Shown: positions 1-64,000 of the stretch, one piece after another
Layout: the number at the start of each line of letters is the position of its first letter
Numbering within the stretch: position 1 is the first letter of the stretch
Notes under the pieces: model-generated
Database searches by the model: none
The model's input: only the letters and a program-made list of their open reading frames with translations
Told to the model about the DNA's origin: nothing
Translations under genes and position numbers: made by a program
Assembly (NCBI RefSeq): GCF_036507355.1
Contig: NZ_AP027878.1
DNA from: Escherichia coli
GTDB lineage: Bacteria; Pseudomonadota; Gammaproteobacteria; Enterobacterales; Enterobacteriaceae
Length of the DNA: 64,000 nucleotides
Reading direction: 5' to 3' (one strand)

Positions 1-10413: not shown

Positions 10414-10498
10414 AAGAATTACACTTCATGTAATTTATTTCCCTTTAATTTCGTATTATCAGGGTGCTCTCTGGCACCCCTTTTTATTCTAGTAAAAA

Positions 10499-11461
10499 TT
10501 AATCACTTTCCACCTCTTCCGTGGTGTTTTCTTGCAGCTCTGCCAATGCAGTACGACACAGGTTCCTGGCATTGGCTATAGCCACACTTTTGACTTCATC
10601 CGTCATCGTGCAGGTAATGTACTGATCGAGTTCTTCAGCTCGGATGATGCTTTTCCCAATCATAAACTCTATTTGCCAGAGCAGATCGGCATCCATCGTC
10701 AGTATTTCAGCCGGGCCTTCTGGGCCTGCGGGGAAGCAAACATAAGACTGTTTGCCCAGGCCGATAACTCGACAACTTGCTTCAAGAATTGCGCGCTTGA
10801 GGTCTGACTTTGTAACGGAAACAGGTTGATTTTCACCAGTGATTACGCCGTTGACATGGAAGTGGAAGGGCATGTAGCTTGAAATTCGCTCTACTTTCCA
10901 TACGCCAGCAAGCGATCCTTCATGCAGCACAATGGGGGTAACCGCGAGTTTCATCTCACCATATAACTGCTGGCAGATAGCTGGATTGCTGAATACATCC
11001 AAAGGTTCACACTCAAACAGCGGCGCAATCTGCATGAGGTCCATCATGGTCATACCAGGGGTACGAGCAGTAATGAATCTGCGCATTCCAGTATCCATTG
11101 TGCGCCAGATAGCTACACCATGCTTTTTGCTCACTTCTTCAGTAAAGCCAAGGTGGCACATGATGGTTTTTTCGATAGCCAGATCGGAGATAGAAACCTT
11201 TTCGCCTGGCACTCCATCATTATTGATGGTCACTTCGACACTCTGGCCATTACGTAGGCGGTATTGAATGGTTTTAGTATTTTGTGCTGTCATAGTCTTT
11301 TCTCTGCTTAAAAACTGATGTATTGCGCCTTCAGGTGGGTCAGGAATGTTTTCCCACCAGCGAAAGCAATATCTCGGGGTGTTCTTTTCGTGAAAAGCGC
11401 GTGCCATTGCCAACTTTGGCGTTTGTTTGCGAGTTCGTGCTTTTGTCGGCGTCTGGACCAC
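10499..11461 (-). CDS. isaB: IsaB, hypothetical protein
   Basis: 320-aa ORF with GTG start at 11461; an ATG at 11293 (MTAQNTK...) is an alternative start. Confidence 0.45.
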   Translation of the reverse strand: MVQTPTKARTRKQTPKLAMARAFHEKNTPRYCFRWWENIPDPPEGAIHQFLSREKTMTAQNTKTIQYRLRNGQSVEVTINNDGVPGEKVSISDLAIEKTIMCHLGFTEEVSKKHGVAIWRTMDTGMRRFITARTPGMTMMDLMQIAPLFECEPLDVFSNPAICQQLYGEMKLAVTPIVLHEGSLAGVWKVERISSYMPFHFHVNGVITGENQPVSVTKSDLKRAILEASCRVIGLGKQSYVCFPAGPEGPAEILTMDADLLWQIEFMIGKSIIRAEELDQYITCTMTDEVKSVAIANARNLCRTALAELQENTTEEVESD

Positions 11462-11490
11462 CGCTTTTCTTTCAGTCGTTTTTTACACAT

Positions 11491-11979
11491 TCAAAACGGA
11501 ATATCGTCGTCAAAGTCCATTGGGGGTTCGTTATTAGCGTTGCTCTGAGGTTTACCGCCACCACTGTATTGCTGGTGGTTTTGAGGTTGGTTTGATTGCC
11601 CCCAGCCATTTGAGGACTGTGAATCGTCACGGCGAGCGCCGATCATTTGCATGGTGCCGCCCTGGCTGACGATAATTTCCGTCGTGTAACGTTCTACACC
11701 GGCGTCATCTGTCCACTTACGGGTTTTAAGTTTCCCTTCGATGTAGACCTGAGAACCTTTTCGTAAATACTCACTCGCAATTTCAGCAAGTTTTCCGAAC
11801 AAAACGACTTTATGCCATTCTGTTTGCTCTTTCTGTTGGCCCGTTTGCTTGTCGCGCCATGATTCATTCGTTGCGATGCTGAGTCTTCCGACCGCGCCGC
11901 CATTTGGTATATACCTGATCTCCGGGTCTTGCCCCAGGGTACCAATCAGGATGACTTTGTTTACACCGCGTTGTGCCAC
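11491..11979 (-). CDS. ssb: Single-stranded DNA-binding protein
   Basis: 162 aa; [18 protein letters not shown]... OB-fold and acidic C-terminal tail DFDDDIPF. Confidence 0.9.
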
Positions 11980-11998
11980 TTATCTTACCTAATAAAAT

Positions 11999-12015
11999 AA
12001 ATTAATTAGAGCAAT
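11999..12015. promoter_or_regulatory. C1 repressor operator upstream of ssb
   Basis: AAATTAATTAGAGCAAT, one mismatch to reverse complement of P1 operator consensus ATTGCTCTAATAAATTT. Confidence 0.6.
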
Positions 12016-12147
12016 AATGTATATCTTTGAAACGTAGCTAACAAGTGATTTGCATTATCCTGTGTCTTCTAAAGGGATCGAGTCAGTCGGTATTGGCTGT
12101 GAATGGGTGTTTGTCCTGGAGCGTAAAAATTCGCTTATGAGGTCTTT

Positions 12148-12705
12148 ATGAAGGGAAAAACAGCCGCAGGAGGCGGTGCAATTTGCGCTATCGCGGTGAT
12201 GATTACCATCGTAATGGGTAATGGCAATGTGCGAACCAACCAGGCGGGGCTTGAGCTGATTGGTAACGCTGAAGGTTGCCGACGTGATCCATACATGTGC
12301 CCGGCGGGGGTATGGACTGACGGGATCGGTAATACACACGGGGTAACGCCGGGTGTGCGAAAAACCGACCAGCAAATCGCCGCTGATTGGGAAAAGAATA
12401 TCCTGATCGCTGAACGCTGTATTAATCAGCACTTCCGGGGCAAAGACATGCCCGATAATGCCTTCAGCGCAATGACAAGCGCGGCATTCAATATGGGATG
12501 CAATAGCTTACGGACCTACTACAGCAAAGCGCGAGGCATGCGAGTCGAAACGTCCATCCACAAGTGGGCGCAGAAAGGGGAATGGGTGAATATGTGTAAC
12601 CATCTCCCTGATTTCGTGAACAGTAACGGCGTGCCCCTGCGAGGTTTAAAGATTCGCCGTGAAAAAGAACGCCAGCTTTGCCTGACGGGACTGGTCAATG
12701 AATAA
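12148..12705 (+). CDS. lyz: SAR endolysin (T4-lysozyme-like with N-terminal signal-arrest-release domain)
   Basis: 185 aa; hydrophobic N-terminus AICAIAVMITIVMG then lysozyme-like fold; matches P1 Lyz. Confidence 0.9.
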   Translation: MKGKTAAGGGAICAIAVMITIVMGNGNVRTNQAGLELIGNAEGCRRDPYMCPAGVWTDGIGNTHGVTPGVRKTDQQIAADWEKNILIAERCINQHFRGKDMPDNAFSAMTSAAFNMGCNSLRTYYSKARGMRVETSIHKWAQKGEWVNMCNHLPDFVNSNGVPLRGLKIRREKERQLCLTGLVNE

Positions 12706-12952
12706 ACTCCGGCAGCTCCGCCGACTTTCGACAATGAAGTTATCGCTGGCGGCGATAGTTTTCGACTCGATTTTCATGGCGGTATATGTGCTCAATGAGA
12801 CGTGGCCACTGGAACCGCTATTGTATGCAGGGCTTCGGCTGTGCCTGACATTTTTGAGCATGGCTGCAAGATTGATGCAGCAGAAAGAAACCGCTTCAGA
12901 TTGTCCACGCCGCGCGGTGCGCAAATATATGGCACGCAGGCGAAGGCGATAA
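12698..12952 (+). CDS. Small membrane protein overlapping lyz stop (possible lysis accessory)
   Basis: 84-aa ORF begins in ATGAATAA overlapping lyz stop, two hydrophobic segments, followed by a terminator. Confidence 0.35.
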   Translation: MNKLRQLRRLSTMKLSLAAIVFDSIFMAVYVLNETWPLEPLLYAGLRLCLTFLSMAARLMQQKETASDCPRRAVRKYMARRRRR

Positions 12953-12965
12953 TAGTTAACGAGAA

Positions 12966-12991
12966 CCCCGGCAGCTGCCGGGGTTATTTTT
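12966..12991. terminator. Intrinsic terminator between lyz region and pro
   Basis: CCCCGGCAGCTGCCGGGG palindromic stem followed by TTATTTTT. Confidence 0.65.
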
Positions 12992-12996
12992 GGTGG

Positions 12997-15727
<2,731 letters not shown>

Positions 15728-15793
15728 TTAATTAGAATAATTCACATCGTGTTTGAACGGAATTTAACACTAGTCACTTGTTAAGGATTACCA

Positions 15794-18700
15794 ATGAACA
15801 AGCTATCTATGGGGGTGTTTCGCTGTTCAAGTGTCAGCGAAATATTGAAATACATTAGGGCAATAACATCTCACCGAGCGCCGATTAAATACGGCGTGGA
15901 AAAGGTGGAAGGCAAAAGCTATGACCGACTGCGCCGGGAGGCGAATCAGAAGGCGATAGATTTGCTTAATTCGCTGGTGGACGGCGCGACACTGACAGAT
16001 GAACAGCGCCAGATCCTGGCTGGGTACACCGGTGAAGGCGGCATTGGCGGGTCCGTCTCCGAATATTACACACCAAAGCCGATCGCTGAAGGTGTCTGGG
16101 AGATCATGAAGCTCTACGGCGCGGACGTAGGTAACACTCTGGAACCATCGGCGGGCACCGGCGTTTTTAATGAGACAAAACCGGTTGGTACGGTGATGAC
16201 TGCGACTGAGATCAGCAGTGTTTCCGGTCGTATAAACCAGCTGTTACACCCGGAAGACAGCGTACAGATTTCCCCGTTCGAACAGCTGGCTGTAAGCACG
16301 CCTAACGATTCATTCGACCATGTTGTGGGTAACGTTCCGTTCGGTGGTCGTGATAACACACGCAACATCGATAAGCCTTACGCAGAAGAAACGGACATGG
16401 GTTCTTACTTCATGCTCCGCATGCTGGACAAGATAAAGCCAGGCGGATTCATGTGCGTGATTGTGCCGCCGTCCATTGTTTCAGGTTCAAACATGAAGCG
16501 GTTACGCCTGCGCCTATCACGGAAAGCTGAATTTCTTGGTGCTCACCGCTTGCCTACCGGTACTTTTGACGCAAACGGGACCAGTACAGTCGTTGATGTG
16601 GTGCTGATGCGCAAACATCCGGCAGAGATGGCTGAGAAAATCCCCCTGGTGGATGAAAGCACTCTTGAATCGGCAAATGTGCTTTGGCCAACGTTTATTT
16701 CTGGCAAGTGGTTTGAAAAGGACGGTCGCCGGTTTGTTCATGGCACCCAGGAGAAGGGATTCCAGGGGCGTATTGAGGTTCGTGCCGACGGGCAGATTGA
16801 TAACCAGGCTCTTAAAGCGAAGCTGATTCATCGTTTCGAAAGTCGTATCGACTGGTCTTTGCTCAATATGGCTGAACCGTCACCGACCGCAGACGTTGTT
16901 GATGAAGGGGAAATGCGCCTGATTAATGGCGTATGGCAAAAATATGCTGGTGGTCGCTGGATTGAATCTGATGCAGGGAAGGAGCTGAAGATTGATGTTG
17001 CCAGTTATGGCGCGGACAGCTGGGAGGCTCTTCAGCGTAACCTGACTACAACAGAAGGCCGTCTCGGTATGACATTTACCCAGATGGCAAATGTCCGCGA
17101 TAAGTACACCACATCAATCAGCGACGATATGGTGCAGCTGGTGGACTGGATTAACAGCCAGCCTGAAAAATACCGTGAACGCTTGTATCGCGGGGCGATG
17201 ATTGGCCGGATGTTAATTGAATATCAGGACATGAAGGCCGCCGGGCATAGTGCTGAACAAATCGAACAGCAGCGCCTTTCTCTGGTATCCCGTTTGCAGG
17301 CAGAGATTGACCGTTTTGGTAACCCCGGTCGCGGTCCGATAGCGAAATTATCGGGGAGCGGTGCGCGCGCCTGGTTTGCTTTCCGTGGTGCAATTAAGCT
17401 GGATGGCACTATTTCTGACGAGCTGACAGGAAAACTGGTTACGCATGATTCCAGCGCCAGTTATGACTCCACCAGCTATCAGGACACCCTGCGTTATCTC
17501 TACAGTGATCTCACTCGCGATCCAATCCAGCTCGATGATTTCCGCCTTGCGTTTACCGGCGAACTGCCAGCCAGTGATGACGAGTTGCTTAATTTATTGG
17601 CCAGCACCCCTGGCATTGCGGTTTCACCGTATGGCGGGATTGTTCCGTTCGCCCGCGCCACCAGCGGCGACATTAACGAGATAGTGGCACCAAAACAGGA
17701 ATTCCTTGCCACACTCCCCGACGGTCCAGTAAAGAACAACGTCCTTAATCAGTTGGCAGCGATCGAAGAGAAGCGCATCAAGACGCCAGCAGAGAATATC
17801 CGCTTTAAGCTCAATAGCCGTTGGTTCGACCGTTCCGTCATTCTGGAATTTTTGCAGGAAAACGGCTATCCGGATCTGCGCTATGTGCAGTCAGTGCAGC
17901 TGGAAGGCGACGAAATGGTTTCTGACACCTATCACGGTGGTGATGGTCTGTTCGTCGGGCACCGATACGGTGTCGTCCAGCGCAAGGATAAAGAAACAGG
18001 CGAGATCCGCTACGAGTGGGATCGTAAATCAGGTGAAAACGCGACCGGGTTCCCGGCACAGCTGGAAAAGTATCTCAATGGTGCGCGTATCGGTGGCAAA
18101 GATAGCGCGACGGCGAACGGCTACCGCGAGCAGATGGCACTGCTTGAGGACCAGTTCAATAAGTGGATCAAGACGCACGATCGCTACGATGAACTGGTTG
18201 CCAAATACAACGATGTGTTCAATAGCAATATCCCGTATGAACACTCTGGCGATCCGCTTGGGTTGAAGGGATTAAGCGGTAAGCGCCAGCCATTTGATTA
18301 CCAGAATAGCGAAGTGCGCCGACTGTCCGAAGATGGGCGCGGCATCCTGGGCTTCGGCACTGGGCTGGGTAAAACTACGACCGCGCTGGCGCTTGAGGCG
18401 TTCAACTATGAGAACGGTCGCTCCACCCGTACTGCGTATGTAGTGCCTAAATCAGTGCTGGAAAATTGGTATTACGAAGCTAAAGAATTCCTGAGTGAAG
18501 AGGCATTCAGTAACTACTTGTTCGTCGGTCTTGATGTGCTGATGGATGGCGATCAGATTCGCCAGGTGCCGGTGCTCGATGAGAACGGTAAACCTGTTCT
18601 TGGTACTGATGGCACTCCAGTTATGCGCGATGCTCTTAAGCTGGCAGATGAAGCCACTATCACGGCGCGGATGAATGCGATCCCGCACTCAAATTACCGT

Positions 18701-21700
18701 GCAGTCGTGTTTACCAAAGAACAATACGCCCGCATTCCGCTACGTGATGACACCGTAGATGAGCATGCACAAGACATGCTTTATGACTTCGTTGCTGCCG
18801 GACGTGTGGCCAGCGCAATGGATTCCGATTCCCATCGCAAAGAGGCCGCGCGTCGCCGGGTATTGTCGGAGTATTCAGATACCGGCACCGAAAAAGCAGA
18901 GAAGTATCCGTACTTTGAGGATATGGGCTTCGATAGTGTGATCGCCGACGAAGGCCACAACTACCGCAATAGCTATAAAAATGGTCGCGAAGCGTCACAG
19001 CTAGCCTATCTGCCCACCAGCGCGGTAGCGCAATCGGCGCGAGATATGGCAATTAAAAACGCGTACCTGATGAAAAAGAATGGTGGGCGCGGGCCGGTTC
19101 TCCTGACTGCAACGCCAGTCGTTAACACCCCGATCGATGCATACAACATGCTTTCTCATGTTCTGCCGAAGGAATACTGGCAGAACATGGGGATCTACGG
19201 TCCTGATGACTTCGTTAAATTCTTCGGCAAGACCAGGCTGGAAACGGTACAGAAAATTAGCGGTGAAGTTGAAGAAAAAATGGCGCTGGTGGGCTTTGAA
19301 AACCTTGATGCGCTGCGCGGTATATTCCATCGCTGGGTAACGCTTAAAACGGCGGAAGACGTTAAGGATACCGTGGAGATCCCGGAGCTGGACGAACACC
19401 AGCAGGATGCACCACTTACTGAAGAACAACTGGCGGCGTATGAAGAATTGCGTCAGCAGGCGGAAGCGGCGGCCAAAGCCAACAATGGCGTAACGACCTC
19501 GGTCAATGAAGACGGCGTGATTGAGCACGAGAAAGCCCGTCCGATCTTCTCAATAATCAGGGATATGGACCGCGTATGTACTGACATGGACCTGTACTAT
19601 CGCCGGATCACCTATCGTTTCCTGCCGGAGTACGCCGATGCGGTGCAGCAGCTGGCGGACAGTTTGCCTAAACAAGCCACCAGCGAAGACGACGACAGTG
19701 ATGATTCAATCACGCAGCAATCGCAATACTCCCTGATAGATAAGGGCGAGTTTATTCAGTTGCAGGTTCCGGAAGCGTTCGAGCAGGAAGTGAATAAGCG
19801 CCTGGCCAGGTTTGGCATTGACGAACAGACCGTAACTCACCCCGTTACGCCCAAATACGCGAAGCTGATTGCCACGCTGAAGGAGTTTTTCCCGGAAGGT
19901 AAGCAAATCATCTTCACCGATGAAAAAACGCAGCACCAGAAGCTCAAGCGCATTATCTGCAATGCTCTTAACCTTGAACCTTCAAAGGTGGGGATACTGA
20001 ATGCTCAGACGGTTGCCGAGGCAGGTAAAACCGGTAAGAAACTGAAAGCGGTTAAACCGCCGAAAGAGTTACCGGATGAACCAACAGATGCACAGATAGC
20101 GAAATACAACGAGCAAATGGCTCTGTATGACGCCTATATCGCGCAGCAAAATGAAATGTCGTTGGGCGGTCTGGAAAAGATTGCAGCCGACTTCCAGGAG
20201 GGCCGGACTCCGATCATCATCTGCAACAAAAAGGCAGAGGTGGGTATCAACCTGCATCGAGGAACGACTGACATCCATCATCTGACGTTGCCATGGACTC
20301 CAGCCAGTATTGCGCAACGAAACGGTCGCGGTGCCCGAGTTGGCTCCAACCGTGCAAGCGTTCGCGTTCACTACTACTGCGGCAAGGGGTCTTTCGATGA
20401 ATACCGACTGAAGACGCTGAAGCGTAAAGCAGGCTGGATCTCCGATATCCTCCGTTCAGATAAGTCAGAAATGGAGAACGCCGACGCCAACGATATGATC
20501 GAAATGCAGATGTATACCGCGAAGGATGACGGCGAACGTCTGGCAATGATGCAGGTTCAAATGGATAAGGCGAAAGCTGCGAAACGCGCTCGCCAGAAAG
20601 AACAGGCTACTATCGACCTTCAGAACTACATCAAGGCGCAGCACGCAGCTGGTGAGGATGTGGAGGTACTTACCGCTGAATTGGAGCGAAGCAAAGCGGA
20701 ACTTGAAAAGACCACCGCCGACGTCGCCAAATTCAAACAGGCGGTAATGGCCAAAGCAGCTGATAACGCAGACTGGAAAGCCCGCTGGGGTAGCGTCCAT
20801 CACACAGACCGTATGTTGTTAGCACAGTATCGCGCGTCGTTGAAAAGCGCCATTCAGCGCAAGGCTAATATCTCTCAGGCCATCTCCCGCTATGAGAAAT
20901 TATTGAACCGTACTCAGAAGGCCGCGACGGATATCAAACGCCTGCGCCCGCTGGTGGAGGATGCAATAAATAAAGGCATTCTGGATGTTGATCCTGATCT
21001 GGTTAACCATGCGAATGAGTTCCTTGTTATCGGCGATCGCTCATGGCGTGTAGGCCAATACTATGATTGTGCCGGTGATATCGTTCGCATTAAGTCGCTG
21101 GACTTCGACAGCCAGCGCGCAGACGTGGAGATCATCTTTACCTTCAAAGGCACCAAATCGGGTAACTGGGATGTGAAGACGCTGGATAAACAGGTTGATG
21201 TAACTCCCGATGAAGATGCTGTTATGCAGAAAATCAGTGGTGGCGTCTCCATCGCCGGGATTAACGACATCGTTTCCTGTGACGATTTCTACCGTTTCCA
21301 GCAGCGCGGCATGATCAAAATCACTGACTCATACGGCGTTCAGACTACAGAGTCAGGCTATAGCATTGATTTTGTTGGTACCTATACGGACCCACTGAAG
21401 CATGCGGTTTACCCGGATCGCCGTGACGGCGCGCTGAAGTCGTCAATTGCAAAATGGGTGCTTGGTATGATGTCGGAAGGGAATAACCGCCAGATCCGTT
21501 CGGCAGAAGCATTCCTGGTTGAACTGTTTGGCTCCAATTATGGCGATGTAATCGCATCATACGGAGATACGCTATCCCCTGAAGCACTTCAGGAGAAAAT
21601 AGCGGATGCGATCGCCAGAATGCCGGAGAAAACAAGCCAGGGGGCTACTCGTAACGGGGATTCTGAACTTGAAGTCACCAATGCCATTTTCGGTACCAAT

Positions 21701-22561
21701 GAGTTCCGGGCGTCAGATTATGAGATCACCACAGCACAGTTTGGCACCATTGGCATTTACAGCAATAAAGCCGAGATCAAGCAGGCAATGGACGCAGCAA
21801 GCGCGCGCATCGCAGCAGAACGGGAAGCCAATCTGAATCATGCAGTCGCCGCGCTGACTCAATCGTGGGTAACAGCAATCAGGGAGGCCGCCACCACAGG
21901 GAAAATCACACCTGCAATAGCGGATGTCGTAAACGACGGCTCTAAATTTATGGATGCCTATCAAATGGATGCGGTGAAGTTGCCATCAGCCTATGGTCAA
22001 CTCAGCTATCGCATGACCTACAACCTGGTATCAATGTTTTCCGACCTTGCCATCCTTGGGCTGGTGGATCTTAACGAGGTTACGCCGGAATTGCTCAGCA
22101 TGCGCAAGAATCATGTGGAGATATTGCAGAGAATTAACACGGTTCTTGCCGGGCGCACCGATGAAGAGAAACAGGCCGACGCTGATCGGATAAACCTGGC
22201 CCTTGGCAACATCACGGAGGAAGAGATTGCCGCCAGAAACGAGAAACAAGAAGAGTTATCATCAATACAGGGTGATGCCACCAGCATAGCTCAGTCTCTT
22301 GGTCTGAATTATCGCGTATCCACCGCCGACCTGAAGATGATGTACGCACCAAAATTCGCCGCTGGCGAGGTATTTGGGCTTCAGGAAGCCTCAGGCATGA
22401 AAGGCGTTCTTTTCCGTGCGAAAGACGCAATCAAGGCGAAATTCGGCGCTCGCTGGCTGCCAGCGAAGGCGAAGAACAGCGATTTCCCGGGTAACTGGTG
22501 GATTATCGAGACAAAACACAACGTGGCGGACGTTCTGGCCGTCATCCAACAATACGCATAA
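15794..22561 (+). CDS. darB: DarB, giant anti-restriction protein (N6-adenine methyltransferase plus DExH helicase)
   Basis: 2255 aa; NVPFGG MTase-like motif, GFGTGLGKTTTA Walker A, VIADEGHNYRN DExH box; length equals P1 DarB. Confidence 0.85.
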   Translation: MNKLSMGVFRCSSVSEILKYIRAITSHRAPIKYGVEKVEGKSYDRLRREANQKAIDLLNSLVDGATLTDEQRQILAGYTGEGGIGGSVSEYYTPKPIAEGVWEIMKLYGADVGNTLEPSAGTGVFNETKPVGTVMTATEISSVSGRINQLLHPEDSVQISPFEQLAVSTPNDSFDHVVGNVPFGGRDNTRNIDKPYAEETDMGSYFMLRMLDKIKPGGFMCVIVPPSIVSGSNMKRLRLRLSRKAEFLGAHRLPTGTFDANGTSTVVDVVLMRKHPAEMAEKIPLVDESTLESANVLWPTFISGKWFEKDGRRFVHGTQEKGFQGRIEVRADGQIDNQALKAKLIHRFESRIDWSLLNMAEPSPTADVVDEGEMRLINGVWQKYAGGRWIESDAGKELKIDVASYGADSWEALQRNLTTTEGRLGMTFTQMANVRDKYTTSISDDMVQLVDWINSQPEKYRERLYRGAMIGRMLIEYQDMKAAGHSAEQIEQQRLSLVSRLQAEIDRFGNPGRGPIAKLSGSGARAWFAFRGAIKLDGTISDELTGKLVTHDSSASYDSTSYQDTLRYLYSDLTRDPIQLDDFRLAFTGELPASDDELLNLLASTPGIAVSPYGGIVPFARATSGDINEIVAPKQEFLATLPDGPVKNNVLNQLAAIEEKRIKTPAENIRFKLNSRWFDRSVILEFLQENGYPDLRYVQSVQLEGDEMVSDTYHGGDGLFVGHRYGVVQRKDKETGEIRYEWDRKSGENATGFPAQLEKYLNGARIGGKDSATANGYREQMALLEDQFNKWIKTHDRYDELVAKYNDVFNSNIPYEHSGDPLGLKGLSGKRQPFDYQNSEVRRLSEDGRGILGFGTGLGKTTTALALEAFNYENGRSTRTAYVVPKSVLENWYYEAKEFLSEEAFSNYLFVGLDVLMDGDQIRQVPVLDENGKPVLGTDGTPVMRDALKLADEATITARMNAIPHSNYRAVVFTKEQYARIPLRDDTVDEHAQDMLYDFVAAGRVASAMDSDSHRKEAARRRVLSEYSDTGTEKAEKYPYFEDMGFDSVIADEGHNYRNSYKNGREASQLAYLPTSAVAQSARDMAIKNAYLMKKNGGRGPVLLTATPVVNTPIDAYNMLSHVLPKEYWQNMGIYGPDDFVKFFGKTRLETVQKISGEVEEKMALVGFENLDALRGIFHRWVTLKTAEDVKDTVEIPELDEHQQDAPLTEEQLAAYEELRQQAEAAAKANNGVTTSVNEDGVIEHEKARPIFSIIRDMDRVCTDMDLYYRRITYRFLPEYADAVQQLADSLPKQATSEDDDSDDSITQQSQYSLIDKGEFIQLQVPEAFEQEVNKRLARFGIDEQTVTHPVTPKYAKLIATLKEFFPEGKQIIFTDEKTQHQKLKRIICNALNLEPSKVGILNAQTVAEAGKTGKKLKAVKPPKELPDEPTDAQIAKYNEQMALYDAYIAQQNEMSLGGLEKIAADFQEGRTPIIICNKKAEVGINLHRGTTDIHHLTLPWTPASIAQRNGRGARVGSNRASVRVHYYCGKGSFDEYRLKTLKRKAGWISDILRSDKSEMENADANDMIEMQMYTAKDDGERLAMMQVQMDKAKAAKRARQKEQATIDLQNYIKAQHAAGEDVEVLTAELERSKAELEKTTADVAKFKQAVMAKAADNADWKARWGSVHHTDRMLLAQYRASLKSAIQRKANISQAISRYEKLLNRTQKAATDIKRLRPLVEDAINKGILDVDPDLVNHANEFLVIGDRSWRVGQYYDCAGDIVRIKSLDFDSQRADVEIIFTFKGTKSGNWDVKTLDKQVDVTPDEDAVMQKISGGVSIAGINDIVSCDDFYRFQQRGMIKITDSYGVQTTESGYSIDFVGTYTDPLKHAVYPDRRDGALKSSIAKWVLGMMSEGNNRQIRSAEAFLVELFGSNYGDVIASYGDTLSPEALQEKIADAIARMPEKTSQGATRNGDSELEVTNAIFGTNEFRASDYEITTAQFGTIGIYSNKAEIKQAMDAASARIAAEREANLNHAVAALTQSWVTAIREAATTGKITPAIADVVNDGSKFMDAYQMDAVKLPSAYGQLSYRMTYNLVSMFSDLAILGLVDLNEVTPELLSMRKNHVEILQRINTVLAGRTDEEKQADADRINLALGNITEEEIAARNEKQEELSSIQGDATSIAQSLGLNYRVSTADLKMMYAPKFAAGEVFGLQEASGMKGVLFRAKDAIKAKFGARWLPAKAKNSDFPGNWWIIETKHNVADVLAVIQQYA

Positions 22562-22594
22562 CAGGAGCGCCCGGTTCGCCGGGCGTCGCATAAT

Positions 22595-23035
22595 ATGGCC
22601 ACACTATCTGATACAATAAAACCGAATAAAACATATCTTGAGGCGGTACTCCGTACAGCGTTGTTAGGAAAGACAGAAGACGAATACGTTGATTTCTTCC
22701 TGTCAGGGCTACGCGGGCGATTACTGAAAAATCCCCGCCTGTACCGCAGCTATGGTCCATACTGGCCGGAAATTAAAAAATTATTACTGGAGCGCGGTTA
22801 TGGTAATTTCGGTCGTCTCGTTGACCGTGACGTTCGCAAAATTTACCGTTATGACCGCCCGGCGCTGACACTCATAGCCGCGACGCTCTACAGCCAGGAG
22901 CGTTTTGATAATGGTCAGATATACTCAGCCTGGCATTTACTGCCAGTGCCTGAAGAGGTTGACGACCAGGACTATGAGTTTGAGTCTTACGATTTGGAAG
23001 TTGAAGCCTTAGCACAGGCTGGAGAGAAAACTTGA
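22595..23035 (+). CDS. ulx: Ulx (upstream of lxc), hypothetical
   Basis: 146-aa ORF between darB and lxc. Confidence 0.45.
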   Translation: MATLSDTIKPNKTYLEAVLRTALLGKTEDEYVDFFLSGLRGRLLKNPRLYRSYGPYWPEIKKLLLERGYGNFGRLVDRDVRKIYRYDRPALTLIAATLYSQERFDNGQIYSAWHLLPVPEEVDDQDYEFESYDLEVEALAQAGEKT

Positions 23036-23280
23036 AAAAGCGATACTACACAGTAAAGCATGGGACGCTACGAGCATTACAAGAGTTTGCTGACAAGCAT
23101 AACGTTGAGGTGCGCAGGGAAGGGGGAAGTAAAGCTCTGCGCATGTACCGTCCGGACGGGAAATGGCGGACGGTCGTCGATTTCAAAACAAACAGTGTTC
23201 CCCAGGGCGTCCGTGACCGGGCATTCGAAGAATGGGAGCAGATCATCATAGATAATGCATTGCTTCTCAATGCGGATTAA
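23032..23280 (+). CDS. lxc: Lxc, small modulator of C1 repression
   Basis: 82-aa ORF overlapping ulx stop; size and position match P1 lxc. Confidence 0.55.
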   Translation: MKKRYYTVKHGTLRALQEFADKHNVEVRREGGSKALRMYRPDGKWRTVVDFKTNSVPQGVRDRAFEEWEQIIIDNALLLNAD

Positions 23281-23431
23281 ACTTCCCCAAATTATGGCTG
23301 TTTGCTCACCGAGCATCGCTCAAAGAAGCACGATTCTTCAAACATATAGATAGTGATAGTGCCACAACTTCTGGCTCTAACGGGCTGGGGAGGCGGCGCT
23401 TTGTTGCTAAATGATCTGGTTTAAAATGGAT

Positions 23432-25372
23432 ATGAAAAAAGAAACGATTTTTTCCGAAGTAGAAACGGCTAACAGCAAGCAACTGGCTGTGTTGAAAGCT
23501 AATTTCCCACAGTGTTTTGATAAAAACGGAGCCTTCATTCAAGAAAAATTGCTTGAGATTATTAGAGCATCGGAGGTTGAACTCTCTAAAGAATCATACA
23601 GTTTAAACTGGCTGGGTAAATCTTATGCCCGTTTGTTGGCCAATCTACCACCGAAAACGTTGTTGGCAGAAGATAAAACACATAACCAACAAGAAGAGAA
23701 CAAGAACAGTCAAAACCTGTTAATCAAAGGGGATAACCTCGAAGTATTGAAGCATATGGTTAATGCTTATGCTGAAAAGGTGAATATGATTTACATTGAC
23801 CCACCATACAATACGGGTAAAGATGGATTCGTCTATAACGATGATCGCAAGTTTACACCAGAACAGCTTTCTGAACTGGCAGGTATCGAGCTTGATGAGG
23901 CTAACCGCATACTTGAATTTACCACCAAGGGTTCAAGCAGTCATAGTGCATGGCTGACATTCATTTATCCTCGTCTTTATATTGCACGTGAACTTTTAAA
24001 AGAGGATGGAGTAATATTCATCTCCATAGACGATAACGAAGATAAACAGTTGGGATTATTATGCGACGAAGTATTTGGGCAAGGTAATTTTGTTGCAAAA
24101 CTCCCTACAATCATGAATCTCAAAGGCAATCATGATAACTTTGGCTTTTCAGATACGCATGAATATATATATGTATACGCTAAAAACAAAGATGTTTGTA
24201 GTTTGGGGCAATTCGATATTGATGAAAGTGAAGTTGAAAAAGAGTGGGATGAAGATGAATATGGGCTATTTAAAAGAGCTGATACATTAAAGCGTACTGG
24301 CCAAGATGCTTCTAGAAAATCAAGACCAAAAGGTTGGTTTCCGGTATTCATCAATTCAGAAAATAAGGTTTATGTAACAGATGATGATAAACCTCTTAAC
24401 GAAGATGACTATGTACTTTACCCAGTAAGCCCTACGGGTGAAGAGCTTTCATGGTCGTGGGGAAAGAAAAAAATAAATGATGAGTTTTATAATCTAATAG
24501 TAATAGATATAAAAGATGGTAAAAATATCTATAAAAAACAGCGGCCTGCTCTTGGAGAGCTACCAACTAAAAAGCCAAAATCAATTTGGTATAAACCTGA
24601 ATATAGTACAAGCACGGCGACAACTGAGCTTAAAAATCTTTTAGGTGCAAAATTATTTGAAGGACCAAAACCTGTTCCTCTTATAACCGATCTTGTAAAA
24701 ATAGGAACAAAAAAGGATTCATTAGTTCTTGACTTTTTTGCTGGCTCTGGTACGACAGCAGAAGCTGTTGCATATTTAAATGAAAAAGATTCAGGCTGTA
24801 GGAATTTTATATGCATACAAAAAGATGAAGTTATAAATAAAACAAAGAATGCCTATTCTCTTGGCTATAGATCTATTTTTGAAATAACAAAAAAAAGGAT
24901 ACAGGAGGTATTTAAAAAAAGCACAACCACAAGTGATAATGCGGCTAAAATAGGTTTCAAAGTGATTCATACTATTGATGACTTTAGAGCAAAAGTTGAG
25001 TCTGAACTTACGCTCACTAATCATACATTCTTTGATGATGCGGTATTAACGCCTGAACAGTATGATGCCCTATTGACTACATGGTGTGTATATGATGGTA
25101 GCTTGTTAACAACACCTATTGAAGATGTTGATCTTAGTGGCTATACAGCACACTTTTGCAATGGCCGTCTGTATTTGATTGCACCTAATTTTACTAGCGA
25201 AGCATTGAAAGCGTTGCTCCAAAAGCTGGATTCAGATGAAGATTTTGCCCCAAACAAAGTCGTGTTTTATGGTTGTAACTTTGAAAGTGCAAAACAAAGG
25301 GAGCTTAATGAGGCGCTAAAAAGTTATGCTAACAAAAAATCTATTGAGTTAGATTTAGTGGTAAGGAACTAA
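23432..25372 (+). CDS. mod: Type III restriction-modification methyltransferase Mod (EcoP1I-like)
   Basis: 646 aa from MKKETIF...; IYIDPPYNTG motif IV; AT-rich; directly precedes res. Track ORF starts 23411. Confidence 0.85.
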   Translation: MKKETIFSEVETANSKQLAVLKANFPQCFDKNGAFIQEKLLEIIRASEVELSKESYSLNWLGKSYARLLANLPPKTLLAEDKTHNQQEENKNSQNLLIKGDNLEVLKHMVNAYAEKVNMIYIDPPYNTGKDGFVYNDDRKFTPEQLSELAGIELDEANRILEFTTKGSSSHSAWLTFIYPRLYIARELLKEDGVIFISIDDNEDKQLGLLCDEVFGQGNFVAKLPTIMNLKGNHDNFGFSDTHEYIYVYAKNKDVCSLGQFDIDESEVEKEWDEDEYGLFKRADTLKRTGQDASRKSRPKGWFPVFINSENKVYVTDDDKPLNEDDYVLYPVSPTGEELSWSWGKKKINDEFYNLIVIDIKDGKNIYKKQRPALGELPTKKPKSIWYKPEYSTSTATTELKNLLGAKLFEGPKPVPLITDLVKIGTKKDSLVLDFFAGSGTTAEAVAYLNEKDSGCRNFICIQKDEVINKTKNAYSLGYRSIFEITKKRIQEVFKKSTTTSDNAAKIGFKVIHTIDDFRAKVESELTLTNHTFFDDAVLTPEQYDALLTTWCVYDGSLLTTPIEDVDLSGYTAHFCNGRLYLIAPNFTSEALKALLQKLDSDEDFAPNKVVFYGCNFESAKQRELNEALKSYANKKSIELDLVVRN

Positions 25373-25374
25373 TC

Positions 25375-28287
25375 ATGTCAAAAGGGTTCACATTCGAAAA
25401 GAACTTACCGCATCAGAAAGCAGGTGTCGATGCGGTGATGAACGTTTTTGTTTCCGCGACATCTCATCAGGAGGATAATGTTTCTATTCGCCTGTTAGTT
25501 AATCCAGAATTACGGCTTACTGAACAGCAATACTATAAAAATATAAAAAAAGTTCAGGAACTCAATGGTATTGAACATGTAAAAAATAATTACGATGCTA
25601 GAAGCAACGTAATTGATGTTTCTATGGAGACAGGTACAGGTAAAACGTATACCTACACTAAAACAATTTTTGATCTGAACAAATCATTTGGCATTAATAA
25701 GTTTATCATTATTGTTCCTACTCTATCGATCAAAGCTGGAACAGTGAACTTTTTGAAAAGCGATGCGTTAAAAGAACACTTTAGAGATGATTATGAGCGT
25801 GAAATAAAGACTTACGTTGTTGAAAGTCAGAAAAATGCCGGTAAAAGCACAAAATCGTATATGCCTCAAGCTATACATGATTTTGTTGAAGCTAGTAATT
25901 TCAATAAGAAATATATACACGTTCTTGTTATTAACACGGGAATGATTCACTCTAAGAATTTAAATTCCACTTATGATGTTGGCTTGCTTGACAATCATTT
26001 TGATTCTCCCTTTTCAGCTCTTGGTGCGGTAAAACCATTCATTATCATTGATGAACCACATAAATTTCCTACTGGTAAAAAGACATGGGAAAATATAGAG
26101 AAGTTTAATGCTCAATATATTATCCGCTACGGTGCGACCTTTAGTGAAGGCTATAAGAATTTAGTTTATCGACTTACAGCTGTGGATGCATTTAATGAAG
26201 ACCTTGTTAAAGGTATTGATGCGTACATTGAGGATATTGTTGGTGATGGTGACGCCAACCTAAAGTTCATTAAATCTGATGGGGAAGAAGTTACATTTGA
26301 GCTAAATGAAAATAACAAGAAAACTTTATTTAAGTTAACAAAAGGTGAATCTCTATCTAAGACACATAGTGCTATTCACGATTTAACTCTTGATGCCTTA
26401 GGCAAGAATACAGTAGTGTTGAGTAATGGTATTGAGCTAAAAATTGGTTGCTCAATAAACCCCTATTCTTACGATCAGACACTTGCTGACAGCATGATGA
26501 GGAAAGCTATCAAAGAACACTTTAAGTTAGAAAAAGAGTTTCTGACACAAAGGCCACGCATAAAGCCTCTTACTCTTTTCTTTATTGATGATATTGAAGG
26601 TTATCGTGACGGTAATAATATTGCCGGAAGTTTGAAAGCTAAGTTCGAAGAATATGTTTTGGCAGAAGCTAATGAACTGTTAAAAATAGAAAAAGATGAG
26701 TTTTATAGTAACTATCTTGAAAAAACAGTTAAAGATATATCTTCCGTTCATGGCGGTTATTTTTCAAAAGATAACAGTGATAAGGATGATAAAATCGAGA
26801 AGGAAATCAACGAAATCCTTCATGACAAAGAGCTTTTGCTGTCTTTAGATAATCCACGTCGTTTCATTTTCTCCAAATGGACGTTGCGTGAGGGATGGGA
26901 TAATCCTAATGTCTTTCAGATCTGTAAGCTCCGTTCGAGCGGTAGTACCACATCCAAGCTTCAAGAGGTAGGGCGCGGTTTGCGTCTTCCTGTGAATGAA
27001 TACATGTGTCGAGTGAAAGACCGCAATTTTACCCTTAAATATTATGTCGATTTTACAGAAAAGGATTTTGTTGACTCACTTGTTAAAGAGGTCAATGAGA
27101 GTTCTTTCAAAGAAAGGGTTCCAAGTAAGTTTACTCAAGAGCTTAAGGAACAAATCAGGGCTCAGTATCCTGAGCTTTCATCCAGAGCACTAATGAATGA
27201 ACTTTTCAATGATGAAATCATTGATGACAATGATAATTTCAAAGATTCAGATGCCTACAGCCGCTTAAAATCCAAATATCCAGCAGCATTCCCTATAGGA
27301 GTGAAACCAGGTAAAATCAAAAAAGCTACTGATGGAAAAAGACGCACTAAAATGCGTGTTGGTAAGTTCAGTGAGCTGAAAGAACTATGGGAATTAATCA
27401 ATCAAAAAGCGGTGATTGAGTACAAAATAAACAGTGAAAATGAGTTTTTATCCATTTTCAAGTCATTCATGCTCGAAGAAACAGAACGATTTACCAAATC
27501 AGGCGTTCATACTCGCATTGATAAAATTTACATCCACAATGATATGGCAATGTCGAAAAGCATTGTTAGTGATGACGATGACTTTGCTAAGCTAAACACA
27601 ATGAGTTATCGAGAGTTTCTCGATAACTTATCACAGACTATTTTTGTTAAACACGATACTTTACATAAAGTTTTTTGTGATATAAAAGACACTATTAATA
27701 TCACTGAATACCTGAATATTCAAACAATCAGAAAAATTAAATCTGGTTTTAGTAAGTATTTGTTGAACAATTCGTTTAATAAATTCAGCCTCGGATATAA
27801 TTTGATTTCGGGTTCAATTCATCCCACAAAGTTCACAAATGCTGATGGTAAGCCTCTAGACGAGGTATTATCAAGTGATCTTGGTGTATTACAGGATAAT
27901 TCAAAAGCACCATTAGATACTTATCTTTTTGAAGAAGTTTTTTATGATTCAGAGCTTGAAAGGCGTAATATAACAGATAGAGAGATCCAGTCTGTTGTTG
28001 TTTTTTCAAAGATACCGAAGAATTCTATTAAGATCCCGGTAGCTGGTGGATACACTTACTCACCCGATTTTGCTTATGTTGTAAAAACAGCAGAAGGTGA
28101 TTATCTTAACTTTATCATTGAAACAAAAAACGTAGATAGTAAGGATAGTTTACGGCTTGAAGAAAAAAAGAAAATTGAACATGCCCAGGCGCTTTTCAAT
28201 CAAATAAGTCAGTCTGTTAAAGTTGAATTCAAAACGCAGTTTGCTAATGATGATATTTATCAGTTAATCAAGAGCGCATTACCATAA
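25375..28287 (+). CDS. res: Type III restriction endonuclease Res (EcoP1I-like)
   Basis: 970 aa; METGTGKTYTY Walker A, IIIDEPHKF DEPH box. Confidence 0.85.
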   Translation: MSKGFTFEKNLPHQKAGVDAVMNVFVSATSHQEDNVSIRLLVNPELRLTEQQYYKNIKKVQELNGIEHVKNNYDARSNVIDVSMETGTGKTYTYTKTIFDLNKSFGINKFIIIVPTLSIKAGTVNFLKSDALKEHFRDDYEREIKTYVVESQKNAGKSTKSYMPQAIHDFVEASNFNKKYIHVLVINTGMIHSKNLNSTYDVGLLDNHFDSPFSALGAVKPFIIIDEPHKFPTGKKTWENIEKFNAQYIIRYGATFSEGYKNLVYRLTAVDAFNEDLVKGIDAYIEDIVGDGDANLKFIKSDGEEVTFELNENNKKTLFKLTKGESLSKTHSAIHDLTLDALGKNTVVLSNGIELKIGCSINPYSYDQTLADSMMRKAIKEHFKLEKEFLTQRPRIKPLTLFFIDDIEGYRDGNNIAGSLKAKFEEYVLAEANELLKIEKDEFYSNYLEKTVKDISSVHGGYFSKDNSDKDDKIEKEINEILHDKELLLSLDNPRRFIFSKWTLREGWDNPNVFQICKLRSSGSTTSKLQEVGRGLRLPVNEYMCRVKDRNFTLKYYVDFTEKDFVDSLVKEVNESSFKERVPSKFTQELKEQIRAQYPELSSRALMNELFNDEIIDDNDNFKDSDAYSRLKSKYPAAFPIGVKPGKIKKATDGKRRTKMRVGKFSELKELWELINQKAVIEYKINSENEFLSIFKSFMLEETERFTKSGVHTRIDKIYIHNDMAMSKSIVSDDDDFAKLNTMSYREFLDNLSQTIFVKHDTLHKVFCDIKDTINITEYLNIQTIRKIKSGFSKYLLNNSFNKFSLGYNLISGSIHPTKFTNADGKPLDEVLSSDLGVLQDNSKAPLDTYLFEEVFYDSELERRNITDREIQSVVVFSKIPKNSIKIPVAGGYTYSPDFAYVVKTAEGDYLNFIIETKNVDSKDSLRLEEKKKIEHAQALFNQISQSVKVEFKTQFANDDIYQLIKSALP

Positions 28288-28296
28288 TTCCAGTTT

Positions 28297-28321
28297 AAAA
28301 GGAGGTGAAAACCTCCTTTTT
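28297..28321. terminator. Intrinsic terminator after res
   Basis: AAAAGGAGGT-GAAA-ACCTCCTTTT hairpin with T run. Confidence 0.7.
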
Positions 28322-28362
28322 ATGACATCCAACACGACCTGAAAGAAGTGGCGCTCAGGTCG

Positions 28363-29004
28363 TTAAAAATAGTTTCCCTTTCCAGTTAAGATTCCATGTG
28401 GAACGCTTTTTTCCGCAAGTCTCTGTGTGCCGCGAATTATGTTAATCAGTGGGCTTAGTAACGATGGTTCCTGGCGTGGCTCAACTTCTCCAGCCATTGC
28501 CCTGATGTAGTCGGAGTTTGCAACGTTGTTGTATTCCGTTGCGAAGCAGCATAACAACGTCAGAACGTGCTCTGTCGTTATTTCGCTCCAGTTGATGTTG
28601 AAAAATTCATCGCCTTTTTTGTCATGTTCGGAATCGAAGATGCTTTGGTGGAGGATGTATTTGCCGGATTCCTTGCGCGGTAACTTGATCGCTTTCTGGC
28701 GTTCTAATTCCTTGTAAATCTGCATTGCTTCAATCAGTACCGGTCTACCGTTCATGAAGGGATCACGCAACCTTACACGCTGGCCAACTCGTCCAGTAAT
28801 AAAGCTGTTTTCCTCTTCCACCAGCACGATAAAACCCTTTTCCTCTTTTTCTCGCAATTCGCGCAGCAGCTGGAGTTCCATATCGCGGCGGCGTTCAGGG
28901 TAGCTGGTCCGCTCAGCCATTATCAGCTCGTTATTGATCCATGCAGCAGTCATTGACGCCGGTTTGCCGACGCTCATCGAAACAACGCATATTTTCTTAT
29001 CCAT
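28363..29004 (-). CDS. mat: Mat-like protein (particle maturation), hypothetical
   Basis: 213 aa from ATG 29004 (MDKKICVV...) with AGGGGG RBS; track ORF extends to 29151. Confidence 0.45.
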   Translation of the reverse strand: MDKKICVVSMSVGKPASMTAAWINNELIMAERTSYPERRRDMELQLLRELREKEEKGFIVLVEEENSFITGRVGQRVRLRDPFMNGRPVLIEAMQIYKELERQKAIKLPRKESGKYILHQSIFDSEHDKKGDEFFNINWSEITTEHVLTLLCCFATEYNNVANSDYIRAMAGEVEPRQEPSLLSPLINIIRGTQRLAEKSVPHGILTGKGNYF

Positions 29005-29193
29005 AGCGCCCCCTACAAAAAAGAAAAGCCACCAGCGGCGGCTTAGCAATACAACTGAAGGTAGCGCCCGGTACTCAGACTGTGCCGTCCATGGAATATT
29101 TGAAAAGGGATCCATCCGTACCGGGCGTGTGATGATTCTGACTGAAGTCACTTGTCAGTTGTCAATCATTTATCATTAAAAATAATATATTTA

Positions 29194-29754
29194 TTAGTGC
29201 ATGATGTTTGCCATCTCATAGGCGTCAGCCAGTAACTCCATCTCTGACTTGTTCAGCAAGGTGAATTCTTTCTTGCCTCCAACCACACCATCGGCATGAA
29301 CAGGGACCAGCCATGGGTATTTTTCTCTTACTTCAGCCGGAGCTGCATGCTGGTGGTGCCATCTACAAAGTGGCAATTGCTTTTTATGACAACCCGGCGC
29401 GGTACGACCGGCGATATGGTGCAGAGACACCTCATTAGATATTACTCCATGCATATAGCAGGCAATGCAGGGGAGAGCGCCAAGAGCATTGGCGATGCGC
29501 CGTTCCTCCGCCGTTGGTGTTCTCCCCTTCAAGCCACGAGATTTTATTTTTACCGCGCTTTTCCGCGTTTTGCTGGCTGGTGGGCGCTCTTTCTGTTTAG
29601 CGATACGGCGGTCGAGAGTATCCCGCATTTTCTGATATTGAGATTCTCGCCAGACCGGATCAGCCAACTTCTCCCGTTGCCGAGCGATCGCTCGTTCTCT
29701 GGCTGCCTTCTGCCACTTGCGGCACTGTTCAATTTTTTGTTCGATTGTTTTCAT
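29194..29754 (-). CDS. ref: Ref, HNH endonuclease (recombination enhancement function)
   Basis: 186 aa from MKTIEQKIEQ...; C-terminal CIACYMHG...HHIAGR...CRWHHQ HNH motif. Confidence 0.8.
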   Translation of the reverse strand: MKTIEQKIEQCRKWQKAARERAIARQREKLADPVWRESQYQKMRDTLDRRIAKQKERPPASKTRKSAVKIKSRGLKGRTPTAEERRIANALGALPCIACYMHGVISNEVSLHHIAGRTAPGCHKKQLPLCRWHHQHAAPAEVREKYPWLVPVHADGVVGGKKEFTLLNKSEMELLADAYEMANIMH

Positions 29755-29852
29755 ATGGCAAAAAAAAGGCGGCCTAATGGCCGCCAATGATGTCAAGGAG
29801 TGAAGTAATGGCAACGTCTTCGTAGTTGACAAAAACTGCGGCTCAATTATAG

Positions 29853-29869
29853 CAATCAATTAGAGCAAT
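29853..29869. promoter_or_regulatory. C1 operator-like site upstream of ref
   Basis: CAATCAATTAGAGCAAT (3 mismatches to consensus) with a second partial copy just upstream. Confidence 0.45.
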
Positions 29870-29975
29870 GATAGATATTTTGTTTATCGCGAATCACATT
29901 TTTTCACTTCAGTACCTGTGTGCTATACTCCTTCTTGATTGATTGGATGCGGAATACAAACCCGCTCTTTTGTGC

Positions 29976-30004
29976 AGCCTGGCTCCTTGCCAGGCTTTTT
30001 TTTA
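29976..30004 (+). terminator. Plus-strand intrinsic terminator abutting cra stop
   Basis: AGCCTGGC-TCCTT-GCCAGGCT followed by eight T on the plus strand only. Confidence 0.55.
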
Positions 30005-30313
30005 TTTCATCATGGAAGCTGTTAACGCTTTGGACCTTGCTGAACTGATTGAAAGGACATTGTTAACCTTACCCAAGAGTTCGCCAAACTCAGACATCAC
30101 TTTAGCAAAACCGCGCCGTGCTTCTTCCTCGGTGGCATTCATCACGAAATGTTCAGCACTACGCATACTTTTGACAGGAAACGCAACGGATATTGAGTCA
30201 ATATCAGGCATTCTATCGCTCAGCTTTACAGTGACAATGACGGCTGGCGACTGAATATTAGTGCTTACAGACAGCACTACATATTTTCCGTCGATGTTGA
30301 AATCCTTTCTCAT
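30002..30313 (-). CDS. cra: Cra (cre-associated function)
   Basis: 103-aa ORF between ref and cre with GGTGA RBS; position as in P1. Confidence 0.55.
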   Translation of the reverse strand: MRKDFNIDGKYVVLSVSTNIQSPAVIVTVKLSDRMPDIDSISVAFPVKSMRSAEHFVMNATEEEARRGFAKVMSEFGELLGKVNNVLSISSARSKALTASMMK

Positions 30314-30363
30314 ATGTCACCATAAATATCAAATAATTATAGCAATCATTTACGCGTTAATGG

Positions 30364-31395
30364 CTAATCGCCATCTTCCAGCAGGCGCACCATTGCCCCT
30401 GTTTCACTATCCAGGTTACGGATATAGTTCATGACAATATTTACATTGGTCCAGCCACCAGCTTGCATGATCTCCGGTATTGAAACTCCAGCGCGGGCCA
30501 TATCTCGCGCGGCTCCGACACGGGCACTGTGTCCAGACCAGGCCAGGTATCTCTGACCAGAGTCATCCTTAGCGCCGTAAATCAATCGATGAGTTGCTTC
30601 AAAAATCCCTTCCAGGGCGCGAGTTGATAGCTGGCTGGTGGCAGATGGCGCGGCAACACCATTTTTTCTGACCCGGCAAAACAGGTAGTTATTCGGATCA
30701 TCAGCTACACCAGAGACGGAAATCCATCGCTCGACCAGTTTAGTTACCCCCAGGCTAAGTGCCTTCTCTACACCTGCGGTGCTAACCAGCGTTTTCGTTC
30801 TGCCAATATGGATTAACATTCTCCCACCGTCAGTACGTGAGATATCTTTAACCCTGATCCTGGCAATTTCGGCTATACGTAACAGGGTGTTATAAGCAAT
30901 CCCCAGAAATGCCAGATTACGTATATCCTGGCAGCGATCGCTATTTTCCATGAGTGAACGAACCTGGTCGAAATCAGTGCGTTCGAACGCTAGAGCCTGT
31001 TTTGCACGTTCACCGGCATCAACGTTTTCTTTTCGGATCCGCCGCATAACCAGTGAAACAGCATTGCTGTCACTTGGTCGTGGCAGCCCGGACCGACGAT
31101 GAAGCATGTTTAGCTGGCCCAAATGTTGCTGGATAGTTTTTACTGCCAGACCGCGCGCCTGAAGATATAGAAGATAATCGCGAACATCTTCAGGTTCTGC
31201 GGGAAACCATTTCCGGTTATTCAACTTGCACCATGCCGCCCACGACCGGCAAACGGACAGAAGCATTTTCCAGGTATGCTCAGAAAACGCCTGGCGATCC
31301 CTGAACATGTCCATCAGGTTCTTGCGAACCTCATCACTCGTTGCATCGACCGGTAATGCAGGCAAATTTTGGTGTACGGTCAGTAAATTGGACAT
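30364..31395 (-). CDS. cre: Cre tyrosine site-specific recombinase
   Basis: 343 aa MSNLLTVHQNLPALPVDATSDEVRKNLMDMFRDRQAFSEHTWKMLLSVCRSWAAWCKLNNRKWFPAEPEDVRDYLLYLQARGLAVKTIQQHLGQLNMLHRRSGLPRPSDSNAVSLVMRRIRKENVDAGERAKQALAFERTDFDQVRSLMENSDRCQDIRNLAFLGIAYNTLLRIAEIARIRVKDISRTDGGRMLIHIGRTKTLVSTAGVEKALSLGVTKLVERWISVSGVADDPNNYLFCRVRKNGVAAPSATSQLSTRALEGIFEATHRLIYGAKDDSGQRYLAWSGHSARVGAARDMARAGVSIPEIMQAGGWTNVNIVMNYIRNLDSETGAMVRLLEDGD, recognised as P1 Cre. Confidence 0.95.
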   Translation of the reverse strand: MSNLLTVHQNLPALPVDATSDEVRKNLMDMFRDRQAFSEHTWKMLLSVCRSWAAWCKLNNRKWFPAEPEDVRDYLLYLQARGLAVKTIQQHLGQLNMLHRRSGLPRPSDSNAVSLVMRRIRKENVDAGERAKQALAFERTDFDQVRSLMENSDRCQDIRNLAFLGIAYNTLLRIAEIARIRVKDISRTDGGRMLIHIGRTKTLVSTAGVEKALSLGVTKLVERWISVSGVADDPNNYLFCRVRKNGVAAPSATSQLSTRALEGIFEATHRLIYGAKDDSGQRYLAWSGHSARVGAARDMARAGVSIPEIMQAGGWTNVNIVMNYIRNLDSETGAMVRLLEDGD

Positions 31396-31402
31396 TTAAC
31401 AC

Positions 31403-31624
31403 TCAGATAATGGTTTTAAGTAAAGTGTACAGGATCGGCTCTGCCTTTACCTGTTTATGGTTCTCGTCATAGAAACGCCAGCGACCGCGCGTGCGTTCTA
31501 TTTTCTCTTCACCGCGCGATAATGACAGTTGGCAACTATCACGATCAAACCCTTTTGCCCGCCAGTAACCACGGTTTTTCTCAAGCTCAAGATGAGTGGA
31601 CACTTTAGCAGTTGAATATCCCAT
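31403..31624 (-). CDS. Small ORF in the loxP-cre leader (73 aa), hypothetical
   Basis: GAGGTG RBS 4 nt before ATG; ends 8 bp before cre start; preceded by the recurrent motif. Confidence 0.3.
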   Translation of the reverse strand: MGYSTAKVSTHLELEKNRGYWRAKGFDRDSCQLSLSRGEEKIERTRGRWRFYDENHKQVKAEPILYTLLKTII

Positions 31625-31813
31625 TTTTCACCTCTGATTGATTGGTGGTGCTAAGTGCGCTACGCGAAATCTGTAGGACTAACACCGCCAATTTTTCACA
31701 GATTTTACGTAGCGCAACCTTGATCAAATGATCAAGTGGTCACTATTTGACCTGCTAAGGTATTGAACTGTATGGATTTACAGGTAAATTGATCATATTC
31801 AATAACCCTTAAT

Positions 31814-31847
31814 ATAACTTCGTATAATGTATGCTATACGAAGTTAT
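31814..31847. other. loxP: loxP recombination site
   Basis: Exact ATAACTTCGTATA-ATGTATGC-TATACGAAGTTAT. Confidence 0.97.
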
Positions 31848-31880
31848 TAGGTCTGAAGAGGAGTTTACGTCCAGCTGCGC

Positions 31881-31897
31881 ATAAAAATCAAGAATTA
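31881..31897. promoter_or_regulatory. C1 operator (immC array)
   Basis: AGAATTATTAGAGCAAT, 2 mismatches to reverse-complement consensus. Confidence 0.6.
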
Positions 31898-31973
31898 TTA
31901 GAGCAATAAATTTTGAGAGAAAAATCCAACTCCACCAGCCAAAAACTGGATTGTTTTTCATAGTTGTTTGACA

Positions 31974-31990
31974 ATTGCTCTAATAAATTA
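31974..31990. promoter_or_regulatory. C1 operator overlapping a TTGACA -35 element
   Basis: ATTGCTCTAATAAATTA, one mismatch; TTGACA at 31969-31974. Confidence 0.65.
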
Positions 31991-32228
31991 TAGTTTTGCC
32001 GCCGTTTCGTAATACGACTTTGGATTCACTATTTAATGTGTCTTCAGCGTTGTAGAGCGGCTCAGAAGGAAATGAGCAAACAGGGAAACCTTATACAACG
32101 GCATTACAGCTATGCATTGCTCATCTTACACACAGCGCAATGTTGTTAGATTACCCCAGCATGGATCATGGGTGAAACAGTAGGTCAGAGCTTCAGGCTC
32201 TGTGTTGTCAATACAGTGAGGCATAATT

Positions 32229-32438
32229 ATGGCTTTCATTCCACCAACCATCGACGACGTTAGACATTGCTCTAACGCTTTATCTGTAGACCCCGCCGAA
32301 ACCGACGCTGCCCGCGCCATTGCTGAACACTACTCAAAGATATCCAATCAGGAGTACCGCATCACCCAAGACGACCTGGATGATCTCACTGACACAATCG
32401 AATATCTCATGGCCACTAACCAGCCAGACTCACAATAA
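32229..32438 (+). CDS. coi: Coi, C1 inactivator
   Basis: 69-aa ORF directly upstream of c1 as in P1. Confidence 0.75.
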   Translation: MAFIPPTIDDVRHCSNALSVDPAETDAARAIAEHYSKISNQEYRITQDDLDDLTDTIEYLMATNQPDSQ

Positions 32439-32548
32439 ATGCACTAATAAATCTATTATTTTCGTTGGATCCTTCTATAATGGTGGCCAACAACTCCCAG
32501 TGTAATCCGCTGTGAGTTGTTGGCCATGTCAATTCTGGAGGAGGATCA

Positions 32549-33400
32549 ATGATAAATTATGTCTACGGCGAACAACTGTACCAGGAGTTCGTCAGCTTCA
32601 GGGATCTCTTTCTAAAAAAAGCTGTTGCACGCGCCCAACATGTTGATGCCGCCAGCGACGGTCGCCCTGTTCGCCCGGTTGTCGTTCTGCCGTTCAAAGA
32701 AACGGACAGCATTCAGGCTGAAATTGATAAATGGACATTAATGGCGCGGGAACTGGAGCAGTACCCAGATCTCAATATCCCAAAGACTATTTTATATCCT
32801 GTACCTAACATCCTTCGCGGTGTGCGTAAGGTTACGACTTATCAGACAGAAGCAGTGAACAGCGTCAATATGACCGCTGGCCGCATTATTCATCTGATTG
32901 ATAAGGACATTCGCATCCAAAAAAGCGCGGGGATCAATGAGCACAGTGCGAAATACATAGAGAACCTGGAAGCAACAAAAGAGCTAATGAAGCAGTACCC
33001 GGAGGATGAAAAATTCCGTATGCGCGTACACGGCTTTAGCGAAACAATGCTGCGCGTCCATTACATTTCCAGTAGCCCTAACTACAATGATGGCAAATCA
33101 GTTAGTTACCATGTGCCGCTATGTGGCGTGTTTATCTGCGATGAAACTCTCCGAGATGGAATCATCATCAACGGTGAATTTGAGAAAGCAAAATTTAGCC
33201 TTTATGACTCTATAGAACCGATCATCTGCGACCGCTGGCCGCAGGCAAAAATATATCGCCTGGCAGATATTGAAAATGTAAAAAAACAAATTGCCATCAC
33301 TCGCGAAGAGAAAAAGGTCAAATCAGCCGCATCAGTTACGCGCAGCCGCAAAACTAAGAAGGGGCAGCCAGTAAACGACAACCCCGAAAGCGCGCAATAG
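32549..33400 (+). CDS. c1: C1 repressor of lytic functions
   Basis: 283 aa beginning MINYVYGEQLYQEFVSFRDLFLKK, recognised as P1 C1. Confidence 0.95.
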   Translation: MINYVYGEQLYQEFVSFRDLFLKKAVARAQHVDAASDGRPVRPVVVLPFKETDSIQAEIDKWTLMARELEQYPDLNIPKTILYPVPNILRGVRKVTTYQTEAVNSVNMTAGRIIHLIDKDIRIQKSAGINEHSAKYIENLEATKELMKQYPEDEKFRMRVHGFSETMLRVHYISSSPNYNDGKSVSYHVPLCGVFICDETLRDGIIINGEFEKAKFSLYDSIEPIICDRWPQAKIYRLADIENVKKQIAITREEKKVKSAASVTRSRKTKKGQPVNDNPESAQ

Positions 33401-33424
33401 TTTCCATCCGGCATGGTTAATGAG

Positions 33425-34909
33425 TTATTCATTAAGCCATGCCAGAGCTTCATCAACCTGCGCTTCGTCTTCGACGCTAAGCACTTCATCTTGGGGAACA
33501 TAGTTCGCCAACATAGCGAAACAATATGTATCCCAATGGTCCGGTGAGTGCAGGTTGAGTTTTTTCTTCATATCTTCCTTTGACATCACCTTCCATTGAC
33601 CTGCGGAATTTATCCCTACCGGTATCTTTGATGCTTCCTCTATAGTCGCAGCCCCCTTATCAAGCCTCATACGCCCTGATTTTACAGCTTCTGCCGCCTG
33701 AATATTCGCGAAAGCGCGCATATCGAAATAAAGGCTTTTATCTTCACGGCTGTGCATCTTTTTACCCCAGCGGATACGCTGGACGGTAATGCCATAGCGT
33801 TCGTACATTAGATCAGCCGTCGATTTCCCCAAGCCATCGCCATCAATAGCTATGGTTATGTTCGGGAACCGTTCTGGGTTACATTCTGCGAAAATCTTGG
33901 CGGCTAACTGCGTTTCTGTAACGTCTGTGTATTCCAGCATACGATAGTTGATTACACGGCGTTTATTTCGCTGGCCGGACACCATCATGATATTAATAAC
34001 GGACTTATCTCGTCCTGTGCCACCAGCAACGTCAACACATGCAACCCAGCCCCATCCTTTGGCAATCTTGACCTTTCGCCGCGTCGCCCGCTCAACCTCA
34101 TCACGACCAAGAAGAAAGCCATCTTGAGATTTGGGAAATTCACCACGTACTTTGATCATGTACATGGGGTTATCACGACCGCCATACTCCGCAAGTTTTG
34201 CTCGTATAAATTTTGCATCTACAAGCGGAGATTCTTCACTATTCAGTATTATCGCAGTAAACAATCCATCAGGATTTCCCGGGCGAATAGCTAGTCTGTG
34301 GTGTGAATCGTAGAAATAGCCTGAAGGTCGCGTAGGCTGGGAAAGAAGCAGAATACGGTTATCCTTACCGGTCAGCGCACCTGTTATCACACTGAATGCT
34401 TTATCACTCACACCCGACGCTTCGTCGATGATATACAAGAGATGATCGGCGTGTTCACCAGCCAACGCCTCCTCATTTCCGGGGCGACAGGACTTTATCA
34501 ATATTGTCCAAACACCCTTGCCAGTCACCTCAAAAAAAGACGTTTCTGTAAGAATGAAATACTTCGACAACCACGGGAATCTGCTAACAGCAGTAGCCCA
34601 ATTGCTCTTTATGTATTTGAAAATACCATCAAGGACTTGCTGTCTTTTGTTAGCGACCAGAATGACGCGAGCGCCGGGGAAAAACATGATGAAGAGTATT
34701 GCAATGATACTCGTCATATCCGATTTACCAGTACCATGGCCGGAGGTCACACTTGTCCAACTGCCGTCCTGCTGCGTGGACTCAATGATCTCATCCTGCT
34801 GCCAGGTTGGTGTCTTCCCAAACAACACATCAGCGGCCGCAATCCAGTCATAACGATATAGCGCCACCAGCTCGCGCCAACGTGGGTCCGTTACGCAACT
34901 TCTGGCCAT
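33425..34909 (-). CDS. pacB: Terminase large subunit PacB
   Basis: 494 aa; GHGTGKSD Walker [11 protein letters not shown] Walker B-like; convergent with c1. Confidence 0.85.
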
Positions 34910-36102
34910 TAATCATCATCCCCGTACAGTTTGCGGGTAACTTCTTCGTCTTCCTCCTCGTCTTCGTCCAGATCCTGTTCAAGCCATGCTTCGTTTGATA
35001 TGCCTTCCGCATCGACATCACCATAACCACCTGTATCGACGATATCGGCAATTTCTTCTCTACGATGCTCAATCCACAATGCCGCATCAGCGCGGCGGCT
35101 GGCGGCCCGTTCTCGCGCGATTTTATCCAGATCTTCAAGTGATGGAGCGCCAGATGCTGTTTGGTTTTCCTCATCATCGGTATTGGTCTTAGGAGCACGC
35201 AGATCGGCTTTGATTTGCTCCAGCATCAGGGGCGGCACTTTTCCTCCATGCGCCTCGATGAATTCAGCCGCTTCCAGCACTGACCAGTTATTTTCACGCT
35301 TTCGTTCGTATGCCAGCTTAACAATGCCAGCTTGCCCCATAGATAAAGCGTGCTTTTCCGCCTCCCGGCTTTCTTTTCGATAGTTATTCCGGATGCTGTA
35401 AATGGTGTTGATCAGGCTGCTTATCTGCGCGGAACAGCTGTTTAGCATGCTCGCGATACGGTATTCAGGCGGAGTACCTTCATCATCGTCTTTTTGCTGA
35501 TCGCGCATTTCCTGCACTAGGCGAATACACGTATCCCTGGCGTTCTCCAGCATAAGGAGATGAGAAAGAGACTTTTCCAGAAGAGTGGTTTCCAGAACAT
35601 CGGCCCCGGACCGACGCAACATAGCGCGCGCGGCCTTCCGCGCTTCAACGTTATCTATCAGGTAATCGCCAGCTTCGAATTCAAAGCGTTCACCATCATC
35701 ATCCAGGGTGTCGCGTTCCAGGCGATCACGTAAGGTCCGGTGGGCGCGGGTGATCACGTCATGATCATCTGAACGATCATTTATGCGCTTATTTTGGCGC
35801 TTCGCATTCTCGACTGCGGCACTGACAACGGCATTAACTCTTTGTTTTTCCGCTATTTCAGCCGAAATGTGATCACCTGCATGTTGATCATTAGAGTGAT
35901 CAATGATCATGCTTTTTAGTGGCTTCCTGACTGGCTTATTTGGCTTGCGGCTGTCCGTAGTCCTGGTGTCTTCTTTGAAGGCACGGAGATAACGACGTGC
36001 GGTATTAGGGTTAAGATTAAACTCGGCGGCATACTGTGCGATGGTGTAACCACCATCTCGCGCCAGGCGAGCAAAATTCTTCTTGTGATCGTCCCAGGTC
36101 AC
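34909..36102 (-). CDS. pacA: Terminase small subunit / pac-recognition protein PacA
   Basis: 397 aa; contains the pac site within its coding sequence. Confidence 0.85.
35751..35909. other. pac: pac packaging site (clustered TGATCA elements with Dam GATC sites)
   Basis: TGATCA at 35751, 35762, 35870, 35885, 35897, 35904 and CGATCA at 35774; two clusters about 100 bp apart, span about 160 bp. Confidence 0.75.
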
Positions 36103-36187
36103 TTATGCTTCCTTTCGTAAAAACTCTTTTTGACGCGAGGGTAACGAAAGTCACATGTCAAAAGGCCCGGAACGGGCAAGCAATCAA

Positions 36188-36640
36188 TCAGATACGTGCG
36201 GATGTGGCATTACCGTAATGACGGTGCTGACGGGCCACCTTATTGAAAAGTTGACGCGCCATTACCCAAGGCTGGTGCTCCCGGCGTTCCTTTTCGTCCT
36301 GCGTCATATAGAGTTCGTTCTGGAGTTTTTCATCAAACCGGCGCGGAGCGCGGCTACGGCGAAAGAATTCAGGATTCAGAGAGTGGATCTGAAATCTACG
36401 TGGGCGTGTACTGTCATCTATCAAAACAGACGAATACTTAGACACAGCGATAGCCTTTAAGCGCAGATAAACATCGCGCTTATCGACATCCAGATGCGGG
36501 TATTCCTTTTCAAGAATTGCTGCGAGTTCTTTCGCTGATAGAAGAGATTTAGTGCGGATCATGTAATCCGCAATCTCGTACGATGTTATTCGTGAGTGAT
36601 TTATTTCCATGAAGTGGCGTCCCTGCCAGTTAAGTAACAT
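36188..36640 (-). CDS. lpa: Lpa, late promoter activator (gene 10)
   Basis: 150-aa ORF upstream of pacA with a C1 operator immediately 5'. Confidence 0.55.
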   Translation of the reverse strand: MLLNWQGRHFMEINHSRITSYEIADYMIRTKSLLSAKELAAILEKEYPHLDVDKRDVYLRLKAIAVSKYSSVLIDDSTRPRRFQIHSLNPEFFRRSRAPRRFDEKLQNELYMTQDEKERREHQPWVMARQLFNKVARQHRHYGNATSARI

Positions 36641-36710
36641 CCTGTCACCTACTGATTAGCCCATGTCAACTAATCAACGTGGAATATAATACCCTCGATT
36701 AAAGAAATGG

Positions 36711-36727
36711 CAATACATTAGAGCAAT
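36711..36727. promoter_or_regulatory. C1 operator-like site upstream of lpa
   Basis: CAATACATTAGAGCAAT, 3 mismatches. Confidence 0.45.
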
Positions 36728-36728
36728 T

Positions 36729-37772
36729 TTATCTAACACTCGACGAATGACTTGTGATAACGCCCACTCCAAGCGCGTAATCAAAGAACAATCGTTGATG
36801 CATCGCCAACCTACCGTGCGTCTTCTCCCAATTATCGCGGTCACGCTCAATATCACGCTGGCATGACTGGCACAGAGGAATTGCGTAAATGTCATGCGCG
36901 CATAATCGACTATGACGAACGATATAAGGCGTAATGTGAGCGCCAGCTCCCGCAGCTCCACACCCACAGCATGGACGGGAAGCAACAAAGTCCATGTACT
37001 CAGGTAATTTTAGCGATTGCAGTTTTGGTATTTTGAAATGCGCCATGCCAGGGTCGGAGTCAACATCCACAGGGCATACTTTTGCACGCATCGGCGCGGC
37101 GCGTTCTTCCATCATCTGAACATATGCTGTAGCGCGATCGTCATACGGGCGAATATCCGCCTCTTTCAGAGGTCCGCTATCCTGCGGAGTAGCCTTCATC
37201 TTATTTATTGATATGCGGCAGACTTCTTCCGGCATCAGGTGCATCATGTTGCGCATGAAAGCCCACCAGCACAGCTCCTGAATACTTAAATCATGGCTAT
37301 TTGAAAGGCCCATTTCCTGACGGGCGACATCCAGTATCCAGTTAACGCGATTATTGTGCAGCGTTTCTTTCAGCTCATTAAAACCACGCATCCGGTAATG
37401 GTTATCGTGATGCCAGCACAACAACACCGCGCTATTGTCTCGTTCAGCGTGGACAATATGGTTGTCACACCAACTACGATCTGCGGCCTGGCATTGACCC
37501 TCTTTCCTACGCAACCACGCCACCAGCGCGTCAATTCCACCAATACGGCGAAACAGTTCATCGCTGTTAAAAAACGGCTGCAACGCCTCATTTGTTGCCA
37601 TGGTTTGCTCGGTAACAACGAGGCCGTCTTCCATGTGCTCGATTAACTCACGCGGCACCGGCTCCATAATAAATTTACGGCCAGCCTCCACCAGCTTTCT
37701 GACCTCCTGATCCACTTTGAACGTGGCGAGGCCAAGCTCTTTCTGTACAAAGGGAGTAATTACGGCTTTCAC
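36729..37772 (-). CDS. Hypothetical Cys/His-rich protein, second gene after doc (pdc-like)
   Basis: 347-aa ORF; C-terminal [12 protein letters not shown]...[15 protein letters not shown] cluster suggests metal binding. Confidence 0.45.
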
Positions 37773-37799
37773 ATCACACCTTTAATCACTGATTGGGCT

Positions 37800-38000
37800 T
37801 TATCTGCTGCCCGGCATTCTCTGTTTAAGCACAACCATTTCCTGACGGCATAACACAGCAATAGCGGTCCTGACTCCAATTTGCTTACCAACCAGGTATT
37901 GCTTTACCTTGCGGCGACTCACGCCATCAAGAAGCATCTTTAACGCTTCACGGGACAATTTGTTGTATTTGCGTGCCATTAATCTACTCCGCAGAACCAT
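37800..38000 (-). CDS. Small hypothetical protein immediately after doc
   Basis: 66-aa basic ORF overlapping doc stop. Confidence 0.3.
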
Positions 38001-38364
38001 ACAATCTACGTAACGTGTCGGCGACAGAAGATACAGATATCTCGCCAGTCGCAGCGCCTACAGTAAGGTCTGCCAGTTCAGGTGAATCAAATACCTGCAC
38101 CCCGTTACGGCGTAGAAATAGCAGCGCACTGTTTAGCGCGGTACGCTTATTGGCATCATTGAATATATGCCCTCTCGCTGTAGCCACCAGGTAGGTGGCG
38201 GAGACTTCGAAAAGGTCGGTGATCTCTTCGTAGGCAACTCTGGCCTGAACTCTCCCGATAATGGCCTCTGCCCTACCCGGATCAGACATTCCCGGCAGGC
38301 CGCCGTAGCGGCTTATATTCGCATCATGAAGCGCAATAAGTTCTTCCGGTGATATATGCCTCAT
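37984..38364 (-). CDS. doc: Doc toxin (Fic-family kinase, death on curing)
   Basis: 126 aa [25 protein letters not shown]... with Fic-like [11 protein letters not shown] motif. Confidence 0.9.
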
Positions 38365-38585
38365 TATCGGTTAACCAGTTCCTTGTTGGTGGAGTCCAGG
38401 GTGTCAAACAGGGATGCAAATTCAGCATCCAGCGCCGCTTTTTTGTAGGCTTCGAAAGTAGCCTTGCTGACAATTACTGCTGGCTCACGGCCTCTGCGGG
38501 TGATTTCAACCTCTTCCCCGGCTTCAACATTGTTGAGCACTTCAGAAAGGTTGCCACGCGCGGTACGGAAGTTAATGGATTGCAT
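38364..38585 (-). CDS. phd: Phd antitoxin
   Basis: 73 aa [73 protein letters not shown]; stop overlaps doc start. Confidence 0.9.
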
Positions 38586-38657
38586 AAACACCTCGTGTAC
38601 TCGTTATGTGTACACAATTATAAACTTCACAGGCATAAAGCACCAGCACTTTGCAGC

Positions 38658-39047
38658 TTAAATAACCGGACAATCATCAAATTCCCCACTTCGGGCATCA
38701 TTGATGACATGAGTGATCACACCAAAAACAGCATTACTGCCCGTGTATCCATCGTCATCTACTGGTAACGCCTCTTTCTTCCCGGTGCTTAAATCCTCCA
38801 GGTGCTGGCGCGGATACTTCCTGTATCTCTTTATGCGATATTCACCCTCCATAGCGCACACAAGCAGAGAACCATCAACCGGAGTAAGCGAGGAATCAAC
38901 CACCAGCAAAGCACCCTGCAATATTCCCTCACGGTGATGGCTATCAGCTGCCCGCATGAAGTAGGTTGCTGATGGATGCCTGATTAGTTGCTGATCAAGA
39001 GAAATTCGGCTTTCAACATAATCCGCCGCAGGAGAAGGGAAGCCCAT
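38658..39047 (-). CDS. humD: HumD, UmuD-like S24 peptidase
   Basis: 129 aa, UmuD' homology (…GDSM-like core, LexA/UmuD fold); SOS box just upstream. Confidence 0.8.
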   Translation of the reverse strand: MGFPSPAADYVESRISLDQQLIRHPSATYFMRAADSHHREGILQGALLVVDSSLTPVDGSLLVCAMEGEYRIKRYRKYPRQHLEDLSTGKKEALPVDDDGYTGSNAVFGVITHVINDARSGEFDDCPVI

Positions 39048-39067
39048 AGCGTTTTCACCTCAATAAT

Positions 39068-39087
39068 ACTGTTCATTTATACAGTAT
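39068..39087. promoter_or_regulatory. LexA (SOS) box between divergent humD and lxr
   Basis: TACTGTTCATTTATACAGTA fits CTGT-N8-ACAG. Confidence 0.75.
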
Positions 39088-39220
39088 ACATTAAAGAGAC
39101 ACCTTTGGTGCAAACGCGTTATGGAGCTTAACCCCTCTGATGACTTTGTGCGCTTTGCTACTATTCATCACCGCTGGATCAGCGTAACCTCGTAACTAAT
39201 CAATTAATAAGGAATTAGCC

Positions 39221-39793
39221 ATGCCTGCCCGCATTCCTCTCGATCCTGCATTGCCCAAAAATTTTGACTGCACTCCTAACGAGAAACGCTCCAAAGCCCA
39301 TCTGGACGCCTGGTGGGACCACCCCTATGGAGTTACAGAACCTGACGGGAAAATTGTTGTTTATTGTCTGAACGGTGGCGCGTGGGACCGTCCATCCGTG
39401 CTTGGTTTTGTAGATAACTATGATGAAGCCTGTGAACTTGCCGAAAAACAGCAAGCTAGATGGGTCAAAACACGGTCTAAACCGTCATTCATGTTTTCAA
39501 TAGAACCGCCATTTATACTGGCAAGGATGCCGCAGCGACCGGATCATCAACAAGAAATTGTTGCTGAATTTTCCTCAAGGGATGAGATGAATCTCTTCTC
39601 ATTAAAGCAGGAAGAAAGGGATCGCGTCGAAGTGTCTCCAACTCTCGACCACAACCGGATGAACCTGGCCCAACTCGCCTGGTACAGCAAAGAATTAGAG
39701 ATGTCTATTGCCCGACTTGAAAACGAAAAAGCCGCTATCCAAGCCCAGCATGAAGCTGTCATTGCCAGGATACGAGAAGTTCAAAACGGTTAA
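39221..39793 (+). CDS. lxr: Lxr (LexA-regulated), hypothetical
   Basis: 190-aa ORF divergent from humD across the SOS box. Confidence 0.5.
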   Translation: MPARIPLDPALPKNFDCTPNEKRSKAHLDAWWDHPYGVTEPDGKIVVYCLNGGAWDRPSVLGFVDNYDEACELAEKQQARWVKTRSKPSFMFSIEPPFILARMPQRPDHQQEIVAEFSSRDEMNLFSLKQEERDRVEVSPTLDHNRMNLAQLAWYSKELEMSIARLENEKAAIQAQHEAVIARIREVQNG

Positions 39794-39799
39794 CTACCG

Positions 39800-40063
39800 C
39801 TATTTCTTTACGGCATCATCTTTCTGATATGCCGGATCGCTCCCTTTTGGCAACTGGAGGCTTAACTGCCGGTAGTGCCGTAGCCGTTCCATGAAATAGG
39901 TGCGCAGATTCTCTGGTTGCTCGCGGGCTACCTGTTCAGCTATGACAGGTATGTTCAATCGCTCTTTGTACGCCACACCGCTGGCAGCCAGATCAACGTT
40001 AACCTTATCCCGTTCTTCCTGACTTTTAGCTGCAATATTCCAATCGTACATATCAAATCCCAT
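39800..40063 (-). CDS. hot: Hot, homologue of DNA polymerase III theta subunit
   Basis: 87 aa; [36 protein letters not shown] matches HolE theta. Confidence 0.85.
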
Positions 40064-40500
40064 CCAGAATAATTGAGTAACGACTATTATTTAACCAGCA
40101 AAGTAACTTTTAATTTTTTTTCTTCTCCCATTGATTTTTGTGCACAGCTTATCTGCCTTGCCGTGCGCAGAATCAACTTTTTTCTTCCTGATTTATCCAC
40201 AAAGTTATGCACTTGCAAGAGGGCCATTTTCTAAATATTGTGATGCTTCACAAATGAAATGAATTTTGATTAATGAAGATAAGGAGAAAATTTGAGATGC
40301 AATCATGACGTTAATAGATAGGGTCTGCATTACAGACCCCACCCGCATCAAGGAATTAGCCGTTCCCTGATGTTGTTCCGAAAACATGTGCCGTAAGCTC
40401 ACGTTAACGACTTTCTTTCACCGAATCCAACTATATAAGGGTTGGGTTTCTACGTCAACGTGAGCAAGTGCTCCTTTACATTTGACAAGGAACCACCTTA

Positions 40501-40638
40501 ATGACTGCTTTTTTTCAGTTCCTGAGTGCATTTTTAGATGCGCCTGTTATTAGCCAGATTCTGGCTATTATCCTCATCATCGTTTTGATTTTGCTTTTAA
40601 GGTCAGTAAAAAATGGAATTATGCACTGGCTTACTTAA
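40501..40638 (+). CDS. Small hydrophobic peptide (45 aa), hypothetical membrane peptide
   Basis: AAGGAACCACC RBS then ATG; MTAFFQFLSAFLDAPVISQILAIILIIVLILLLRSVKNGIMHWLT; followed by a 19-bp perfect palindrome. Confidence 0.3.
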   Translation: MTAFFQFLSAFLDAPVISQILAIILIIVLILLLRSVKNGIMHWLT

Positions 40639-40713
40639 TGTTTCAGTGAAACATTAAAATCTCCTTGATGTGGAAACAATAATTTTCTGTATGTGCTGGT
40701 GGGTACCTGTAGT

Positions 40714-41076
40714 TCAGCTTTCGTTGGCATTTAACTTCGTCTTTGCTTTCTCCACCAGCAACTTCCAGATGCCTATTTCATTAGCAGCCGCCTTGATGGC
40801 GGCATAAAAAGCATCTTGCTGATCGTAACGCTGAATCTGTTTTTTCAGTTTTGCCTCCACCAATTTAATTTCATTACGTGCTTTCTGAAGCCGCAGCGCC
40901 GCCCGGTTACGTCTGTTCTTGTATAGCGCGTTAATCTCTGACAATTGCTTTAATTTACCAGCCTGACTGCGGATTATCGCCTCTCTGACTTCTGCCGTGC
41001 GTCTCATCTGATCTCTTAAGAGTTCACCGTTTTCGATAATTCTTTCAAGGTGTTTGATGTGATCTGCAACTCTCAT
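40714..41076 (-). CDS. Hypothetical coiled-coil protein
   Basis: 120-aa ORF, last gene of a minus-strand operon. Confidence 0.45.
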   Translation of the reverse strand: MRVADHIKHLERIIENGELLRDQMRRTAEVREAIIRSQAGKLKQLSEINALYKNRRNRAALRLQKARNEIKLVEAKLKKQIQRYDQQDAFYAAIKAAANEIGIWKLLVEKAKTKLNANES

Positions 41077-41408
41077 ACTTCACCCTCGCTTGTATCGCCA
41101 GCATCCACCAACGGCAATAAAGCCATGGCCATCTTATGAACCAACAGAGCATCGATAATGCCAAGCGTATGCCCCGGCTTAATGTTTAATGCCGCCTCAA
41201 GGTGACACCTTTCTAGGTCACTTTTCTCGGCTTGTTTATGATGATCTGGCGTAATAACGTCGCCCAAAACACGGCTAATTCTTTCTCGTAATTGCTGGGT
41301 GCCAGCACACTTGACCGCTGTATCGTGGAGGCGGTTAACCAGTTCGCGATAAACATGCGGCTTAATTCGGATACGTTCACCGGGGACGCCCTTTCCTTTC
41401 GCTGGCAC
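41073..41408 (-). CDS. Hypothetical protein; overlaps upstream ORF by about 195 bp in another frame
   Basis: 111-aa ORF with protein-like composition. Confidence 0.3.
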   Translation of the reverse strand: MPAKGKGVPGERIRIKPHVYRELVNRLHDTAVKCAGTQQLRERISRVLGDVITPDHHKQAEKSDLERCHLEAALNIKPGHTLGIIDALLVHKMAMALLPLVDAGDTSEGEV

Positions 41409-42142
41409 CGAACTATCCGGAATGTCCGGATAGTTGCCAGCCTCGTAACCCAGGGATTAGCACTCCAGCTTTCTTCGCCGTAGATGGATTCCCACAGGCG
41501 CTGGAACGCAACCTTGGCCATTGCGAAATCCCCCTTGGGAGTAAGGAATGTTCCCGGGTGATCAGGAAGCAAACTTCCAGCAGGCGGAACGCCCTCATCC
41601 CTTGCATCGCATTCGCTGATATCGTTCAACCGTTCAACGCGCACGTTGGTAATTTCCAACAGAATGCGTGATGCCCATCGCGGCATGTGAATTGATGGAC
41701 GCCACCCACCATCAAACTTTTCATTCACAGTGTGAGGTTTCCAGTCGGCATCATCGGGTATCGACCATAAGCCGTAATCACCAGGTTTTTGCTCGCAACT
41801 GGCCCGATAAATCCTTGCTGCGTTCTTCTCATCGCCACGACAAAGGTTGTCGTTCCAGTCCACACTGCAACCATCCTCATTGCCTAATATCGCCCATGTT
41901 TCACGAACCCAAATTCGATCGCCGACGATACCAAATGGGCAATTGAAAACACTGCTTACACCATCAGCCCCGTACCACTGAAAACCTGCACCAATTTTTC
42001 TAACCATCACTGGTGCTTCTGGACCAACTTCCGCAGGCTGATTTTTCATTATCCGCCGCGTCTGCGTTTTCCTTCCTTCGAGGATGGCCCGGACCATCTC
42101 ATCGTTGAAAATCATGCCGCGCTCTTTCACTTCGCCTTTCAT
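41213..42142 (-). CDS. ASCH-like domain protein (C-terminal third uncertain)
   Basis: 309-aa ORF; N-terminus FNDEMVRAILEGRKTQTRR and ...NPWV resemble ASCH/PUA-like proteins; tail beyond NPWV overlaps next ORF. Confidence 0.45.
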   Translation of the reverse strand: MKGEVKERGMIFNDEMVRAILEGRKTQTRRIMKNQPAEVGPEAPVMVRKIGAGFQWYGADGVSSVFNCPFGIVGDRIWVRETWAILGNEDGCSVDWNDNLCRGDEKNAARIYRASCEQKPGDYGLWSIPDDADWKPHTVNEKFDGGWRPSIHMPRWASRILLEITNVRVERLNDISECDARDEGVPPAGSLLPDHPGTFLTPKGDFAMAKVAFQRLWESIYGEESWSANPWVTRLATIRTFRIVRCQRKERASPVNVSELSRMFIANWLTASTIQRSSVLAPSNYEKELAVFWATLLRQIIINKPRKVT

Positions 42143-42151
42143 GCATCCCCC

Positions 42152-42238
42152 TTACCCATGCGCGACGATGCCGCCAAAAGTGATAGAGAACAGCCAGAAA
42201 TAGATCGCGGCCATAATGATTTTGAATGCCGTGTTCAT
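42152..42238 (-). CDS. Tiny hydrophobic peptide (28 aa) translationally coupled to the ASCH-like gene
   Basis: CAGGAG RBS, MNTAFKIIMAAIYFWLFSITFGGIVAHG; its stop is followed by a GGGGGA Shine-Dalgarno that serves the ASCH-like start. Confidence 0.3.
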   Translation of the reverse strand: MNTAFKIIMAAIYFWLFSITFGGIVAHG

Positions 42239-42320
42239 ATTTTCAGCTCCTGTGATTGATTGGAAACATGCCGCGCCTTGCGGCATGTTTTTATTTTCAC
42301 TTTCTCTGTTTTAAAAATCA

Positions 42321-42337
42321 AGATTTATTAGAGCAAT
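42321..42337. promoter_or_regulatory. C1 operator upstream of the ASCH operon
   Basis: AGATTTATTAGAGCAAT, one mismatch. Confidence 0.65.
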
Positions 42338-42843
42338 TATTGTTGATGAAGAAGCGCATTTTCATACTCCCTGACCATTAACGTAAGCACGCCGTGCCTC
42401 CTGAAAACACGCGCCACTTCAATCTTATCTTCCAGCGCGAACGCGATTTTACTTAGACCAATTTTCTTAAGGAGATCAATCTTTGCTGGGCCGTCATTTC
42501 TGTCATCTGTGGCAGGACGCATAGATAGCAAAGGCTCAGCCCCGTTTGTTACGTACTTCCGCAGCCAGGCTCGTGTTTTATCCCTTGCGATCTCACAGCG
42601 CCCGGTTACAAACCAGACCGTGTAAACGTTAAATAACTGGCGCACCATATCAATAACTGGAGTGATGGGAGTATCGGTGTCACAGGCGAGATTAAACTCG
42701 TTCCAGTCCTTTGTTAATGCACCTTTACCTGGTGGCGGAAGCAAATGCAGTCTGTCTTCAGTTGCCTCTGATATTGTTCCATCAATATCGACTATGACGA
42801 TATACGGACGTTCCTGGTGTGCGTGTTTATTGAAAATACTCAA
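42337..42843 (-). CDS. HAD-superfamily phosphatase-like protein
   Basis: 168 aa; IVDIDGT motif I near N-terminus. Confidence 0.55.
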   Translation of the reverse strand: MSIFNKHAHQERPYIVIVDIDGTISEATEDRLHLLPPPGKGALTKDWNEFNLACDTDTPITPVIDMVRQLFNVYTVWFVTGRCEIARDKTRAWLRKYVTNGAEPLLSMRPATDDRNDGPAKIDLLKKIGLSKIAFALEDKIEVARVFRRHGVLTLMVREYENALLHQQ

Positions 42844-42916
42844 ATGCCCTCCTCATTGGACGAAAAAAATGCTGGTGGGACGCACTCCACCAGCATTAAA
42901 AGTGACACTGTAACTA

Positions 42917-55809: not shown

Positions 55810-55972
55810 CACTGATCCTTAGAAGCTGTTTTTAATATCGGCCATACCAATGTTACAGCTACTGCTACCAACGCCCCGTCGGATAAAACCGACAGGATTG
55901 TGCTGGTGAAATCCACCAGCACAGATAGCACGAGAAAAACCAAAGCCAGAATTAGACGTGCTTTTATAACCA

Positions 55973-56398
55973 TCAGATATACTGTTCCAGTGGTAATTGA
56001 AGAGCCTGGGCAATTTTCTTCAATTGCTCCTGCTCTTCTGCCCCAATGCCATCCTGGTCAGCAATATCAATGCATAGGCACAGAACATCTACCGCATCAT
56101 TAGTTCCAGACACGTCAGCCAGTTCACGTAAAGCCTGGGCATTCGCTCGGCGCGGCGAGGCTTCATATTGAGCGCGAATATTGGCGCTCATCTGGGCAAT
56201 TTCACCGGAGAACGGCGCAAAGGCAGGAAGTGCTGCAATGGTTTTTTCCAATACTGCAATTTCTTTCGCATCGCAGGTGCCGTCAGAGTATGCAATGGAA
56301 TATGCGCCCCAGACAGTCGCTTCCACCGCATCACGGTTTTCCATCTTCTTGACTCCGCCAGCCGCTTTGCGGAATTTCTTTTTGAGAATGCCGAGCAT
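55973..56398 (-). CDS. tciA: TerB-like protein (TciA-like, tellurite resistance family)
   Basis: 141 aa; two DG-containing TerB-type repeats (YSDGTCDAKEIAVLEK..., IADQDGIGAEEQEQLKK...), GAGG RBS. Confidence 0.6.
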   Translation of the reverse strand: MLGILKKKFRKAAGGVKKMENRDAVEATVWGAYSIAYSDGTCDAKEIAVLEKTIAALPAFAPFSGEIAQMSANIRAQYEASPRRANAQALRELADVSGTNDAVDVLCLCIDIADQDGIGAEEQEQLKKIAQALQLPLEQYI

Positions 56399-57044
56399 TT
56401 ATTAACCTCATTACTGGTTGGGAAATAAGGTTGCGGTGCCGGGTGCTTCCCGGTGTCCTTTAGCTGGTTATCCACCGTGGACGGGGAAATAAGGAGAAAT
56501 AATGGACAGATATAACCATTTCCCCGCGTGCGCTTAGCCGCATTCACCGCAACGGAAAGAGCATTCCTGGTGGACCTGTAGATTGGGATATGAACCCGTT
56601 ACAGGAGAATGCTCTTACCTGTTACGTGCTCCGTTTCGTGGAGCTAACGGCGGGTGATCGGGCCGCACCAGACTGGACTTATTTCAGCGTTATGCTCATG
56701 CCAGAGAATCAAACTGTGATGGTCGGTGCTGAACTCCGACACAGGGTTGTAGCAAGCCCCGCAAAGCGCGCACTACTGTAGTTGCGGCACATCAGCCTGT
56801 GCATTCACCACAATGTTGAGAACACTGGTTGTCACGCTGCAACGCAACATTTATTCGTAGATTGGGATATGACCCCGTTACGCCAGTGTTCTCAACGTTG
56901 TAGTGCCGGTTACGGTTCCGGCCAGGCCTCTTCCTCAACGGGGTGTTCTCCATACGGACTACCGTTTATTGGTCGTTCCTGCGGTTTATGTTGTGAAGCC
57001 AGATGCTTATCTTCTGGTTGCTTCAAAGAGCTGCACTTCATCAC

Positions 57045-57128
57045 AACGGTAAGGGTACTTCGTAGGGATTCGAACCCTCTGCCAAGCTCGGCGATCTCCG
57101 ACGTCGCAAAATACCCTTACCTGTTGTG
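57045..57128 (-). ncRNA. tRNA-like structured element (T-arm-like AGGG-TTCGAAT-CCCT inside a long inverted repeat), not a canonical tRNA
   Basis: Minus strand has GGTTCGAATCC T-loop motif but no matching acceptor or anticodon arms; flanked by 17-bp inverted repeat CACAACAGGTAAGGGTA/TACCCTTACCGTTGTG. Confidence 0.35.
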
Positions 57129-57129
57129 C

Positions 57130-57205
57130 TGGTGCCGATTAACGGACTCGAACCGCTGACATCCTGCTTACAAGGCAGGCGCTCTACCAACTGAGCTAAA
57201 CCGGC
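57130..57205 (-). tRNA. tRNA-Thr (anticodon UGU)
   Basis: Minus strand GCCGGTTTAGCTCAGTTGGTAGAGCGCCTGCCTTGTAAGCAGGATGTCAGCGGTTCGAGTCCGTTAATCGGCACCA. Confidence 0.85.
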
Positions 57206-57207
57206 AT

Positions 57208-57283
57208 TGGCGATGGTGGATGGATTTGAACCATCGACCCGTTGATTAACAGTCAACCGCTCTAACCGCTGAGCTACACCATC
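57208..57283 (-). tRNA. tRNA-Asn (anticodon GUU)
   Basis: Minus strand ...GCTCAGCGGTTAGAGCGGTTGACTGTTAATCAAC...GGTTCAAATCC...CCA; two nt from tRNA-Thr. Confidence 0.85.
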
Positions 57284-57748
57284 ACTTGCCGGGTACGTCT
57301 CCGGCGAGGGCTTCCACCTCCGTATGCTTTTCGGCGCACCGCGCCCTGGCTGCAATTCGGTAACAGGGGATGCACAACCCTGGCTTCCAGCGTGATTAGC
57401 GCCTTCAGCATGACGGGATATACCCGTAAATTCGTGGAACTGTACCCAAAGTGCTGTTAAGCACCGCTGTTACGCTGAAAAGAAAACGCAACAGGAAAGG
57501 ACGCTGACCAACAGATGGCCCCTTCTCGTTCATCTGGTTAATCACACCAGCGCCCTTACCTGTTGTGCCTCCCCGTTCCCTAATACACAGACGGGGACAC
57601 TCTGCGGTCGATTTTTTGACGGGGGACGACTCATACCCCGTGGCATCTGGCTTCTTAGGCCGCTACCATCATCAGATCATCGTTTGCATTTACTTTAATG
57701 GTCAGTTTCTAAACCGCCGCAAAGTCGCTAACCATGACGAAAACCCTG

Positions 57749-57774
57749 AAAAAAACGCCCACCCGAAGATGGGC
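57749..57774 (-). terminator. Strong intrinsic terminator in the ban/tRNA operon leader
   Basis: Minus strand GCCCAUC-UUCG-GGUGGGC then seven U; about 160-180 nt downstream of the operator-overlapped promoter. Confidence 0.6.
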
Positions 57775-57937
57775 AAACTGGAAGCTCGTAACGCACTTCG
57801 GCGTTGCCACTTAGGCGCATGGTCAACCTGGCAACTCGGTGGTTTGTCTGGGAGGACTAGGCCCAGCCATGCTTACCGCCGCGCCTGTCGCGGCTAACAG
57901 CTAAATCGCTCTATAAATCACGATTCATTGAGGCGAT

Positions 57938-57965
57938 ATTACACTAATAAATTTATTAGAGCAAT
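57938..57965. promoter_or_regulatory. Bipartite C1 operator overlapping the promoter of the tRNA/ban operon
   Basis: Perfect AAATTTATTAGAGCAAT (57949-57965) overlapping a second inverted copy (57938-57954); minus-strand -35 TTGCTC and -10 TAATAT with 17-bp spacer. Confidence 0.8.
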
Positions 57966-60220
57966 ATACCCAAAACGTCATGAGCTACACCTCGAGTGTC
58001 CCCCTTACAAGACACAGAACGTCTGGCAAAAAGAGGTTCCACTCTGAAGCCACTGTCATGATAAAGCTCTCTGATGTTTGGCGCGCCACTGTTAGTAATG
58101 AGAACCTTTGCACCTCGACGATGAGCATCCGTCAACAGAGACACCAGGCGTTTTTGCTCTTCAAACTTAAAGTCATGACCGGAATAGTTCGTGAATCCCT
58201 CTGTATTTGGAAGCGGTTCATACGGCGGATCGCAAAAGATGACATCTCCTTCTCCGGCAGCTTCAATCACCGCTGCAAAATCACCGCATACAAACTCAGA
58301 CCGCCCTTCCGCACCGAGGAAGGCTTCCATCTCCTGTAATGGGAAATACGGAGTTTTATACTTCCCGTAACCGACATTGAACTCACCGGCCTGGTTGTAA
58401 CGCGTCAATCCGTTAAAACAATGTCGGTTCAGGAACAAAAACGCCGCTGCGCGATGTAAATCATCATAGACTTGTTTGTTAAACGCATTCCGTACTGCCA
58501 GGTATCCTTCCTGTGTGTTGTAGTCCTGGAAGAAACGATGCGCCAGTGTGATAAGTGAATGCGCCTCGCGTTGCAGAGTCTTGTAAAAGTTAATCAGGTC
58601 AGCATTCACATCATTTAGCAGATTTTCCTGGTATCCGGCATTCGTGAAGACAGCTCCGCCACCGACAAAAGGTTCGATCAGGCGCTTCCCTTCTGGCAAA
58701 TAGCGAAAGATTTGTTCCAGAACACCAAATTTTCCACCAGCCCATTTGAATATGGACCGTTCGAATTCTGCCGCTGGTTTAACTTTTCGCTCTTTTGTTT
58801 CACTTCCTTCTTTCTGCCGACATACGGCCTTAGTAATCCGATCGCCAATCCAGCGCATTACTGGTATTGCCATACTATTGCCGATCGCTTTGTAACGCGG
58901 TCCGTCAGCTGCAAGCATCGCGGCCTCTTCTTCGCTTAAATCTGGATAGTGATTGCGAAGATATGCCAGTTCATCTGAATTAACTTTTTTACGCTTTTCC
59001 GTCGGGATCAACGTATGCCCATCAGGAAAACCTTGCAGCCTTTCACATTCGACAGGGGTAAGACGGCGGACAGCTACTTCTGCGTTTCTTACTTCATAGC
59101 AAACAGCTGTTGGATTTTTAGCCATTAGAGATGGTGAAGTATTCTTAGTTGCAGCATGTTGTGTACCGCTCATACGCTCAGGAAAAGCCAATGTAACAAG
59201 ATGCTCATGGCTTTCTTGCTCACGTGCCCGCAATGTACCATGCCCTTCTGACCAAAAACCTGCTCCTGTGCTGCTAAAAACGGCAAGGTCAGTGGCATCT
59301 TTAAAATCTCTTGCCTTTACTGTCGATGCGGTTTCATCGTCAATATATTCCCCAAATGCTGCCATCCTGAAAGCGTTTACGGCTTTCGTCGATTTCATAC
59401 TGGGTGGCATGTCAGCGTGTAGGCATGGATTTAGGCTTTCGCCACTGATTGCAGCGCCATTTGCAATAATGGCGGAAGCGATTTCCTTCTTTTTTCGCCT
59501 CGGCGCAATATTCCGGCGCACGCCTTCGAACTCAAAAAGTACCGTTGCGGGATCGAGGTCTGTTCGAGCACTTGCGACAACAAACACGCGTCGGCGTCGT
59601 TGTGCCACTCCGAAGTATTGGGCATCAAGGATTCTCCAGGCCACCTTTCGCTGCGGTCCATAAATACAACCACACTGCGGCCACTTTGGAGCATGGCAAC
59701 CGGTTTTGCCATCCCACCGCCAGAACGCGTTACTTTTTCCTGATTCAGGTCGATCACCTGGTTCAAATGGCGCATCTTCTCCAGCCAATCCGGCAAGGAA
59801 ACATCCGAAGGCGTTATCTGCCGATGACAGGACTCCTGGGACATTTTCCCAGACGATAACTGTCGGTTTGAGGAAGGACTCAGACCGTTTGTCGTCAATT
59901 GCATTTGCAAGCTCCACATACTTCAAAGTTAGCGCGCCGCGTTCATCATCAAGCCCACCACGTAAGCCCGCGATACTGAATGCCTGACAAGGCGTACCCC
60001 CGACGAGCACATCAGGGGATTCGATTTCCCCAGCCAGGACTTTTTTGGCAAGTTTTGTCATGTCGCCAAGGTTGGCGACATGGGGCCAGCGGTGCGCAAG
60101 AACGGCAGATGGAAAAGACTCGATTTCAGCAAACCACACCGGACGCATACCCAACGGTTCCCAGGCAATACTCGCGGCTTCAATTCCACTGCAAACAGAT
60201 CCATAGCACAGCTCTTTCAC
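57956..60220 (-). CDS. dmt: Dmt, bifunctional DNA methyltransferase (C5-cytosine N-terminal, Dam-like N6-adenine C-terminal)
   Basis: 754 aa; GTPCQAFS and VWENVPGV (C5-MTase), FCDPPYEPL (DPPY motif). Confidence 0.85.
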
Positions 60221-61122
60221 TGCTTAGCCTCTCCACCAAGGGCATTTACCAGAGCATCAACCAGGCACGAAATTTCACTGGTCAACAGGAAGAAATCTGC
60301 GTCCAGTCGCTGCGCAACATCTTCACTATCAATATCAGAGTTCTGCTCAAGCAATTCATCCGCAAATTTGACGCTGGTAAGGCTGAAGTTATGGTCCAGT
60401 GTAAATTTAATGCGGTTCTGCCAGTCGAGTGCCAACTTAGTAACGAGCTTGCCAGCTTCCAGGTGTGTGGAAATTTCATCGCTTCCCAAATCCTGCTTTT
60501 TCACCCGGGCAATACCGCCATCCTCAAGCACTGCCTTAAGTTCTGCCGCATCCCCCATTTGAAATCCCTGTGGAGCACTACCATCACGTACCCAGTCGGT
60601 CAGCGTTAATTCAATGGGATTTTCAACACTCAGGGGAACAACAGGAAGAGAACCCAGAGACTTACGCATAAGCGCGAGCATATCCTCTGCCTGCCGCGCG
60701 CTGGCATTGATATAGATACGTTTAGTTGAACCGTCGTAGATCGCCTGGATAACAGAAAACTTTGAAAAAGCCCGTGGCAGAAGAGAATGCAGAACTTCGT
60801 CTTTCAGGGAGTCCTTCTCTGTTTTCTTCAGTTTACGCGCTTGTTCTTGCTCAAGTTTTTCAATTTTTTCTTGAATAGCTCGCTGGATAACCGGCGGGGG
60901 AAGAATTTTTGTTTCGCGCTTTGCTTCAACAAGGATAAAACCATTTCCATGCATAGCGATAACTTCGGAATTATCACCAAATGGAGATACAAAACCGAAC
61001 TTGGCCATATCCTGACTACCGCATGGCGTGAAAAGGATCATTTTCTTTTTATCTTCTAAGTCGGTCAGATCCGCCTCACGAGAAAGTTTATAAATAGTAA
61101 TGTTTTTCCAGTGCTTAAACAT
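60217..61122 (-). CDS. hrdC: HrdC, RdgC homologue (recombination-associated DNA-binding protein)
   Basis: 301 aa from [15 protein letters not shown]; strong similarity to E. coli RdgC (...[15 protein letters not shown]..., ...[22 protein letters not shown]...). Confidence 0.8.
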
Positions 61123-61471
61123 GTTGTAACCCTTGAATATCAACCACAGAAAGCTCGTCTTTGTAGAAAAAGGCCAGGTTGTGGCACCCCCTCGTTTGAG
61201 CGTATGAGCTGGGACCAATTTCGTTCTTCCAGACAAATGGCTTCAAATCCGTACGGCGAAGCATAAAAACGCGATTTGTTCCGCTCTGATTCCCAATGAG
61301 GCAAAAGCCTTCTTTCACCTTGATAGCCTGCAAGTTGTCGAGTTCACCGCTGGTTACACGGCTATCGAACTCTTTGCGGCTTATTAGCTCCATCTGCATC
61401 TGACGACTCCAAACAAATGCCCATTGAAGGGCGATGGCTGAATGGTACCGAAAATACGACATAAAAAACAA
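61115..61471 (-). CDS. uhr: Uhr (upstream of hrdC), hypothetical; true start probably internal
   Basis: 118-aa ORF; N-terminus overlaps a C1 operator. Confidence 0.4.
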
Positions 61472-61487
61472 TATTTATTAGAGCAAT
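61471..61487. promoter_or_regulatory. C1 operator upstream of uhr-hrdC-dmt
   Basis: ATATTTATTAGAGCAAT, one mismatch. Confidence 0.65.
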
Positions 61488-61568
61488 TTTGCAATAGTTG
61501 AACTCCGTGTAGACCACAAACAACCTGAGTTAAAATAACGAAAATCAGAGCAAATAATTGGTGATGAC

Positions 61569-61853
61569 GTGGCAAGTATTGCAACAAAAGACAGCATTTG
61601 TTCGGGGCACGGAGGATTCCCATCCAGGCCTCCTGTAGAGAGTGAACCACTACTTAAAGTCAACGGAGTCGAAGTGTTAGTTGATGGTAAGCAATATGCA
61701 CAGCATACCGATGGAAACAGTACGCACGGTGGGCAAGCTATATCAACCAGGGCATGGTTTACCGTCAATGGTAAAGGGATCGTATGCGTTGGTGACCCTG
61801 TTTCATGCGGATCTACCGTAGCGTCCGGAGACGGCCTGGTTCAGGTAAGTTAG
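61569..61853 (+). CDS. Hypothetical small protein
   Basis: 94-aa ORF divergent from uhr. Confidence 0.35.
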   Translation: MASIATKDSICSGHGGFPSRPPVESEPLLKVNGVEVLVDGKQYAQHTDGNSTHGGQAISTRAWFTVNGKGIVCVGDPVSCGSTVASGDGLVQVS

Positions 61854-62650
61854 GAGATATCATGCTGGAAAAAGACTACCAGTTATCCGCATATAAAAAA
61901 TTGGCCGCCGCCGGTGGGATGAAAACACCTGGTGCCATAACATCGGCACGAAACAGTGCTAACACGGCAAAACAGCTTGCAGAAGAATTGATCGGATTAA
62001 TTTTGGATACAATTGTCTATCCCGACACTATTACCAGCTATGTTTCAACGATCAGAACAACCACAACCGGCTTAACGAACATTGGAGAACTGGCAACTAA
62101 GCACGCGGACCTGTTGGCTGGTTATGCAGATCTGTCAATGCTGCTTCAACTCGATATTGGTTGGGATGTTTACTGCCGTGCTAATGAGCGAGAAGTATCA
62201 GAACTGCCGATCTCTATTGCCATTGGTGATGTGACTATTACTAAATCGCTTGAGGACGCTGTAAACGCGCTTAATACATCAAGTTTAGTCGCTGCTATGG
62301 GGGAGATTAACCAGACCCTTAACACTGGCTCAGGAAGCTCGTCAGGCTCTGGTTCAGGCGGCGGCACTGCCACTCCCCCACCAGCACTAACAGAAGAGCA
62401 AATTGAATCTCTGAAAGTAGCAACTGAACAGTTTGAGGTTGTTTTCAACCAGACAACAGCGCCCACAACTGCGTTACAACAGCAGTATGAACGAGCGAAT
62501 GAAAGCGCCAACGTAGCCATAACTGCTTATAACCATGCTATCGGTACCGCGCTTGCGGAAGCATCAGCAAATAAGGCCAGCACAGCCAGCGCAGTTGCCG
62601 CTTTGGTTCCTGATTCTGTTCTTGATGAATTAAACAAAGCGGCACAGTAA
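61805..62650 (+). CDS. Hypothetical protein with a Ser/Gly linker (SGSSSGSGSGGG)
   Basis: 281-aa ORF. Confidence 0.45.
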   Translation: MRIYRSVRRRPGSGKLGDIMLEKDYQLSAYKKLAAAGGMKTPGAITSARNSANTAKQLAEELIGLILDTIVYPDTITSYVSTIRTTTTGLTNIGELATKHADLLAGYADLSMLLQLDIGWDVYCRANEREVSELPISIAIGDVTITKSLEDAVNALNTSSLVAAMGEINQTLNTGSGSSSGSGSGGGTATPPPALTEEQIESLKVATEQFEVVFNQTTAPTTALQQQYERANESANVAITAYNHAIGTALAEASANKASTASAVAALVPDSVLDELNKAAQ

Positions 62651-62662
62651 CAAAGGACTTCA

Positions 62663-63112
62663 TTGATAATTTTTCTTCAGGAGGAAGACATGTCATTCTT
62701 TTCTACGTTAAAAACAGCTTTGTCTTTGAAGGAGAAACTTGCTGCTACTGGTGTTCTTGTTCTGATTTGCGCACTTGTTGGTGCTGGGTTTGCATGGGAA
62801 CGTCATCAGCTAAAGCAAGCCATGGAGAAAATTGGCAGTCTTGATCAGGCTGTTAAGGAACGTGATAAGTCAATAATGGATCTTAACCAGGCCATTGAGA
62901 CGATGAACAAAGCAGAGCAACATTTTCACAGCCAGGAAGTGAAAAATGAATCAGAACAAGCCAAGTATGCTGACAGGCAAATGGAACGAAAAGCTGAAGT
63001 TCAGAAACAACTGGTTGCGGCGGGTAATGTTCGCCAGCGTATTCCTGCTGACACTCAGCGGTTGCTCCGGGAGTCGATCAGCGAATTTAACGCCGACGCC
63101 GACAAAGGTTAA
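62663..63112 (+). CDS. Membrane-anchored coiled-coil protein, i-spanin (Rz)-like
   Basis: 149 aa; N-terminal TM segment VLVLICALVGAGFAW, coiled coil, C-terminal RIPADTQRLLRES resembling Rz C-termini. Confidence 0.45.
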   Translation: MIIFLQEEDMSFFSTLKTALSLKEKLAATGVLVLICALVGAGFAWERHQLKQAMEKIGSLDQAVKERDKSIMDLNQAIETMNKAEQHFHSQEVKNESEQAKYADRQMERKAEVQKQLVAAGNVRQRIPADTQRLLRESISEFNADADKG

Positions 63113-63278
63113 CCACCCTGCCCCCAAAAGTGCATTTATGTGCAGGATGCCAGAATTTAGCAGTGAATATTTTGATGATCTGCCAGCCTATATCCTTGAT
63201 ACAGAAACGATGCTGAAGGGGATTAACAGGAAGAATCGCAACGTTAATGATTACAACCGCGCTATCAGCGGTAACTAA
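63027..63278 (+). CDS. Lipoprotein, o-spanin (Rz1)-like, overlapping the 3' end of the preceding gene
   Basis: From internal ATG: MFASVFLLTLSGC lipobox then Pro-rich LTPTPTKVNHPAP; track ORF begins 62946. Confidence 0.4.
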   Translation: MFASVFLLTLSGCSGSRSANLTPTPTKVNHPAPKSAFMCRMPEFSSEYFDDLPAYILDTETMLKGINRKNRNVNDYNRAISGN

Positions 63279-63289
63279 AAGGGATTTTT

Positions 63290-63682
63290 ATGTCTGATAA
63301 AGTAACAGTAAAGCAAACTATCAACAAAGCGACTTCAATCTACAAAATTGAGCACATCACTGTTGGCAAGCCAGGATCTGAACAATACCGTCATGCTTTC
63401 GAGCTTGCCGATCAGCTTGGTTTAAAACACCCGGATTGCATCGAGCATGTATTTCCGACCTATGCTGATGAGCAATGTACTCATGTTCTTACCGAAGAGG
63501 ATTTTTTCAGCACTGAAGAACGAGAAGGCGTTGATCGCTGCATTGGTGTGATTTGTTCTTCGGTAAGTGATGAGTTATTCCCTAATGTGCCTGAATATGG
63601 TGGTATTGGATACCAATTCCTGTACGAGGGCGATGAGCTTAAATGCTATGAACATGGTCTTCTCATCGAAAGCGTAGAATAA
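63290..63682 (+). CDS. Hypothetical protein just upstream of oriR
   Basis: 130-aa ORF. Confidence 0.45.
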   Translation: MSDKVTVKQTINKATSIYKIEHITVGKPGSEQYRHAFELADQLGLKHPDCIEHVFPTYADEQCTHVLTEEDFFSTEEREGVDRCIGVICSSVSDELFPNVPEYGGIGYQFLYEGDELKCYEHGLLIESVE

Positions 63683-63723
63683 TACGACTGCCTTCCAACC
63701 GGCTACGTTGGCCGGTTTTTCAC

Positions 63724-63742
63724 TTATCCACATTATCCACTG
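63724..63742. promoter_or_regulatory. Tandem DnaA boxes of plasmid origin oriR
   Basis: TTATCCACA and TTATCCACT. Confidence 0.7.
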
Positions 63743-63744
63743 GA

Positions 63745-63802
63745 TAGATCCAATAATCAGGTCCATACAGATCCCAATTAGATCCATATAGATCCCTGAT
63801 CG
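63745..63802. repeat. GATC-containing heptamer repeats of oriR (Dam methylation sites)
   Basis: Five GATC sites at about 11-bp spacing: AGATCC, AGATCC, AGATCC, AGATCC, TGATCG. Confidence 0.7.
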
Positions 63803-63840
63803 TTGCAGGCCGTGCCACGTCTGGCTTAGAAGTGTATCGC

Positions 63841-63945
63841 GATGTGTGCTGGAGGGAAAACGATGTGTGCTGGAGGGATAAAAATGTGTGCTGACGGGTT
63901 GCTAATGTGTGCTGGCGGGATATAGGATGTGTGCTGACGGGAAAG
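63841..63945. repeat. incC: Five 21-bp-spaced iterons (RepA-binding incC repeats of oriR)
   Basis: GATGTGTGCTGGAGGGAAAAC and four close variants in direct tandem; repA would lie beyond the window edge. Confidence 0.8.
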
Positions 63946-64000
63946 CCTGGGTAGTTATCACCACTTATAAAAACTATCCACACAATTCGGAAAAAGTAAT

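What the first reader, a model, noticed from the sequence alone, without database searches (positions are those of the whole stretch)
56568..56900. Direct repeats and a long inverted repeat in the spacer between the tRNA pair and tciA
A 26-nt element (TGTAGATTGGGATATGAACCCGTTAC at 56568-56593 and CGTAGATTGGGATATGACCCCGTTAC at 56856-56881) is repeated 288 bp apart. The second copy sits in the loop of an 18-bp inverted repeat (56811-56828 and 56883-56900, 17/18 complementary). Both copies contain an in-frame ATG encoding DWDM(N/T)PL, so they could be duplicated gene starts, but no convincing ORF follows on the transcribed minus strand. The structure is unexplained by the genes: RNA processing sites, a protein-binding module or a remnant of recombination are all possible.
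Basis: seen in the sequence. Interest (0 to 1): 0.45.

Follow-up and report, generated by a model that had tools for sequence, protein, structure and literature searches.

The report
Repeated RNA hairpin modules in P1
The repeat and the inverted repeat are real and are pieces of two of four related long-stem RNA hairpins in the untranslated leader of phage P1's ban operon. These hairpins belong to a widespread family I did not find described, which sits between tRNAs and other small RNAs in many phages. What they do has not been tested.

Summary
The window is phage P1 (100% identity). The inverted repeat is 23 nt (56806-56828 / 56883-56905).

Each repeat copy is the apical hairpin of a long-stem module on the transcribed minus strand. 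P1 has four such modules: D, A, B and C.

They belong to a family with a conserved stem of about 19 bp (CACAAC-A-GGUAAGAGCAUUG...CAGUGCUCUUUCC-GUUGUG) around a hypervariable interior of 27-258 nt. I found 371 copies in 237 loci from P1-like, lambdoid/P22-like and lytic phages, including an Aeromonas phage.
- 10 of 19 stem pairs show compensatory changes.
- G.U outnumbers A.C 74 to 7.
- Every module near a tRNA is co-oriented with it (239:0).
- No Rfam family matched.

The GenBank ORFs upl and plp that overlap the region are not conserved and are probably spurious.

My best reading is RNA punctuation or processing stems between co-transcribed small RNAs. This is inferred; the nuclease (RNase III or RNase P) is untested.

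In passing I found an apparently undescribed tmRNA-like element (tag ANDDLMMVAA) upstream at 57745-57569. It is conserved in more than 600 phage records.

The parts
56857..56881 (-). Direct repeat copy 2. On the minus-strand RNA it reads GUAACGGGGUCAUAUCCCAAUCUAC and forms the apical hairpin (GUA/UAC plus GGG/CCC, 7-nt loop) inside module B.
56578..56602 (-). Direct repeat copy 1. It forms the same apical hairpin (GGGUUCAUAUCCC) inside module C. On the + strand it contains the ATG annotated as the upl start.
56806..56905 (-). It is a diverged family member with compensatory arm changes (UUGAGAACACUGG / CCAGUGUUCUCAA).
56548..56626 (-). Module C. Outer pairs CGUAAC/GUUGCG, bulged A at 56620, 13-bp arms 56619-56607 / 56566-56554; the interior holds repeat copy 1.
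57042..57128 (-). Module A. It starts 2 nt after the CCA of tRNA-Thr. Arms are GGUAAGGGUAUUU / AAGUACCCUUACC. The interior has a canonical T-arm (AGGGUUCGAAUCCCU). The GG...CC core is 74 nt.
57487..57567 (-). Module D. Arms are GGUAAGGGCGCUG / CAGCGUCCUUUCC. It lies 88 nt after the stop codon of the tmRNA-like tag frame, which is the usual position for a module in other phages.
56787..56802 (-). Small hairpin GCACA-GGCUGA-UGUGC after the tail of module B. The loop is conserved and the stem covaries in relatives (GCGCA/UGCGC, UCGCA/UGCGA).
   Evidence: read directly from the sequences
57130..57283 (-). tRNA-Asn(GUU) at 57283-57208 and tRNA-Thr(UGU) at 57205-57130, co-transcribed with the modules.
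56432..56551 (-). STnc100-like structured leader of tciA. Its outer stem GUUGCGGUG (56553-56545) / CACCGCAAC (56438-56430) uses the tail of module C and competes with that module's outer 6 bp.
57569..57745 (-). tmRNA-like element, with the tag reading frame at 57687-57655 (ANDDLMMVAA, then stop). It is part of the same non-coding array.
56590..57159 (+). GenBank ORFs upl (56590-56781) and plp (56782-57159) on the opposite strand. They are probably not genes. plp overlaps module A and tRNA-Thr.

Best explanation
The repeat and the inverted repeat are substructures of two paralogous long-stem hairpin modules (B and C). Two more modules (D and A) lie in the same untranslated leader of about 1.5 kb of the P1 ban operon, which runs from Pban/Op72 to tciA on the window's minus strand.

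A module consists of a conserved double-stranded stem of about 19-23 bp, with a bulged A and a U.U mismatch, closing a variable interior. In B and C the interior begins with the same 25-nt hairpin, which resembles a T-loop hairpin.

The modules sit between the small RNAs of the leader: a tmRNA-like RNA, then D, tRNA-Asn and tRNA-Thr, then A, B and C, then the STnc100-like tciA leader.

The most likely function is RNA punctuation. The stems would be endonuclease targets or insulators that separate the co-transcribed RNAs and define their ends. One example is giving tRNA-Thr a 3' end that can be trimmed, because module A starts 2 nt after its CCA. All arms can pair with one another, so the tail of one module could also pair with the head of the next and enclose the RNA between them, as rRNA processing stalks do.

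Shown here: the anatomy, family membership, compensatory changes, strand specificity, positions relative to tRNAs and the tmRNA-like element, and cassette-like mosaicism.

Inferred: transcription from Pban, cleavage, and the nuclease. RNase III is suggested by the helix length. RNase P is suggested by the unpaired base just before a G-C pair and by the T-loop interiors.
For: - Identity and annotation of the region.
- Four modules in P1. The minus-strand RNA folds are 4.5-7.5 kcal/mol more stable than the plus-strand folds, with z from -4.7 to -5.9.
- Family size: 66 distinct head-to-tail sequence variants among 98 complete head-plus-tail modules, out of 145 exact matches to the 15-nt head; 371 modules in 237 loci under relaxed matching.
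- Stem covariation: 96.5% of cells paired, 10 of 19 pairs changed on both sides, 0 of 500 shuffles as good, and 35-61% paired when the partner is slid. A test on arm ends that were not used for selection gave 103 of 115 paired, against a shuffle mean of 91 and maximum of 100.
- G.U 74 against A.C 7.
- The nearest tRNA is on the same strand 239 times and on the opposite strand 0 times. A module starts 2-3 nt after tRNA-Thr (once tRNA-Asn) in 93 modules, and directly precedes a tRNA in two others.
- A module head lies within 400 nt after the tmRNA-like stop codon in 120 of 161 cases, mostly at 78-89 nt.
- The same arrangement (promoter, tmRNA-like RNA, module, tRNAs) occurs in a lytic Aeromonas phage and in E. 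coli phage Sa179lw.
- In a P22-like prophage, modules lie in the non-coding late leader between Q and the holin gene.
- Mosaic breakpoints among P1 relatives fall at module edges.
- No Rfam family covers the modules.
Against: - No RNA end mapping or nuclease data exist for any module. The literature searches found nothing.
- The arms are conserved in sequence at more than 90%, far beyond what RNase III needs. This points to a sequence-specific partner, or to a need for all arms to stay mutually complementary.
- T-loop-like hairpins are strongly enriched in the interiors: 16 of 70 variants against 0.13 expected. One interior type (that of module A) is conserved under different arms. So some modules may be functional RNAs in their own right.
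- The modules are dispensable. The repeat apex is deleted in phage Ro157c2YLVW, the segment between the two repeats is deleted in SJ46-type genomes, and modules A and B are absent from one contig.
- Phage P22 and the Sakai Sp5 prophage have leaders, with tRNAs in Sp5, that lack modules.
- In a longer fold, the outer 6 bp of module C give way to the STnc100-like stem.
Confidence: 0.45

Rival explanations
1. The modules are autonomous small structured RNAs, tRNA-like or Y-RNA-like. The conserved stem is a platform for a specific protein. The variable interior, often with a T-loop, is the effector or decoy, for example for tRNA-modifying or tRNA-cleaving enzymes or for trans-translation factors acting with the adjacent tmRNA-like RNA.
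For: - T-loop hairpins occur in 16 of 70 variants, from at least five unrelated interior types, against 0.13 expected.
- The GG...CC core of several types, including module A, is 74 nt, the length of a tRNA.
- The module A interior is conserved under different arms in L271.
- Arm sequence conservation exceeds what pairing alone requires.
- A module follows the tmRNA-like element at a near-fixed distance in most of the 120 of 161 cases that have one.
Against: - ARAGORN and the Rfam tRNA and YrlA models do not match any module.
- Most interiors are unrelated in sequence and range from 27 to 258 nt.
- The loop of the repeat hairpin (UUCAUAU) lacks the A58 of a canonical T-loop (read from the sequence; T-loop consensus from general knowledge).
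- No partner protein is known, and natural deletions are tolerated.
Confidence: 0.22
2. The conserved arms are DNA-level cassette boundaries. They would be recombination sites, either attC-like folded single-stranded DNA or short homology linkers, at which tRNA and small-RNA cassettes are exchanged between phages. The hairpin potential would then be incidental or serve recombination.
For: - Conserved arms surround completely unrelated interiors.
- tRNA content varies among P1 relatives: Asn or Arg, Tyr, Thr, Ser.
- Breakpoints fall at module edges; there is a 196-bp one-module insertion, a head-to-head deletion in L186 and a repeat-to-repeat deletion in SJ46.
- The form resembles attC: inner AAC...GUU, an extrahelical base, a variable centre, and a position 3' of each cassette (attC features from general knowledge).
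Against: - No IntI-type integrase accompanies the modules in the contexts examined.
- The G.U excess is on the transcribed, top strand. attC sites fold on the bottom strand, which would predict the opposite bias.
- The arms (13+6 bp) are short for RecA-type exchange.
- Stem covariation indicates selection for pairing, not only for identity.
- Recombination at repeats is expected whatever their function.
Confidence: 0.15
3. The two repeat copies are duplicated starts of real + strand protein genes: upl, and plp or a shorter plp starting at the ATG in copy 2, as annotated in the P1 GenBank record.
For: - GenBank annotates upl from the ATG in copy 1, and plp contains copy 2 in frame. Both frames are open in P1 and its closest relatives.
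- One transcriptome paper lists upl among the genes upregulated in a dksA host (PMC8201110).
Against: - NCBI's PGAP pipeline annotates nothing under this region in the listed RefSeq P1-like plasmids; 650 E. coli genomes have a match.
- Neither protein has a Pfam family.
- plp overlaps tRNA-Thr and module A on the other strand. Its C-terminal half is entirely different in the L004-type (196-bp insertion) and L005-type relatives.
- The upl ATG is removed by a 13-nt deletion in Ro157c2YLVW. upl is absent from D6-type and SJ46-type genomes.
- The consensus scan found no promoter-like site on either strand.
- The G.U bias favours a structure on the opposite strand.
Confidence: 0.04
4. The modules are decaying remnants of tRNA genes or of past duplications, with no present function.
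For: - T-arm fragments occur in interiors.
- tRNA-Ser occupies the place of the module C region in D6-type genomes.
- The region is dispensable in some relatives.
Against: - Arms stay above 90% conserved with compensatory changes across P1-like, lambdoid and lytic phages, including an Aeromonas phage.
- The strict strand bias and fixed positions relative to tRNAs and the tmRNA-like RNA are not expected of decay.
Confidence: 0.1

Closest known systems
RNase III processing stems (rRNA operon stalks flanking 16S/23S; phage T7 R1-R5 sites; the RNase III/RNase E processing that releases DicF from the Qin dicB operon)
   Same: A helix of about 20 bp formed within a polycistronic transcript, placed between functional RNAs. 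Complementary flanks could enclose the RNA lying between them. The P1 leader is homologous to the dicF region of Qin (GenBank note).
   Different: No cleavage has been shown. The arm sequences are conserved far more than known RNase III sites, with a fixed bulged A and a U.U mismatch. The interior is variable cargo, often carrying a T-loop.
tRNA punctuation and tRNA-like 't-elements' (mitochondrial transcripts); RNase P hairpin substrates such as the 4.5S RNA precursor and the P1/P7 C4 RNA precursor (from general knowledge)
   Same: Structured elements interspersed with tRNAs in one transcript. An unpaired base comes just before a G-C pair at the stem start. T-loop hairpins are present in some members. 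Module A starts 2 nt after a tRNA.
   Different: No cloverleaf and no tRNA-model match. The stem is 13+6 bp, not the 12-bp acceptor/T stack. There is no 3' CCA.
Bacterial Y RNAs (YrlA/Yrn1)
   Same: A long stem formed by the two ends plus a domain with tRNA-like features. Y RNAs are also reported in phages (general knowledge).
   Different: The Rfam YrlA model hits only the true tRNA pair, at 25.6 bits against a gathering score of 69. No rsr/Ro gene context was seen, and the stem sequence is different.
Integron attC sites
   Same: An imperfect palindrome with inner AAC...GTT, an extrahelical base and a variable centre of variable length, lying at the 3' side of each cassette in co-oriented arrays.
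   Different: No integron integrase. The wobble-pair bias is on the transcribed strand. The cassettes are tRNAs and small RNAs in phage leaders.
STnc100 / PasD prophage small RNAs (Rfam RF02076; bioRxiv 10.64898/2026.05.13.724894)
   Same: The element that follows module C (56551-56432) matches STnc100 model positions 31-147. It is found in the same prophage leader regions.
   Different: The match is below the gathering score (33-40 bits against 47) and covers the neighbour, not the modules. That preprint does not describe long-stem modules.

Membership tests
RNase III processing stem | An uninterrupted or nearly uninterrupted RNA helix of about 20 bp or more within the transcript | tested here: met
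   Module B has 23 positions with one C.A mismatch and one G.U. Modules A, C and D have 6+13 bp with one bulge, and the helix often extends inward.
RNase III processing stem | RNase III-dependent cleavage leaving 2-nt 3' overhangs | not testable with these tools
   No RNA-end data were available, and the literature searches found none.
RNase III processing stem | Position between separately functional RNAs of one transcript | tested here: met
   The order is tmRNA-like RNA, D, tRNA-Asn/Thr, A, B, C, STnc100-like leader. Module adjacency to tRNAs and to the tmRNA-like element is counted.
tRNA / tRNA-like element | Cloverleaf recognised by ARAGORN or the Rfam tRNA model | tested here: not met
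   Only the three true tRNAs are called in the window. No module is hit even at E-values up to 10.
tRNA / tRNA-like element | Canonical T-arm (stem plus UUCRANY loop) | tested here: inconclusive
   Module A has AGGGUUCGAAUCCCU, and 16 of 70 family variants have such a hairpin. The repeat hairpin in B and C has UUCAUAU or GUCAUAU, which lacks A58.
Protein-coding genes upl / plp | Reading frame and start codon conserved in relatives | tested here: not met
   The upl ATG is deleted in Ro157c2YLVW. upl is absent from D6-type and SJ46-type genomes. The C-terminal half of plp is replaced in L004-type and L005-type relatives.
Protein-coding genes upl / plp | Recognisable protein family or independent annotation | tested here: not met
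   No Pfam match passes its threshold. PGAP annotates nothing here in the listed RefSeq P1-like plasmids.
Y RNA (YrlA) | Match to the Rfam YrlA covariance model | tested here: not met
   The only hit spans the tRNA pair at 57146-57263, 25.6 bits against a gathering score of 69.
Integron attC | Association with an IntI integrase and folding of the bottom strand | tested here: not met
   No integrase was seen next to the arrays. The G.U excess is on the top, transcribed strand.
Dispersed repeats (REP / ERIC / MITE) | Conserved interior, with copies scattered in host intergenic regions in either orientation | tested here: not met
   The interiors are unrelated. Copies are confined to phage non-coding leaders and are always co-oriented with tRNAs. 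Of 684 matched places in E. coli genomes, 630 are on plasmids and 54 on chromosomes; the one chromosomal hit examined lies in a prophage.
STnc100 (adjacent element, not the modules) | Score at or above the Rfam gathering threshold | tested here: not met
   33.4 bits in P1 and 39.6 bits in D6, against a threshold of 47, covering model positions 31-147 only.

The most novel reading that the evidence does not exclude
The modules and the tmRNA-like RNA together form a mobile non-coding RNA cassette system shared by temperate and lytic phages of enterobacteria and Aeromonas.

In this reading the conserved stem is a universal processing or loading signal, comparable to the basal stem of a microRNA precursor. 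It would release or present variable cargo RNAs, among them T-loop or tRNA-like domains. The module that follows the tmRNA-like coding part could supply its missing tRNA-like partner. That would give phages their own split trans-translation RNA, with altered tags ending in VAA, MAA or AVA.
Probability: 0.12. Interest if true: 0.9.

Novelty: new variant of a known kind. Interest (0 to 1): 0.6.

Why it matters
P1 is a model phage, and this interval has been annotated for about twenty years with two protein genes (upl, plp) that the comparative data do not support. The evidence points instead to an array of structured RNAs.

The hairpin family links the ban leader of P1 to the Q-dependent late leaders of lambdoid phages and to promoter-driven small-RNA and tRNA clusters of lytic phages. 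That implies a shared, exchangeable non-coding toolkit.

If the stems are processing signals, they explain how phage tRNAs and small RNAs are cut out of long untranslated leaders, and they offer a portable RNA-processing part. The adjacent tmRNA-like element raises the testable idea that many phages interfere with or replace host ribosome rescue. This is relevant to the old observation, recalled from general knowledge, that some phages depend on host tmRNA.

Tried and rejected
- Covariance model of the stem (R1).
- Rfam at permissive thresholds on P1 and 22 related loci. No family covers the modules. Weak microRNA-precursor hits only reflect the hairpin shape.
- A hammerhead-like core (CUGACGAG...CGAAAC) inside the module of L086. 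Rfam did not report it at the gathering threshold, and I did not pursue it.
- Coding hypothesis for upl and plp. Rejected.
- attC-like sites. Considered on form and rejected as a membership claim: no integrase, and the strand bias is the wrong way round.
- Looked for the modules in well-studied genomes where RNA data exist. The two E. coli K-12 prophage stretches examined (part of DLP12, and Qin) hold only a tail-like remnant and the STnc100-like dicB leader. The P22 late leader has none. The Sakai Sp5 leader with tRNAs upstream of stx2 has none.
- Literature (8 searches, 5 papers opened). Nothing on these hairpins, on processing of the P1 ban leader, or on tmRNA-like RNAs of P1, lambdoid or Vi01-like phages. 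The P1 genome paper was not held. The search using 'tciA' was swamped by an unrelated acronym.
- Searched for the 25-nt repeat outside P1-like phages. Only P1-like contigs carry it in a module; the other 16-mer hits are chance matches in unrelated AT-rich contigs.
Full report
**Identity and context**

The window is phage P1. Positions 56400-57300 are 100% identical to AF234173 and NC_005856. The finding lies in the interval between the tRNA-Asn/tRNA-Thr pair (57283-57130, minus strand) and tciA.

According to the GenBank record, this interval is downstream of the C1-controlled promoter Pban/Op72 (about 57935-57964) and upstream of tciABC, trnI and ban. The same record places two ORFs on the opposite (+) strand: upl (56590-56781) and plp (56782-57159). 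It also marks a 'dicF-like region' further upstream.

**Check of the observation**

- The direct repeat exists: 56578-56602 and 56857-56881, 24/25 identical, 279 nt apart.
The second copy is right.
- The 25-mer has no other match at up to 3 mismatches in the 64 kb, and none in 100 shuffles.
- The inverted repeat is real and longer than stated: 23 nt, 56806-56828 / 56883-56905, 91% complementary.
- Copy 1 is also enclosed by an inverted repeat, 56554-56566 / 56607-56619.

**Anatomy in P1**

Read on the minus strand, the interval contains four long hairpins:

| Module | Coordinates | Notes |
|---|---|---|
| D | 57567-57487 | 88 nt after the tmRNA-like stop codon |
| A | 57128-57042 | begins 2 nt after the CCA of tRNA-Thr |
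| B | 56905-56806 | contains repeat copy 2 |
| C | 56626-56548 | contains repeat copy 1 |

- A, C and D begin with ACAGGTAAG(G/A)G. That motif occurs at only these three exact sites in the window.
- A, B and C are followed by GTTG(Y)G(R)TGAA.
- The arms differ between copies but stay complementary: GGUAAGGGUAUUU/AAGUACCCUUACC in A, GGUAAGAGCAUUC/GAAUGCUCUUUCC in C, GGUAAGGGCGCUG/CAGCGUCCUUUCC in D, UUGAGAACACUGG/CCAGUGUUCUCAA in B.
- Minus-strand RNA folds are more stable than plus-strand folds in all four: -41.6 vs -34.4, -50.7 vs -46.2, -35.4 vs -28.9 and -40.4 vs -32.9 kcal/mol, with z from -4.7 to -5.9.
- Module A carries a canonical T-arm instead (AGGGUUCGAAUCCCU).

**A widespread family**

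- A chromosomal BLAST hit led to a P22-like prophage. Two modules lie in its non-coding late leader, between the Q antiterminator and the holin gene.
- Scanning IMG/VR for the 15-nt head returned 145 exact matches. Of these, 98 had a matching tail, giving 66 distinct head-to-tail sequence variants.
- Across all loci fetched, relaxed matching finds 371 modules in 237 loci.
- The consensus is CACAAC-A-GGUAAGAGCAUUG [27-258 nt, median 48] CAGUGCUCUUUCC-GUUGUG.
- The interiors are unrelated in sequence between types, while the arms stay above 90% identical.

Stem covariation:
- 96.5% of cells form standard pairs, and 10 of 19 pairs have changes on both sides. The innermost pair is G-C in 13 variants, C-G in 12, U-A in 9 and A-U in 1.
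- 0 of 500 shuffles reach any of the five measures. Sliding the partner by 1-3 columns gives only 35-61% paired.
- That alignment had been selected for pairing. I therefore repeated the test on arm positions not used for selection: 103 of 115 paired, against a shuffle mean of 91 and maximum of 100.

Strand specificity:
- Non-Watson-Crick positions are G.U 74 times and A.C 7 times, so the folding strand is the head-first strand.
- The nearest tRNA within 1.5 kb is on the same strand 239 times and on the opposite strand never.

No Rfam 15 family matches a module, in P1 or in 22 related loci.

**Position within arrays**

- Modules follow tRNA-Thr (once tRNA-Asn) by 2-3 nt in 93 modules. In two loci a module directly precedes a tRNA.
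- A module head lies within 400 nt after the stop codon of the tmRNA-like frame in 120 of 161 cases, mostly at 78-89 nt.
- In E. coli phage Sa179lw and Aeromonas phage pIS4-A, a sigma-70-like promoter (read from the sequence) drives the tmRNA-like RNA and then a module. An STnc100-like element follows in Sa179lw, and tRNAs follow in pIS4-A.
- In P1, the tail of module C (GUUGCGGUG) is also the 5' strand of the outer stem of the STnc100-like leader of tciA (56551-56432). In a 251-nt fold that stem replaces the outer 6 bp of module C, while the 13-bp core persists.
- The same leader type precedes dicB, immediately after dicF, in the K-12 Qin prophage.

**Variation among P1 relatives**

- The interval is mosaic. 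tRNA content varies: Asn or Arg, with or without Tyr, Thr, with or without Ser.
- A 196-bp insertion adds one more module in many plasmids.
- D6-type genomes carry a tRNA-Ser cassette with its own module in place of the module C and upl region.
- Breakpoints fall at module edges.
- SJ46-type genomes have deleted exactly the 279 nt between the two repeat copies. This fuses the 5' half of B to the 3' half of C.
- Ro157c2YLVW has lost 13 nt, the GGG-loop-CCC apex of copy 1.
- One contig joins tRNA-Thr directly to module C.
- The repeat and modules B and C are therefore dispensable for viability, and the repeated parts act as recombination substrates.
- In module context, the 25-nt hairpin was found only in P1-like contigs.

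**Coding rival**

- upl starts at the ATG inside copy 1, and copy 2 is in frame within plp.
- plp overlaps module A and tRNA-Thr. Its C-terminal half is wholly different in relatives with the 196-bp insertion or the Tyr-type cassette.
- The upl start is deleted in Ro157c2YLVW, and the whole ORF is absent from D6-type and SJ46-type genomes.
- Neither protein has a Pfam family.
- PGAP annotates nothing here in the listed RefSeq P1-like plasmids; 650 of 5426 complete E. coli genomes have a match to this region.
- The consensus scan finds no promoter-like site on either strand.
- I consider both ORFs probably spurious.

**Mechanism**

The data show a strand-specific, selected structure. RNA is the simplest reading, given the co-orientation with tRNAs and the position inside a transcribed leader. 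The structure is placed between small-RNA genes.

The best-supported function is punctuation. The double-stranded stems would be cut by, or shield against, host ribonucleases, so that the tmRNA-like RNA, the tRNAs and the tciA leader are separated and given defined ends.
- RNase III is suggested by the helix length of 19-23 bp and by analogy with rRNA stalks and the dicF region. DicF processing by RNase III and RNase E is general knowledge, not tested here.
- RNase P is an alternative. It is suggested by the unpaired A immediately 5' of a G-C pair, by the enrichment of T-loop hairpins in interiors (16 of 70 against 0.13 expected), and by the known ability of RNase P to cut hairpin precursors (general knowledge).
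- Module A starting 2 nt after the CCA of tRNA-Thr would otherwise block 3' trimming. This gives a concrete reason for cleavage there (inference).
- All heads and tails are mutually complementary, so tail-to-next-head pairing that encloses the intervening RNA is possible. That would explain why arm sequence, and not just pairing, is conserved (inference).

None of the cleavage steps is shown.

**Points against, and rivals**

- Arm sequence conservation, T-loop enrichment, and an interior type (that of module A) conserved under different arms fit a rival in which modules are functional RNAs or protein platforms.
- Conserved arms around swapped interiors also fit DNA-level cassette exchange. The form recalls attC sites, but there is no integron integrase and the wobble bias is on the transcribed strand.
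- P22 and the Sakai Sp5 leader lack modules, so tRNA expression from such leaders does not require them.

**Novelty**

- I found no description of this family in Rfam 15 or in the papers searched. Those included work on prophage small RNAs in the same leaders: anti-sRNAs (PMC4104026) and Pas/STnc100 (bioRxiv 10.64898/2026.05.13.724894).
- The P1 genome paper was not available, so an earlier mention cannot be excluded.
- I rate it a new variant of a known kind: a structured processing or spacer element in a polycistronic non-coding transcript.

**Noticed nearby: a tmRNA-like element**

- Upstream at 57745-57569 lies a conserved element whose core aligns with the 5' half of E. coli ssrA (P2a, the A-rich stretch, the tag frame and the hairpin spanning the stop codon). 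It lacks about 28 nt of the pseudoknot 1 region.
- In P1 the frame GCA AAC GAU GAU CUG AUG AUG GUA GCG GCC UAA encodes ANDDLMMVAA.
- Among 160 real copies the frame is always 10 codons, with 14 tag variants such as ANDDVVLMAA, ANEEMYLAVA, ANDEQFLAVA and ANDNTFLAVA. There is synonymous variation, and the stop codon is nearly always UAA (one further hit, ANLESIFFP, is a chance match).
- BLAST finds it in more than 600 phage records, including Ackermannviridae, N4-like phages, Chaseviridae and several siphovirus groups, almost always unannotated.
- Consensus folding gives 10 of 31 pairs with compensatory changes.
- ARAGORN calls no tmRNA, and the Rfam tmRNA models give only sub-threshold hits.
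- No tRNA-like acceptor domain was identified.

Noticed in passing
window 57569-57745 (minus strand); tag frame 57687-57655: A tmRNA-like element. It aligns with the 5' half of E. coli ssrA and encodes a 10-codon tag, ANDDLMMVAA, followed by a stop. More than 600 phage records from unrelated families carry it, with 14 tag variants, always 10 codons, and covarying helices. ARAGORN calls no tmRNA, no acceptor/T-arm partner was identified, and it is almost never annotated. GenBank labels the overlapping 57739-57840 only as a 'dicF-like region'.
   Followed up: partly
window 56590-56781 (upl) and 56782-57159 (plp), + strand: The two ORFs annotated in GenBank are not conserved among P1 relatives, have no Pfam family, are not called by PGAP, and overlap a tRNA and the RNA hairpins on the other strand. 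They are probably annotation artefacts.
   Followed up: yes
window 56432-56551 (minus strand): The structured leader of tciA gives a sub-threshold match to Rfam STnc100 (33 bits against a threshold of 47). The same leader type precedes dicB directly after dicF in the K-12 Qin prophage, and follows a module in phage Sa179lw. Its outer stem competes with the outer 6 bp of module C.
   Followed up: partly
window 57756-57775 (minus strand), followed by a U run: A strong intrinsic-terminator-like hairpin (UGCCCAUCUUCGGGUGGGCG followed by seven U) lies inside the ban leader, just downstream of the dicF-like region and upstream of the tmRNA-like element. This implies either a separate short RNA or a need for read-through.
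   Followed up: no
L002, L003, L005-L011 (P1 relatives): The tRNA set at this locus varies between P1-like phage-plasmids: Asn or Arg(UCU), with or without Tyr, Thr, with or without Ser(UGA). Whole cassettes appear to have been swapped.
   Followed up: partly
L248 (phage Cba120), about 895-963 and 966-1091: Downstream of the tmRNA-like element lie two tandem RNAs, each with a T-arm, a 7-nt acceptor-like 3' strand and an encoded CCA. Neither ARAGORN nor the Rfam tRNA model calls them.
   Followed up: no
L086, + strand 2169-2377: One 209-nt module has an interior containing a hammerhead-like core (CUGACGAG...GGGACGAAAC). Rfam did not report it at the gathering threshold.
   Followed up: no
window 51165-51206 (+ strand): A small hairpin has the same outer motif as the modules (GACAACAGG, 25 nt, CCGUUGUG). 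It was found only as a weak covariance-model hit (11 bits, E about 1) and may be chance.
   Followed up: no

What the first reader, a model, noticed from the sequence alone, without database searches (positions are those of the whole stretch)
57045..57568. tRNA-like element and 16-bp direct repeat flanking the tRNA-Asn/tRNA-Thr pair
Immediately 3' of tRNA-Thr lies an 84-nt element with a canonical T-arm motif (AGGG-TTCGAAT-CCCT) enclosed in a 17-bp inverted repeat but lacking acceptor and anticodon arms: a degenerate tRNA or tRNA-mimic. The 16-mer CCCTTACCTGTTGTGC occurs both abutting the tRNA-Thr 3' end (57114-57129) and 440 bp away upstream of tRNA-Asn (57553-57568). Direct repeats bracketing tRNA genes are the signature of att-type recombination or of a duplicated processing signal, so the tRNA cassette may have been acquired as a unit.
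Basis: seen in the sequence. Interest (0 to 1): 0.45.

Follow-up and report, generated by a model that had tools for sequence, protein, structure and literature searches.

The report
Phage P1 tRNA-flanking RNA hairpin modules
The "repeat" and "tRNA-like element" beside two tRNA genes of phage P1 belong to a widespread family of conserved RNA hairpins that carry interchangeable small structured RNAs, and they lie next to an unannotated RNA resembling the bacterial ribosome-rescue RNA (tmRNA).

Summary
The window is phage P1, and the finding lies in the untranslated leader of the ban operon, transcribed on the minus strand. In detail: the 16-mer occurs exactly twice, and the element folds at -42.7 kcal/mol (z -4.9).

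The att-site reading is not supported. The two 16-mers are the 5' arms of two (H1, H2) of four paralogous long imperfect hairpins. This family has a roughly 20-bp covarying stem and a freely exchangeable apical insert. It occurs in P1-like, SSU5-like, lambdoid and N4-like phages, including lambda just after tR'. Stems hold 116 G.U pairs against 9 A.C mismatches on the tRNA-sense strand, so selection acts on the RNA.

The "tRNA-like element" is H2. Its insert has an acceptor-like helix, a D arm and a canonical T arm, but no anticodon arm. It recurs in unrelated phages within different stems.

My best mechanism is double-stranded RNA processing stalks, probably cut by RNase III, that punctuate tRNA/mRNA precursors. 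This is inferred, not shown.

Unexpectedly, just upstream lies an unannotated tmRNA-like module: a 10-codon tag (ANDDLMMVAA) followed by a covarying pseudoknot. The tRNA-like insert may be its detached tRNA-like domain.

The parts
57040..57129 (-). It starts 1 nt after the CCA of tRNA-Thr.
   Evidence: Fold energy -42.7 kcal/mol, z -4.9. Alignment of 16 contexts: 95.5% of cells paired, 9 pairs with changes on both sides, covariation 0.247 against 0.107 in shuffles, 0/500. Coordinates.
57056..57113 (-). Anticodon-arm-less tRNA-like core. Acceptor-like 7 bp: 57107-57113 pairs with 57056-57062. D arm: 57091-57107. A 10-12 nt linker stands in place of the anticodon arm. T arm: 57064-57078, with loop UUCGAAU.
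   Evidence: Read directly from the sequence. The same core occurs in 107 IMG/VR stretches and 37 distinct contexts, including a completely different outer stem in L153. The 3 acceptor pairs next to the core covary: UUG/CGA, GGG/CCC, GAG/CUC, GCG/CGC. There is no Rfam tRNA hit.
57114..57129 (-). 16-mer copy B, which is the 5' arm of H2 (GCACAACAGGUAAGGG on the RNA).
57553..57568 (-). 16-mer copy A, which is the 5' arm of H1.
   Evidence: Its partner arm is at 57487-57506 (18 nt, 89% complementary).
57487..57568 (-). Hairpin H1. Its insert has no T arm but contains a CUGG-UGUGAUUAA-CCAG stem-loop.
   Evidence: Fold energy -47.7 kcal/mol over 111 nt. D6 and SJ46 carry a compensatory C-G to U-A change.
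57208..57283 (-). tRNA-Asn(gtt).
   Evidence: ARAGORN. Rfam 74.5 bits.
57130..57205 (-). tRNA-Thr(tgt). Its CCA is followed after 1 nt by the H2 stem.
   Evidence: ARAGORN. Rfam 72.9 bits.
56806..56905 (-). Hairpin H3. Its stem is CUACAACGUUGAGAACACUGG / CCAGUGUUCUCAACAUUGUGG. Its insert contains a T-arm-like GGGGUCAUAUCCC. The small hairpin GUGAAUGCACAGGCUGAUGUGC follows at 56786-56808.
56548..56626 (-). Hairpin H4. Its insert contains a T-arm-like GGGUUCAUAUCCC. The small hairpin GCUCC-ACGAAAC-GGAGC precedes it at 56628-56644.
   Evidence: Ro157c2YLVW deletes the T-arm-like part, and SJ46 deletes from H3 to H4.
57570..57744 (-). tmRNA-like module. It comprises a D-loop-like GUUUUCGUCA; the resume context UAAAU|GCA; the tag ORF at 57655-57687 (ANDDLMMVAA*); an H5-like helix; a pseudoknot (stem 1 at 57619-57642); and the hairpin CCCCGU-CUGUGUAUUAGGGA-ACGGGG at 57570-57597.
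   Evidence: Rfam tmRNA_permuted and beta_tmRNA give partial hits. There are 10 or more tag variants, all 10 codons long. Pseudoknot covariation is 0.412 against 0.167 in shuffles, 0/500.
57749..57774 (-). Intrinsic terminator of the annotated dicF-like region. The module, the hairpins and the tRNAs all lie downstream of it.

Best explanation
The two 16-mers are the 5' arms of hairpins H1 and H2. These are two of four paralogous long imperfect RNA hairpins (H1-H4) in the non-coding leader of the P1 ban operon. On the minus strand the order is: Pban/Op72, dicF-like terminator, tmRNA-like module, H1, tRNA-Asn, tRNA-Thr, H2, H3, H4, tciABC, tRNA(CAT), ban.

The hairpins belong to a family found in temperate and some lytic enterobacterial phages, and phage lambda carries a copy directly after tR'. 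The family has a conserved, covarying stem of about 20 bp. The outer pairs are CACAAC/GUUGUG, and there is a bulged A and a U.U mismatch. The apical insert is exchangeable.

H2's insert is a tRNA-like RNA without an anticodon arm.

I propose that the stems act on the transcript as double-stranded processing stalks. The most likely enzyme is RNase III, acting as it does on the stems that enclose 16S and 23S rRNA. Cleavage would separate the tRNAs from the downstream tci-ban mRNA and leave short trailers for exonucleolytic trimming to CCA. It would also release the apical inserts as small RNAs.

Shown here: the family, the structure, selection on the sense-strand RNA, the abutment to tRNA 3' ends, and the exchange of inserts.

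Inferred: cleavage by RNase III, and any function of the released insert.
For: Identity and context:
- The window is 99.9% identical to P1, with the ban operon annotated there.

Four homologous hairpins:
- They are supported by repeat, fold and self-comparison analyses.

The same arms enclose different inserts in relatives:
- P7 and Ro157c2YLVW carry an unrelated 41-nt insert between the H2 arms.
- JL22 and RCS47 carry both inserts in tandem.

The family occurs in unrelated phages:
- SSU5-like phage-plasmids, Klebsiella lambdoid prophages between Q and holin, and an N4-like phage.
- IMG/VR scans gave 60 hairpin instances, and 198 distinct hairpin sequences when both strands are read.
- Lambda positions 44778-44894 hold a copy just after the 6S terminator.

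The structure is selected:
- Anchoring on a downstream motif, independently of the arms, recovers stems of very different sequence that are always 18-24 bp.
- Covariation is 0.247 against 0.107 in shuffles, 0/500, and 0.085 or less when partners are slid.
- The sense strand has 116 G.U pairs against 9 A.C mismatches in 65 distinct stems.
- Where tRNAs lie within 1.5 kb they are always on the hairpin's sense strand.

Hairpins begin 0-1 nt after tRNA CCA in three independent cases:
- P1 tRNA-Thr followed by H2.
- P7 and D6 tRNA-Ser followed by a family hairpin.
- CMS-2020a tRNA-Thr followed by an H3-type hairpin.

Link to RNase III:
- Daniels et al. [quoted passage not shown] I saw this citation in PMC7547250.

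Processing-type inserts:
- One insert, in L122, is a hammerhead core (RF00163, 24.7 bits, E 0.002). This fits the idea that inserts are RNA-processing or structured-RNA cargo.
Against: - No cleavage data were available to me. I could not read Daniels 1988, so placing its RNase III sites in this hairpin rests on my memory and on the fact that this is the leader's dominant dyad.
- Sequence conservation of the outer stem (CACAAC/GUUGUG, the bulged A and the U.U mismatch) is stronger than RNase III is known to need. This hints at a sequence-specific partner or at recent horizontal spread.
- Most family members have no tRNA within 1.5 kb, so tRNA maturation cannot be the general role.
- The stem counts are not phylogenetically independent.
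- Intrinsic terminators sit upstream, in P1 and in lambdoid phages alike, so expression needs read-through.
Confidence: 0.5

Rival explanations
1. The tRNA-like insert of H2 is the detached tRNA-like domain (TLD) of a phage tmRNA-derived system whose mRNA-like part is the tag module at 57570-57744. Once released from the stem, it would bind SmpB. It would then act either as a decoy or modulator of host trans-translation, or as the partner of the tag module.
For: The tag module is real:
- There are 10 or more variants, each a 10-codon ORF of the form AN(D/E)(D/E)....(A/V)A followed by a stop, with synonymous changes in the final Ala codons.
- It gives partial Rfam tmRNA hits at E 0.003-0.07.
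- Its pseudoknot covaries.

The insert looks like a TLD:
- It has the architecture of a "TLD-only" molecule: acceptor helix, D loop (GUCGGAGAUCGCC, compared with tmRNA CUGGUGAUCGAC), a vestigial 3-bp helix where P2 would be, and a T arm.

The two parts are linked:
- 26 of 32 distinct insert contexts have a tag module within 900 nt on the same strand.
- In lambdoid phages the insert hairpin directly abuts the module, at -132/-120 or +127/+129 nt.

Precedent:
- Mycobacteriophage DS6A carries a TLD-only tmRNA, and TLD molecules inhibit tmRNA, perhaps by titrating SmpB (PMC4131195).
Against: - There is no free 3' CCA, because the acceptor helix is closed by the long stem.
- Position 3:70 is U.G, not the G3.U70 needed by AlaRS.
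- The D arm has a 4-bp stem like a tRNA, unlike tmRNA.
- Rfam tmRNA models score far below their gathering thresholds (17-26 bits against 47-84), and only over the tag region. ARAGORN calls no tmRNA.
- P7 and Ro157c2YLVW keep the tag module but lack this insert.
- 27 of 59 modules have no such insert nearby.
- Linkage may simply reflect shared residence in the same leader.
Confidence: 0.2
2. The element is a decayed tRNA gene that has lost its anticodon arm, trapped in repeated DNA. The hairpins would be selfish or neutral palindromic repeats (MITE-like) with no function as RNA.
For: - The insert is dispensable in P7 and Ro157c2YLVW. The T-arm-like remnants of H3 and H4 are deleted in Ro157c2YLVW and SJ46.
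- There is no tRNA covariance hit.
- The hairpins have terminal inverted repeats and variable interiors, and they occur in many unrelated phages, as mobile DNA would.
Against: - The strong strand asymmetry (116 G.U against 9 A.C) is not expected for a DNA palindrome.
- Compensatory changes occur in orthologous copies.
- Orientation always matches that of neighbouring tRNAs.
- No transposase or target-site duplication was seen, though I did not test this systematically.
- The 58-nt core is kept nearly unchanged while its enclosing stems diverge. Part of that invariance comes from the search pattern I used.
Confidence: 0.15
3. One reading: the 16-bp direct repeats are att-type junctions left by site-specific integration of a tRNA cassette.
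For: - Exact 16/16 identity brackets H1's insert, a spacer and both tRNAs.
- Deleting between the repeats would give the order seen in lambdoid phages.
Against: - Both copies are hairpin arms with their own partner arms.
- They are 14/16 identical in the D6/SJ46 lineage.
- No relative in my sample lacks the segment.
- The tRNA-Tyr insertion in Ro157c2YLVW does not use the repeat.
- The rearrangements I saw occur between homologous family members, which points to homologous recombination.
Confidence: 0.05

Closest known systems
Phage lambda late-leader hairpin just downstream of tR' (6S RNA terminator), and the RNase III processing sites of the lambda late transcript (Daniels et al. 1988, Virology 167:568)
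   Same: It is the same hairpin family by sequence. Lambda 44778-44894 is 99% identical to an IMG/VR family member, and it has the same stem CACAACAGGUAAGAGCAUUG / CAGUGCUCUUUCCGUUGUG. It also sits in the same kind of place, directly after an intrinsic terminator in an untranslated leader.
   Different: P1 has four copies flanking tRNAs, and one of them carries a tRNA-like insert. I have not verified that the published RNase III sites lie in this hairpin, because the paper was not readable here.
RNase III processing stalks that enclose 16S and 23S rRNA in rRNA operon precursors (established knowledge)
   Same: Flanking sequences pair into a long double-stranded stem that encloses a structured RNA, and tRNAs lie in the same precursor.
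   Different: The P1 inserts are small (30-200 nt) and interchangeable. Cleavage has not been shown.
tmRNA tRNA-like domain, including "TLD-only" tmRNA of mycobacteriophage DS6A (Hudson et al. 2014, PMC4131195)
   Same: It has an acceptor helix, a D loop and a T arm but no anticodon arm. It is phage-borne and lies near a tmRNA-type tag template.
   Different: It has no G3.U70 and no CCA end. Its D arm has a stem. Its acceptor helix is closed by a 17-bp extension. The tRNA-like part and the tag module are not joined through a P2 helix.
Canonical tRNA (Rfam RF00005)
   Same: It has a T arm with a TΨCRANY-type loop (UUCGAAU), a D arm with GG in the loop, and a 7-bp helix abutting the T arm.
   Different: It has no anticodon arm, no free ends and no encoded CCA. 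It gives no covariance-model or ARAGORN hit.
tRNA-like processing signals such as mascRNA/MALAT1 (RF01684), and YrlA Y RNA tRNA-like domains (RF02553)
   Same: They are tRNA mimics embedded in longer transcripts. In YrlA the mimic is attached to a long stem formed by the RNA's two ends.
   Different: The Rfam scores are not significant: mascRNA 14.9 bits with E 9.9, and the YrlA hit falls on the real tRNAs instead. YrlA is a permuted tRNA mimic whose long stem sits in the anticodon position, whereas here the order is that of a tRNA and the stem extends the acceptor helix.
Theta (HDV-like) ribozymes next to phage tRNAs (PMC10879173)
   Same: They are structured RNA elements placed next to phage tRNA genes and linked to tRNA maturation. 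One family member here carries a hammerhead core as its insert.
   Different: No Rfam ribozyme model matches H1-H4 of P1. The P1 hairpins are plain long helices.

Membership tests
tRNA (RF00005) | Cloverleaf with an anticodon arm, and a covariance-model score at or above the gathering threshold (29 bits). | tested here: not met
   There is no RF00005 hit on 57040-57129 even at E<=10. ARAGORN finds only Asn, Thr and Met(CAT). Only 10-12 nt lie between the D arm and the T arm.
tRNA (RF00005) | A T arm with a 7-nt TΨCRANY-type loop, a D arm with GG, and a 7-bp acceptor helix adjoining the T arm. | tested here: met
   The sequence shows AGGG-UUCGAAU-CCCU, GCGA-CGUCGGAGA-UCGC and UAUUUUG/CGAAGUA. 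The acceptor-like pairs covary.
tmRNA (RF00023, RF01850, RF04321) | A tag reading frame with the resume codon GCA, ending in a hydrophobic ...AA followed by a stop. | tested here: met
   This applies to the neighbouring module at 57655-57687, not to H2 itself. The tag is ANDDLMMVAA*, and 10 or more variants all have 10 codons.
tmRNA (RF00023, RF01850, RF04321) | Pseudoknot(s) flanking the tag. | tested here: met
   A pseudoknot lies downstream of the tag. Stem 1 is 98% paired and stem 2 is 88.5% paired, with compensatory changes at all 4 pairs of stem 2. I could not establish a PK1 upstream of the tag.
tmRNA (RF00023, RF01850, RF04321) | A chargeable tRNA-like domain: free 5' and 3' ends, G3.U70 and a 3' CCA. 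| tested here: not met
   The H2 insert has U3.G70, and its ends are locked in the long stem. The module has no GGGGCUG acceptor strand and no ACCA.
tmRNA (RF00023, RF01850, RF04321) | Covariance-model score at or above the gathering threshold, or an ARAGORN call. | tested here: not met
   Scores are 14-26 bits against gathering thresholds of 47-84. ARAGORN -m is silent on P1 and its relatives. PGAP annotates nothing there in 659 E. coli genomes.
RNase III substrate | About two turns (20 bp or more) of mostly Watson-Crick double-stranded RNA on the transcribed strand. | tested here: met
   The stems are 18-24 bp with a single bulge or mismatch. Selection acts on the sense-strand RNA.
RNase III substrate | rnc-dependent cleavage. 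| not testable with these tools
   The only support is the title of Daniels 1988 for the lambda late transcript. The coordinates are unverified.
att-type site-specific recombination junctions | Identical core repeats at both junctions, conserved among relatives, with some relatives lacking the insert and breaking at the core. | tested here: not met
   The copies are 14/16 identical in the D6/SJ46 lineage. All 24 distinct P1-like and N4-like contexts keep H1, and none breaks at the repeat.
MITE / palindromic mobile DNA | Terminal inverted repeats with strand-symmetric decay, occurrence in either orientation, and target-site duplications. | tested here: not met
   Inverted arms are present, but G.U outnumbers A.C by 116 to 9 and orientation always matches the tRNAs. 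I did not search systematically for target-site duplications.

The most novel reading that the evidence does not exclude
P1, and through P1-like plasmids and lambdoid prophages about 12% of complete E. coli genomes, carries an unannotated tmRNA-derived RNA. This RNA has a 10-codon degradation-tag template (ANDDLMMVAA and variants), an H5-like helix and a covarying pseudoknot, but no tRNA-like domain of its own. Together they would form a phage-encoded split device that hijacks, re-tags or blocks host ribosome rescue (SmpB/tmRNA).
Probability: 0.2. Interest if true: 0.85.

Novelty: new variant of a known kind. Interest (0 to 1): 0.62.

Why it matters
P1 and lambda are among the best-studied phages, yet about 1.3 kb of the P1 ban leader is annotated only with two doubtful ORFs (upl and plp) that run antisense to a tRNA. 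This work shows that the region is a set of conserved, covarying RNA modules shared by very different phages. That has three consequences:

1. It corrects the annotation.
2. It defines a portable "stem plus cargo" RNA architecture. The cargo can be a tRNA-like RNA, a T-arm hairpin or a hammerhead. This architecture could explain how tRNA genes and small RNAs are exchanged and matured in phage leaders.
3. It reveals a tmRNA-like tag template in 659 of 5426 complete E. coli genomes that annotation pipelines miss.

If the tRNA-like insert and the tag module work together, phage interference with ribosome rescue in E. coli becomes directly testable.

Tried and rejected
- Rfam at gathering threshold on the whole window finds only the three tRNAs. 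At E<=10 the element gets only noise hits: mascRNA at E 9.9, ALIL, and plastid UTR families.
- YrlA (Y RNA): the Rfam hit falls on the two real tRNAs, not on the element, and the topology differs. I rejected it.
- Integron attC analogy: it shares an imperfect hairpin with conserved ends and a variable centre. However, the ends do not fit RYYYAAC/GTTRRRY, no integrase is nearby, and selection is RNA-strand-specific. I rejected it.
- HDV-like, theta, hatchet, twister and pistol ribozymes: no Rfam hits on the P1 hairpins.
- Upl and Plp as real proteins: there is no Pfam family for either. plp overlaps tRNA-Thr antisense, and relatives change the region by 19-nt and 13-nt indels. I treat both as probably spurious, though I did not test this further.
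- A long-range helix closing the tag module (UGCG/CGCA): it is almost invariant, so it gave no information.
- The 12-nt perfect complement between 57643-57654 and 56995-57006: substitutions in D6 and P7 are not compensated, so I do not count it as a conserved pairing.
- Covariance model R1, built on the H2-type hairpin and searched over 100 loci found through the tag pattern: it recovered only family stems with other inserts, and no divergent tRNA-like cores.
- Literature: the P1 genome paper (PMC523184) and a lambda review (PMC4424060) are not held. Searches found nothing on a tmRNA-like RNA in P1 or lambdoid phages.
Full report
**Identity and context**

The window matches phage P1 at 99.9% identity. 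The finding lies in the ban operon, which is transcribed on the window's minus strand. According to the P1 record, the order along that strand is as follows:

- Pban with the C1 operator Op72 (about 57937-57964)
- the "dicF-like region" (57739-57840), which ends in an intrinsic terminator at 57774-57749
- tRNA-Asn (57283-57208)
- tRNA-Thr (57205-57130)
- about 730 nt without any minus-strand gene
- tciA, tciB and tciC
- a tRNA with anticodon CAT
- ban

On the opposite strand the record annotates upl (56590-56781) and plp (56782-57159). plp overlaps tRNA-Thr antisense, and neither ORF has a Pfam match.

**Checking the observation**

- The 16-mer occurs exactly twice, while shuffles give 0.05 matches on average.
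- The T-arm motif is at 57064-57078.
- The arms 57040-57062 and 57107-57129 pair with one bulged A.
- The minus-strand RNA folds at -42.7 kcal/mol, z = -4.9; the plus strand folds at -36.4.

The description "lacking acceptor and anticodon arms" needs correcting. The top 7 bp of the stem (UAUUUUG/CGAAGUA) directly adjoin the T arm, as an acceptor stem does. A D arm (GCGA-CGUCGGAGA-UCGC) follows the 5' strand. Only 10-12 nt stand where the anticodon arm and variable loop should be. Rfam's tRNA model gives no hit even at E<=10, and ARAGORN does not call it.

**The repeats are hairpin arms**

Repeat finding, folding and self-comparison show four homologous long hairpins on the minus strand:

- H1 at 57568-57487
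- H2 at 57129-57040
- H3 at 56905-56806
- H4 at 56626-56548

The two 16-mers are the 5' arms of H1 and H2, and each has its own partner arm. H3 and H4 share an internal 25-mer that contains a T-arm-like GGGKUCAUAUCCC.

**Relatives show a stem-plus-cargo architecture**

- P7 and Ro157c2YLVW have the same H2 arms but an unrelated 41-nt insert.
- JL22 and RCS47 have both versions in tandem, adding 195 bp.
- Ro157c2YLVW deletes the T-arm-like part of H4.
- SJ46 deletes from H3 to H4 by recombination between their homologous inserts.
- P7 and D6 carry a real tRNA-Ser(tga) whose CCA is again followed directly by a family hairpin.
- In CMS-2020a, an H3-type hairpin follows the CCA of tRNA-Thr.
- In D6 and SJ46, the 5' arm of H1 differs from that of H2 (14/16), and a C-G to U-A change is compensated within H1.
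- No P1-like relative in my sample lacks the tRNA segment.

These facts argue against att-type junctions. They favour hairpin arms that occasionally recombine homologously.

**The family is widespread and is selected as RNA**

The family appears in several unrelated phage groups:

- SSU5-like phage-plasmids
- Klebsiella lambdoid prophages, between Q and holin
- an N4-like phage
- many IMG/VR contigs

Phage lambda itself carries a copy at 44778-44894, immediately after the 6S RNA terminator tR' and overlapping the annotated orf-64.

I then anchored on the downstream motif GUGAAUGCRCAGGCUGAUGYG, so that the arms were not fixed by the search. This recovers stems of very different sequence that are always 18-24 bp long. 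In 65 distinct stems there are 116 G.U pairs but only 9 A.C 1x1 mismatches on the tRNA-sense strand. A DNA palindrome or MITE would decay symmetrically on both strands.

For the H2-type hairpin in 16 contexts:

- 95.5% of cells pair.
- 9 pairs change on both sides.
- Covariation is 0.247 against 0.107 in shuffles (0/500), and 0.085 or less when partners are slid.

When tRNAs lie within 1.5 kb, they are on the same strand as the hairpin, but most copies have no tRNA nearby.

**The tRNA-like insert**

Its core occurs in 107 IMG/VR stretches and 37 distinct contexts. It sits inside stems of different sequence, including one that is entirely different (L153). The three acceptor-like pairs next to the core covary: UUG/CGA, GGG/CCC, GAG/CUC and GCG/CGC.

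The D and T arms were fixed by my search pattern, so their invariance tells us nothing. A covariance model built on the hairpin found no divergent cores among 100 independently collected loci.

Other family members carry other T-arm-like hairpins (33 of 198 entries). One, in L122, carries a complete hammerhead type I catalytic core (RF00163, 24.7 bits, E 0.002, below the gathering score of 34).

**Mechanism**

The best-supported reading is that these are double-stranded processing stalks in polycistronic leaders.

- The stems have the length and near-perfect pairing of RNase III substrates.
- They enclose small structured RNAs in the way rRNA stalks enclose rRNA.
- They start 0-1 nt after tRNA CCA ends.
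- The lambda late transcript is reported to have RNase III processing sites (Daniels et al. 1988; I saw only the title).

Cleavage would free the tRNAs with short trailers and separate them from the tci-ban mRNA. This step is an inference; I could not access any cleavage data. The unusually conserved outer stem sequence, with its fixed bulged A and U.U mismatch, leaves room for a sequence-specific partner.

**An unexpected neighbour**

Weak Rfam hits that I first ignored recurred in a lambdoid relative. The region between the dicF-like terminator and H1 matches the tag-coding part of the tmRNA models. In P1 the sequence at 57687-57655 reads GCA AAC GAU GAU CUG AUG AUG GUA GCG GCC UAA, which encodes ANDDLMMVAA*. 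The E. coli ssrA tag is ANDENYALAA.

Ten or more variants in P1-like, lambdoid and N4-like phages all have exactly 10 codons: ANDDVVLMAA, ANDDLMLMAA, ANDEQFLAVA, ANEEMYLAVA and others. Their final Ala codons differ synonymously.

Downstream of the tag lie an H5-like helix and an H-type pseudoknot with strong covariation. Stem 2 has compensatory changes at all four pairs. Overall covariation is 0.412 against 0.167 in shuffles (0/500), and 0.13 or less when partners are slid.

The same scan also retrieved canonical permuted two-piece tmRNA genes from other viral contigs, and these share the UAAAU|GCAAACGA context.

The enterobacterial module has no acceptor strand, no T arm and no CCA. It scores far below the Rfam thresholds. 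ARAGORN does not call it, and PGAP leaves it unannotated in the 659 of 5426 complete E. coli genomes that carry it. A survey of phage tmRNAs (PMC4131195) lists only mycobacteriophages and Bacillus phage G, plus a "TLD-only" case in DS6A. I found no paper that describes this module.

**Does the tRNA-like insert belong to the module?**

In favour:

- 26 of 32 distinct insert contexts have a module within 900 nt on the same strand.
- In lambdoid phages the insert hairpin directly abuts the module.
- The insert has the architecture of a tmRNA tRNA-like domain.

Against:

- Position 3:70 is U.G rather than G.U.
- The acceptor helix is closed, with no CCA end.
- The D arm has a stem, as in a tRNA.
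- P7 keeps the module but lacks the insert.

I rate this reading at about 0.2.

**Verdict**

The att interpretation is not supported, while "duplicated processing signal" and "tRNA mimic" are close to the mark. The element is one member of a conserved hairpin-with-cargo family that is known, if at all, only as the lambda late-leader hairpin. Its tRNA-like cargo and the adjacent tmRNA-like module appear to be undescribed.

Noticed in passing
window 57570-57744 (minus strand); tag ORF 57655-57687: An unannotated tmRNA-like module. It has the resume context UAAAU|GCA, a 10-codon tag (ANDDLMMVAA*), an H5-like helix, a covarying pseudoknot and a conserved-loop hairpin, but no tRNA-like domain of its own. 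It is conserved in P1-like, lambdoid and N4-like phages and is present in 659 of 5426 complete E. coli genomes.
   Followed up: partly
L122 about 1720-1930 (minus strand); also L041: In a lambdoid IMG/VR contig, the family hairpin that follows the tag module carries a complete hammerhead type I catalytic core (CUGACGAG...CGAAAC...GUC) as its apical insert. It matches RF00163 at 24.7 bits, E 0.002, below the gathering score of 34.
   Followed up: partly
window 56590-56781 (+) and 56782-57159 (+): The annotated P1 genes upl and plp ("putative lipoprotein") run antisense to the structured RNA region, and plp overlaps tRNA-Thr by 30 nt. Neither has a Pfam match, and relatives alter the region with indels that are not multiples of three. 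They are probably not real genes.
   Followed up: partly
L133 (lambda J02459 44400-45300), hairpin at about 44789-44865: Phage lambda carries a family hairpin directly after tR'. It is partly overlapped by the annotated orf-64 (44621-44815). The sequence that follows it in lambda (GAAUUAAGCGAAUACCGGAAGCAGAACCGG...) reappears inside the P7 and D6 hairpin downstream of tRNA-Ser, which shows mosaic exchange of leader modules.
   Followed up: partly
L003 1840-1926; L004 1338-1424; L005 1138-1224; L007 about 1700-1830: The tRNA content of this leader varies among P1 relatives. Ro157c2YLVW has tRNA-Tyr inserted between Asn and Thr. P7 and D6 have tRNA-Ser(tga) between H3 and H4. JL22 and RCS47 have an extra hairpin (+195 bp).
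   Followed up: yes
window 57749-57774 (minus strand): A strong intrinsic terminator, the end of the dicF-like region, lies between Pban and everything downstream: the tag module, the tRNAs, tci and ban. Lambdoid relatives place the same modules right after tR'. Expression therefore seems to need terminator read-through or antitermination.
   Followed up: no
L344, L350, L351, L388, L392, L394, L395, L408, L410, L413, L418, L419, L425: Other IMG/VR contigs hit by the tag pattern carry canonical permuted (two-piece) tmRNA genes. Their order is T arm, acceptor strand, ACCA, hairpin, GGGGCUG...UCGAC, PK1, then tags such as ANDEVFALAA and ANDERFALAA.
   Followed up: no
window 57643-57654 and 56995-57006: A perfect 12-nt complement (GAAGCCAGAUGC / GCAUCUGGCUUC) links the sequence just 3' of the tag stop codon with a hairpin just 3' of H2. 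Substitutions in D6 and P7 are not compensated, so it is probably not a conserved pairing.
   Followed up: partly
window 55623-55698 (minus strand): ARAGORN calls the third tRNA tRNA-Met(cat), whereas the P1 record annotates it as tRNA-Ile2 (an ileX-like tRNA with the lysidine-modified CAU anticodon).
   Followed up: no
L017, L116, L254, L255, L369, L370 (IMG/VR): In one phage group the tag module, or a family hairpin preceded by a degenerate tRNA-Thr 3' half, has its own sigma-70-like promoter (TTGACA, 17 nt, TAGATT) a few bases upstream. This suggests it can be an independent transcription unit.
   Followed up: no

What the first reader, a model, noticed from the sequence alone, without database searches (positions are those of the whole stretch)
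57749..57965. Operator-overlapped promoter followed by a strong terminator in a long untranslated leader before the tRNA/ban operon
A perfect C1 operator overlaps a minus-strand promoter (-35 TTGCTC, 17-bp spacer, -10 TAATAT). About 160-180 nt downstream on the minus strand is a textbook terminator (7-bp stem, UUCG tetraloop, seven U). No ORF of 60 aa or more on the transcribed strand lies between the promoter and tRNA-Asn, 650 nt away. This implies either a discrete C1-repressed small RNA or an attenuator gating read-through into the tRNAs, tciA and ban.
Basis: seen in the sequence. Interest (0 to 1): 0.5.

Follow-up and report, generated by a model that had tools for sequence, protein, structure and literature searches.

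The report
P1 ban-leader RNA, DicF-precursor type
The flagged stretch is phage P1's known repressor-controlled ban promoter, followed by a roughly 180-base leader RNA whose conserved knotted fold also sits just upstream of the DicF small RNA in most E. coli genomes; what that fold does is unknown.

Summary
The window is phage P1 (99.9% to AF234172). The operator and promoter are already annotated as Op72ab and P1ban. The stretch ending at the hairpin is annotated "dicF-like region".

The new result concerns where that similarity lies. P1 does not match the DicF model. What it shares is a ~95-115 nt domain immediately upstream of DicF in Qin-type prophages, matched in most of the 4,420 of 5,426 E. 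coli genomes that gave a hit, and in Citrobacter, Serratia and Trabulsiella. Across 74 distinct sequences the domain keeps a pseudoknotted fold: 95.6% of cells paired, 14 pairs changed on both sides, 0 of 500 shuffles as good. It has no Rfam family. An intrinsic terminator follows it in 40 of 42 distinct contexts, and the other two show a long-stem hairpin with a T-run by eye.

In Qin, domain plus DicF has the length of the published 190-nt "long DicF" RNA. P1's promoter-to-terminator transcript (~181 nt) is its counterpart.

Best reading: termination releases a discrete C1-repressed RNA, and read-through makes the tRNA-tciABC-ban mRNA. A put-like antitermination role for the domain is not excluded.

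The parts
57949..57965 (-). C1 operator Op72a (Obana), a perfect 17-mer ATTGCTCTAATAAATTT
   Evidence: 0 mismatches; 15 sites found against 0.42 expected. Annotated in AF234172.
57938..57954 (+). C1 operator Op72b (Obanb), 2 mismatches; overlaps Op72a to form the divalent operator
   Evidence: Inverted repeat I3.
57936..57964 (-). Promoter P1ban: -35 TTGCTC (57964-57959), 17-nt spacer, -10 TAATAT (57941-57936). Inferred start near 57929.
   Evidence: Sequence and AF234172 annotation. Not called by the consensus scan. The start site is inferred only.
57801..57893 (-). Conserved pseudoknotted RNA domain. P1a 57893-57889 / 57883-57879. P3 57877-57867 / 57822-57814. P2 57866-57862 / 57852-57848. 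P4 57837-57829 / 57809-57801. P3 and P4 interlock; the invariant loop GGUUGA is at 57828-57823.
   Evidence: Covariance model R1 matches 57911-57784 at 92.2 bits, E=5e-30. Pair counts. Coordinates.
57776..57800 (-). Variable single-stranded linker (…GAAGUGCGUUACGAGCUUCCAGUUU) between the domain and the terminator
   Evidence: The linker differs among P1, L059 and L137 types. No conserved seed is seen in the P1 group.
57749..57775 (-). Intrinsic terminator: stem UGCCCAUC/GGUGGGCG, UUCG loop, U7
   Evidence: Retained in D6-like plasmids with or without the domain.

Best explanation
The finding is the start of the P1 ban operon. It comprises the divalent C1 operator Op72ab over promoter Pban and the first ~180 nt of the transcript.

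That leader is a two-part RNA module of a type P1 shares with lambdoid prophages. The first part is a highly conserved domain of ~95-115 nt containing a pseudoknot. After 15-35 variable bases comes the second part, an intrinsic terminator hairpin.

When C1 repression is lifted, polymerases that stop at the hairpin release a discrete ~175-181 nt structured RNA. This is the primary-transcript counterpart of the 190-nt 'long DicF' RNA of the Qin prophage. There, the same domain is joined to DicF and is freed at its foot by RNase III. Polymerases that read through make the long mRNA for tRNA-Asn, tRNA-Thr, tciABC, trnI and ban. One promoter therefore gives two products.

In P1 the 3' arm is not DicF and shows no conserved seed. 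The conserved 5' domain is therefore the part under selection.

Shown here: the identity of the operator and promoter, homology of the domain, its fold, its constant pairing with a terminator, and the length match with the published 190-nt species.

Inferred: that P1 makes the short RNA, the start site, the fraction that reads through, and what the domain does (maturation or stability platform, or an independent function).
For: - Identity: 99.9% to P1, with Op72ab, P1ban and a 'dicF-like region' annotated at these positions.
- Homology: window 57893-57799 matches a ~95-nt stretch just upstream of mature DicF. The query gave a hit in 4,420 of 5,426 E. coli genomes, most of them to this stretch. 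In Qin the match is at L002 1501-1597 and DicF at 1622-1673. R1 scores P1 at E=5e-30.
- Fold: 74 distinct sequences, 95.6% of cells paired, 14 pairs changed on both sides, 0 of 500 shuffles as good, slid controls 31-53% paired.
- Terminator pairing: 40 of 42 distinct downstream tails have a hairpin plus T-run within ~50-100 nt, although the hairpin sequences differ.
- Published RNA: a 190-nt DicF species is seen on Northerns. [quoted passage not shown] Counting 190 nt back from the DicF terminator end (~L002 1678) lands at ~1489, the foot of helix P0 at 1490.
- Length match: the inferred P1 start to the end of the U-tract is 181 nt.
- Selection within the P1 group: P1 and P7 differ by compensatory changes in P2 and P3.
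Against: - No expression data for this P1 RNA were found. The one P1 transcriptome preprint I read does not discuss the leader.
- The start site is inferred from a weak promoter, 7 of 12 consensus matches.
- The function of the conserved domain is not explained. DicF expressed without it is functional according to a review, so the domain is not needed for the small RNA's activity.
- The D6-like plasmid L138 keeps the same terminator and flanks without the domain, so the two parts can be separated.
- Sequences were collected with patterns that fix parts of P3 and the GGUUGACCAU loop, and they are closely related. Covariation in P3 therefore rests on one pair plus wobble changes.
Confidence: 0.58

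Rival explanations
1. The conserved domain is a cis-acting processive antiterminator RNA that works like HK022 put. Once transcribed it docks on RNA polymerase and lets it pass the adjacent hairpin and later stops, including Rho-dependent ones in the ~1.4 kb untranslated leader, to reach the tRNAs, tciABC and ban. In lambdoid phages it would let polymerase reach dicB, kil and exo.
For: - The domain always lies in a repressor-controlled early operon, upstream of a strong terminator and co-oriented genes.
- Lambdoid phages that carry it show no N-like antiterminator ORF between PL and the domain. N-less relatives of phage 2H10 have been suspected of using RNA-mediated antitermination (PMC12315714).
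- Many unpaired positions are invariant across genera, as expected for binding conserved host machinery.
- Precedents of similar size and position exist: HK022 putL and the annotated HK639 putL-like RNA.
- From memory, not checked here: operator-constitutive bac-1 mutants express ban from this promoter in lysogens, which requires read-through without other phage proteins.
Against: - R1 finds nothing in HK022 or HK639, and put RNAs are two stem-loops without a pseudoknot.
- There is only one copy per phage.
- Tight spacing to a terminator is not required for processive antitermination.
- In Qin no transcript longer than ydfABC-dicF was detected under uninduced conditions.
- L138 lacks the domain but keeps the terminator.
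Confidence: 0.2
2. The domain is a sensor, riboswitch-like or factor-binding, that sets how often the adjacent hairpin terminates. This would be a true attenuator gating the ban operon.
For: A conserved aptamer-like pseudoknotted domain is followed at short, fairly constant distance by a terminator whose sequence varies. That is the usual riboswitch layout.
Against: - No alternative pairing between the domain and the terminator is conserved.
- The G-to-A change at alignment column 121 covaries with its P0 partner (CG, UA, UG), not with the unchanged GGCGG terminator arm.
- P1's terminator arms have no conserved complement in the domain.
- There is no match to any Rfam riboswitch.
Confidence: 0.08
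3. The leader is a mosaic remnant imported from a lambdoid early-left operon, and the domain has no role of its own in P1. The hairpin merely damps leaky transcription from Pban.
For: - The P1 leader shares several pieces with dicB-type operons, for example the sub-threshold STnc100 match upstream of tciA.
- The domain is present or absent as a block in D6-like plasmids.
Against: - Within P1-like elements the domain is kept with compensatory changes. P1 and P7 are 82.8% identical here, yet P2, P3 and P4 still pair.
- It is found in 474 plasmid records at full length.
Confidence: 0.07

Closest known systems
190-nt 'long DicF' RNA and DicF precursor of the Qin dicBF operon (Faubladier 1990; Ragunathan et al. 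2023)
   Same: Both have the same conserved 5' domain (R1 scores 155.6 bits in Qin and 92.2 bits in P1), a short linker, an intrinsic terminator at the 3' end, control by a repressed early promoter, and co-oriented genes downstream.
   Different: - The P1 3' arm is not DicF: no RF00039 match at E up to 10.
- P1 has no conserved seed in the linker.
- In P1 the 5' end would be the transcription start rather than an RNase III cut.
- The outer helix P0 of the lambdoid version is weak or different in P1.
HK022 putL/putR and the HK639 putL-like antiterminator RNAs
   Same: All are structured RNAs of 70-126 nt lying just downstream of a repressor-controlled early promoter and ahead of terminators, in phages that lack N.
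   Different: There is no sequence or model similarity. put RNAs have two stem-loops and no pseudoknot. No functional data exist for the P1 domain.
Intra-operonic and 3'UTR-derived small RNAs made by early intrinsic termination, such as SroC and DicF
   Same: One transcription unit gives a short terminated RNA and a longer mRNA.
   Different: In those cases the conserved, selected part is usually the seed and terminator. Here it is the 5' structured domain.
P1 c4 and P4 CI leader-derived regulatory RNAs (Rfam C4 family)
   Same: These are phage regulatory RNAs cut from operon leaders, with a closing helix and internal hairpins. This comparison rests on my own knowledge.
   Different: No C4-family match was found in the region. 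No complementary target sites were identified.

Membership tests
P1 C1-controlled operator/promoter (Op72ab/Pban) | 17-bp asymmetric operator matching ATTGCTCTAATAAATTT | tested here: met
   0 mismatches at 57949-57965 (-). A second site with 2 mismatches lies at 57938-57954 (+).
P1 C1-controlled operator/promoter (Op72ab/Pban) | Operator overlaps a sigma-70 promoter that drives ban | tested here: met
   TTGCTC-17-TAATAT lies inside the operator pair and is annotated P1ban in AF234172. The consensus match is only 7 of 12.
P1 C1-controlled operator/promoter (Op72ab/Pban) | Repression by C1 (with Bof) in vivo | not testable with these tools
   Rests on the record's annotation and on older literature recalled from memory.
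DicF sRNA (Rfam RF00039) | Match to the DicF covariance model at or above 48 bits | tested here: not met
   No DicF hit in P1 even at E up to 10 on a 291-nt stretch. The same model scores 76.7 bits on Qin.
DicF sRNA (Rfam RF00039) | Seed complementary to ftsZ and other DicF targets | not tested
   No tool call was run. A by-eye comparison with an ftsZ leader sequence recalled from memory suggested only about 5 bp. The P1-type linker varies among relatives.
Long-DicF-type leader RNA (conserved domain plus terminator) | Conserved pseudoknotted domain (P1a, P2, P3, P4) | tested here: met
   R1 E=5e-30 in P1. All four helices pair in P1. Family-wide pair counts.
Long-DicF-type leader RNA (conserved domain plus terminator) | Intrinsic terminator 15-35 nt after the domain | tested here: met
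   P1 has a 25-nt linker and then the hairpin and U7. The same layout is seen in 40 of 42 distinct contexts.
Long-DicF-type leader RNA (conserved domain plus terminator) | A discrete RNA of ~180-190 nt accumulates in vivo | not testable with these tools
   Shown for Qin only. For P1 it is inferred from the 181-nt start-to-terminator distance.
put-type processive antiterminator RNA | Sequence or structure similarity to HK022 put or to the HK639 putL-like RNA | tested here: not met
   R1 finds no match in HK022 or at the annotated HK639 element.
put-type processive antiterminator RNA | Promotes read-through of downstream terminators, dependent on the beta' zinc-binding domain | not testable with these tools
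   Needs reporter fusions or in vitro transcription.
Transcriptional riboswitch/attenuator | Mutually exclusive terminator and antiterminator pairings that covary | tested here: not met
   Changes in the 3' strand of P0 covary with its 5' partner, not with the terminator arm. P1's terminator has no conserved complement in the domain.
RfaH ops element (GGCGGTAGnnTG) | 12-nt ops consensus on the non-template strand | tested here: not met
   The domain reads GGCGGTAAGCATGG, so position 8 is A. P7 has GGCGGCAAG, which loses the T at position 6, and that change pairs with G in P3. The ops consensus itself is recalled from memory.

The most novel reading that the evidence does not exclude
The conserved pseudoknotted domain is a new class of phage RNA that acts on host machinery. 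It is present in most E. coli genomes and in P1-type plasmid prophages. The most likely form is a put-independent, cis-acting element that makes RNA polymerase read through terminators in N-less lambdoid phages and in the P1 ban operon. Alternatively it is a trans-acting structured RNA with a host protein target. DicF and the other 3' arms would then be interchangeable passengers.
Probability: 0.22. Interest if true: 0.75.

Novelty: new variant of a known kind. Interest (0 to 1): 0.42.

Why it matters
Three points are new or worth following up:

- **What 'dicF-like' means in P1.** P1 has no DicF. It has the structured 5' domain of the long DicF precursor. That domain is better conserved than DicF itself, is present in most E. 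coli genomes, and has no Rfam family. I found no description of it in the DicF literature available to me.
- **A cleaner test system.** In P1 the domain sits about 35 nt from a well-defined, repressor-controlled start site, with no upstream genes and no need for RNase III. That makes P1 a simpler place than Qin to ask what the domain does.
- **A possible answer to an open question.** If the domain controls read-through, it would explain how ban and the P1 tRNAs are expressed across a strong terminator, and how N-less lambdoid phages express their early-left genes.

Tried and rejected
- **Rfam scans** of 55000-59000 and 57700-57990 at permissive E-values gave only tRNAs and noise: nuoG, RyhB, isrB and tmRNA fragments, all driven by the terminator hairpin.
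- **DicF membership** is rejected: there is no covariance-model hit.
- **put membership** is rejected: R1 is silent on HK022 and HK639.
- **Riboswitch-style alternative pairing** was examined by eye across the terminator types and rejected.
- **RfaH ops resemblance** (GGCGGTA) is rejected: position 8 differs and P7 has lost T6.
- **tRNA-like reading** of the four-helix layout: no consistent CCA, and ARAGORN finds only the three known tRNAs.
- **Coding potential:** no ORF of 60 aa or more, and the substitutions are compensatory at the RNA level.
- **Single-sequence MFE fold** of the leader is unremarkable (z = -1.7) and misses the pseudoknot.
- **Full-text search for the core sequence** returned only unrelated primer matches.
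- **Literature not held:** Lobocka 2004 and King 2011, and nothing was found on Op72 or bac-1.

Full report
**What the window is.** The 1.6 kb around the finding is 99.9% identical to Escherichia phage P1 (AF234172 / NC_005856); the window's minus strand is P1's plus strand. The record annotates the following in order:
- the end of dmt;
- the divalent C1 operator Obanab (former Op72ab);
- promoters P1ban and P2ban;
- a 'dicF-like region';
- tRNA-Asn and tRNA-Thr;
- plp and upl on the other strand;
- tciA, tciB, tciC, trnI, ban and dbn.

**Checking the observation.** The 17-mer ATTGCTCTAATAAATTT is perfect at 57949-57965 (-). Operator-like sites are far more frequent in the window than chance allows: 15 with up to 3 mismatches, against 0.42 expected.

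They match the consensus at only 7 of 12 positions, and the generic scan did not report them. The promoter call therefore rests on the record's annotation.

The terminator is UGCCCAUC-UUCG-GGUGGGCG followed by U7, at 57775-57749. No minus-strand ORF between the promoter and tRNA-Asn exceeds 46 aa. With a start near 57929, which I infer from the -10 position, the terminated RNA would be about 181 nt and tRNA-Asn lies about 646 nt downstream.

**What lies between promoter and hairpin.** Rfam finds no family here, and the DicF model does not match P1 even at E up to 10. A sensitive BLAST of the leader against 5,426 complete E. coli genomes gave hits in 4,420 of them. Most were ~77% identical matches to window 57893-57799 only.

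In K-12 this stretch lies between ydfC and dicB in the Qin prophage, at L002 1501-1597. That is just upstream of mature DicF at L002 1622-1673. 'dicF-like' in P1 therefore means similarity to the region preceding DicF, not to DicF.

The same element occurs in many lambdoid phages: mEp460, PPompW, 2H10, cdtI, Stx2c phages and Salmonella phage F1055. In each case examined it lies in the early-left operon, downstream of the repressor gene and PL. In 2H10 it begins about 280 nt after a near-consensus PL.

A scan of one genome per species found it only in Enterobacterales: E. albertii, Citrobacter, Trabulsiella, Izhakiella and Serratia symbiotica. A few hits came from assembled metagenome bins named for other phyla; I take these to be contaminant contigs, which I did not check.

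**Structure.** Differences between P1, P7 and the lambdoid copies are compensatory. I derived these helices:
- P1a: CCGCG / CGCGG.
- P2: a variable hairpin.
- P3: GGU-AA-GYAUGG / CCAURC-GCY.
- P4: GUUGYCA / UGRCAAC. Its loop carries the 3' strand of P3, which makes a pseudoknot.
- P0: in lambdoid copies, an outer helix GUUGUGG / CYRCAAC.

On 52 sequences, 93.1% of cells pair and 12 pairs change on both sides. On a 100-sequence alignment fitted to the model (74 distinct rows), with P3 added by hand, 95.6% pair and 14 pairs change on both sides. No shuffle out of 500 reaches that, and slid controls fall to 31-53%. RNAalifold recovered P3 and its extension on its own.

Three caveats apply:
- The sequences are related to one another.
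- The collection patterns fixed parts of P3 and the GGUUGACCAU loop.
- Evidence for P3 rests on one covarying pair plus wobble changes.

Long unpaired stretches are invariant across genera: GGCGCGGCGGUAAG, GGUUGA and ACACCG. In P1 the helices lie at 57893-57801. P0 is weak or different in P1.

**Constant partner.** In 40 of 42 distinct downstream sequences, a hairpin plus T-run follows within ~50-100 nt. Its sequence varies: DicF type, 2H10 type, P1 type and several others. By eye, the two remaining sequences have a longer stem followed by a T-run. The conserved unit is therefore the domain plus 'a terminator', with an interchangeable 3' arm.

In the P1 group the linker varies (P1/P7, L059, L137), so no conserved seed is evident. 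Two D6-like plasmids share flanks and the same terminator but differ by presence (L137) or absence (L138) of the ~115-nt domain. The two parts can therefore be separated.

**Experimental anchor from the literature.** Ragunathan et al. (bioRxiv 10.1101/2023.04.14.536235) confirm Faubladier 1990 on these points:
- Northern blots show a 190-nt and a 53-nt DicF species.
- The 190-nt 5' end is an RNase III cut.
- RNase E converts the long form to the 53-nt form, and the long form accumulates when RNase E is inactivated.
- No transcript longer than ydfABC-dicF was detected.

Counting 190 nt back from the DicF terminator end (~L002 1678) gives ~1489. That is the foot of P0, which starts at 1490. By length, the conserved domain plus DicF is the known 'long DicF' RNA. 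P1's start-to-terminator transcript of 181 nt is its counterpart, made directly by initiation at Pban. The reviews I could read do not describe the 5' domain as a conserved structure.

**Mechanism.** The best-supported reading is a two-product unit. C1 (with Bof, from memory) blocks Pban. On derepression, termination at 57749 releases a discrete ~180-nt structured RNA, and read-through yields the tRNA-tciABC-trnI-ban mRNA.

What the domain does is not shown. DicF works without it, so it is not needed for small-RNA activity. Its invariant unpaired bases point to binding of a conserved partner.

**Rival readings.**
- A put-like antiterminator has contextual support. The domain lies ahead of the first strong terminator. 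No N-like ORF sits between PL and the domain in the phages that carry it. N-less relatives of 2H10 have been noted. From memory, ban is expressed from this promoter in operator-constitutive lysogens. Against it: model R1 finds nothing in HK022 or in the annotated HK639 putL-like RNA, put has no pseudoknot, and L138 manages without the domain.
- A riboswitch-type attenuator is unlikely, because no alternative pairing covaries with the terminator.
- An inert remnant is unlikely, given compensatory conservation within P1-like elements.

**Novelty and verdict.** The operator, the promoter and the 'dicF-like' label are known. What is new:
- The shared feature is a conserved pseudoknotted domain that has no Rfam family.
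- That domain is the 5' body of the long DicF RNA.
- In P1 it is joined to a non-DicF terminator arm, directly behind a C1-controlled start site.

I rate it a new variant of a known kind, of moderate interest. The main open question is the function of the domain.

Noticed in passing
window 57030-57132 (-): Directly after tRNA-Thr lies a 103-nt element that folds into a long stem of about 21 bp enclosing two small hairpins. One hairpin is T-arm-like (GGGUUCGAAUCCC). MFE is -42.7 kcal/mol, z = -4.7, and 0 of 200 shuffles fold as well. ARAGORN does not call it a tRNA. It looks like a tRNA-derived or pseudo-tRNA structure.
   Followed up: partly
window 56540-57570 (-): The motif AACAGGTAAGGG occurs three times (near 57564, 57125 and 56623). 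Three long inverted repeats (56806-56828/56883-56905, 56554-56566/56607-56619, 57048-57060/57109-57121) suggest repeated structured RNA modules on the transcribed strand, opposite the annotated plp and upl genes. The related phage Ro157c2YLVW annotates an extra tRNA-Tyr in this region.
   Followed up: no
window 56432-56551 (-): A sub-threshold Rfam STnc100 match (33.4 bits, E=1e-4) lies just upstream of tciA. By eye the sequence resembles the dicB 5' untranslated region in Qin (L002 ~1700-1810). The P1 ban leader therefore seems to be built from several pieces of a lambdoid dicB-type operon.
   Followed up: no
L137 and L138 (D6-like plasmids), about 480-530 and 895-995: The leader in these plasmids starts at a TTGATT-17-TAGAAT promoter flanked by GTGTTAGAAA inverted repeats, which are likely operators of a different repressor. 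It also contains a second conserved region bracketed by GUUGCGG…CYGCAAC, the same closing-helix sequence as P0 of the lambdoid domain.
   Followed up: no
window 57690-57745 (-): Just after the terminator is a hairpin AUGGUUAG…CUGACCAU enclosing GCGGCGGU. It echoes two motifs of the conserved domain (GCGGCGGU and UGACCAU) and is conserved between P1 and the D6-like plasmids. This may be chance or a degenerate half-copy.
   Followed up: no
window 56800-58400, compared with RCS47, JL22, vB_EcoM-813R1 and OP279344: Several P1 relatives match this 1.6 kb in two pieces that span about 1,798 bp. They therefore carry an insertion of about 197 bp somewhere in the leader or tRNA region relative to P1.
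   Followed up: no
window 55623-55698 (-): ARAGORN calls this gene tRNA-Met (anticodon CAT). The P1 record annotates it as trnI, tRNA-Ile2, meaning the CAT anticodon is read as Ile after lysidine modification.
   Followed up: no

What the first reader, a model, noticed from the sequence alone, without database searches (positions are those of the whole stretch)
62663..63278. Spanin-like pair (embedded lipoprotein inside a membrane-anchored coiled-coil gene) far from the lysis cassette
The 149-aa protein has an N-terminal TM segment, a coiled coil and a C-terminus reminiscent of Rz. In the +1 frame an internal ATG gives an 83-aa product with lipobox LTLSGC followed by a Pro-rich stretch, the o-spanin signature, extending past the stop of the first gene. 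Holin, antiholin and endolysin in this element are already split between two loci; this would be a third, origin-proximal locus carrying the outer-membrane disruption step.
Basis: inference. Interest (0 to 1): 0.5.

Follow-up and report, generated by a model that had tools for sequence, protein, structure and literature searches.

The report
Phage P1 spanin genes ppfA/mlp

Summary
The window is a P1-type phage-plasmid, 98.8% identical to phage P1 over this region. The finding is P1 ppfA (gp064) plus mlp (gp063).

All described features are present:
- a membrane-anchored, mostly helical 140-aa protein;
- a +1-frame ORF with lipobox LTLSG|C that starts inside it and runs 166 nt past its stop.

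The pair is kept in seven lineages, down to about 30% identity. The non-overlapped half of mlp is under strong purifying selection. Profile matches tie both halves to the P2 LysB/LysC spanin families, not to lambda Rz/Rz1. Published RNA-seq shows late kinetics like lyz and lydA/lydB.

- The architecture is "overlapped", not "embedded".
- ppfA most likely starts at ATG 62690 (140 aa), not TTG 62663.
- The conserved mlp start is ATG 62946 (110 aa), not the 83-aa ATG. The mature lipoprotein is the same either way.
- The conserved linkage is to the tail-spike genes upfC and upfB, not to the origin.

P1 ppfA/mlp are listed as overlapped spanins in SpaninDB (Kongari 2018). [quoted passage not shown] Verdict: real, correctly interpreted, already known; low interest.

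The parts
62690..63112 (+). ppfA (P1 gp064): i-spanin candidate, 140 aa. N-terminal membrane anchor, long periplasmic helix, conserved hinge (G112, R115-Q-R-x-P119), short C-terminal helix.
   Evidence: ORF and start context. 98.6% identical to P1 PpfA. phrog_89 'Rz-like spanin' at 2.6e-25. AlphaFold2 secondary structure. SpaninDB entry.
62679..62684 (+). Shine-Dalgarno AGGAGG for the ATG at 62690.
   Evidence: Sequence. The same SD is recorded in SpaninDB.
62738..62794 (+). Transmembrane segment of PpfA (about residues 17-35). K8, K14 and K16 lie on its N-terminal side, which implies an N-in/C-out (type II) topology.
   Evidence: Kyte-Doolittle 19-residue maximum of 2.35 at residue 17. Topology is inferred from the positive-inside rule.
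62946..63278 (+). mlp (P1 gp063): o-spanin precursor, 110 aa, in the +1 frame relative to ppfA. 167-nt overlap; extends 166 nt beyond the ppfA stop.
   Evidence: 99.1% identical to P1 Mlp. phrog_30284 and phrog_456 'Rz-like spanin'. 37% identity to P2 LysC over 68 aa. The first ATG is the only start conserved in all lineages.
62934..62939 (+). Shine-Dalgarno-like AGGAAG, 6 nt upstream of the mlp ATG. The JK004 and L009 lineages have GGAGGTGA at the equivalent place.
   Evidence: SpaninDB records AGGA here.
63054..63065 (+). Lipobox L37-S38-G39-C40. Cys40 (63063-63065) is the predicted lipidation site. Ser at +2 predicts sorting to the outer membrane.
   Evidence: Regex and coordinates. The Cys is invariant in the alignment. 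SpaninDB notes that LipoP cleaves at position 39.
63141..63143 (+). Codon for Cys66 of Mlp, the only periplasmic cysteine of the pair. It is the candidate for a homodimer disulfide.
   Evidence: Invariant column C66, also aligned with a Cys of P2 LysC. PpfA has no periplasmic Cys. The role is inferred from lambda Rz1 C29 and T4 PseT.2 (PMC6139136).
61569..61853 (+). upfC, the first gene of the operon: PAAR-like tip of the tail spike.
   Evidence: P1 annotation. Cryo-EM assignment (PMC12810830). Synteny is kept in all relatives.
61805..62650 (+). upfB: baseplate 'tripod' protein. The real start is probably Met20, at 61862.
   Evidence: The phrog_1559 match begins at residue 20. Homologues in other lineages start at MLEKDYQ.
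63290..63682 (+). upfA, the last gene of the operon; function unknown.
   Evidence: Absent in the Klebsiella-type loci L007 and L008.
63697..63727 (+). Intrinsic-terminator-like hairpin plus T-run that ends the operon, just before oriR.
1527..2616 (+). First unlinked lysis locus: lydC-like gene, lydA (holin, 1847-2176) and lydB (antiholin, 2173-2616).
   Evidence: tblastn with the P1 proteins. P1 annotation.
12148..13017 (+). Second unlinked lysis locus: lyz (SAR endolysin, 12148-12705), lydD and lydE.
   Evidence: tblastn with the P1 proteins, 100% identity. P1 annotation.

Best explanation
ppfA and mlp encode a two-component spanin of the overlapped class, distantly related to P2 LysB/LysC.

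Proposed mechanism, step by step:
1. Late in infection the upfC-upfB-ppfA-mlp-upfA transcript accumulates together with lyz and lydA/lydB (shown by published RNA-seq).
2. PpfA inserts into the inner membrane through its N-terminal segment, with about 105 mostly helical residues in the periplasm (inferred from sequence and model).
3. Mlp is translated from the +1-frame ATG at 62946 and exported. It is lipidated at Cys40, its 39-residue signal is cleaved, and it is sorted to the outer membrane because residue +2 is Ser (inferred).
4. The C-terminal parts of the two proteins bind across the periplasm, and Mlp dimerises through Cys66 (inferred by analogy with lambda Rz1 and T4 PseT.2).
5. Once the LydA holin fires and the Lyz endolysin removes the peptidoglycan mesh, the complexes fold at the PpfA hinge (residues 111-119). 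This fuses inner and outer membrane and removes the last barrier to virion release (inferred from the lambda model; never tested for P1).
For: Identity with P1 ppfA/mlp.

Spanin signatures in the sequence:
- a single N-terminal transmembrane segment;
- a lipobox with Ser at +2;
- a Pro/Thr-rich linker after the lipobox.

Predicted helix-hinge-helix periplasmic domain.

Family links: PpfA matches phrog_89 at 2.6e-25 over nearly its full length, and P2 LysB scores 5.8e-61 there. Mlp matches phrog_456 at 8.9e-6, where P2 LysC scores 1.7e-31. P2 LysC reciprocally hits the Mlp family phrog_30284 at 5.4e-4. Mlp residues 24-90 are 37% identical to LysC residues 1-67.

Conservation:
- The overlapped pair, the lipobox Cys and Cys66 are kept in seven lineages, down to about 30% identity.
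- The non-overlapped part of mlp has pN 0.12-0.17 against pS 0.72-0.88.
- mlp and ppfA are among the 21 most conserved genes of 54 P1-like plasmids (PMC9603915).

Late kinetics, as log fold change at 10 then 30 min (PMC8201110 Table S1):
- ppfA 5.6 then 11.2; mlp 4.1 then 10.5;
- late genes lyz 6.1 then 11.3 and lydA 5.2 then 11.8;
- early neighbours hrdC 9.4 and dmt 8.8 already at 10 min.

A linker-fused PpfA-Mlp model raised pTM from 0.28 to 0.53 and raised the pLDDT of the PpfA C-terminal helix from 61-74 to about 90. This is weak, indirect support for an interaction.

The literature already classifies the pair as spanins.
Against: - There is no experimental test. Bednarek 2022 says explicitly that the function is not verified.
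- CRISPRi knock-down of ppfA gave an efficiency of plating of 1.3/1.2, and mlp gave 0.24/0.19. Both were scored non-essential (PMC10695390). The same assay scored lambda Rz as essential.
- No Pfam match.
- NCBIfam LysB and LysC matches are far below the curated cut-offs: 18.4 against 92.75 bits and 15-16 against 27 bits.
- hhalign against the single sequences of LysB and Rz is insignificant.
- Database copies with 1-nt deletions that destroy ppfA are common.
- The signal peptide is unusually long (39 aa). It fails the PROSITE position rule, and SpaninDB flags it as 'too long'.
- The pair is not in a lysis cassette.
Confidence: 0.85

Rival explanations
1. The pair modulates the timing of lysis, as P2 lysB/lysC were first annotated, rather than disrupting the outer membrane itself.
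For: The P2 record still describes lysB and lysC as 'nonessential; affects timing of lysis' and 'regulation of lysis'. The CRISPRi knock-downs are viable.
Against: The two-membrane topology (inner-membrane anchor plus outer-membrane lipoprotein) is exactly the spanin layout. The PHROG library labels the families holding LysB and LysC 'Rz-like spanin'. From my own knowledge, spanin defects are masked under standard laboratory conditions, which explains 'timing' phenotypes.
Confidence: 0.05
2. Mlp is a lysogenic-conversion or exclusion lipoprotein (like lambda Bor, or Cor/Llp-type proteins) expressed from the plasmid prophage. PpfA would be an unrelated membrane protein.
For: The P1 annotation predicts sigma-70 promoters P1ppfA and P2ppfA just upstream, so expression in the lysogen is not excluded. 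The locus sits beside the plasmid maintenance region.
Against: Transcript kinetics are late-type: low at 10 min, with about 6 log units of rise by 30 min. The obligate overlap and co-conservation of the two genes over large divergence argue for a joint function. Both halves are related to LysB/LysC.
Confidence: 0.04
3. The two proteins belong to the tail-tip or entry apparatus, because they are co-transcribed with the spike proteins UpfC and UpfB.
For: The order upfC-upfB-ppfA-mlp is conserved in all relatives, including ones with a different replicon. UpfC and UpfB are baseplate spike and tripod proteins.
Against: The cryo-EM study lists the ten baseplate proteins and includes neither PpfA nor Mlp. 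A Sec/lipoprotein signal and an inner-membrane anchor send the proteins to the host envelope, not to a cytoplasmically assembled virion (inference).
Confidence: 0.03
4. mlp is a chance open frame inside and after ppfA, not a gene.
For: With the PpfA protein fixed, the +1 frame is open over the overlap in 49% of synonymous resamplings. Many automatic annotations do not call it, or call only its last 44-46 codons.
Against: A lipobox arises in only 1.7% of resamplings. The ORF, the lipobox Cys and Cys66 are kept in seven lineages. There is strong purifying selection on the non-overlapped half. Mlp is related to P2 LysC.
Confidence: 0.01

Closest known systems
Phage P1 PpfA (gp064) / Mlp (gp063), the P1 entry of SpaninDB (Summer et al. 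2007; Kongari et al. 2018)
   Same: It is the same gene pair. PpfA differs at 2 of 140 residues (I45M, T67A) and Mlp at 1 of 110 (M91K). The overlap, lipobox, Shine-Dalgarno sequences, neighbours and position next to oriR are all the same.
   Different: Only those three substitutions. The window comes from a P1 variant, not the reference genome.
Phage P2 LysB / LysC (phrog_89 / phrog_456; NCBIfam TIGR03495 / NF038368)
   Same: Overlapped +1 architecture. Similar sizes: 141 and 96 aa against 140 and 110 aa. Both halves fall in, or next to, the same PHROG families. Mlp and LysC share a signal/lipobox, a PTP-rich linker and a Cys-x-M-P motif, with 37% identity over 68 aa.
   Different: The match is far below the NCBIfam equivalog cut-offs, and hhalign against LysB alone is insignificant. 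P2 has the pair inside its lysis cassette, after Y, K and lysA. P1 has it behind tail-spike genes, tens of kilobases from the holin and endolysin. LysB has periplasmic cysteines and PpfA has none.
Phage lambda Rz / Rz1 (Pfam PF03245 / PF06085; phrog_13 / phrog_3198)
   Same: The same functional layout: a type II inner-membrane protein with a helical periplasmic domain, plus an outer-membrane lipoprotein encoded in the +1 frame. It is the mechanistic model for the class.
   Different: There is no detectable sequence relationship. In lambda the lipoprotein gene is fully embedded, and the mature protein is 40 aa against 71 aa here. Lambda has three disulfide cysteines (Rz C99, Rz C152, Rz1 C29) against one here. 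The lambda pair lies in the lysis cassette.
Phage T4 PseT.3 / PseT.2
   Same: The i-spanin has no periplasmic cysteine, and the o-spanin is longer, with a predicted C-terminal helix (PMC6139136; model). The spanin genes are unlinked to the holin and endolysin genes (own knowledge).
   Different: The T4 genes are separated rather than overlapped. PseT.2 has two periplasmic cysteines. No sequence similarity was found.

Membership tests
Two-component spanin (functional class of Summer 2007 / Kongari 2018) | i-spanin: a small type II inner-membrane protein with one N-terminal transmembrane domain and a largely alpha-helical periplasmic domain. | tested here: met
   Hydropathy peak of 2.35 at residues 17-35, with Lys residues on its N-terminal side. 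Predicted helices 13-110 and 120-137. A specific coiled-coil heptad test was inconclusive.
Two-component spanin (functional class of Summer 2007 / Kongari 2018) | o-spanin: a small lipoprotein with signal peptide, lipobox and Cys, and no inner-membrane retention residue at +2. | tested here: met
   LTLSG|C with Ser at +2. The lipobox motif fits the PROSITE pattern, but Cys40 is beyond the positional limit of 35. SpaninDB reports a LipoP cleavage site at 39 and no PROSITE hit. No LipoP or SignalP tool was available here.
Two-component spanin (functional class of Summer 2007 / Kongari 2018) | The two genes are adjacent: embedded, overlapped or separated, with the o-spanin in the +1 frame when overlapping. 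| tested here: met
   The +1 frame, a 167-nt overlap and a 166-nt extension past the stop make this the overlapped class. The arrangement is conserved in seven lineages.
Two-component spanin (functional class of Summer 2007 / Kongari 2018) | At least one periplasmic cysteine for intermolecular disulfide bonds (507 of 528 systems have one). | tested here: met
   Mlp Cys66 is invariant. PpfA has none. The statistic comes from PMC6139136.
Two-component spanin (functional class of Summer 2007 / Kongari 2018) | Physical complex formed through the C-terminal domains of the two subunits. | tested here: inconclusive
   The linker-fused AlphaFold2 model raised pTM from 0.28 to 0.53 and raised the pLDDT of the PpfA C-terminal helix and the Mlp helix to about 86-91. 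No contact map or multimer model was available.
Two-component spanin (functional class of Summer 2007 / Kongari 2018) | Expressed late, together with the holin and endolysin. | tested here: met
   Published RNA-seq table: ppfA 5.6 then 11.2 and mlp 4.1 then 10.5 (log fold change at 10 and 30 min), like lyz, lydA, lydB and the head and tail genes, and unlike the early neighbours. No Lpa-type late promoter was found upstream with a narrow pattern.
Two-component spanin (functional class of Summer 2007 / Kongari 2018) | Loss blocks outer-membrane disruption (spherical cells with divalent cations), or the genes complement lambda Rz/Rz1 mutants. | not testable with these tools
   The literature says this is not verified for P1. 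CRISPRi plating scored both genes non-essential.
P2 LysB/LysC family | Score above the NCBIfam equivalog cut-offs (TIGR03495 at 92.75 bits; NF038368 at 27 bits). | tested here: not met
   18.4 bits and 15.2-16.2 bits. This is not an equivalog, only a distant relative.
P2 LysB/LysC family | Remote-homology grouping with LysB and LysC (phrog_89 and phrog_456). | tested here: met
   PpfA matches phrog_89 at 2.6e-25, covering positions 3-137 of 143. Mlp matches phrog_456 at 8.9e-6. LysB and LysC are the strong members of those families, and LysC hits phrog_30284 back.
Lambda Rz/Rz1 family | Match to Pfam Phage_lysis (Rz) or Rz1, or to phrog_13 / phrog_3198; embedded architecture. | tested here: not met
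   No Pfam hit. The lambda proteins fall in other PHROGs. hhalign probability is 1.7%. There is no BLAST hit between Mlp and Rz1. The architecture is overlapped, not embedded.

The most novel reading that the evidence does not exclude
The pair is not the outer-membrane-disruption device of P1, or not the only one. Three observations leave room for this. Its function has never been tested. Knock-downs plate normally, whereas lambda Rz scored essential in the same assay. Frameshifted ppfA copies are frequent in natural P1-like plasmids. P1 might therefore have a redundant route through the outer membrane. Alternatively, the pair may have another role tied to the tail-spike genes upfC and upfB, its one conserved linkage, and to its unusually long (39-residue) basic lipoprotein signal peptide.
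Probability: 0.1. Interest if true: 0.4.

Novelty: already known. Interest (0 to 1): 0.1.

Why it matters
It matters little beyond correct annotation. The pair completes the three-step lysis set of P1 (holin and antiholin, SAR endolysin, spanin), which is scattered over three loci. That scattering was already described.

Two points are of practical use:
- Many GenBank P1-like records annotate only a truncated 44-46-aa 'Rz1' that lacks the lipobox, or no o-spanin at all.
- The spanin function of this textbook phage is still untested, so a simple lambda complementation or Mg2+ lysis experiment remains worth doing.

Tried and rejected
- Pfam scans of both proteins found nothing at E <= 0.001.
- NCBIfam gave only sub-threshold LysB and LysC hits.
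- hhalign of the PpfA alignment against the single sequences of P2 LysB and lambda Rz was insignificant. The alignment is shallow (Neff 1.6), so this does not exclude homology.
- Searching 5.8 billion and 1.84 billion proteins found only P1-type elements plus a few more distant relatives. Where context was available, those relatives were again P1-like, about 92-kb contigs. No homologue was found inside a classical lysis cassette, so there is no independent guilt-by-association evidence.
- No relative has a solved structure.
- A pattern built from the late promoters LPlyz and LPdar recovered those two and no site upstream of upfC or ppfA. The pattern is too narrow to count as a negative result.
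- A crude single-register heptad test for a coiled coil was not significant.
- plp, the other annotated P1 'lipoprotein' (window 56782-57159), was considered as a possible second, unimolecular spanin. I rejected it on sight of its sequence: it has neither a lipoprotein signal nor a C-terminal membrane anchor.
- The paper by Summer et al. 2007 could not be read. It is cited through PMC9025707 and PMC6139136.
Full report
**What the window is.** The region 62600-63700 is 98.8% identical to phage P1 (NC_005856 positions 62932-64032, opposite strand). It is 97-98.5% identical to P7, SJ46, RCS47 and other P1-like phage-plasmids. The P1 record annotates the two ORFs of the finding as ppfA (gp064, 'possible periplasmic function') and mlp (gp063, 'membrane lipoprotein precursor ... 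possibly involved in regulation of lysis'; RefSeq product 'Rz-like spanin'). upfC and upfB precede them, upfA follows, and then comes the plasmid origin oriR with its RepA iterons. The window proteins differ from P1 at two residues in PpfA and one in Mlp.

**Checking the observation.**
- The maximal ORF 62663-63112 (149 aa) starts at a TTG without a ribosome-binding site. The ATG at 62690 lies 5 nt after AGGAGG and gives the 140-aa protein that P1 and SpaninDB use.
- PpfA has one strongly hydrophobic segment (residues 17-35, Kyte-Doolittle 2.35) with lysines on its N-terminal side.
- Its remaining 105 residues are 35% charged and contain no cysteine.
- AlphaFold2, run with a 15-sequence alignment, predicts a continuous helix 13-110, a loop 111-119 over the conserved G112/R115-Q-R-x-P119, and a second helix 120-137 (mean pLDDT 70).
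- A crude heptad test did not reach significance. 'Long helical rod with a hinge' is supported; 'coiled coil' is not shown.
- The +1-frame ORF 62946-63278 (110 aa) carries L-T-L-S-G-C, with Cys at codon 40 and Ser at +2. A Pro/Thr-rich stretch follows, then one further Cys (C66).
- This ORF overlaps ppfA by 167 nt and continues 166 nt beyond its stop. In the nomenclature of the field this is 'overlapped', not 'embedded' as in the finding's title.

**Is it more than chance?** Openness of the +1 frame is not remarkable in itself. With the PpfA protein held fixed, 49% of synonymous resamplings leave it open over the overlap, but only 1.7% also create a lipobox. The decisive evidence is comparative.
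- I fetched loci from Cronobacter phage JK004, from contigs carrying proteins that NCBI names as Salmonella and Klebsiella PpfA, and from an unnamed metagenome lineage (PpfA 59-64% identical). I also fetched two far more distant relatives, P0102 and P0108 (about 30% identity).
- All seven lineages keep a +1 ORF of 108-111 codons. Each has a lipobox Cys at the same place, the same second Cys in the motif (F/S)MC(R/T)(M/L)P, and a conserved C-terminal domain ending in INRKN(R/Q)N.
- In the part of mlp that lies beyond ppfA, non-synonymous differences are 0.12-0.17 per site against 0.72-0.88 synonymous. That is a protein-coding signature.
- In ppfA, synonymous divergence drops inside the overlap (0.51-0.61 against 0.65-0.71), as expected under double constraint.

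**Start codons.** That Met is absent from every other lineage. The first ATG (62946) is the only start present in all of them, and in the JK004 and L009 lineages it follows GGAGGTGA. The precursor is therefore most likely 110 aa, with a 39-residue signal peptide. Its n-region is long (about 27 residues) and strongly basic (net +6 to +8 in all lineages). SpaninDB flags the same thing: 'Too long signal sequence; LipoP finds cleavage at 39; no hit by Prosite'. The mature 71-residue lipoprotein is the same whichever start is used.

**Family relationships.**
- PpfA matches PHROG 89 ('Rz-like spanin') at 2.6e-25 over almost its whole length.
- Mlp matches its own small family phrog_30284, and also phrog_456 at 8.9e-6.
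- Scanning reference spanins shows that P2 LysB is a strong member of phrog_89 (5.8e-61) and P2 LysC of phrog_456 (1.7e-31). LysC also hits the Mlp family back (5.4e-4).
- Lambda Rz and Rz1 fall in unrelated PHROGs, 13 and 3198.
- Mlp residues 24-90 align with LysC residues 1-67 at 37% identity.
- The relationship is distant. NCBIfam LysB and LysC models score far below their cut-offs, Pfam finds nothing, and hhalign against single LysB or Rz sequences is insignificant.
The relatives are the P2-type overlapped spanins.

**Context.** The window does hold the other lysis genes at two further places: lydC-like/lydA/lydB at about 1527-2616 and lyz-lydD-lydE at 12148-13017. The 'third locus' statement is correct. 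The ppfA-mlp pair sits in an operon-like block, upfC-upfB-ppfA-mlp-upfA, closed by a terminator-like hairpin at 63697-63717. A 2026 cryo-EM study identifies UpfC as the PAAR-like spike tip and UpfB as a baseplate 'tripod' (PMC12810830). That block order is conserved in every relative. It holds even in the distant L012-L014 elements, where the genes downstream are different and no RepA-type origin follows. Proximity to oriR is thus incidental; linkage to the tail-spike genes is the conserved feature.

**Expression.** The RNA-seq table of Cech et al. (PMC8201110, Table S1) gives log fold changes at 10 and 30 min after P1vir infection.

| Gene | 10 min | 30 min |
|---|---|---|
| upfC | 4.9 | 10.6 |
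| upfB | 4.1 | 11.1 |
| ppfA | 5.6 | 11.2 |
| mlp | 4.1 | 10.5 |
| upfA | 5.2 | 11.2 |
| lyz (late) | 6.1 | 11.3 |
| lydA (late) | 5.2 | 11.8 |
| lydB (late) | 3.4 | 11.0 |
| gene 23 (late) | 5.4 | 12.1 |
| uhr (early neighbour) | 8.6 | 11.1 |
| hrdC (early neighbour) | 9.4 | 12.0 |
| dmt (early neighbour) | 8.8 | 11.2 |
| parA (early neighbour) | 9.5 | 11.5 |

The pair is expressed with late kinetics. I found no Lpa-type late promoter upstream with a pattern derived from LPlyz and LPdar, but that pattern is too narrow to be informative.

**Mechanism.** The best-supported reading is a two-component spanin.
- PpfA is anchored in the inner membrane and Mlp is lipid-anchored in the outer membrane.
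- The two are joined through their C-terminal parts across the periplasm, with Mlp dimerised through Cys66.
- After holin triggering and peptidoglycan removal, the complex collapses at the PpfA hinge and fuses the two membranes.
- Only the sequence features, conservation, family links and expression timing are shown. Localisation, complex formation and membrane fusion are inferred from the lambda and T4 systems (PMC6139136).
- A linker-fused PpfA-Mlp model gave higher confidence than PpfA alone (pTM 0.53 against 0.28). The PpfA C-terminal helix reached a pLDDT of about 90 and the Mlp helix 86-89. This hints at an interaction but is not a test.

**Evidence against, and rivals.**
- Nobody has tested the function.
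- CRISPRi knock-down of ppfA had no plating effect and mlp only a fivefold one. Both were scored non-essential, whereas lambda Rz scored essential in the same assay.
- Many database copies carry 1-nt deletions that fuse PpfA to Mlp.
- The rivals are a lysis-timing role, a prophage-expressed surface lipoprotein, a tail-tip or entry role, and a chance ORF. They are listed with their evidence, and none fits the topology, the co-conservation and the late expression as well.

**Comparison with what is known, and novelty.** This is already known.
- SpaninDB (Kongari et al. 2018) lists P1 as 'ovl', with gp064 as i-spanin (140 aa, no periplasmic Cys) and gp063 as o-spanin (110 aa, 71 mature, one Cys).
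- Bednarek et al. 2022, citing Summer et al. 2007, describe the genes as partially overlapping and located in a third unlinked operon. That paper swaps the i- and o- labels.
- RefSeq already names mlp 'Rz-like spanin', and several GenBank records name the pair Rz/Rz1.
The finding is correct but ordinary.

Noticed in passing
window 62941-62945 (A5 run) and elsewhere in 62946-63112; loci L016, L017, L019: Many database 'PpfA' proteins of 195 aa (one cluster of 193 aa) are PpfA-Mlp fusions. They arise from 1-nt deletions at six or more different positions in the overlap. Examples: the A5 run shortened to A4 just before the mlp ATG (P0041 with 31 members, P0048 with 22), and a C deletion in an NCBI 95-kb plasmid contig. 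These are either assembly errors or natural inactivation of ppfA. The A-run variant leaves mlp intact.
   Followed up: partly
window 63138-63278; L002 2039-2179; L003 4458-4592; L009 3049-3186: Several GenBank and metagenome annotations call only the last 44-46 codons of mlp (from the internal Met65, 'MCRMPEF...'), some naming it 'outer membrane lipoprotein Rz1'. That product has no signal peptide or lipobox. PHROG 15803 ('lipoprotein', 46 positions) appears to be built from these truncated calls.
   Followed up: partly
window 62946-63062 (Mlp signal peptide): The lipoprotein signal is 38-39 residues long in all seven lineages. Its n-region of about 27 residues is poorly conserved in sequence but always strongly basic (net +6 to +8). 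The composition may be a by-product of reading the charged PpfA helix in the +1 frame. Whether it is functional or merely tolerated is unknown.
   Followed up: partly
L006 and L007/L008, +1 frame of the ppfA homologue: In the L006 and L007/L008 lineages, whose PpfA proteins NCBI names as Salmonella and Klebsiella, the lipobox is LTLN(G/A)C. Asn at position -2 lies outside the usual [ASTVI] or PROSITE sets.
   Followed up: no
window 61805-61862 (start of upfB): The P1-style 281-aa UpfB start (ATG 61805, overlapping upfC by 49 nt) is probably too far upstream. The PHROG match begins at residue 20, and homologues in other lineages start at MLEKDYQ, which corresponds to ATG 61862, 9 nt after the upfC stop.
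   Followed up: partly
L012-L014 (about 92-kb contigs) and L007/L008: The block upfC-upfB-ppfA-mlp is kept in distant P1-like elements that have different downstream genes and no RepA origin next to it. upfA is missing in L007/L008. In L006 and L012-L014 the gene at or near the upfA position carries the Pfam Phage_gp49_66 domain. In phage JL22 upfA is split by a blaCTX-M-55 insertion (PMC9603915).
   Followed up: partly
PMC9025707, Introduction: [quoted passage not shown] The labels are swapped relative to the sequences and to SpaninDB.
   Followed up: yes
window 63720-64000: The window ends inside oriR. RepA iterons (GATGTGTGCTGGAGGGA-type repeats) are visible at about 63840-63940, and the DnaA box and GATC-rich part lies before them, as annotated in P1.
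   Followed up: no
window 1527-1745: The lydC-like gene of this element is only 67% identical to P1 LydC, while lydA, lyz, lydD and lydE are 100% and lydB is 98.6% identical. This agrees with reports that lydC lies in a variable region of P1-like plasmids.
   Followed up: no

What the first reader, a model, noticed from the sequence alone, without database searches (positions are those of the whole stretch)
63720..64000. Window ends in the plasmid replication origin (DnaA boxes, five Dam heptamers, five iterons)
The ordered arrangement matches the P1 oriR architecture, so repA should follow immediately to the right. The spanin-like pair and the hypothetical genes at 61.5-63.7 kb are thus origin-proximal.
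Basis: partly seen in the sequence, partly recalled or inferred. Interest (0 to 1): 0.25.

Follow-up and report, generated by a model that had tools for sequence, protein, structure and literature searches.

The report
Phage P1 plasmid origin oriR

Summary
Confirmed, and already known. Window 63703-63944 is colinear with the curated oriR of phage P1 (NC_005856), with 4 mismatches and no gaps in 318 aligned bases. All the parts are present in the canonical order:
- two abutting DnaA boxes (63724-63741);
- five 7-bp repeats and five GATC Dam sites in an A+T-rich stretch (63742-63804);
- a G+C-rich spacer (63805-63825);
- five 19-bp RepA iterons (incC, 63841-63944) spaced 21, 21, 21 and 22 bp, enclosing the repA promoter;
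- three weaker DnaA boxes in the repA leader (63955-63982).

The window stops on the base before the repA start codon. In P1, P7 and the closest IncY plasmids (1 mismatch in 2001 bp), the next bases are ATGAATCAA, the start of repA. That RepA is 286 aa and 100% identical to P1 RepA. Nine incA iterons and parAB follow it. Many database records start at that ATG, so the window is probably the tail of a circular record rotated to begin at repA.

The "spanin-like pair" is P1 ppfA/mlp, a predicted but untested Rz/Rz1 equivalent.

One small correction: heptamers and Dam sites do not correspond one to one. Four heptamers carry GATC, one is AGGTCCA, and the fifth GATC lies in TGATCGT.

The only private feature is a C>T change at 63813 in the spacer.

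The parts
63697..63722 (+). Terminator-like hairpin and T-run after upfA. The left edge of the annotated oriR (63703) lies inside it.
   Evidence: Terminator scan: 9-bp stem AACCGGCTA/TGGCCGGTT followed by TTTTC. P1 rep_origin maps to L001 5204-5445, which is window 63703-63944.
63703..63944 (+). oriR, the plasmid (prophage) replication origin, complete as delimited in the P1 and P7 records.
   Evidence: Gap-free alignment to NC_005856 oriR; 2 of the 4 mismatches in the 318 aligned bases fall inside oriR (63813, 63934), the other two outside it (63690, 63947). Curated rep_origin feature in P1 and P7.
63724..63741 (+). Two abutting DnaA boxes, TTATCCACA and TTATCCACT.
   Evidence: Pattern search. 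P1 protein_bind DnaA at L001 5225-5242. Identical in P1, P7 and Cronobacter phage JK004.
63742..63804 (+). A+T-rich origin core (39.7% G+C). Five 7-bp repeats AG[A/G]TCC[A/C] at 63746, 63759, 63769, 63780 and 63790. Five Dam GATC sites at 63747, 63770, 63781, 63791 and 63798.
   Evidence: The five 'Dam methylation sites in the region of incC' of the P1 record map onto exactly these GATCs.
63805..63825 (+). G+C-rich spacer (76% G+C) between the core and the iterons. It carries the private C>T change at 63813.
   Evidence: Composition. C at this column in P1, P7, JK004, SJ46 and pBS74R-D_2. No exact match to the origin in 5,426 E. coli genomes.
63841..63944 (+). incC: five direct 19-bp RepA-binding iterons (63841-63859, 63862-63880, 63883-63901, 63904-63922, 63926-63944).
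   Evidence: P1 'RepA binding iteron of incC region, copies 14-10' map to the same positions. Iteron 5 has C at 63934 as in P7 and JK004, where P1 has T.
63899..63928 (+). repA promoter PrepA inside the iteron array: -35 TTGCTA (63899-63904), 18-bp spacer, -10 TAGGAT (63923-63928).
   Evidence: Position and sequence identical to the annotated sigma-70 PrepA of P1. The generic promoter scan does not pick it up, because it matches only 8 of 12 consensus positions.
63955..63982 (+). Right-hand group of three weaker DnaA-box-like 9-mers in the repA leader: TTATCACCA, TTATAAAAA, CTATCCACA.
   Evidence: Scan with 2, 2 and 1 mismatches to TTWTNCACA. Direct repeat D4 with the left boxes. That P1 has three boxes on this side is from memory (Abeles et al. 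1990, cited) and is not annotated in the record.
63983..64000 (+). Last 18 bases of the repA leader. The repA ATG would be the next base, beyond the window.
   Evidence: Alignment A1: P1 and pBS74R-D_2 continue with ATGAATCAA, and pHeN100_02 begins with it.
63290..63682 (+). upfA (130 aa, function unknown), the last gene before the origin.
   Evidence: ORF list; P1 annotation; phrog_1453, unknown function.
62690..63112 (+). ppfA, an Rz-like i-spanin candidate (140 aa from the ATG annotated in P1; N-terminal membrane helix).
   Evidence: phrog_89 'Rz-like spanin', E = 3e-25. Weak match to TIGR03495 LysB. P1 annotation. PMC9025707.
62946..63278 (+). mlp, an Rz1-like o-spanin candidate (lipobox LSGC). 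It overlaps the 3' end of ppfA in another frame.
   Evidence: phrog_30284 'Rz-like spanin', E = 9e-78. The P1 record calls it a membrane lipoprotein precursor / Rz-like spanin.
61569..62650 (+). upfC (PAAR-motif protein, 61569-61853) and upfB (61805-62650, function unknown).

Best explanation
Window 63703-63944, with its leader up to 64000, is the oriR/incC origin of the low-copy plasmid replicon of a P1-like (IncY) plasmid-prophage.

The mechanism below is taken from what has been established experimentally for P1. It is inferred here from near-identity of sequence and was not tested.
- Monomeric RepA binds the five phased 19-bp iterons. RepA would be encoded directly to the right of the window and is activated by DnaK/DnaJ/GrpE or ClpA.
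- Host DnaA binds the two tandem boxes at the left edge. The weaker boxes on the right can substitute.
- Together with HU, these proteins open the A+T-rich heptamer region between them, and the host helicase is loaded there.
- The five GATC sites in that region must be Dam-methylated for firing. When hemimethylated after replication, they are sequestered by SeqA.
- The repA promoter lies inside iterons 3-5, so RepA binding to the origin also represses repA.
- The nine incA iterons downstream of repA titrate RepA and pair with the origin ('handcuffing'), holding the copy number near one per chromosome.
For: - Identity to P1: 98.6% over 1001 bp to three P1 records, with curated oriR, incC, DnaA and Dam features under the match. 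The origin itself aligns without gaps, with 4 mismatches in 318.
- Each element maps base for base onto a curated P1 or P7 feature.
- The iterons are far above chance: 5 against 0.38 expected.
- The GATC cluster is the densest in the window.
- The architecture is kept in a relative only about 83% identical over the aligned flanks, Cronobacter phage JK004: tandem DnaA boxes unchanged, heptamer/GATC core partly kept (only two GATC sites remain), five iterons, then a gene the size of repA.
- In relatives with 1 mismatch in 2001 bp, repA starts at the base after the window end. That RepA is 286/286 identical to P1 RepA and has Rep3 WH1 and WH2 domains; nine further iterons and parAB follow. PLSDB types these replicons as IncY.
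- The same origin is found in 361 of 5,426 complete E. coli genomes, with 357 of 368 places on plasmids.
- Mechanistic statements come from reviews read here: DnaA plus RepA opening, HU, chaperones, movable DnaA boxes and iteron phasing (PMC5043065, PMC4980987). The replicon layout parSAB-incA-repA-incC-oriR is in PMC6906374.
Against: - Nothing in the sequence contradicts this reading.
- repA and incA of this particular molecule lie outside the window and were not seen.
- The window's exact sequence is in none of the collections searched. The best matches are 310/311 and 2000/2001.
- There is one private C>T at 63813, in a spacer position that is C in all five other origins aligned. Its effect is unknown.
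- The role of Dam, SeqA and the heptamers was not read in a primary paper here. Only the titles of Abeles & Austin 1987, Brendler et al. 1991 and Abeles et al. 1993 were seen in reference lists, so the details are from memory.
- DnaA-box-like 9-mers as a class are not enriched over chance in the window.
Confidence: 0.97

Rival explanations
1. The region is protein-coding on the minus strand. Two open frames cross it: 63720-63983 (87 aa) and 63575-63787 (70 aa).
For: Both appear in the mechanical ORF list. The 70-aa frame matches phrog_9629 (unknown function, 70 aa) at E = 1.7e-51.
Against: - The 87-aa frame has no PHROG match. It is just the iteron array read through, giving a repeated ..QHT.. 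peptide.
- The 70-aa frame runs antisense to the 3' end of upfA, then through the terminator, the DnaA boxes and the heptamers.
- It is not kept in JK004, where only a 34-aa frame remains, while upfA on the sense strand is kept.
- In SJ46 it has a different N-terminus.
- Neither the curated P1 and P7 records nor PGAP annotate a gene there.
- The PHROG is most simply a family of automated gene calls on near-identical P1-like genomes.
Confidence: 0.01
2. The origin is a dead or orphaned remnant in this molecule. Either repA is missing or broken beyond the window, or the private C>T at 63813 inactivates the origin and the element is maintained by another replicon.
For: - repA is not in the window.
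- The C>T at 63813 has no exact match in 72,556 plasmids or 5,426 E. coli genomes.
- P1-like elements are mosaic and some are cointegrates with other plasmids (PMC6906374).
- 11 of the 368 places with this origin are chromosomal.
Against: - All other functional positions are intact: the DnaA boxes, all five GATC sites, all five iterons and both promoter hexamers.
- The window ends exactly where many complete circular IncY records end, and those records start with an intact repA.
- From memory of Brendler et al. 1991 (not read here), the G+C-rich stretch tolerates base changes as long as its length is kept. Here the length is unchanged.
Confidence: 0.02
3. The repeats cluster by chance, or this is another kind of origin, such as the P1 lytic origin oriL or an oriC-like element.
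For: DnaA boxes together with a GATC cluster are also hallmarks of oriC. Taken alone, DnaA-like 9-mers and AGATCCM heptamers are not over-represented across the whole window.
Against: - Five iterons against 0.38 expected.
- Base-for-base colinearity with the experimentally defined oriR.
- oriL is not annotated at this locus. The annotated stretch around it shows only oriR, repA, incA and par, and the lytic replication genes (kilA, repL) are annotated at about 50 kb of the P1 record.
- No Rfam family matches.
Confidence: 0

Closest known systems
oriR/incC of bacteriophage P1 (NC_005856 62688-62929; original sequences K02380 and M37080); IncY replicon
   Same: Order, number, spacing and sequence of all elements: 2 left DnaA boxes, 5 heptamers, 5 GATC sites, a G+C-rich spacer, 5 iterons, PrepA inside the iterons, right-hand DnaA boxes, and an 18-base leader ending at the repA ATG. 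There are 314/318 identical bases and no indels.
   Different: Four substitutions:
- 63690 G for C, upstream of the origin.
- 63813 T for C, in the spacer; private to this window.
- 63934 C for T, in iteron 5. This brings the iteron back to the consensus seen in P7 and JK004.
- 63947 C for T, in the leader, as in P7.
The nearest relatives pair this replicon with P7-type rather than P1-type parAB.
oriR of phage P7 (NC_050152 65242-65483) and IncY plasmids such as pBS74R-D_2, pHeN100_02 and pDETEC74
   Same: Same architecture. The IncY plasmids differ from the window by 1 base in 2001. They share C at 63934 and 63947. RepA is identical in P1, P7 and these plasmids.
   Different: P7 differs at a handful of positions, for example in the terminator loop, at heptamer-region column 63760, and in iteron 2 (GGAGGG to GGCGGG).
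SJ46-type replicon of P1-like phage-plasmids (Salmonella phage SJ46, RCS47, Ro157c2YLVW)
   Same: Same upstream genes, a similar pair of DnaA boxes, GATC heptamers and G+C-rich spacer. Nucleotide homology runs to about window 63826.
   Different: The iterons are unrelated: five copies of ..TTGACTGTACGCG.. at a spacing of about 21-22 bp. RepA is longer (306 aa as annotated). The window does not belong to this subtype.
Iteron plasmid origins in general (F oriS/RepE, pSC101, R6K gamma, RK2 oriV) and Vibrio cholerae Chr2 ori2
   Same: Phased direct iterons bound by a winged-helix Rep monomer, a DnaA box or boxes, an A+T-rich opening region, autorepression and handcuffing. Dam dependence is shared with V. 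cholerae ori2 (PMC5043065, PMC2865523).
   Different: No sequence similarity. These are working analogues rather than the same family at the DNA level.
Lambda Rz/Rz1 two-component spanins (for the neighbouring ppfA/mlp pair)
   Same: An inner-membrane-anchored protein gene overlapped out of frame by a small lipoprotein gene. Both match PHROG 'Rz-like spanin' families. Both are listed as the P1 spanins in PMC9025707.
   Different: The pair is overlapped rather than fully embedded. It lies in an operon unlinked to the P1 holin and endolysin genes. Its function is experimentally unverified.

Membership tests
P1-type (IncY) oriR / RepA iteron replicon | Nucleotide homology and colinearity with the experimentally defined P1 oriR | tested here: met
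   314/318 identical with no gaps. 98.6% over 1001 bp.
P1-type (IncY) oriR / RepA iteron replicon | Two tandem DnaA boxes at the left edge of the origin | tested here: met
   TTATCCACA and TTATCCACT at 63724-63741, on the P1 DnaA protein_bind feature.
P1-type (IncY) oriR / RepA iteron replicon | A+T-rich core with five 7-bp repeats and five Dam GATC sites | tested here: met
   Heptamers at 63746, 63759, 63769, 63780 and 63790. GATC at 63747, 63770, 63781, 63791 and 63798, matching P1 Dam sites 5 to 1.
P1-type (IncY) oriR / RepA iteron replicon | G+C-rich spacer of fixed length between the core and the iterons | tested here: met
   63805-63825, 76% G+C, same length as in P1 and P7, with one private C>T at 63813.
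P1-type (IncY) oriR / RepA iteron replicon | Five direct 19-bp iterons (incC) of the GATGTGTGCTGGAGGGAAA type, phased at about two helical turns | tested here: met
   Five copies, spaced 21, 21, 21 and 22. 0 of 100 shuffles reach 5.
P1-type (IncY) oriR / RepA iteron replicon | repA promoter embedded in the iterons (the basis of autoregulation) | tested here: met
   TTGCTA, 18 bp, TAGGAT at 63899-63928, identical to the annotated P1 PrepA. Promoter activity itself was not tested.
P1-type (IncY) oriR / RepA iteron replicon | repA (Rep3-type initiator, 286 aa) immediately downstream, followed by the nine-iteron incA array, in elements that carry this origin | tested here: met
   In P1, P7, pBS74R-D_2, pHeN100_02 and pDETEC74, repA starts at the base corresponding to window 64001. 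RepA is 100% identical to P1 RepA. Nine further iterons follow, 3 forward and 6 reverse.
P1-type (IncY) oriR / RepA iteron replicon | repA and incA present in this very molecule | not testable with these tools
   The window ends at the base before the ATG, and the exact source record is in none of the collections searched.
P1-type (IncY) oriR / RepA iteron replicon | Function: RepA-, DnaA- and Dam-dependent replication, and IncY incompatibility | not testable with these tools
   Needs experiments. PLSDB types the nearest relatives as IncY from sequence only.
SJ46-type P1-like replicon | Iterons of the ..TTGACTGTACGCG.. type and the longer SJ46 RepA | tested here: not met
   The window's iterons are of the P1 type. 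Homology with SJ46 stops at about 63826.
Two-component spanin (Rz/Rz1-like), for ppfA/mlp | An i-spanin with an N-terminal membrane helix, an o-spanin with a lipobox Cys, and genes overlapping in different frames | tested here: met
   - PpfA has the helix LAATGVLVLICALVGAGFAW.
- Mlp has the lipobox LLTLSGC.
- The genes overlap at 62946-63112.
- PHROG Rz-like spanin matches at 3e-25 and 9e-78.
- Lysis function is unverified (PMC9025707).

The most novel reading that the evidence does not exclude
The single private substitution in the origin, C>T at 63813 in the otherwise invariant G+C-rich spacer, could change origin firing, copy number or incompatibility behaviour relative to canonical P1. So could the mosaic of a P1/P7 RepA-oriR with (by inference from relatives) a P7-type partition system. 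If so, this would be a natural origin variant rather than a neutral polymorphism or a sequencing error.
Probability: 0.03. Interest if true: 0.12.

Novelty: already known. Interest (0 to 1): 0.04.

Why it matters
It matters only for annotation. It identifies the window as the tail of a P1-like IncY plasmid-prophage and fixes the strand and phase of the replicon: oriR, then repA, incA, parAB and parS to the right. It also shows that the window boundary is an artefact of rotating a circular record to start at repA.

P1 oriR has been one of the best-characterised iteron origins since the 1980s. This copy occurs nearly unchanged in about 7% of complete E. coli genomes. Nothing here would surprise a specialist or open a new question.

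Tried and rejected
- Source record. I searched for the exact record so as to read past base 64000, in PLSDB and in complete E. coli genomes. No identical record exists. The best are 2000/2001 and 310/311, and the first 25 kb is at most 93% covered. The rightward extension therefore rests on near-identical relatives.
- Statistics on DnaA boxes and AGATCCM heptamers over the whole window. Neither is enriched globally. Only their local clustering and the homology carry weight.
- Generic sigma-70 scan. It does not detect PrepA, which matches 8 of 12 consensus positions. The promoter is assigned by identity to the P1 annotation only.
- Coding potential on the minus strand. The 87-aa frame has no PHROG family. 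The 70-aa frame matches phrog_9629 but is not conserved in JK004. Both were rejected as genes.
- Rfam scan of 63200-64000 on both strands at E <= 1: nothing.
- NCBIfam gave no hit for RepA, UpfA, Mlp or UpfB. Pfam places RepA in Rep3 (WH1 above the gathering score, WH2 just below it).
- Primary P1 papers could not be opened: Lobocka 2004 (PMC523184) and Abeles 1990 (PMC213265). Details of the heptamer and Dam/SeqA work, and of the three right-hand DnaA boxes, are from memory plus reference lists and reviews.

Full report
What is in the sequence. Downstream of the upfA stop codon (63680-63682), window 63683-64000 contains the following, in order:
- a hairpin and T-run terminator (63697-63722);
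- two abutting DnaA boxes, TTATCCACA and TTATCCACT (63724-63741);
- a 63-bp A+T-rich stretch (39.7% G+C against 47.6% for the whole window) holding five AG[A/G]TCC[A/C] heptamers and five GATC sites;
- a 21-bp spacer of 76% G+C;
- five direct 19-bp repeats of GATGTGTGCTGGAGGGAAA type at 63841, 63862, 63883, 63904 and 63926;
- a 56-bp leader with three weaker DnaA-box-like 9-mers.

Is it more than chance? The iterons are unambiguous: 5 matches against 0.38 expected, and 0 of 100 shuffles reach 5. The GATC cluster, five sites in 55 bp, is the densest in the window and is reached in 6 of 300 Markov simulations. The only comparable GATC clusters, at 35724-35905, are the P1 pac site. DnaA-like 9-mers and the heptamer consensus are not over-represented across the window as a whole. 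On their own they would prove nothing; their arrangement and the homology do.

Identity. Megablast of 63000-64000 finds phage P1 (NC_005856, AF234172, AF234173) at 98.6% over the full length. It also finds P7 at 96.8%, and the original mini-P1 sequence K02380 at 97.3% (query bases 6-1001). The curated P1 record annotates, under the match, the following features:
- rep_origin oriR;
- the DnaA binding site;
- Dam methylation sites 1-5;
- incC with RepA iterons 14-10;
- PrepA with its -35 and -10 hexamers inside the iterons;
- repA starting at the base that would be window 64001.
The conversion is window coordinate = L001 coordinate + 58499, and every element found independently falls on its P1 counterpart. 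A gap-free alignment shows 4 differences in 318 bases: 63690, 63813, 63934 and 63947.

The window ends on ...GGAAAAAGTAAT. P1 and pBS74R-D_2 continue with ATGAATCAA, the start of repA, and in P7 repA is annotated at the same position. Several complete circular IncY plasmid records end at exactly the window's last base and start with repA at position 1. These include pHeN100_02, pDETEC74 and many others. The window is therefore most simply the last 64 kb of a circular record that was rotated to begin at repA. This is an inference, because the exact record is in none of the collections. In pBS74R-D_2, which has one mismatch to the window in 2001 bp, several things hold:
- RepA is 286/286 identical to P1 RepA and also to P7 RepA.
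- It carries Rep3 WH1 and WH2 domains.
- It is followed by nine more iterons, three forward and six reverse, which is the incA arrangement annotated in P7.
- parA and parB come next.
It cannot be checked on the window itself.

Conservation as evidence of function. In Cronobacter phage JK004, only about 83% identical over the flanks, the tandem DnaA boxes are unchanged and the heptamer/GATC core is only partly kept (two GATC sites remain). Five iterons of the same type are present, followed by an 861-bp gene at the repA position. In the SJ46 group of P1-like elements the left half of the origin is kept (DnaA boxes, heptamers, G+C-rich spacer). From about window 63826 onward, however, the iterons and repA are replaced by an unrelated set. 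This shows the modular build of the origin: a host-factor half and an initiator-specific half.

How it works. This is taken from knowledge of P1 and not tested here. RepA monomers are produced from dimers by DnaK/DnaJ/GrpE or ClpA. They bind the phased iterons. DnaA bound at the flanking boxes initiates opening of the A+T-rich region, and RepA greatly facilitates this. HU is needed for opening in vivo. [quoted passage not shown] The dependence on Dam methylation of the GATC sites, SeqA binding to the hemimethylated core, and the tolerance of the G+C-rich spacer to base changes but not length changes are from memory of Abeles & Austin 1987, Brendler et al. 1991 and Abeles et al. 1993. Only their titles were seen. 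Autorepression follows from PrepA lying inside iterons 3-5. Copy control by incA titration and handcuffing is noted in the P1 repA annotation.

Neighbouring genes. 61569-63682 encodes P1 upfC (PAAR motif), upfB, ppfA, mlp and upfA. ppfA and mlp overlap out of frame, match PHROG 'Rz-like spanin' families, and are described as the unverified spanin genes of P1 (PMC9025707). That paper labels ppfA the o-spanin and mlp the i-spanin, but the sequences indicate the reverse: PpfA has the N-terminal membrane helix and Mlp has the lipobox LSGC.

Rivals. Two minus-strand open frames cross the origin. One has no PHROG family match. The other matches a PHROG of unknown function but is broken in JK004 and is not annotated in curated records, so it is best seen as a propagated gene-call artefact. 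No Rfam family matches. A dead or orphaned origin cannot be excluded formally without the downstream sequence. It is unlikely, since every known functional position is intact and the window ends where intact relatives start repA.

Verdict. This is the canonical P1/IncY oriR, present nearly unchanged in 361 of 5,426 complete E. coli genomes. It is already known and of low interest. The only private feature is a C>T at 63813 in the G+C-rich spacer, which has no exact counterpart in the collections searched.

Noticed in passing
window 64000 (window end): The window's last base is the base before the repA ATG. Many circular IncY plasmid records end at this same base and start with repA. The window boundary therefore reflects a record rotated to start at repA, not a biological edge.
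   Followed up: yes
window 63813: C>T in the G+C-rich spacer of oriR. The position is C in P1, P7, JK004, SJ46 and the closest plasmids. There is no exact match to the origin in 5,426 E. coli genomes or in PLSDB. It could be a private variant or a sequencing error.
   Followed up: partly
window 63683-63826 against L008 2813-2950 (SJ46): SJ46, RCS47 and Ro157c2YLVW-type P1-like elements share the upstream genes and the left half of the origin (DnaA boxes, heptamers, G+C-rich spacer). From about 63826 they switch to unrelated iterons (..TTGACTGTACGCG.., five copies) and a longer RepA. The origin is modular, with the recombination joint between the core and the iterons.
   Followed up: partly
window 63575-63787, minus strand: A 70-aa antisense ORF covers the upfA 3' end, the terminator, the DnaA boxes and the heptamers. 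It matches phrog_9629 (unknown function) at 1.7e-51 but is broken in JK004. It is probably a PHROG family built from spurious gene calls.
   Followed up: yes
window 35724-35905: Two GATC clusters (35724-35775 and 35871-35905) are the only others with at least 4 GATC in 60 bp. The stretch is 99.5% identical to the P1 pacA region that contains the pac cleavage site, so this is the Dam-regulated packaging site.
   Followed up: yes
window about 57031-57054: Relative to all the closest plasmids, the window lacks about 196 bp just upstream of the tRNA-Thr/tRNA-Asn pair. The relatives have 23-nt direct repeats (TTCATCACAACGGTAAGAGCACT) spaced 233 and 196 bp apart there, which suggests a repeat-mediated deletion or a copy-number difference.
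   Followed up: partly
window 55623-55698, 57130-57205, 57208-57283 (minus strand): Three tRNA genes, as in P1. ARAGORN calls the CAT-anticodon one tRNA-Met, while PGAP annotates it as tRNA-Ile in the relative pBS74R-D_2.
   Followed up: no
window 24180-24183 and 1205-31830: The window is colinear with P1 31836-1 (reverse complement). It lacks the IS5 of the sequenced P1 mod749::IS5 strain. It aligns straight through the IS1 between isaA and isaB. It carries res-mod (EcoPI) at 99.97% identity. Window 1-1204 has no match in P1 1-50000, with divergence starting inside cin.
   Followed up: partly
L002 7762-9929 (pBS74R-D_2, beyond the window): The nearest relatives combine a RepA identical to that of P1 and P7 with P7-type partition genes. 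ParA is 100% and ParB 99.4% identical to P7, but only 58% and 43% identical to P1. This is a mosaic of the replication and partition modules.
   Followed up: yes
window 62690-63278 (ppfA/mlp): PMC9025707 calls ppfA the o-spanin and mlp the i-spanin. The sequences indicate the opposite: PpfA has an N-terminal membrane helix and Mlp has the lipobox LSGC. Other annotations start the o-spanin at an internal ATG (43-44 aa in SJ46 and JK004) rather than using the 110-aa frame.
   Followed up: partly
window 61569-61853 (upfC): UpfC, two genes upstream of the spanin pair, is a PAAR-motif protein (Pfam PF05488 E = 8.5e-6; NCBIfam T6SS PAAR E = 4.5e-9; phrog_281). It is probably a tail-spike tip rather than a plasmid-maintenance gene.
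   Followed up: no
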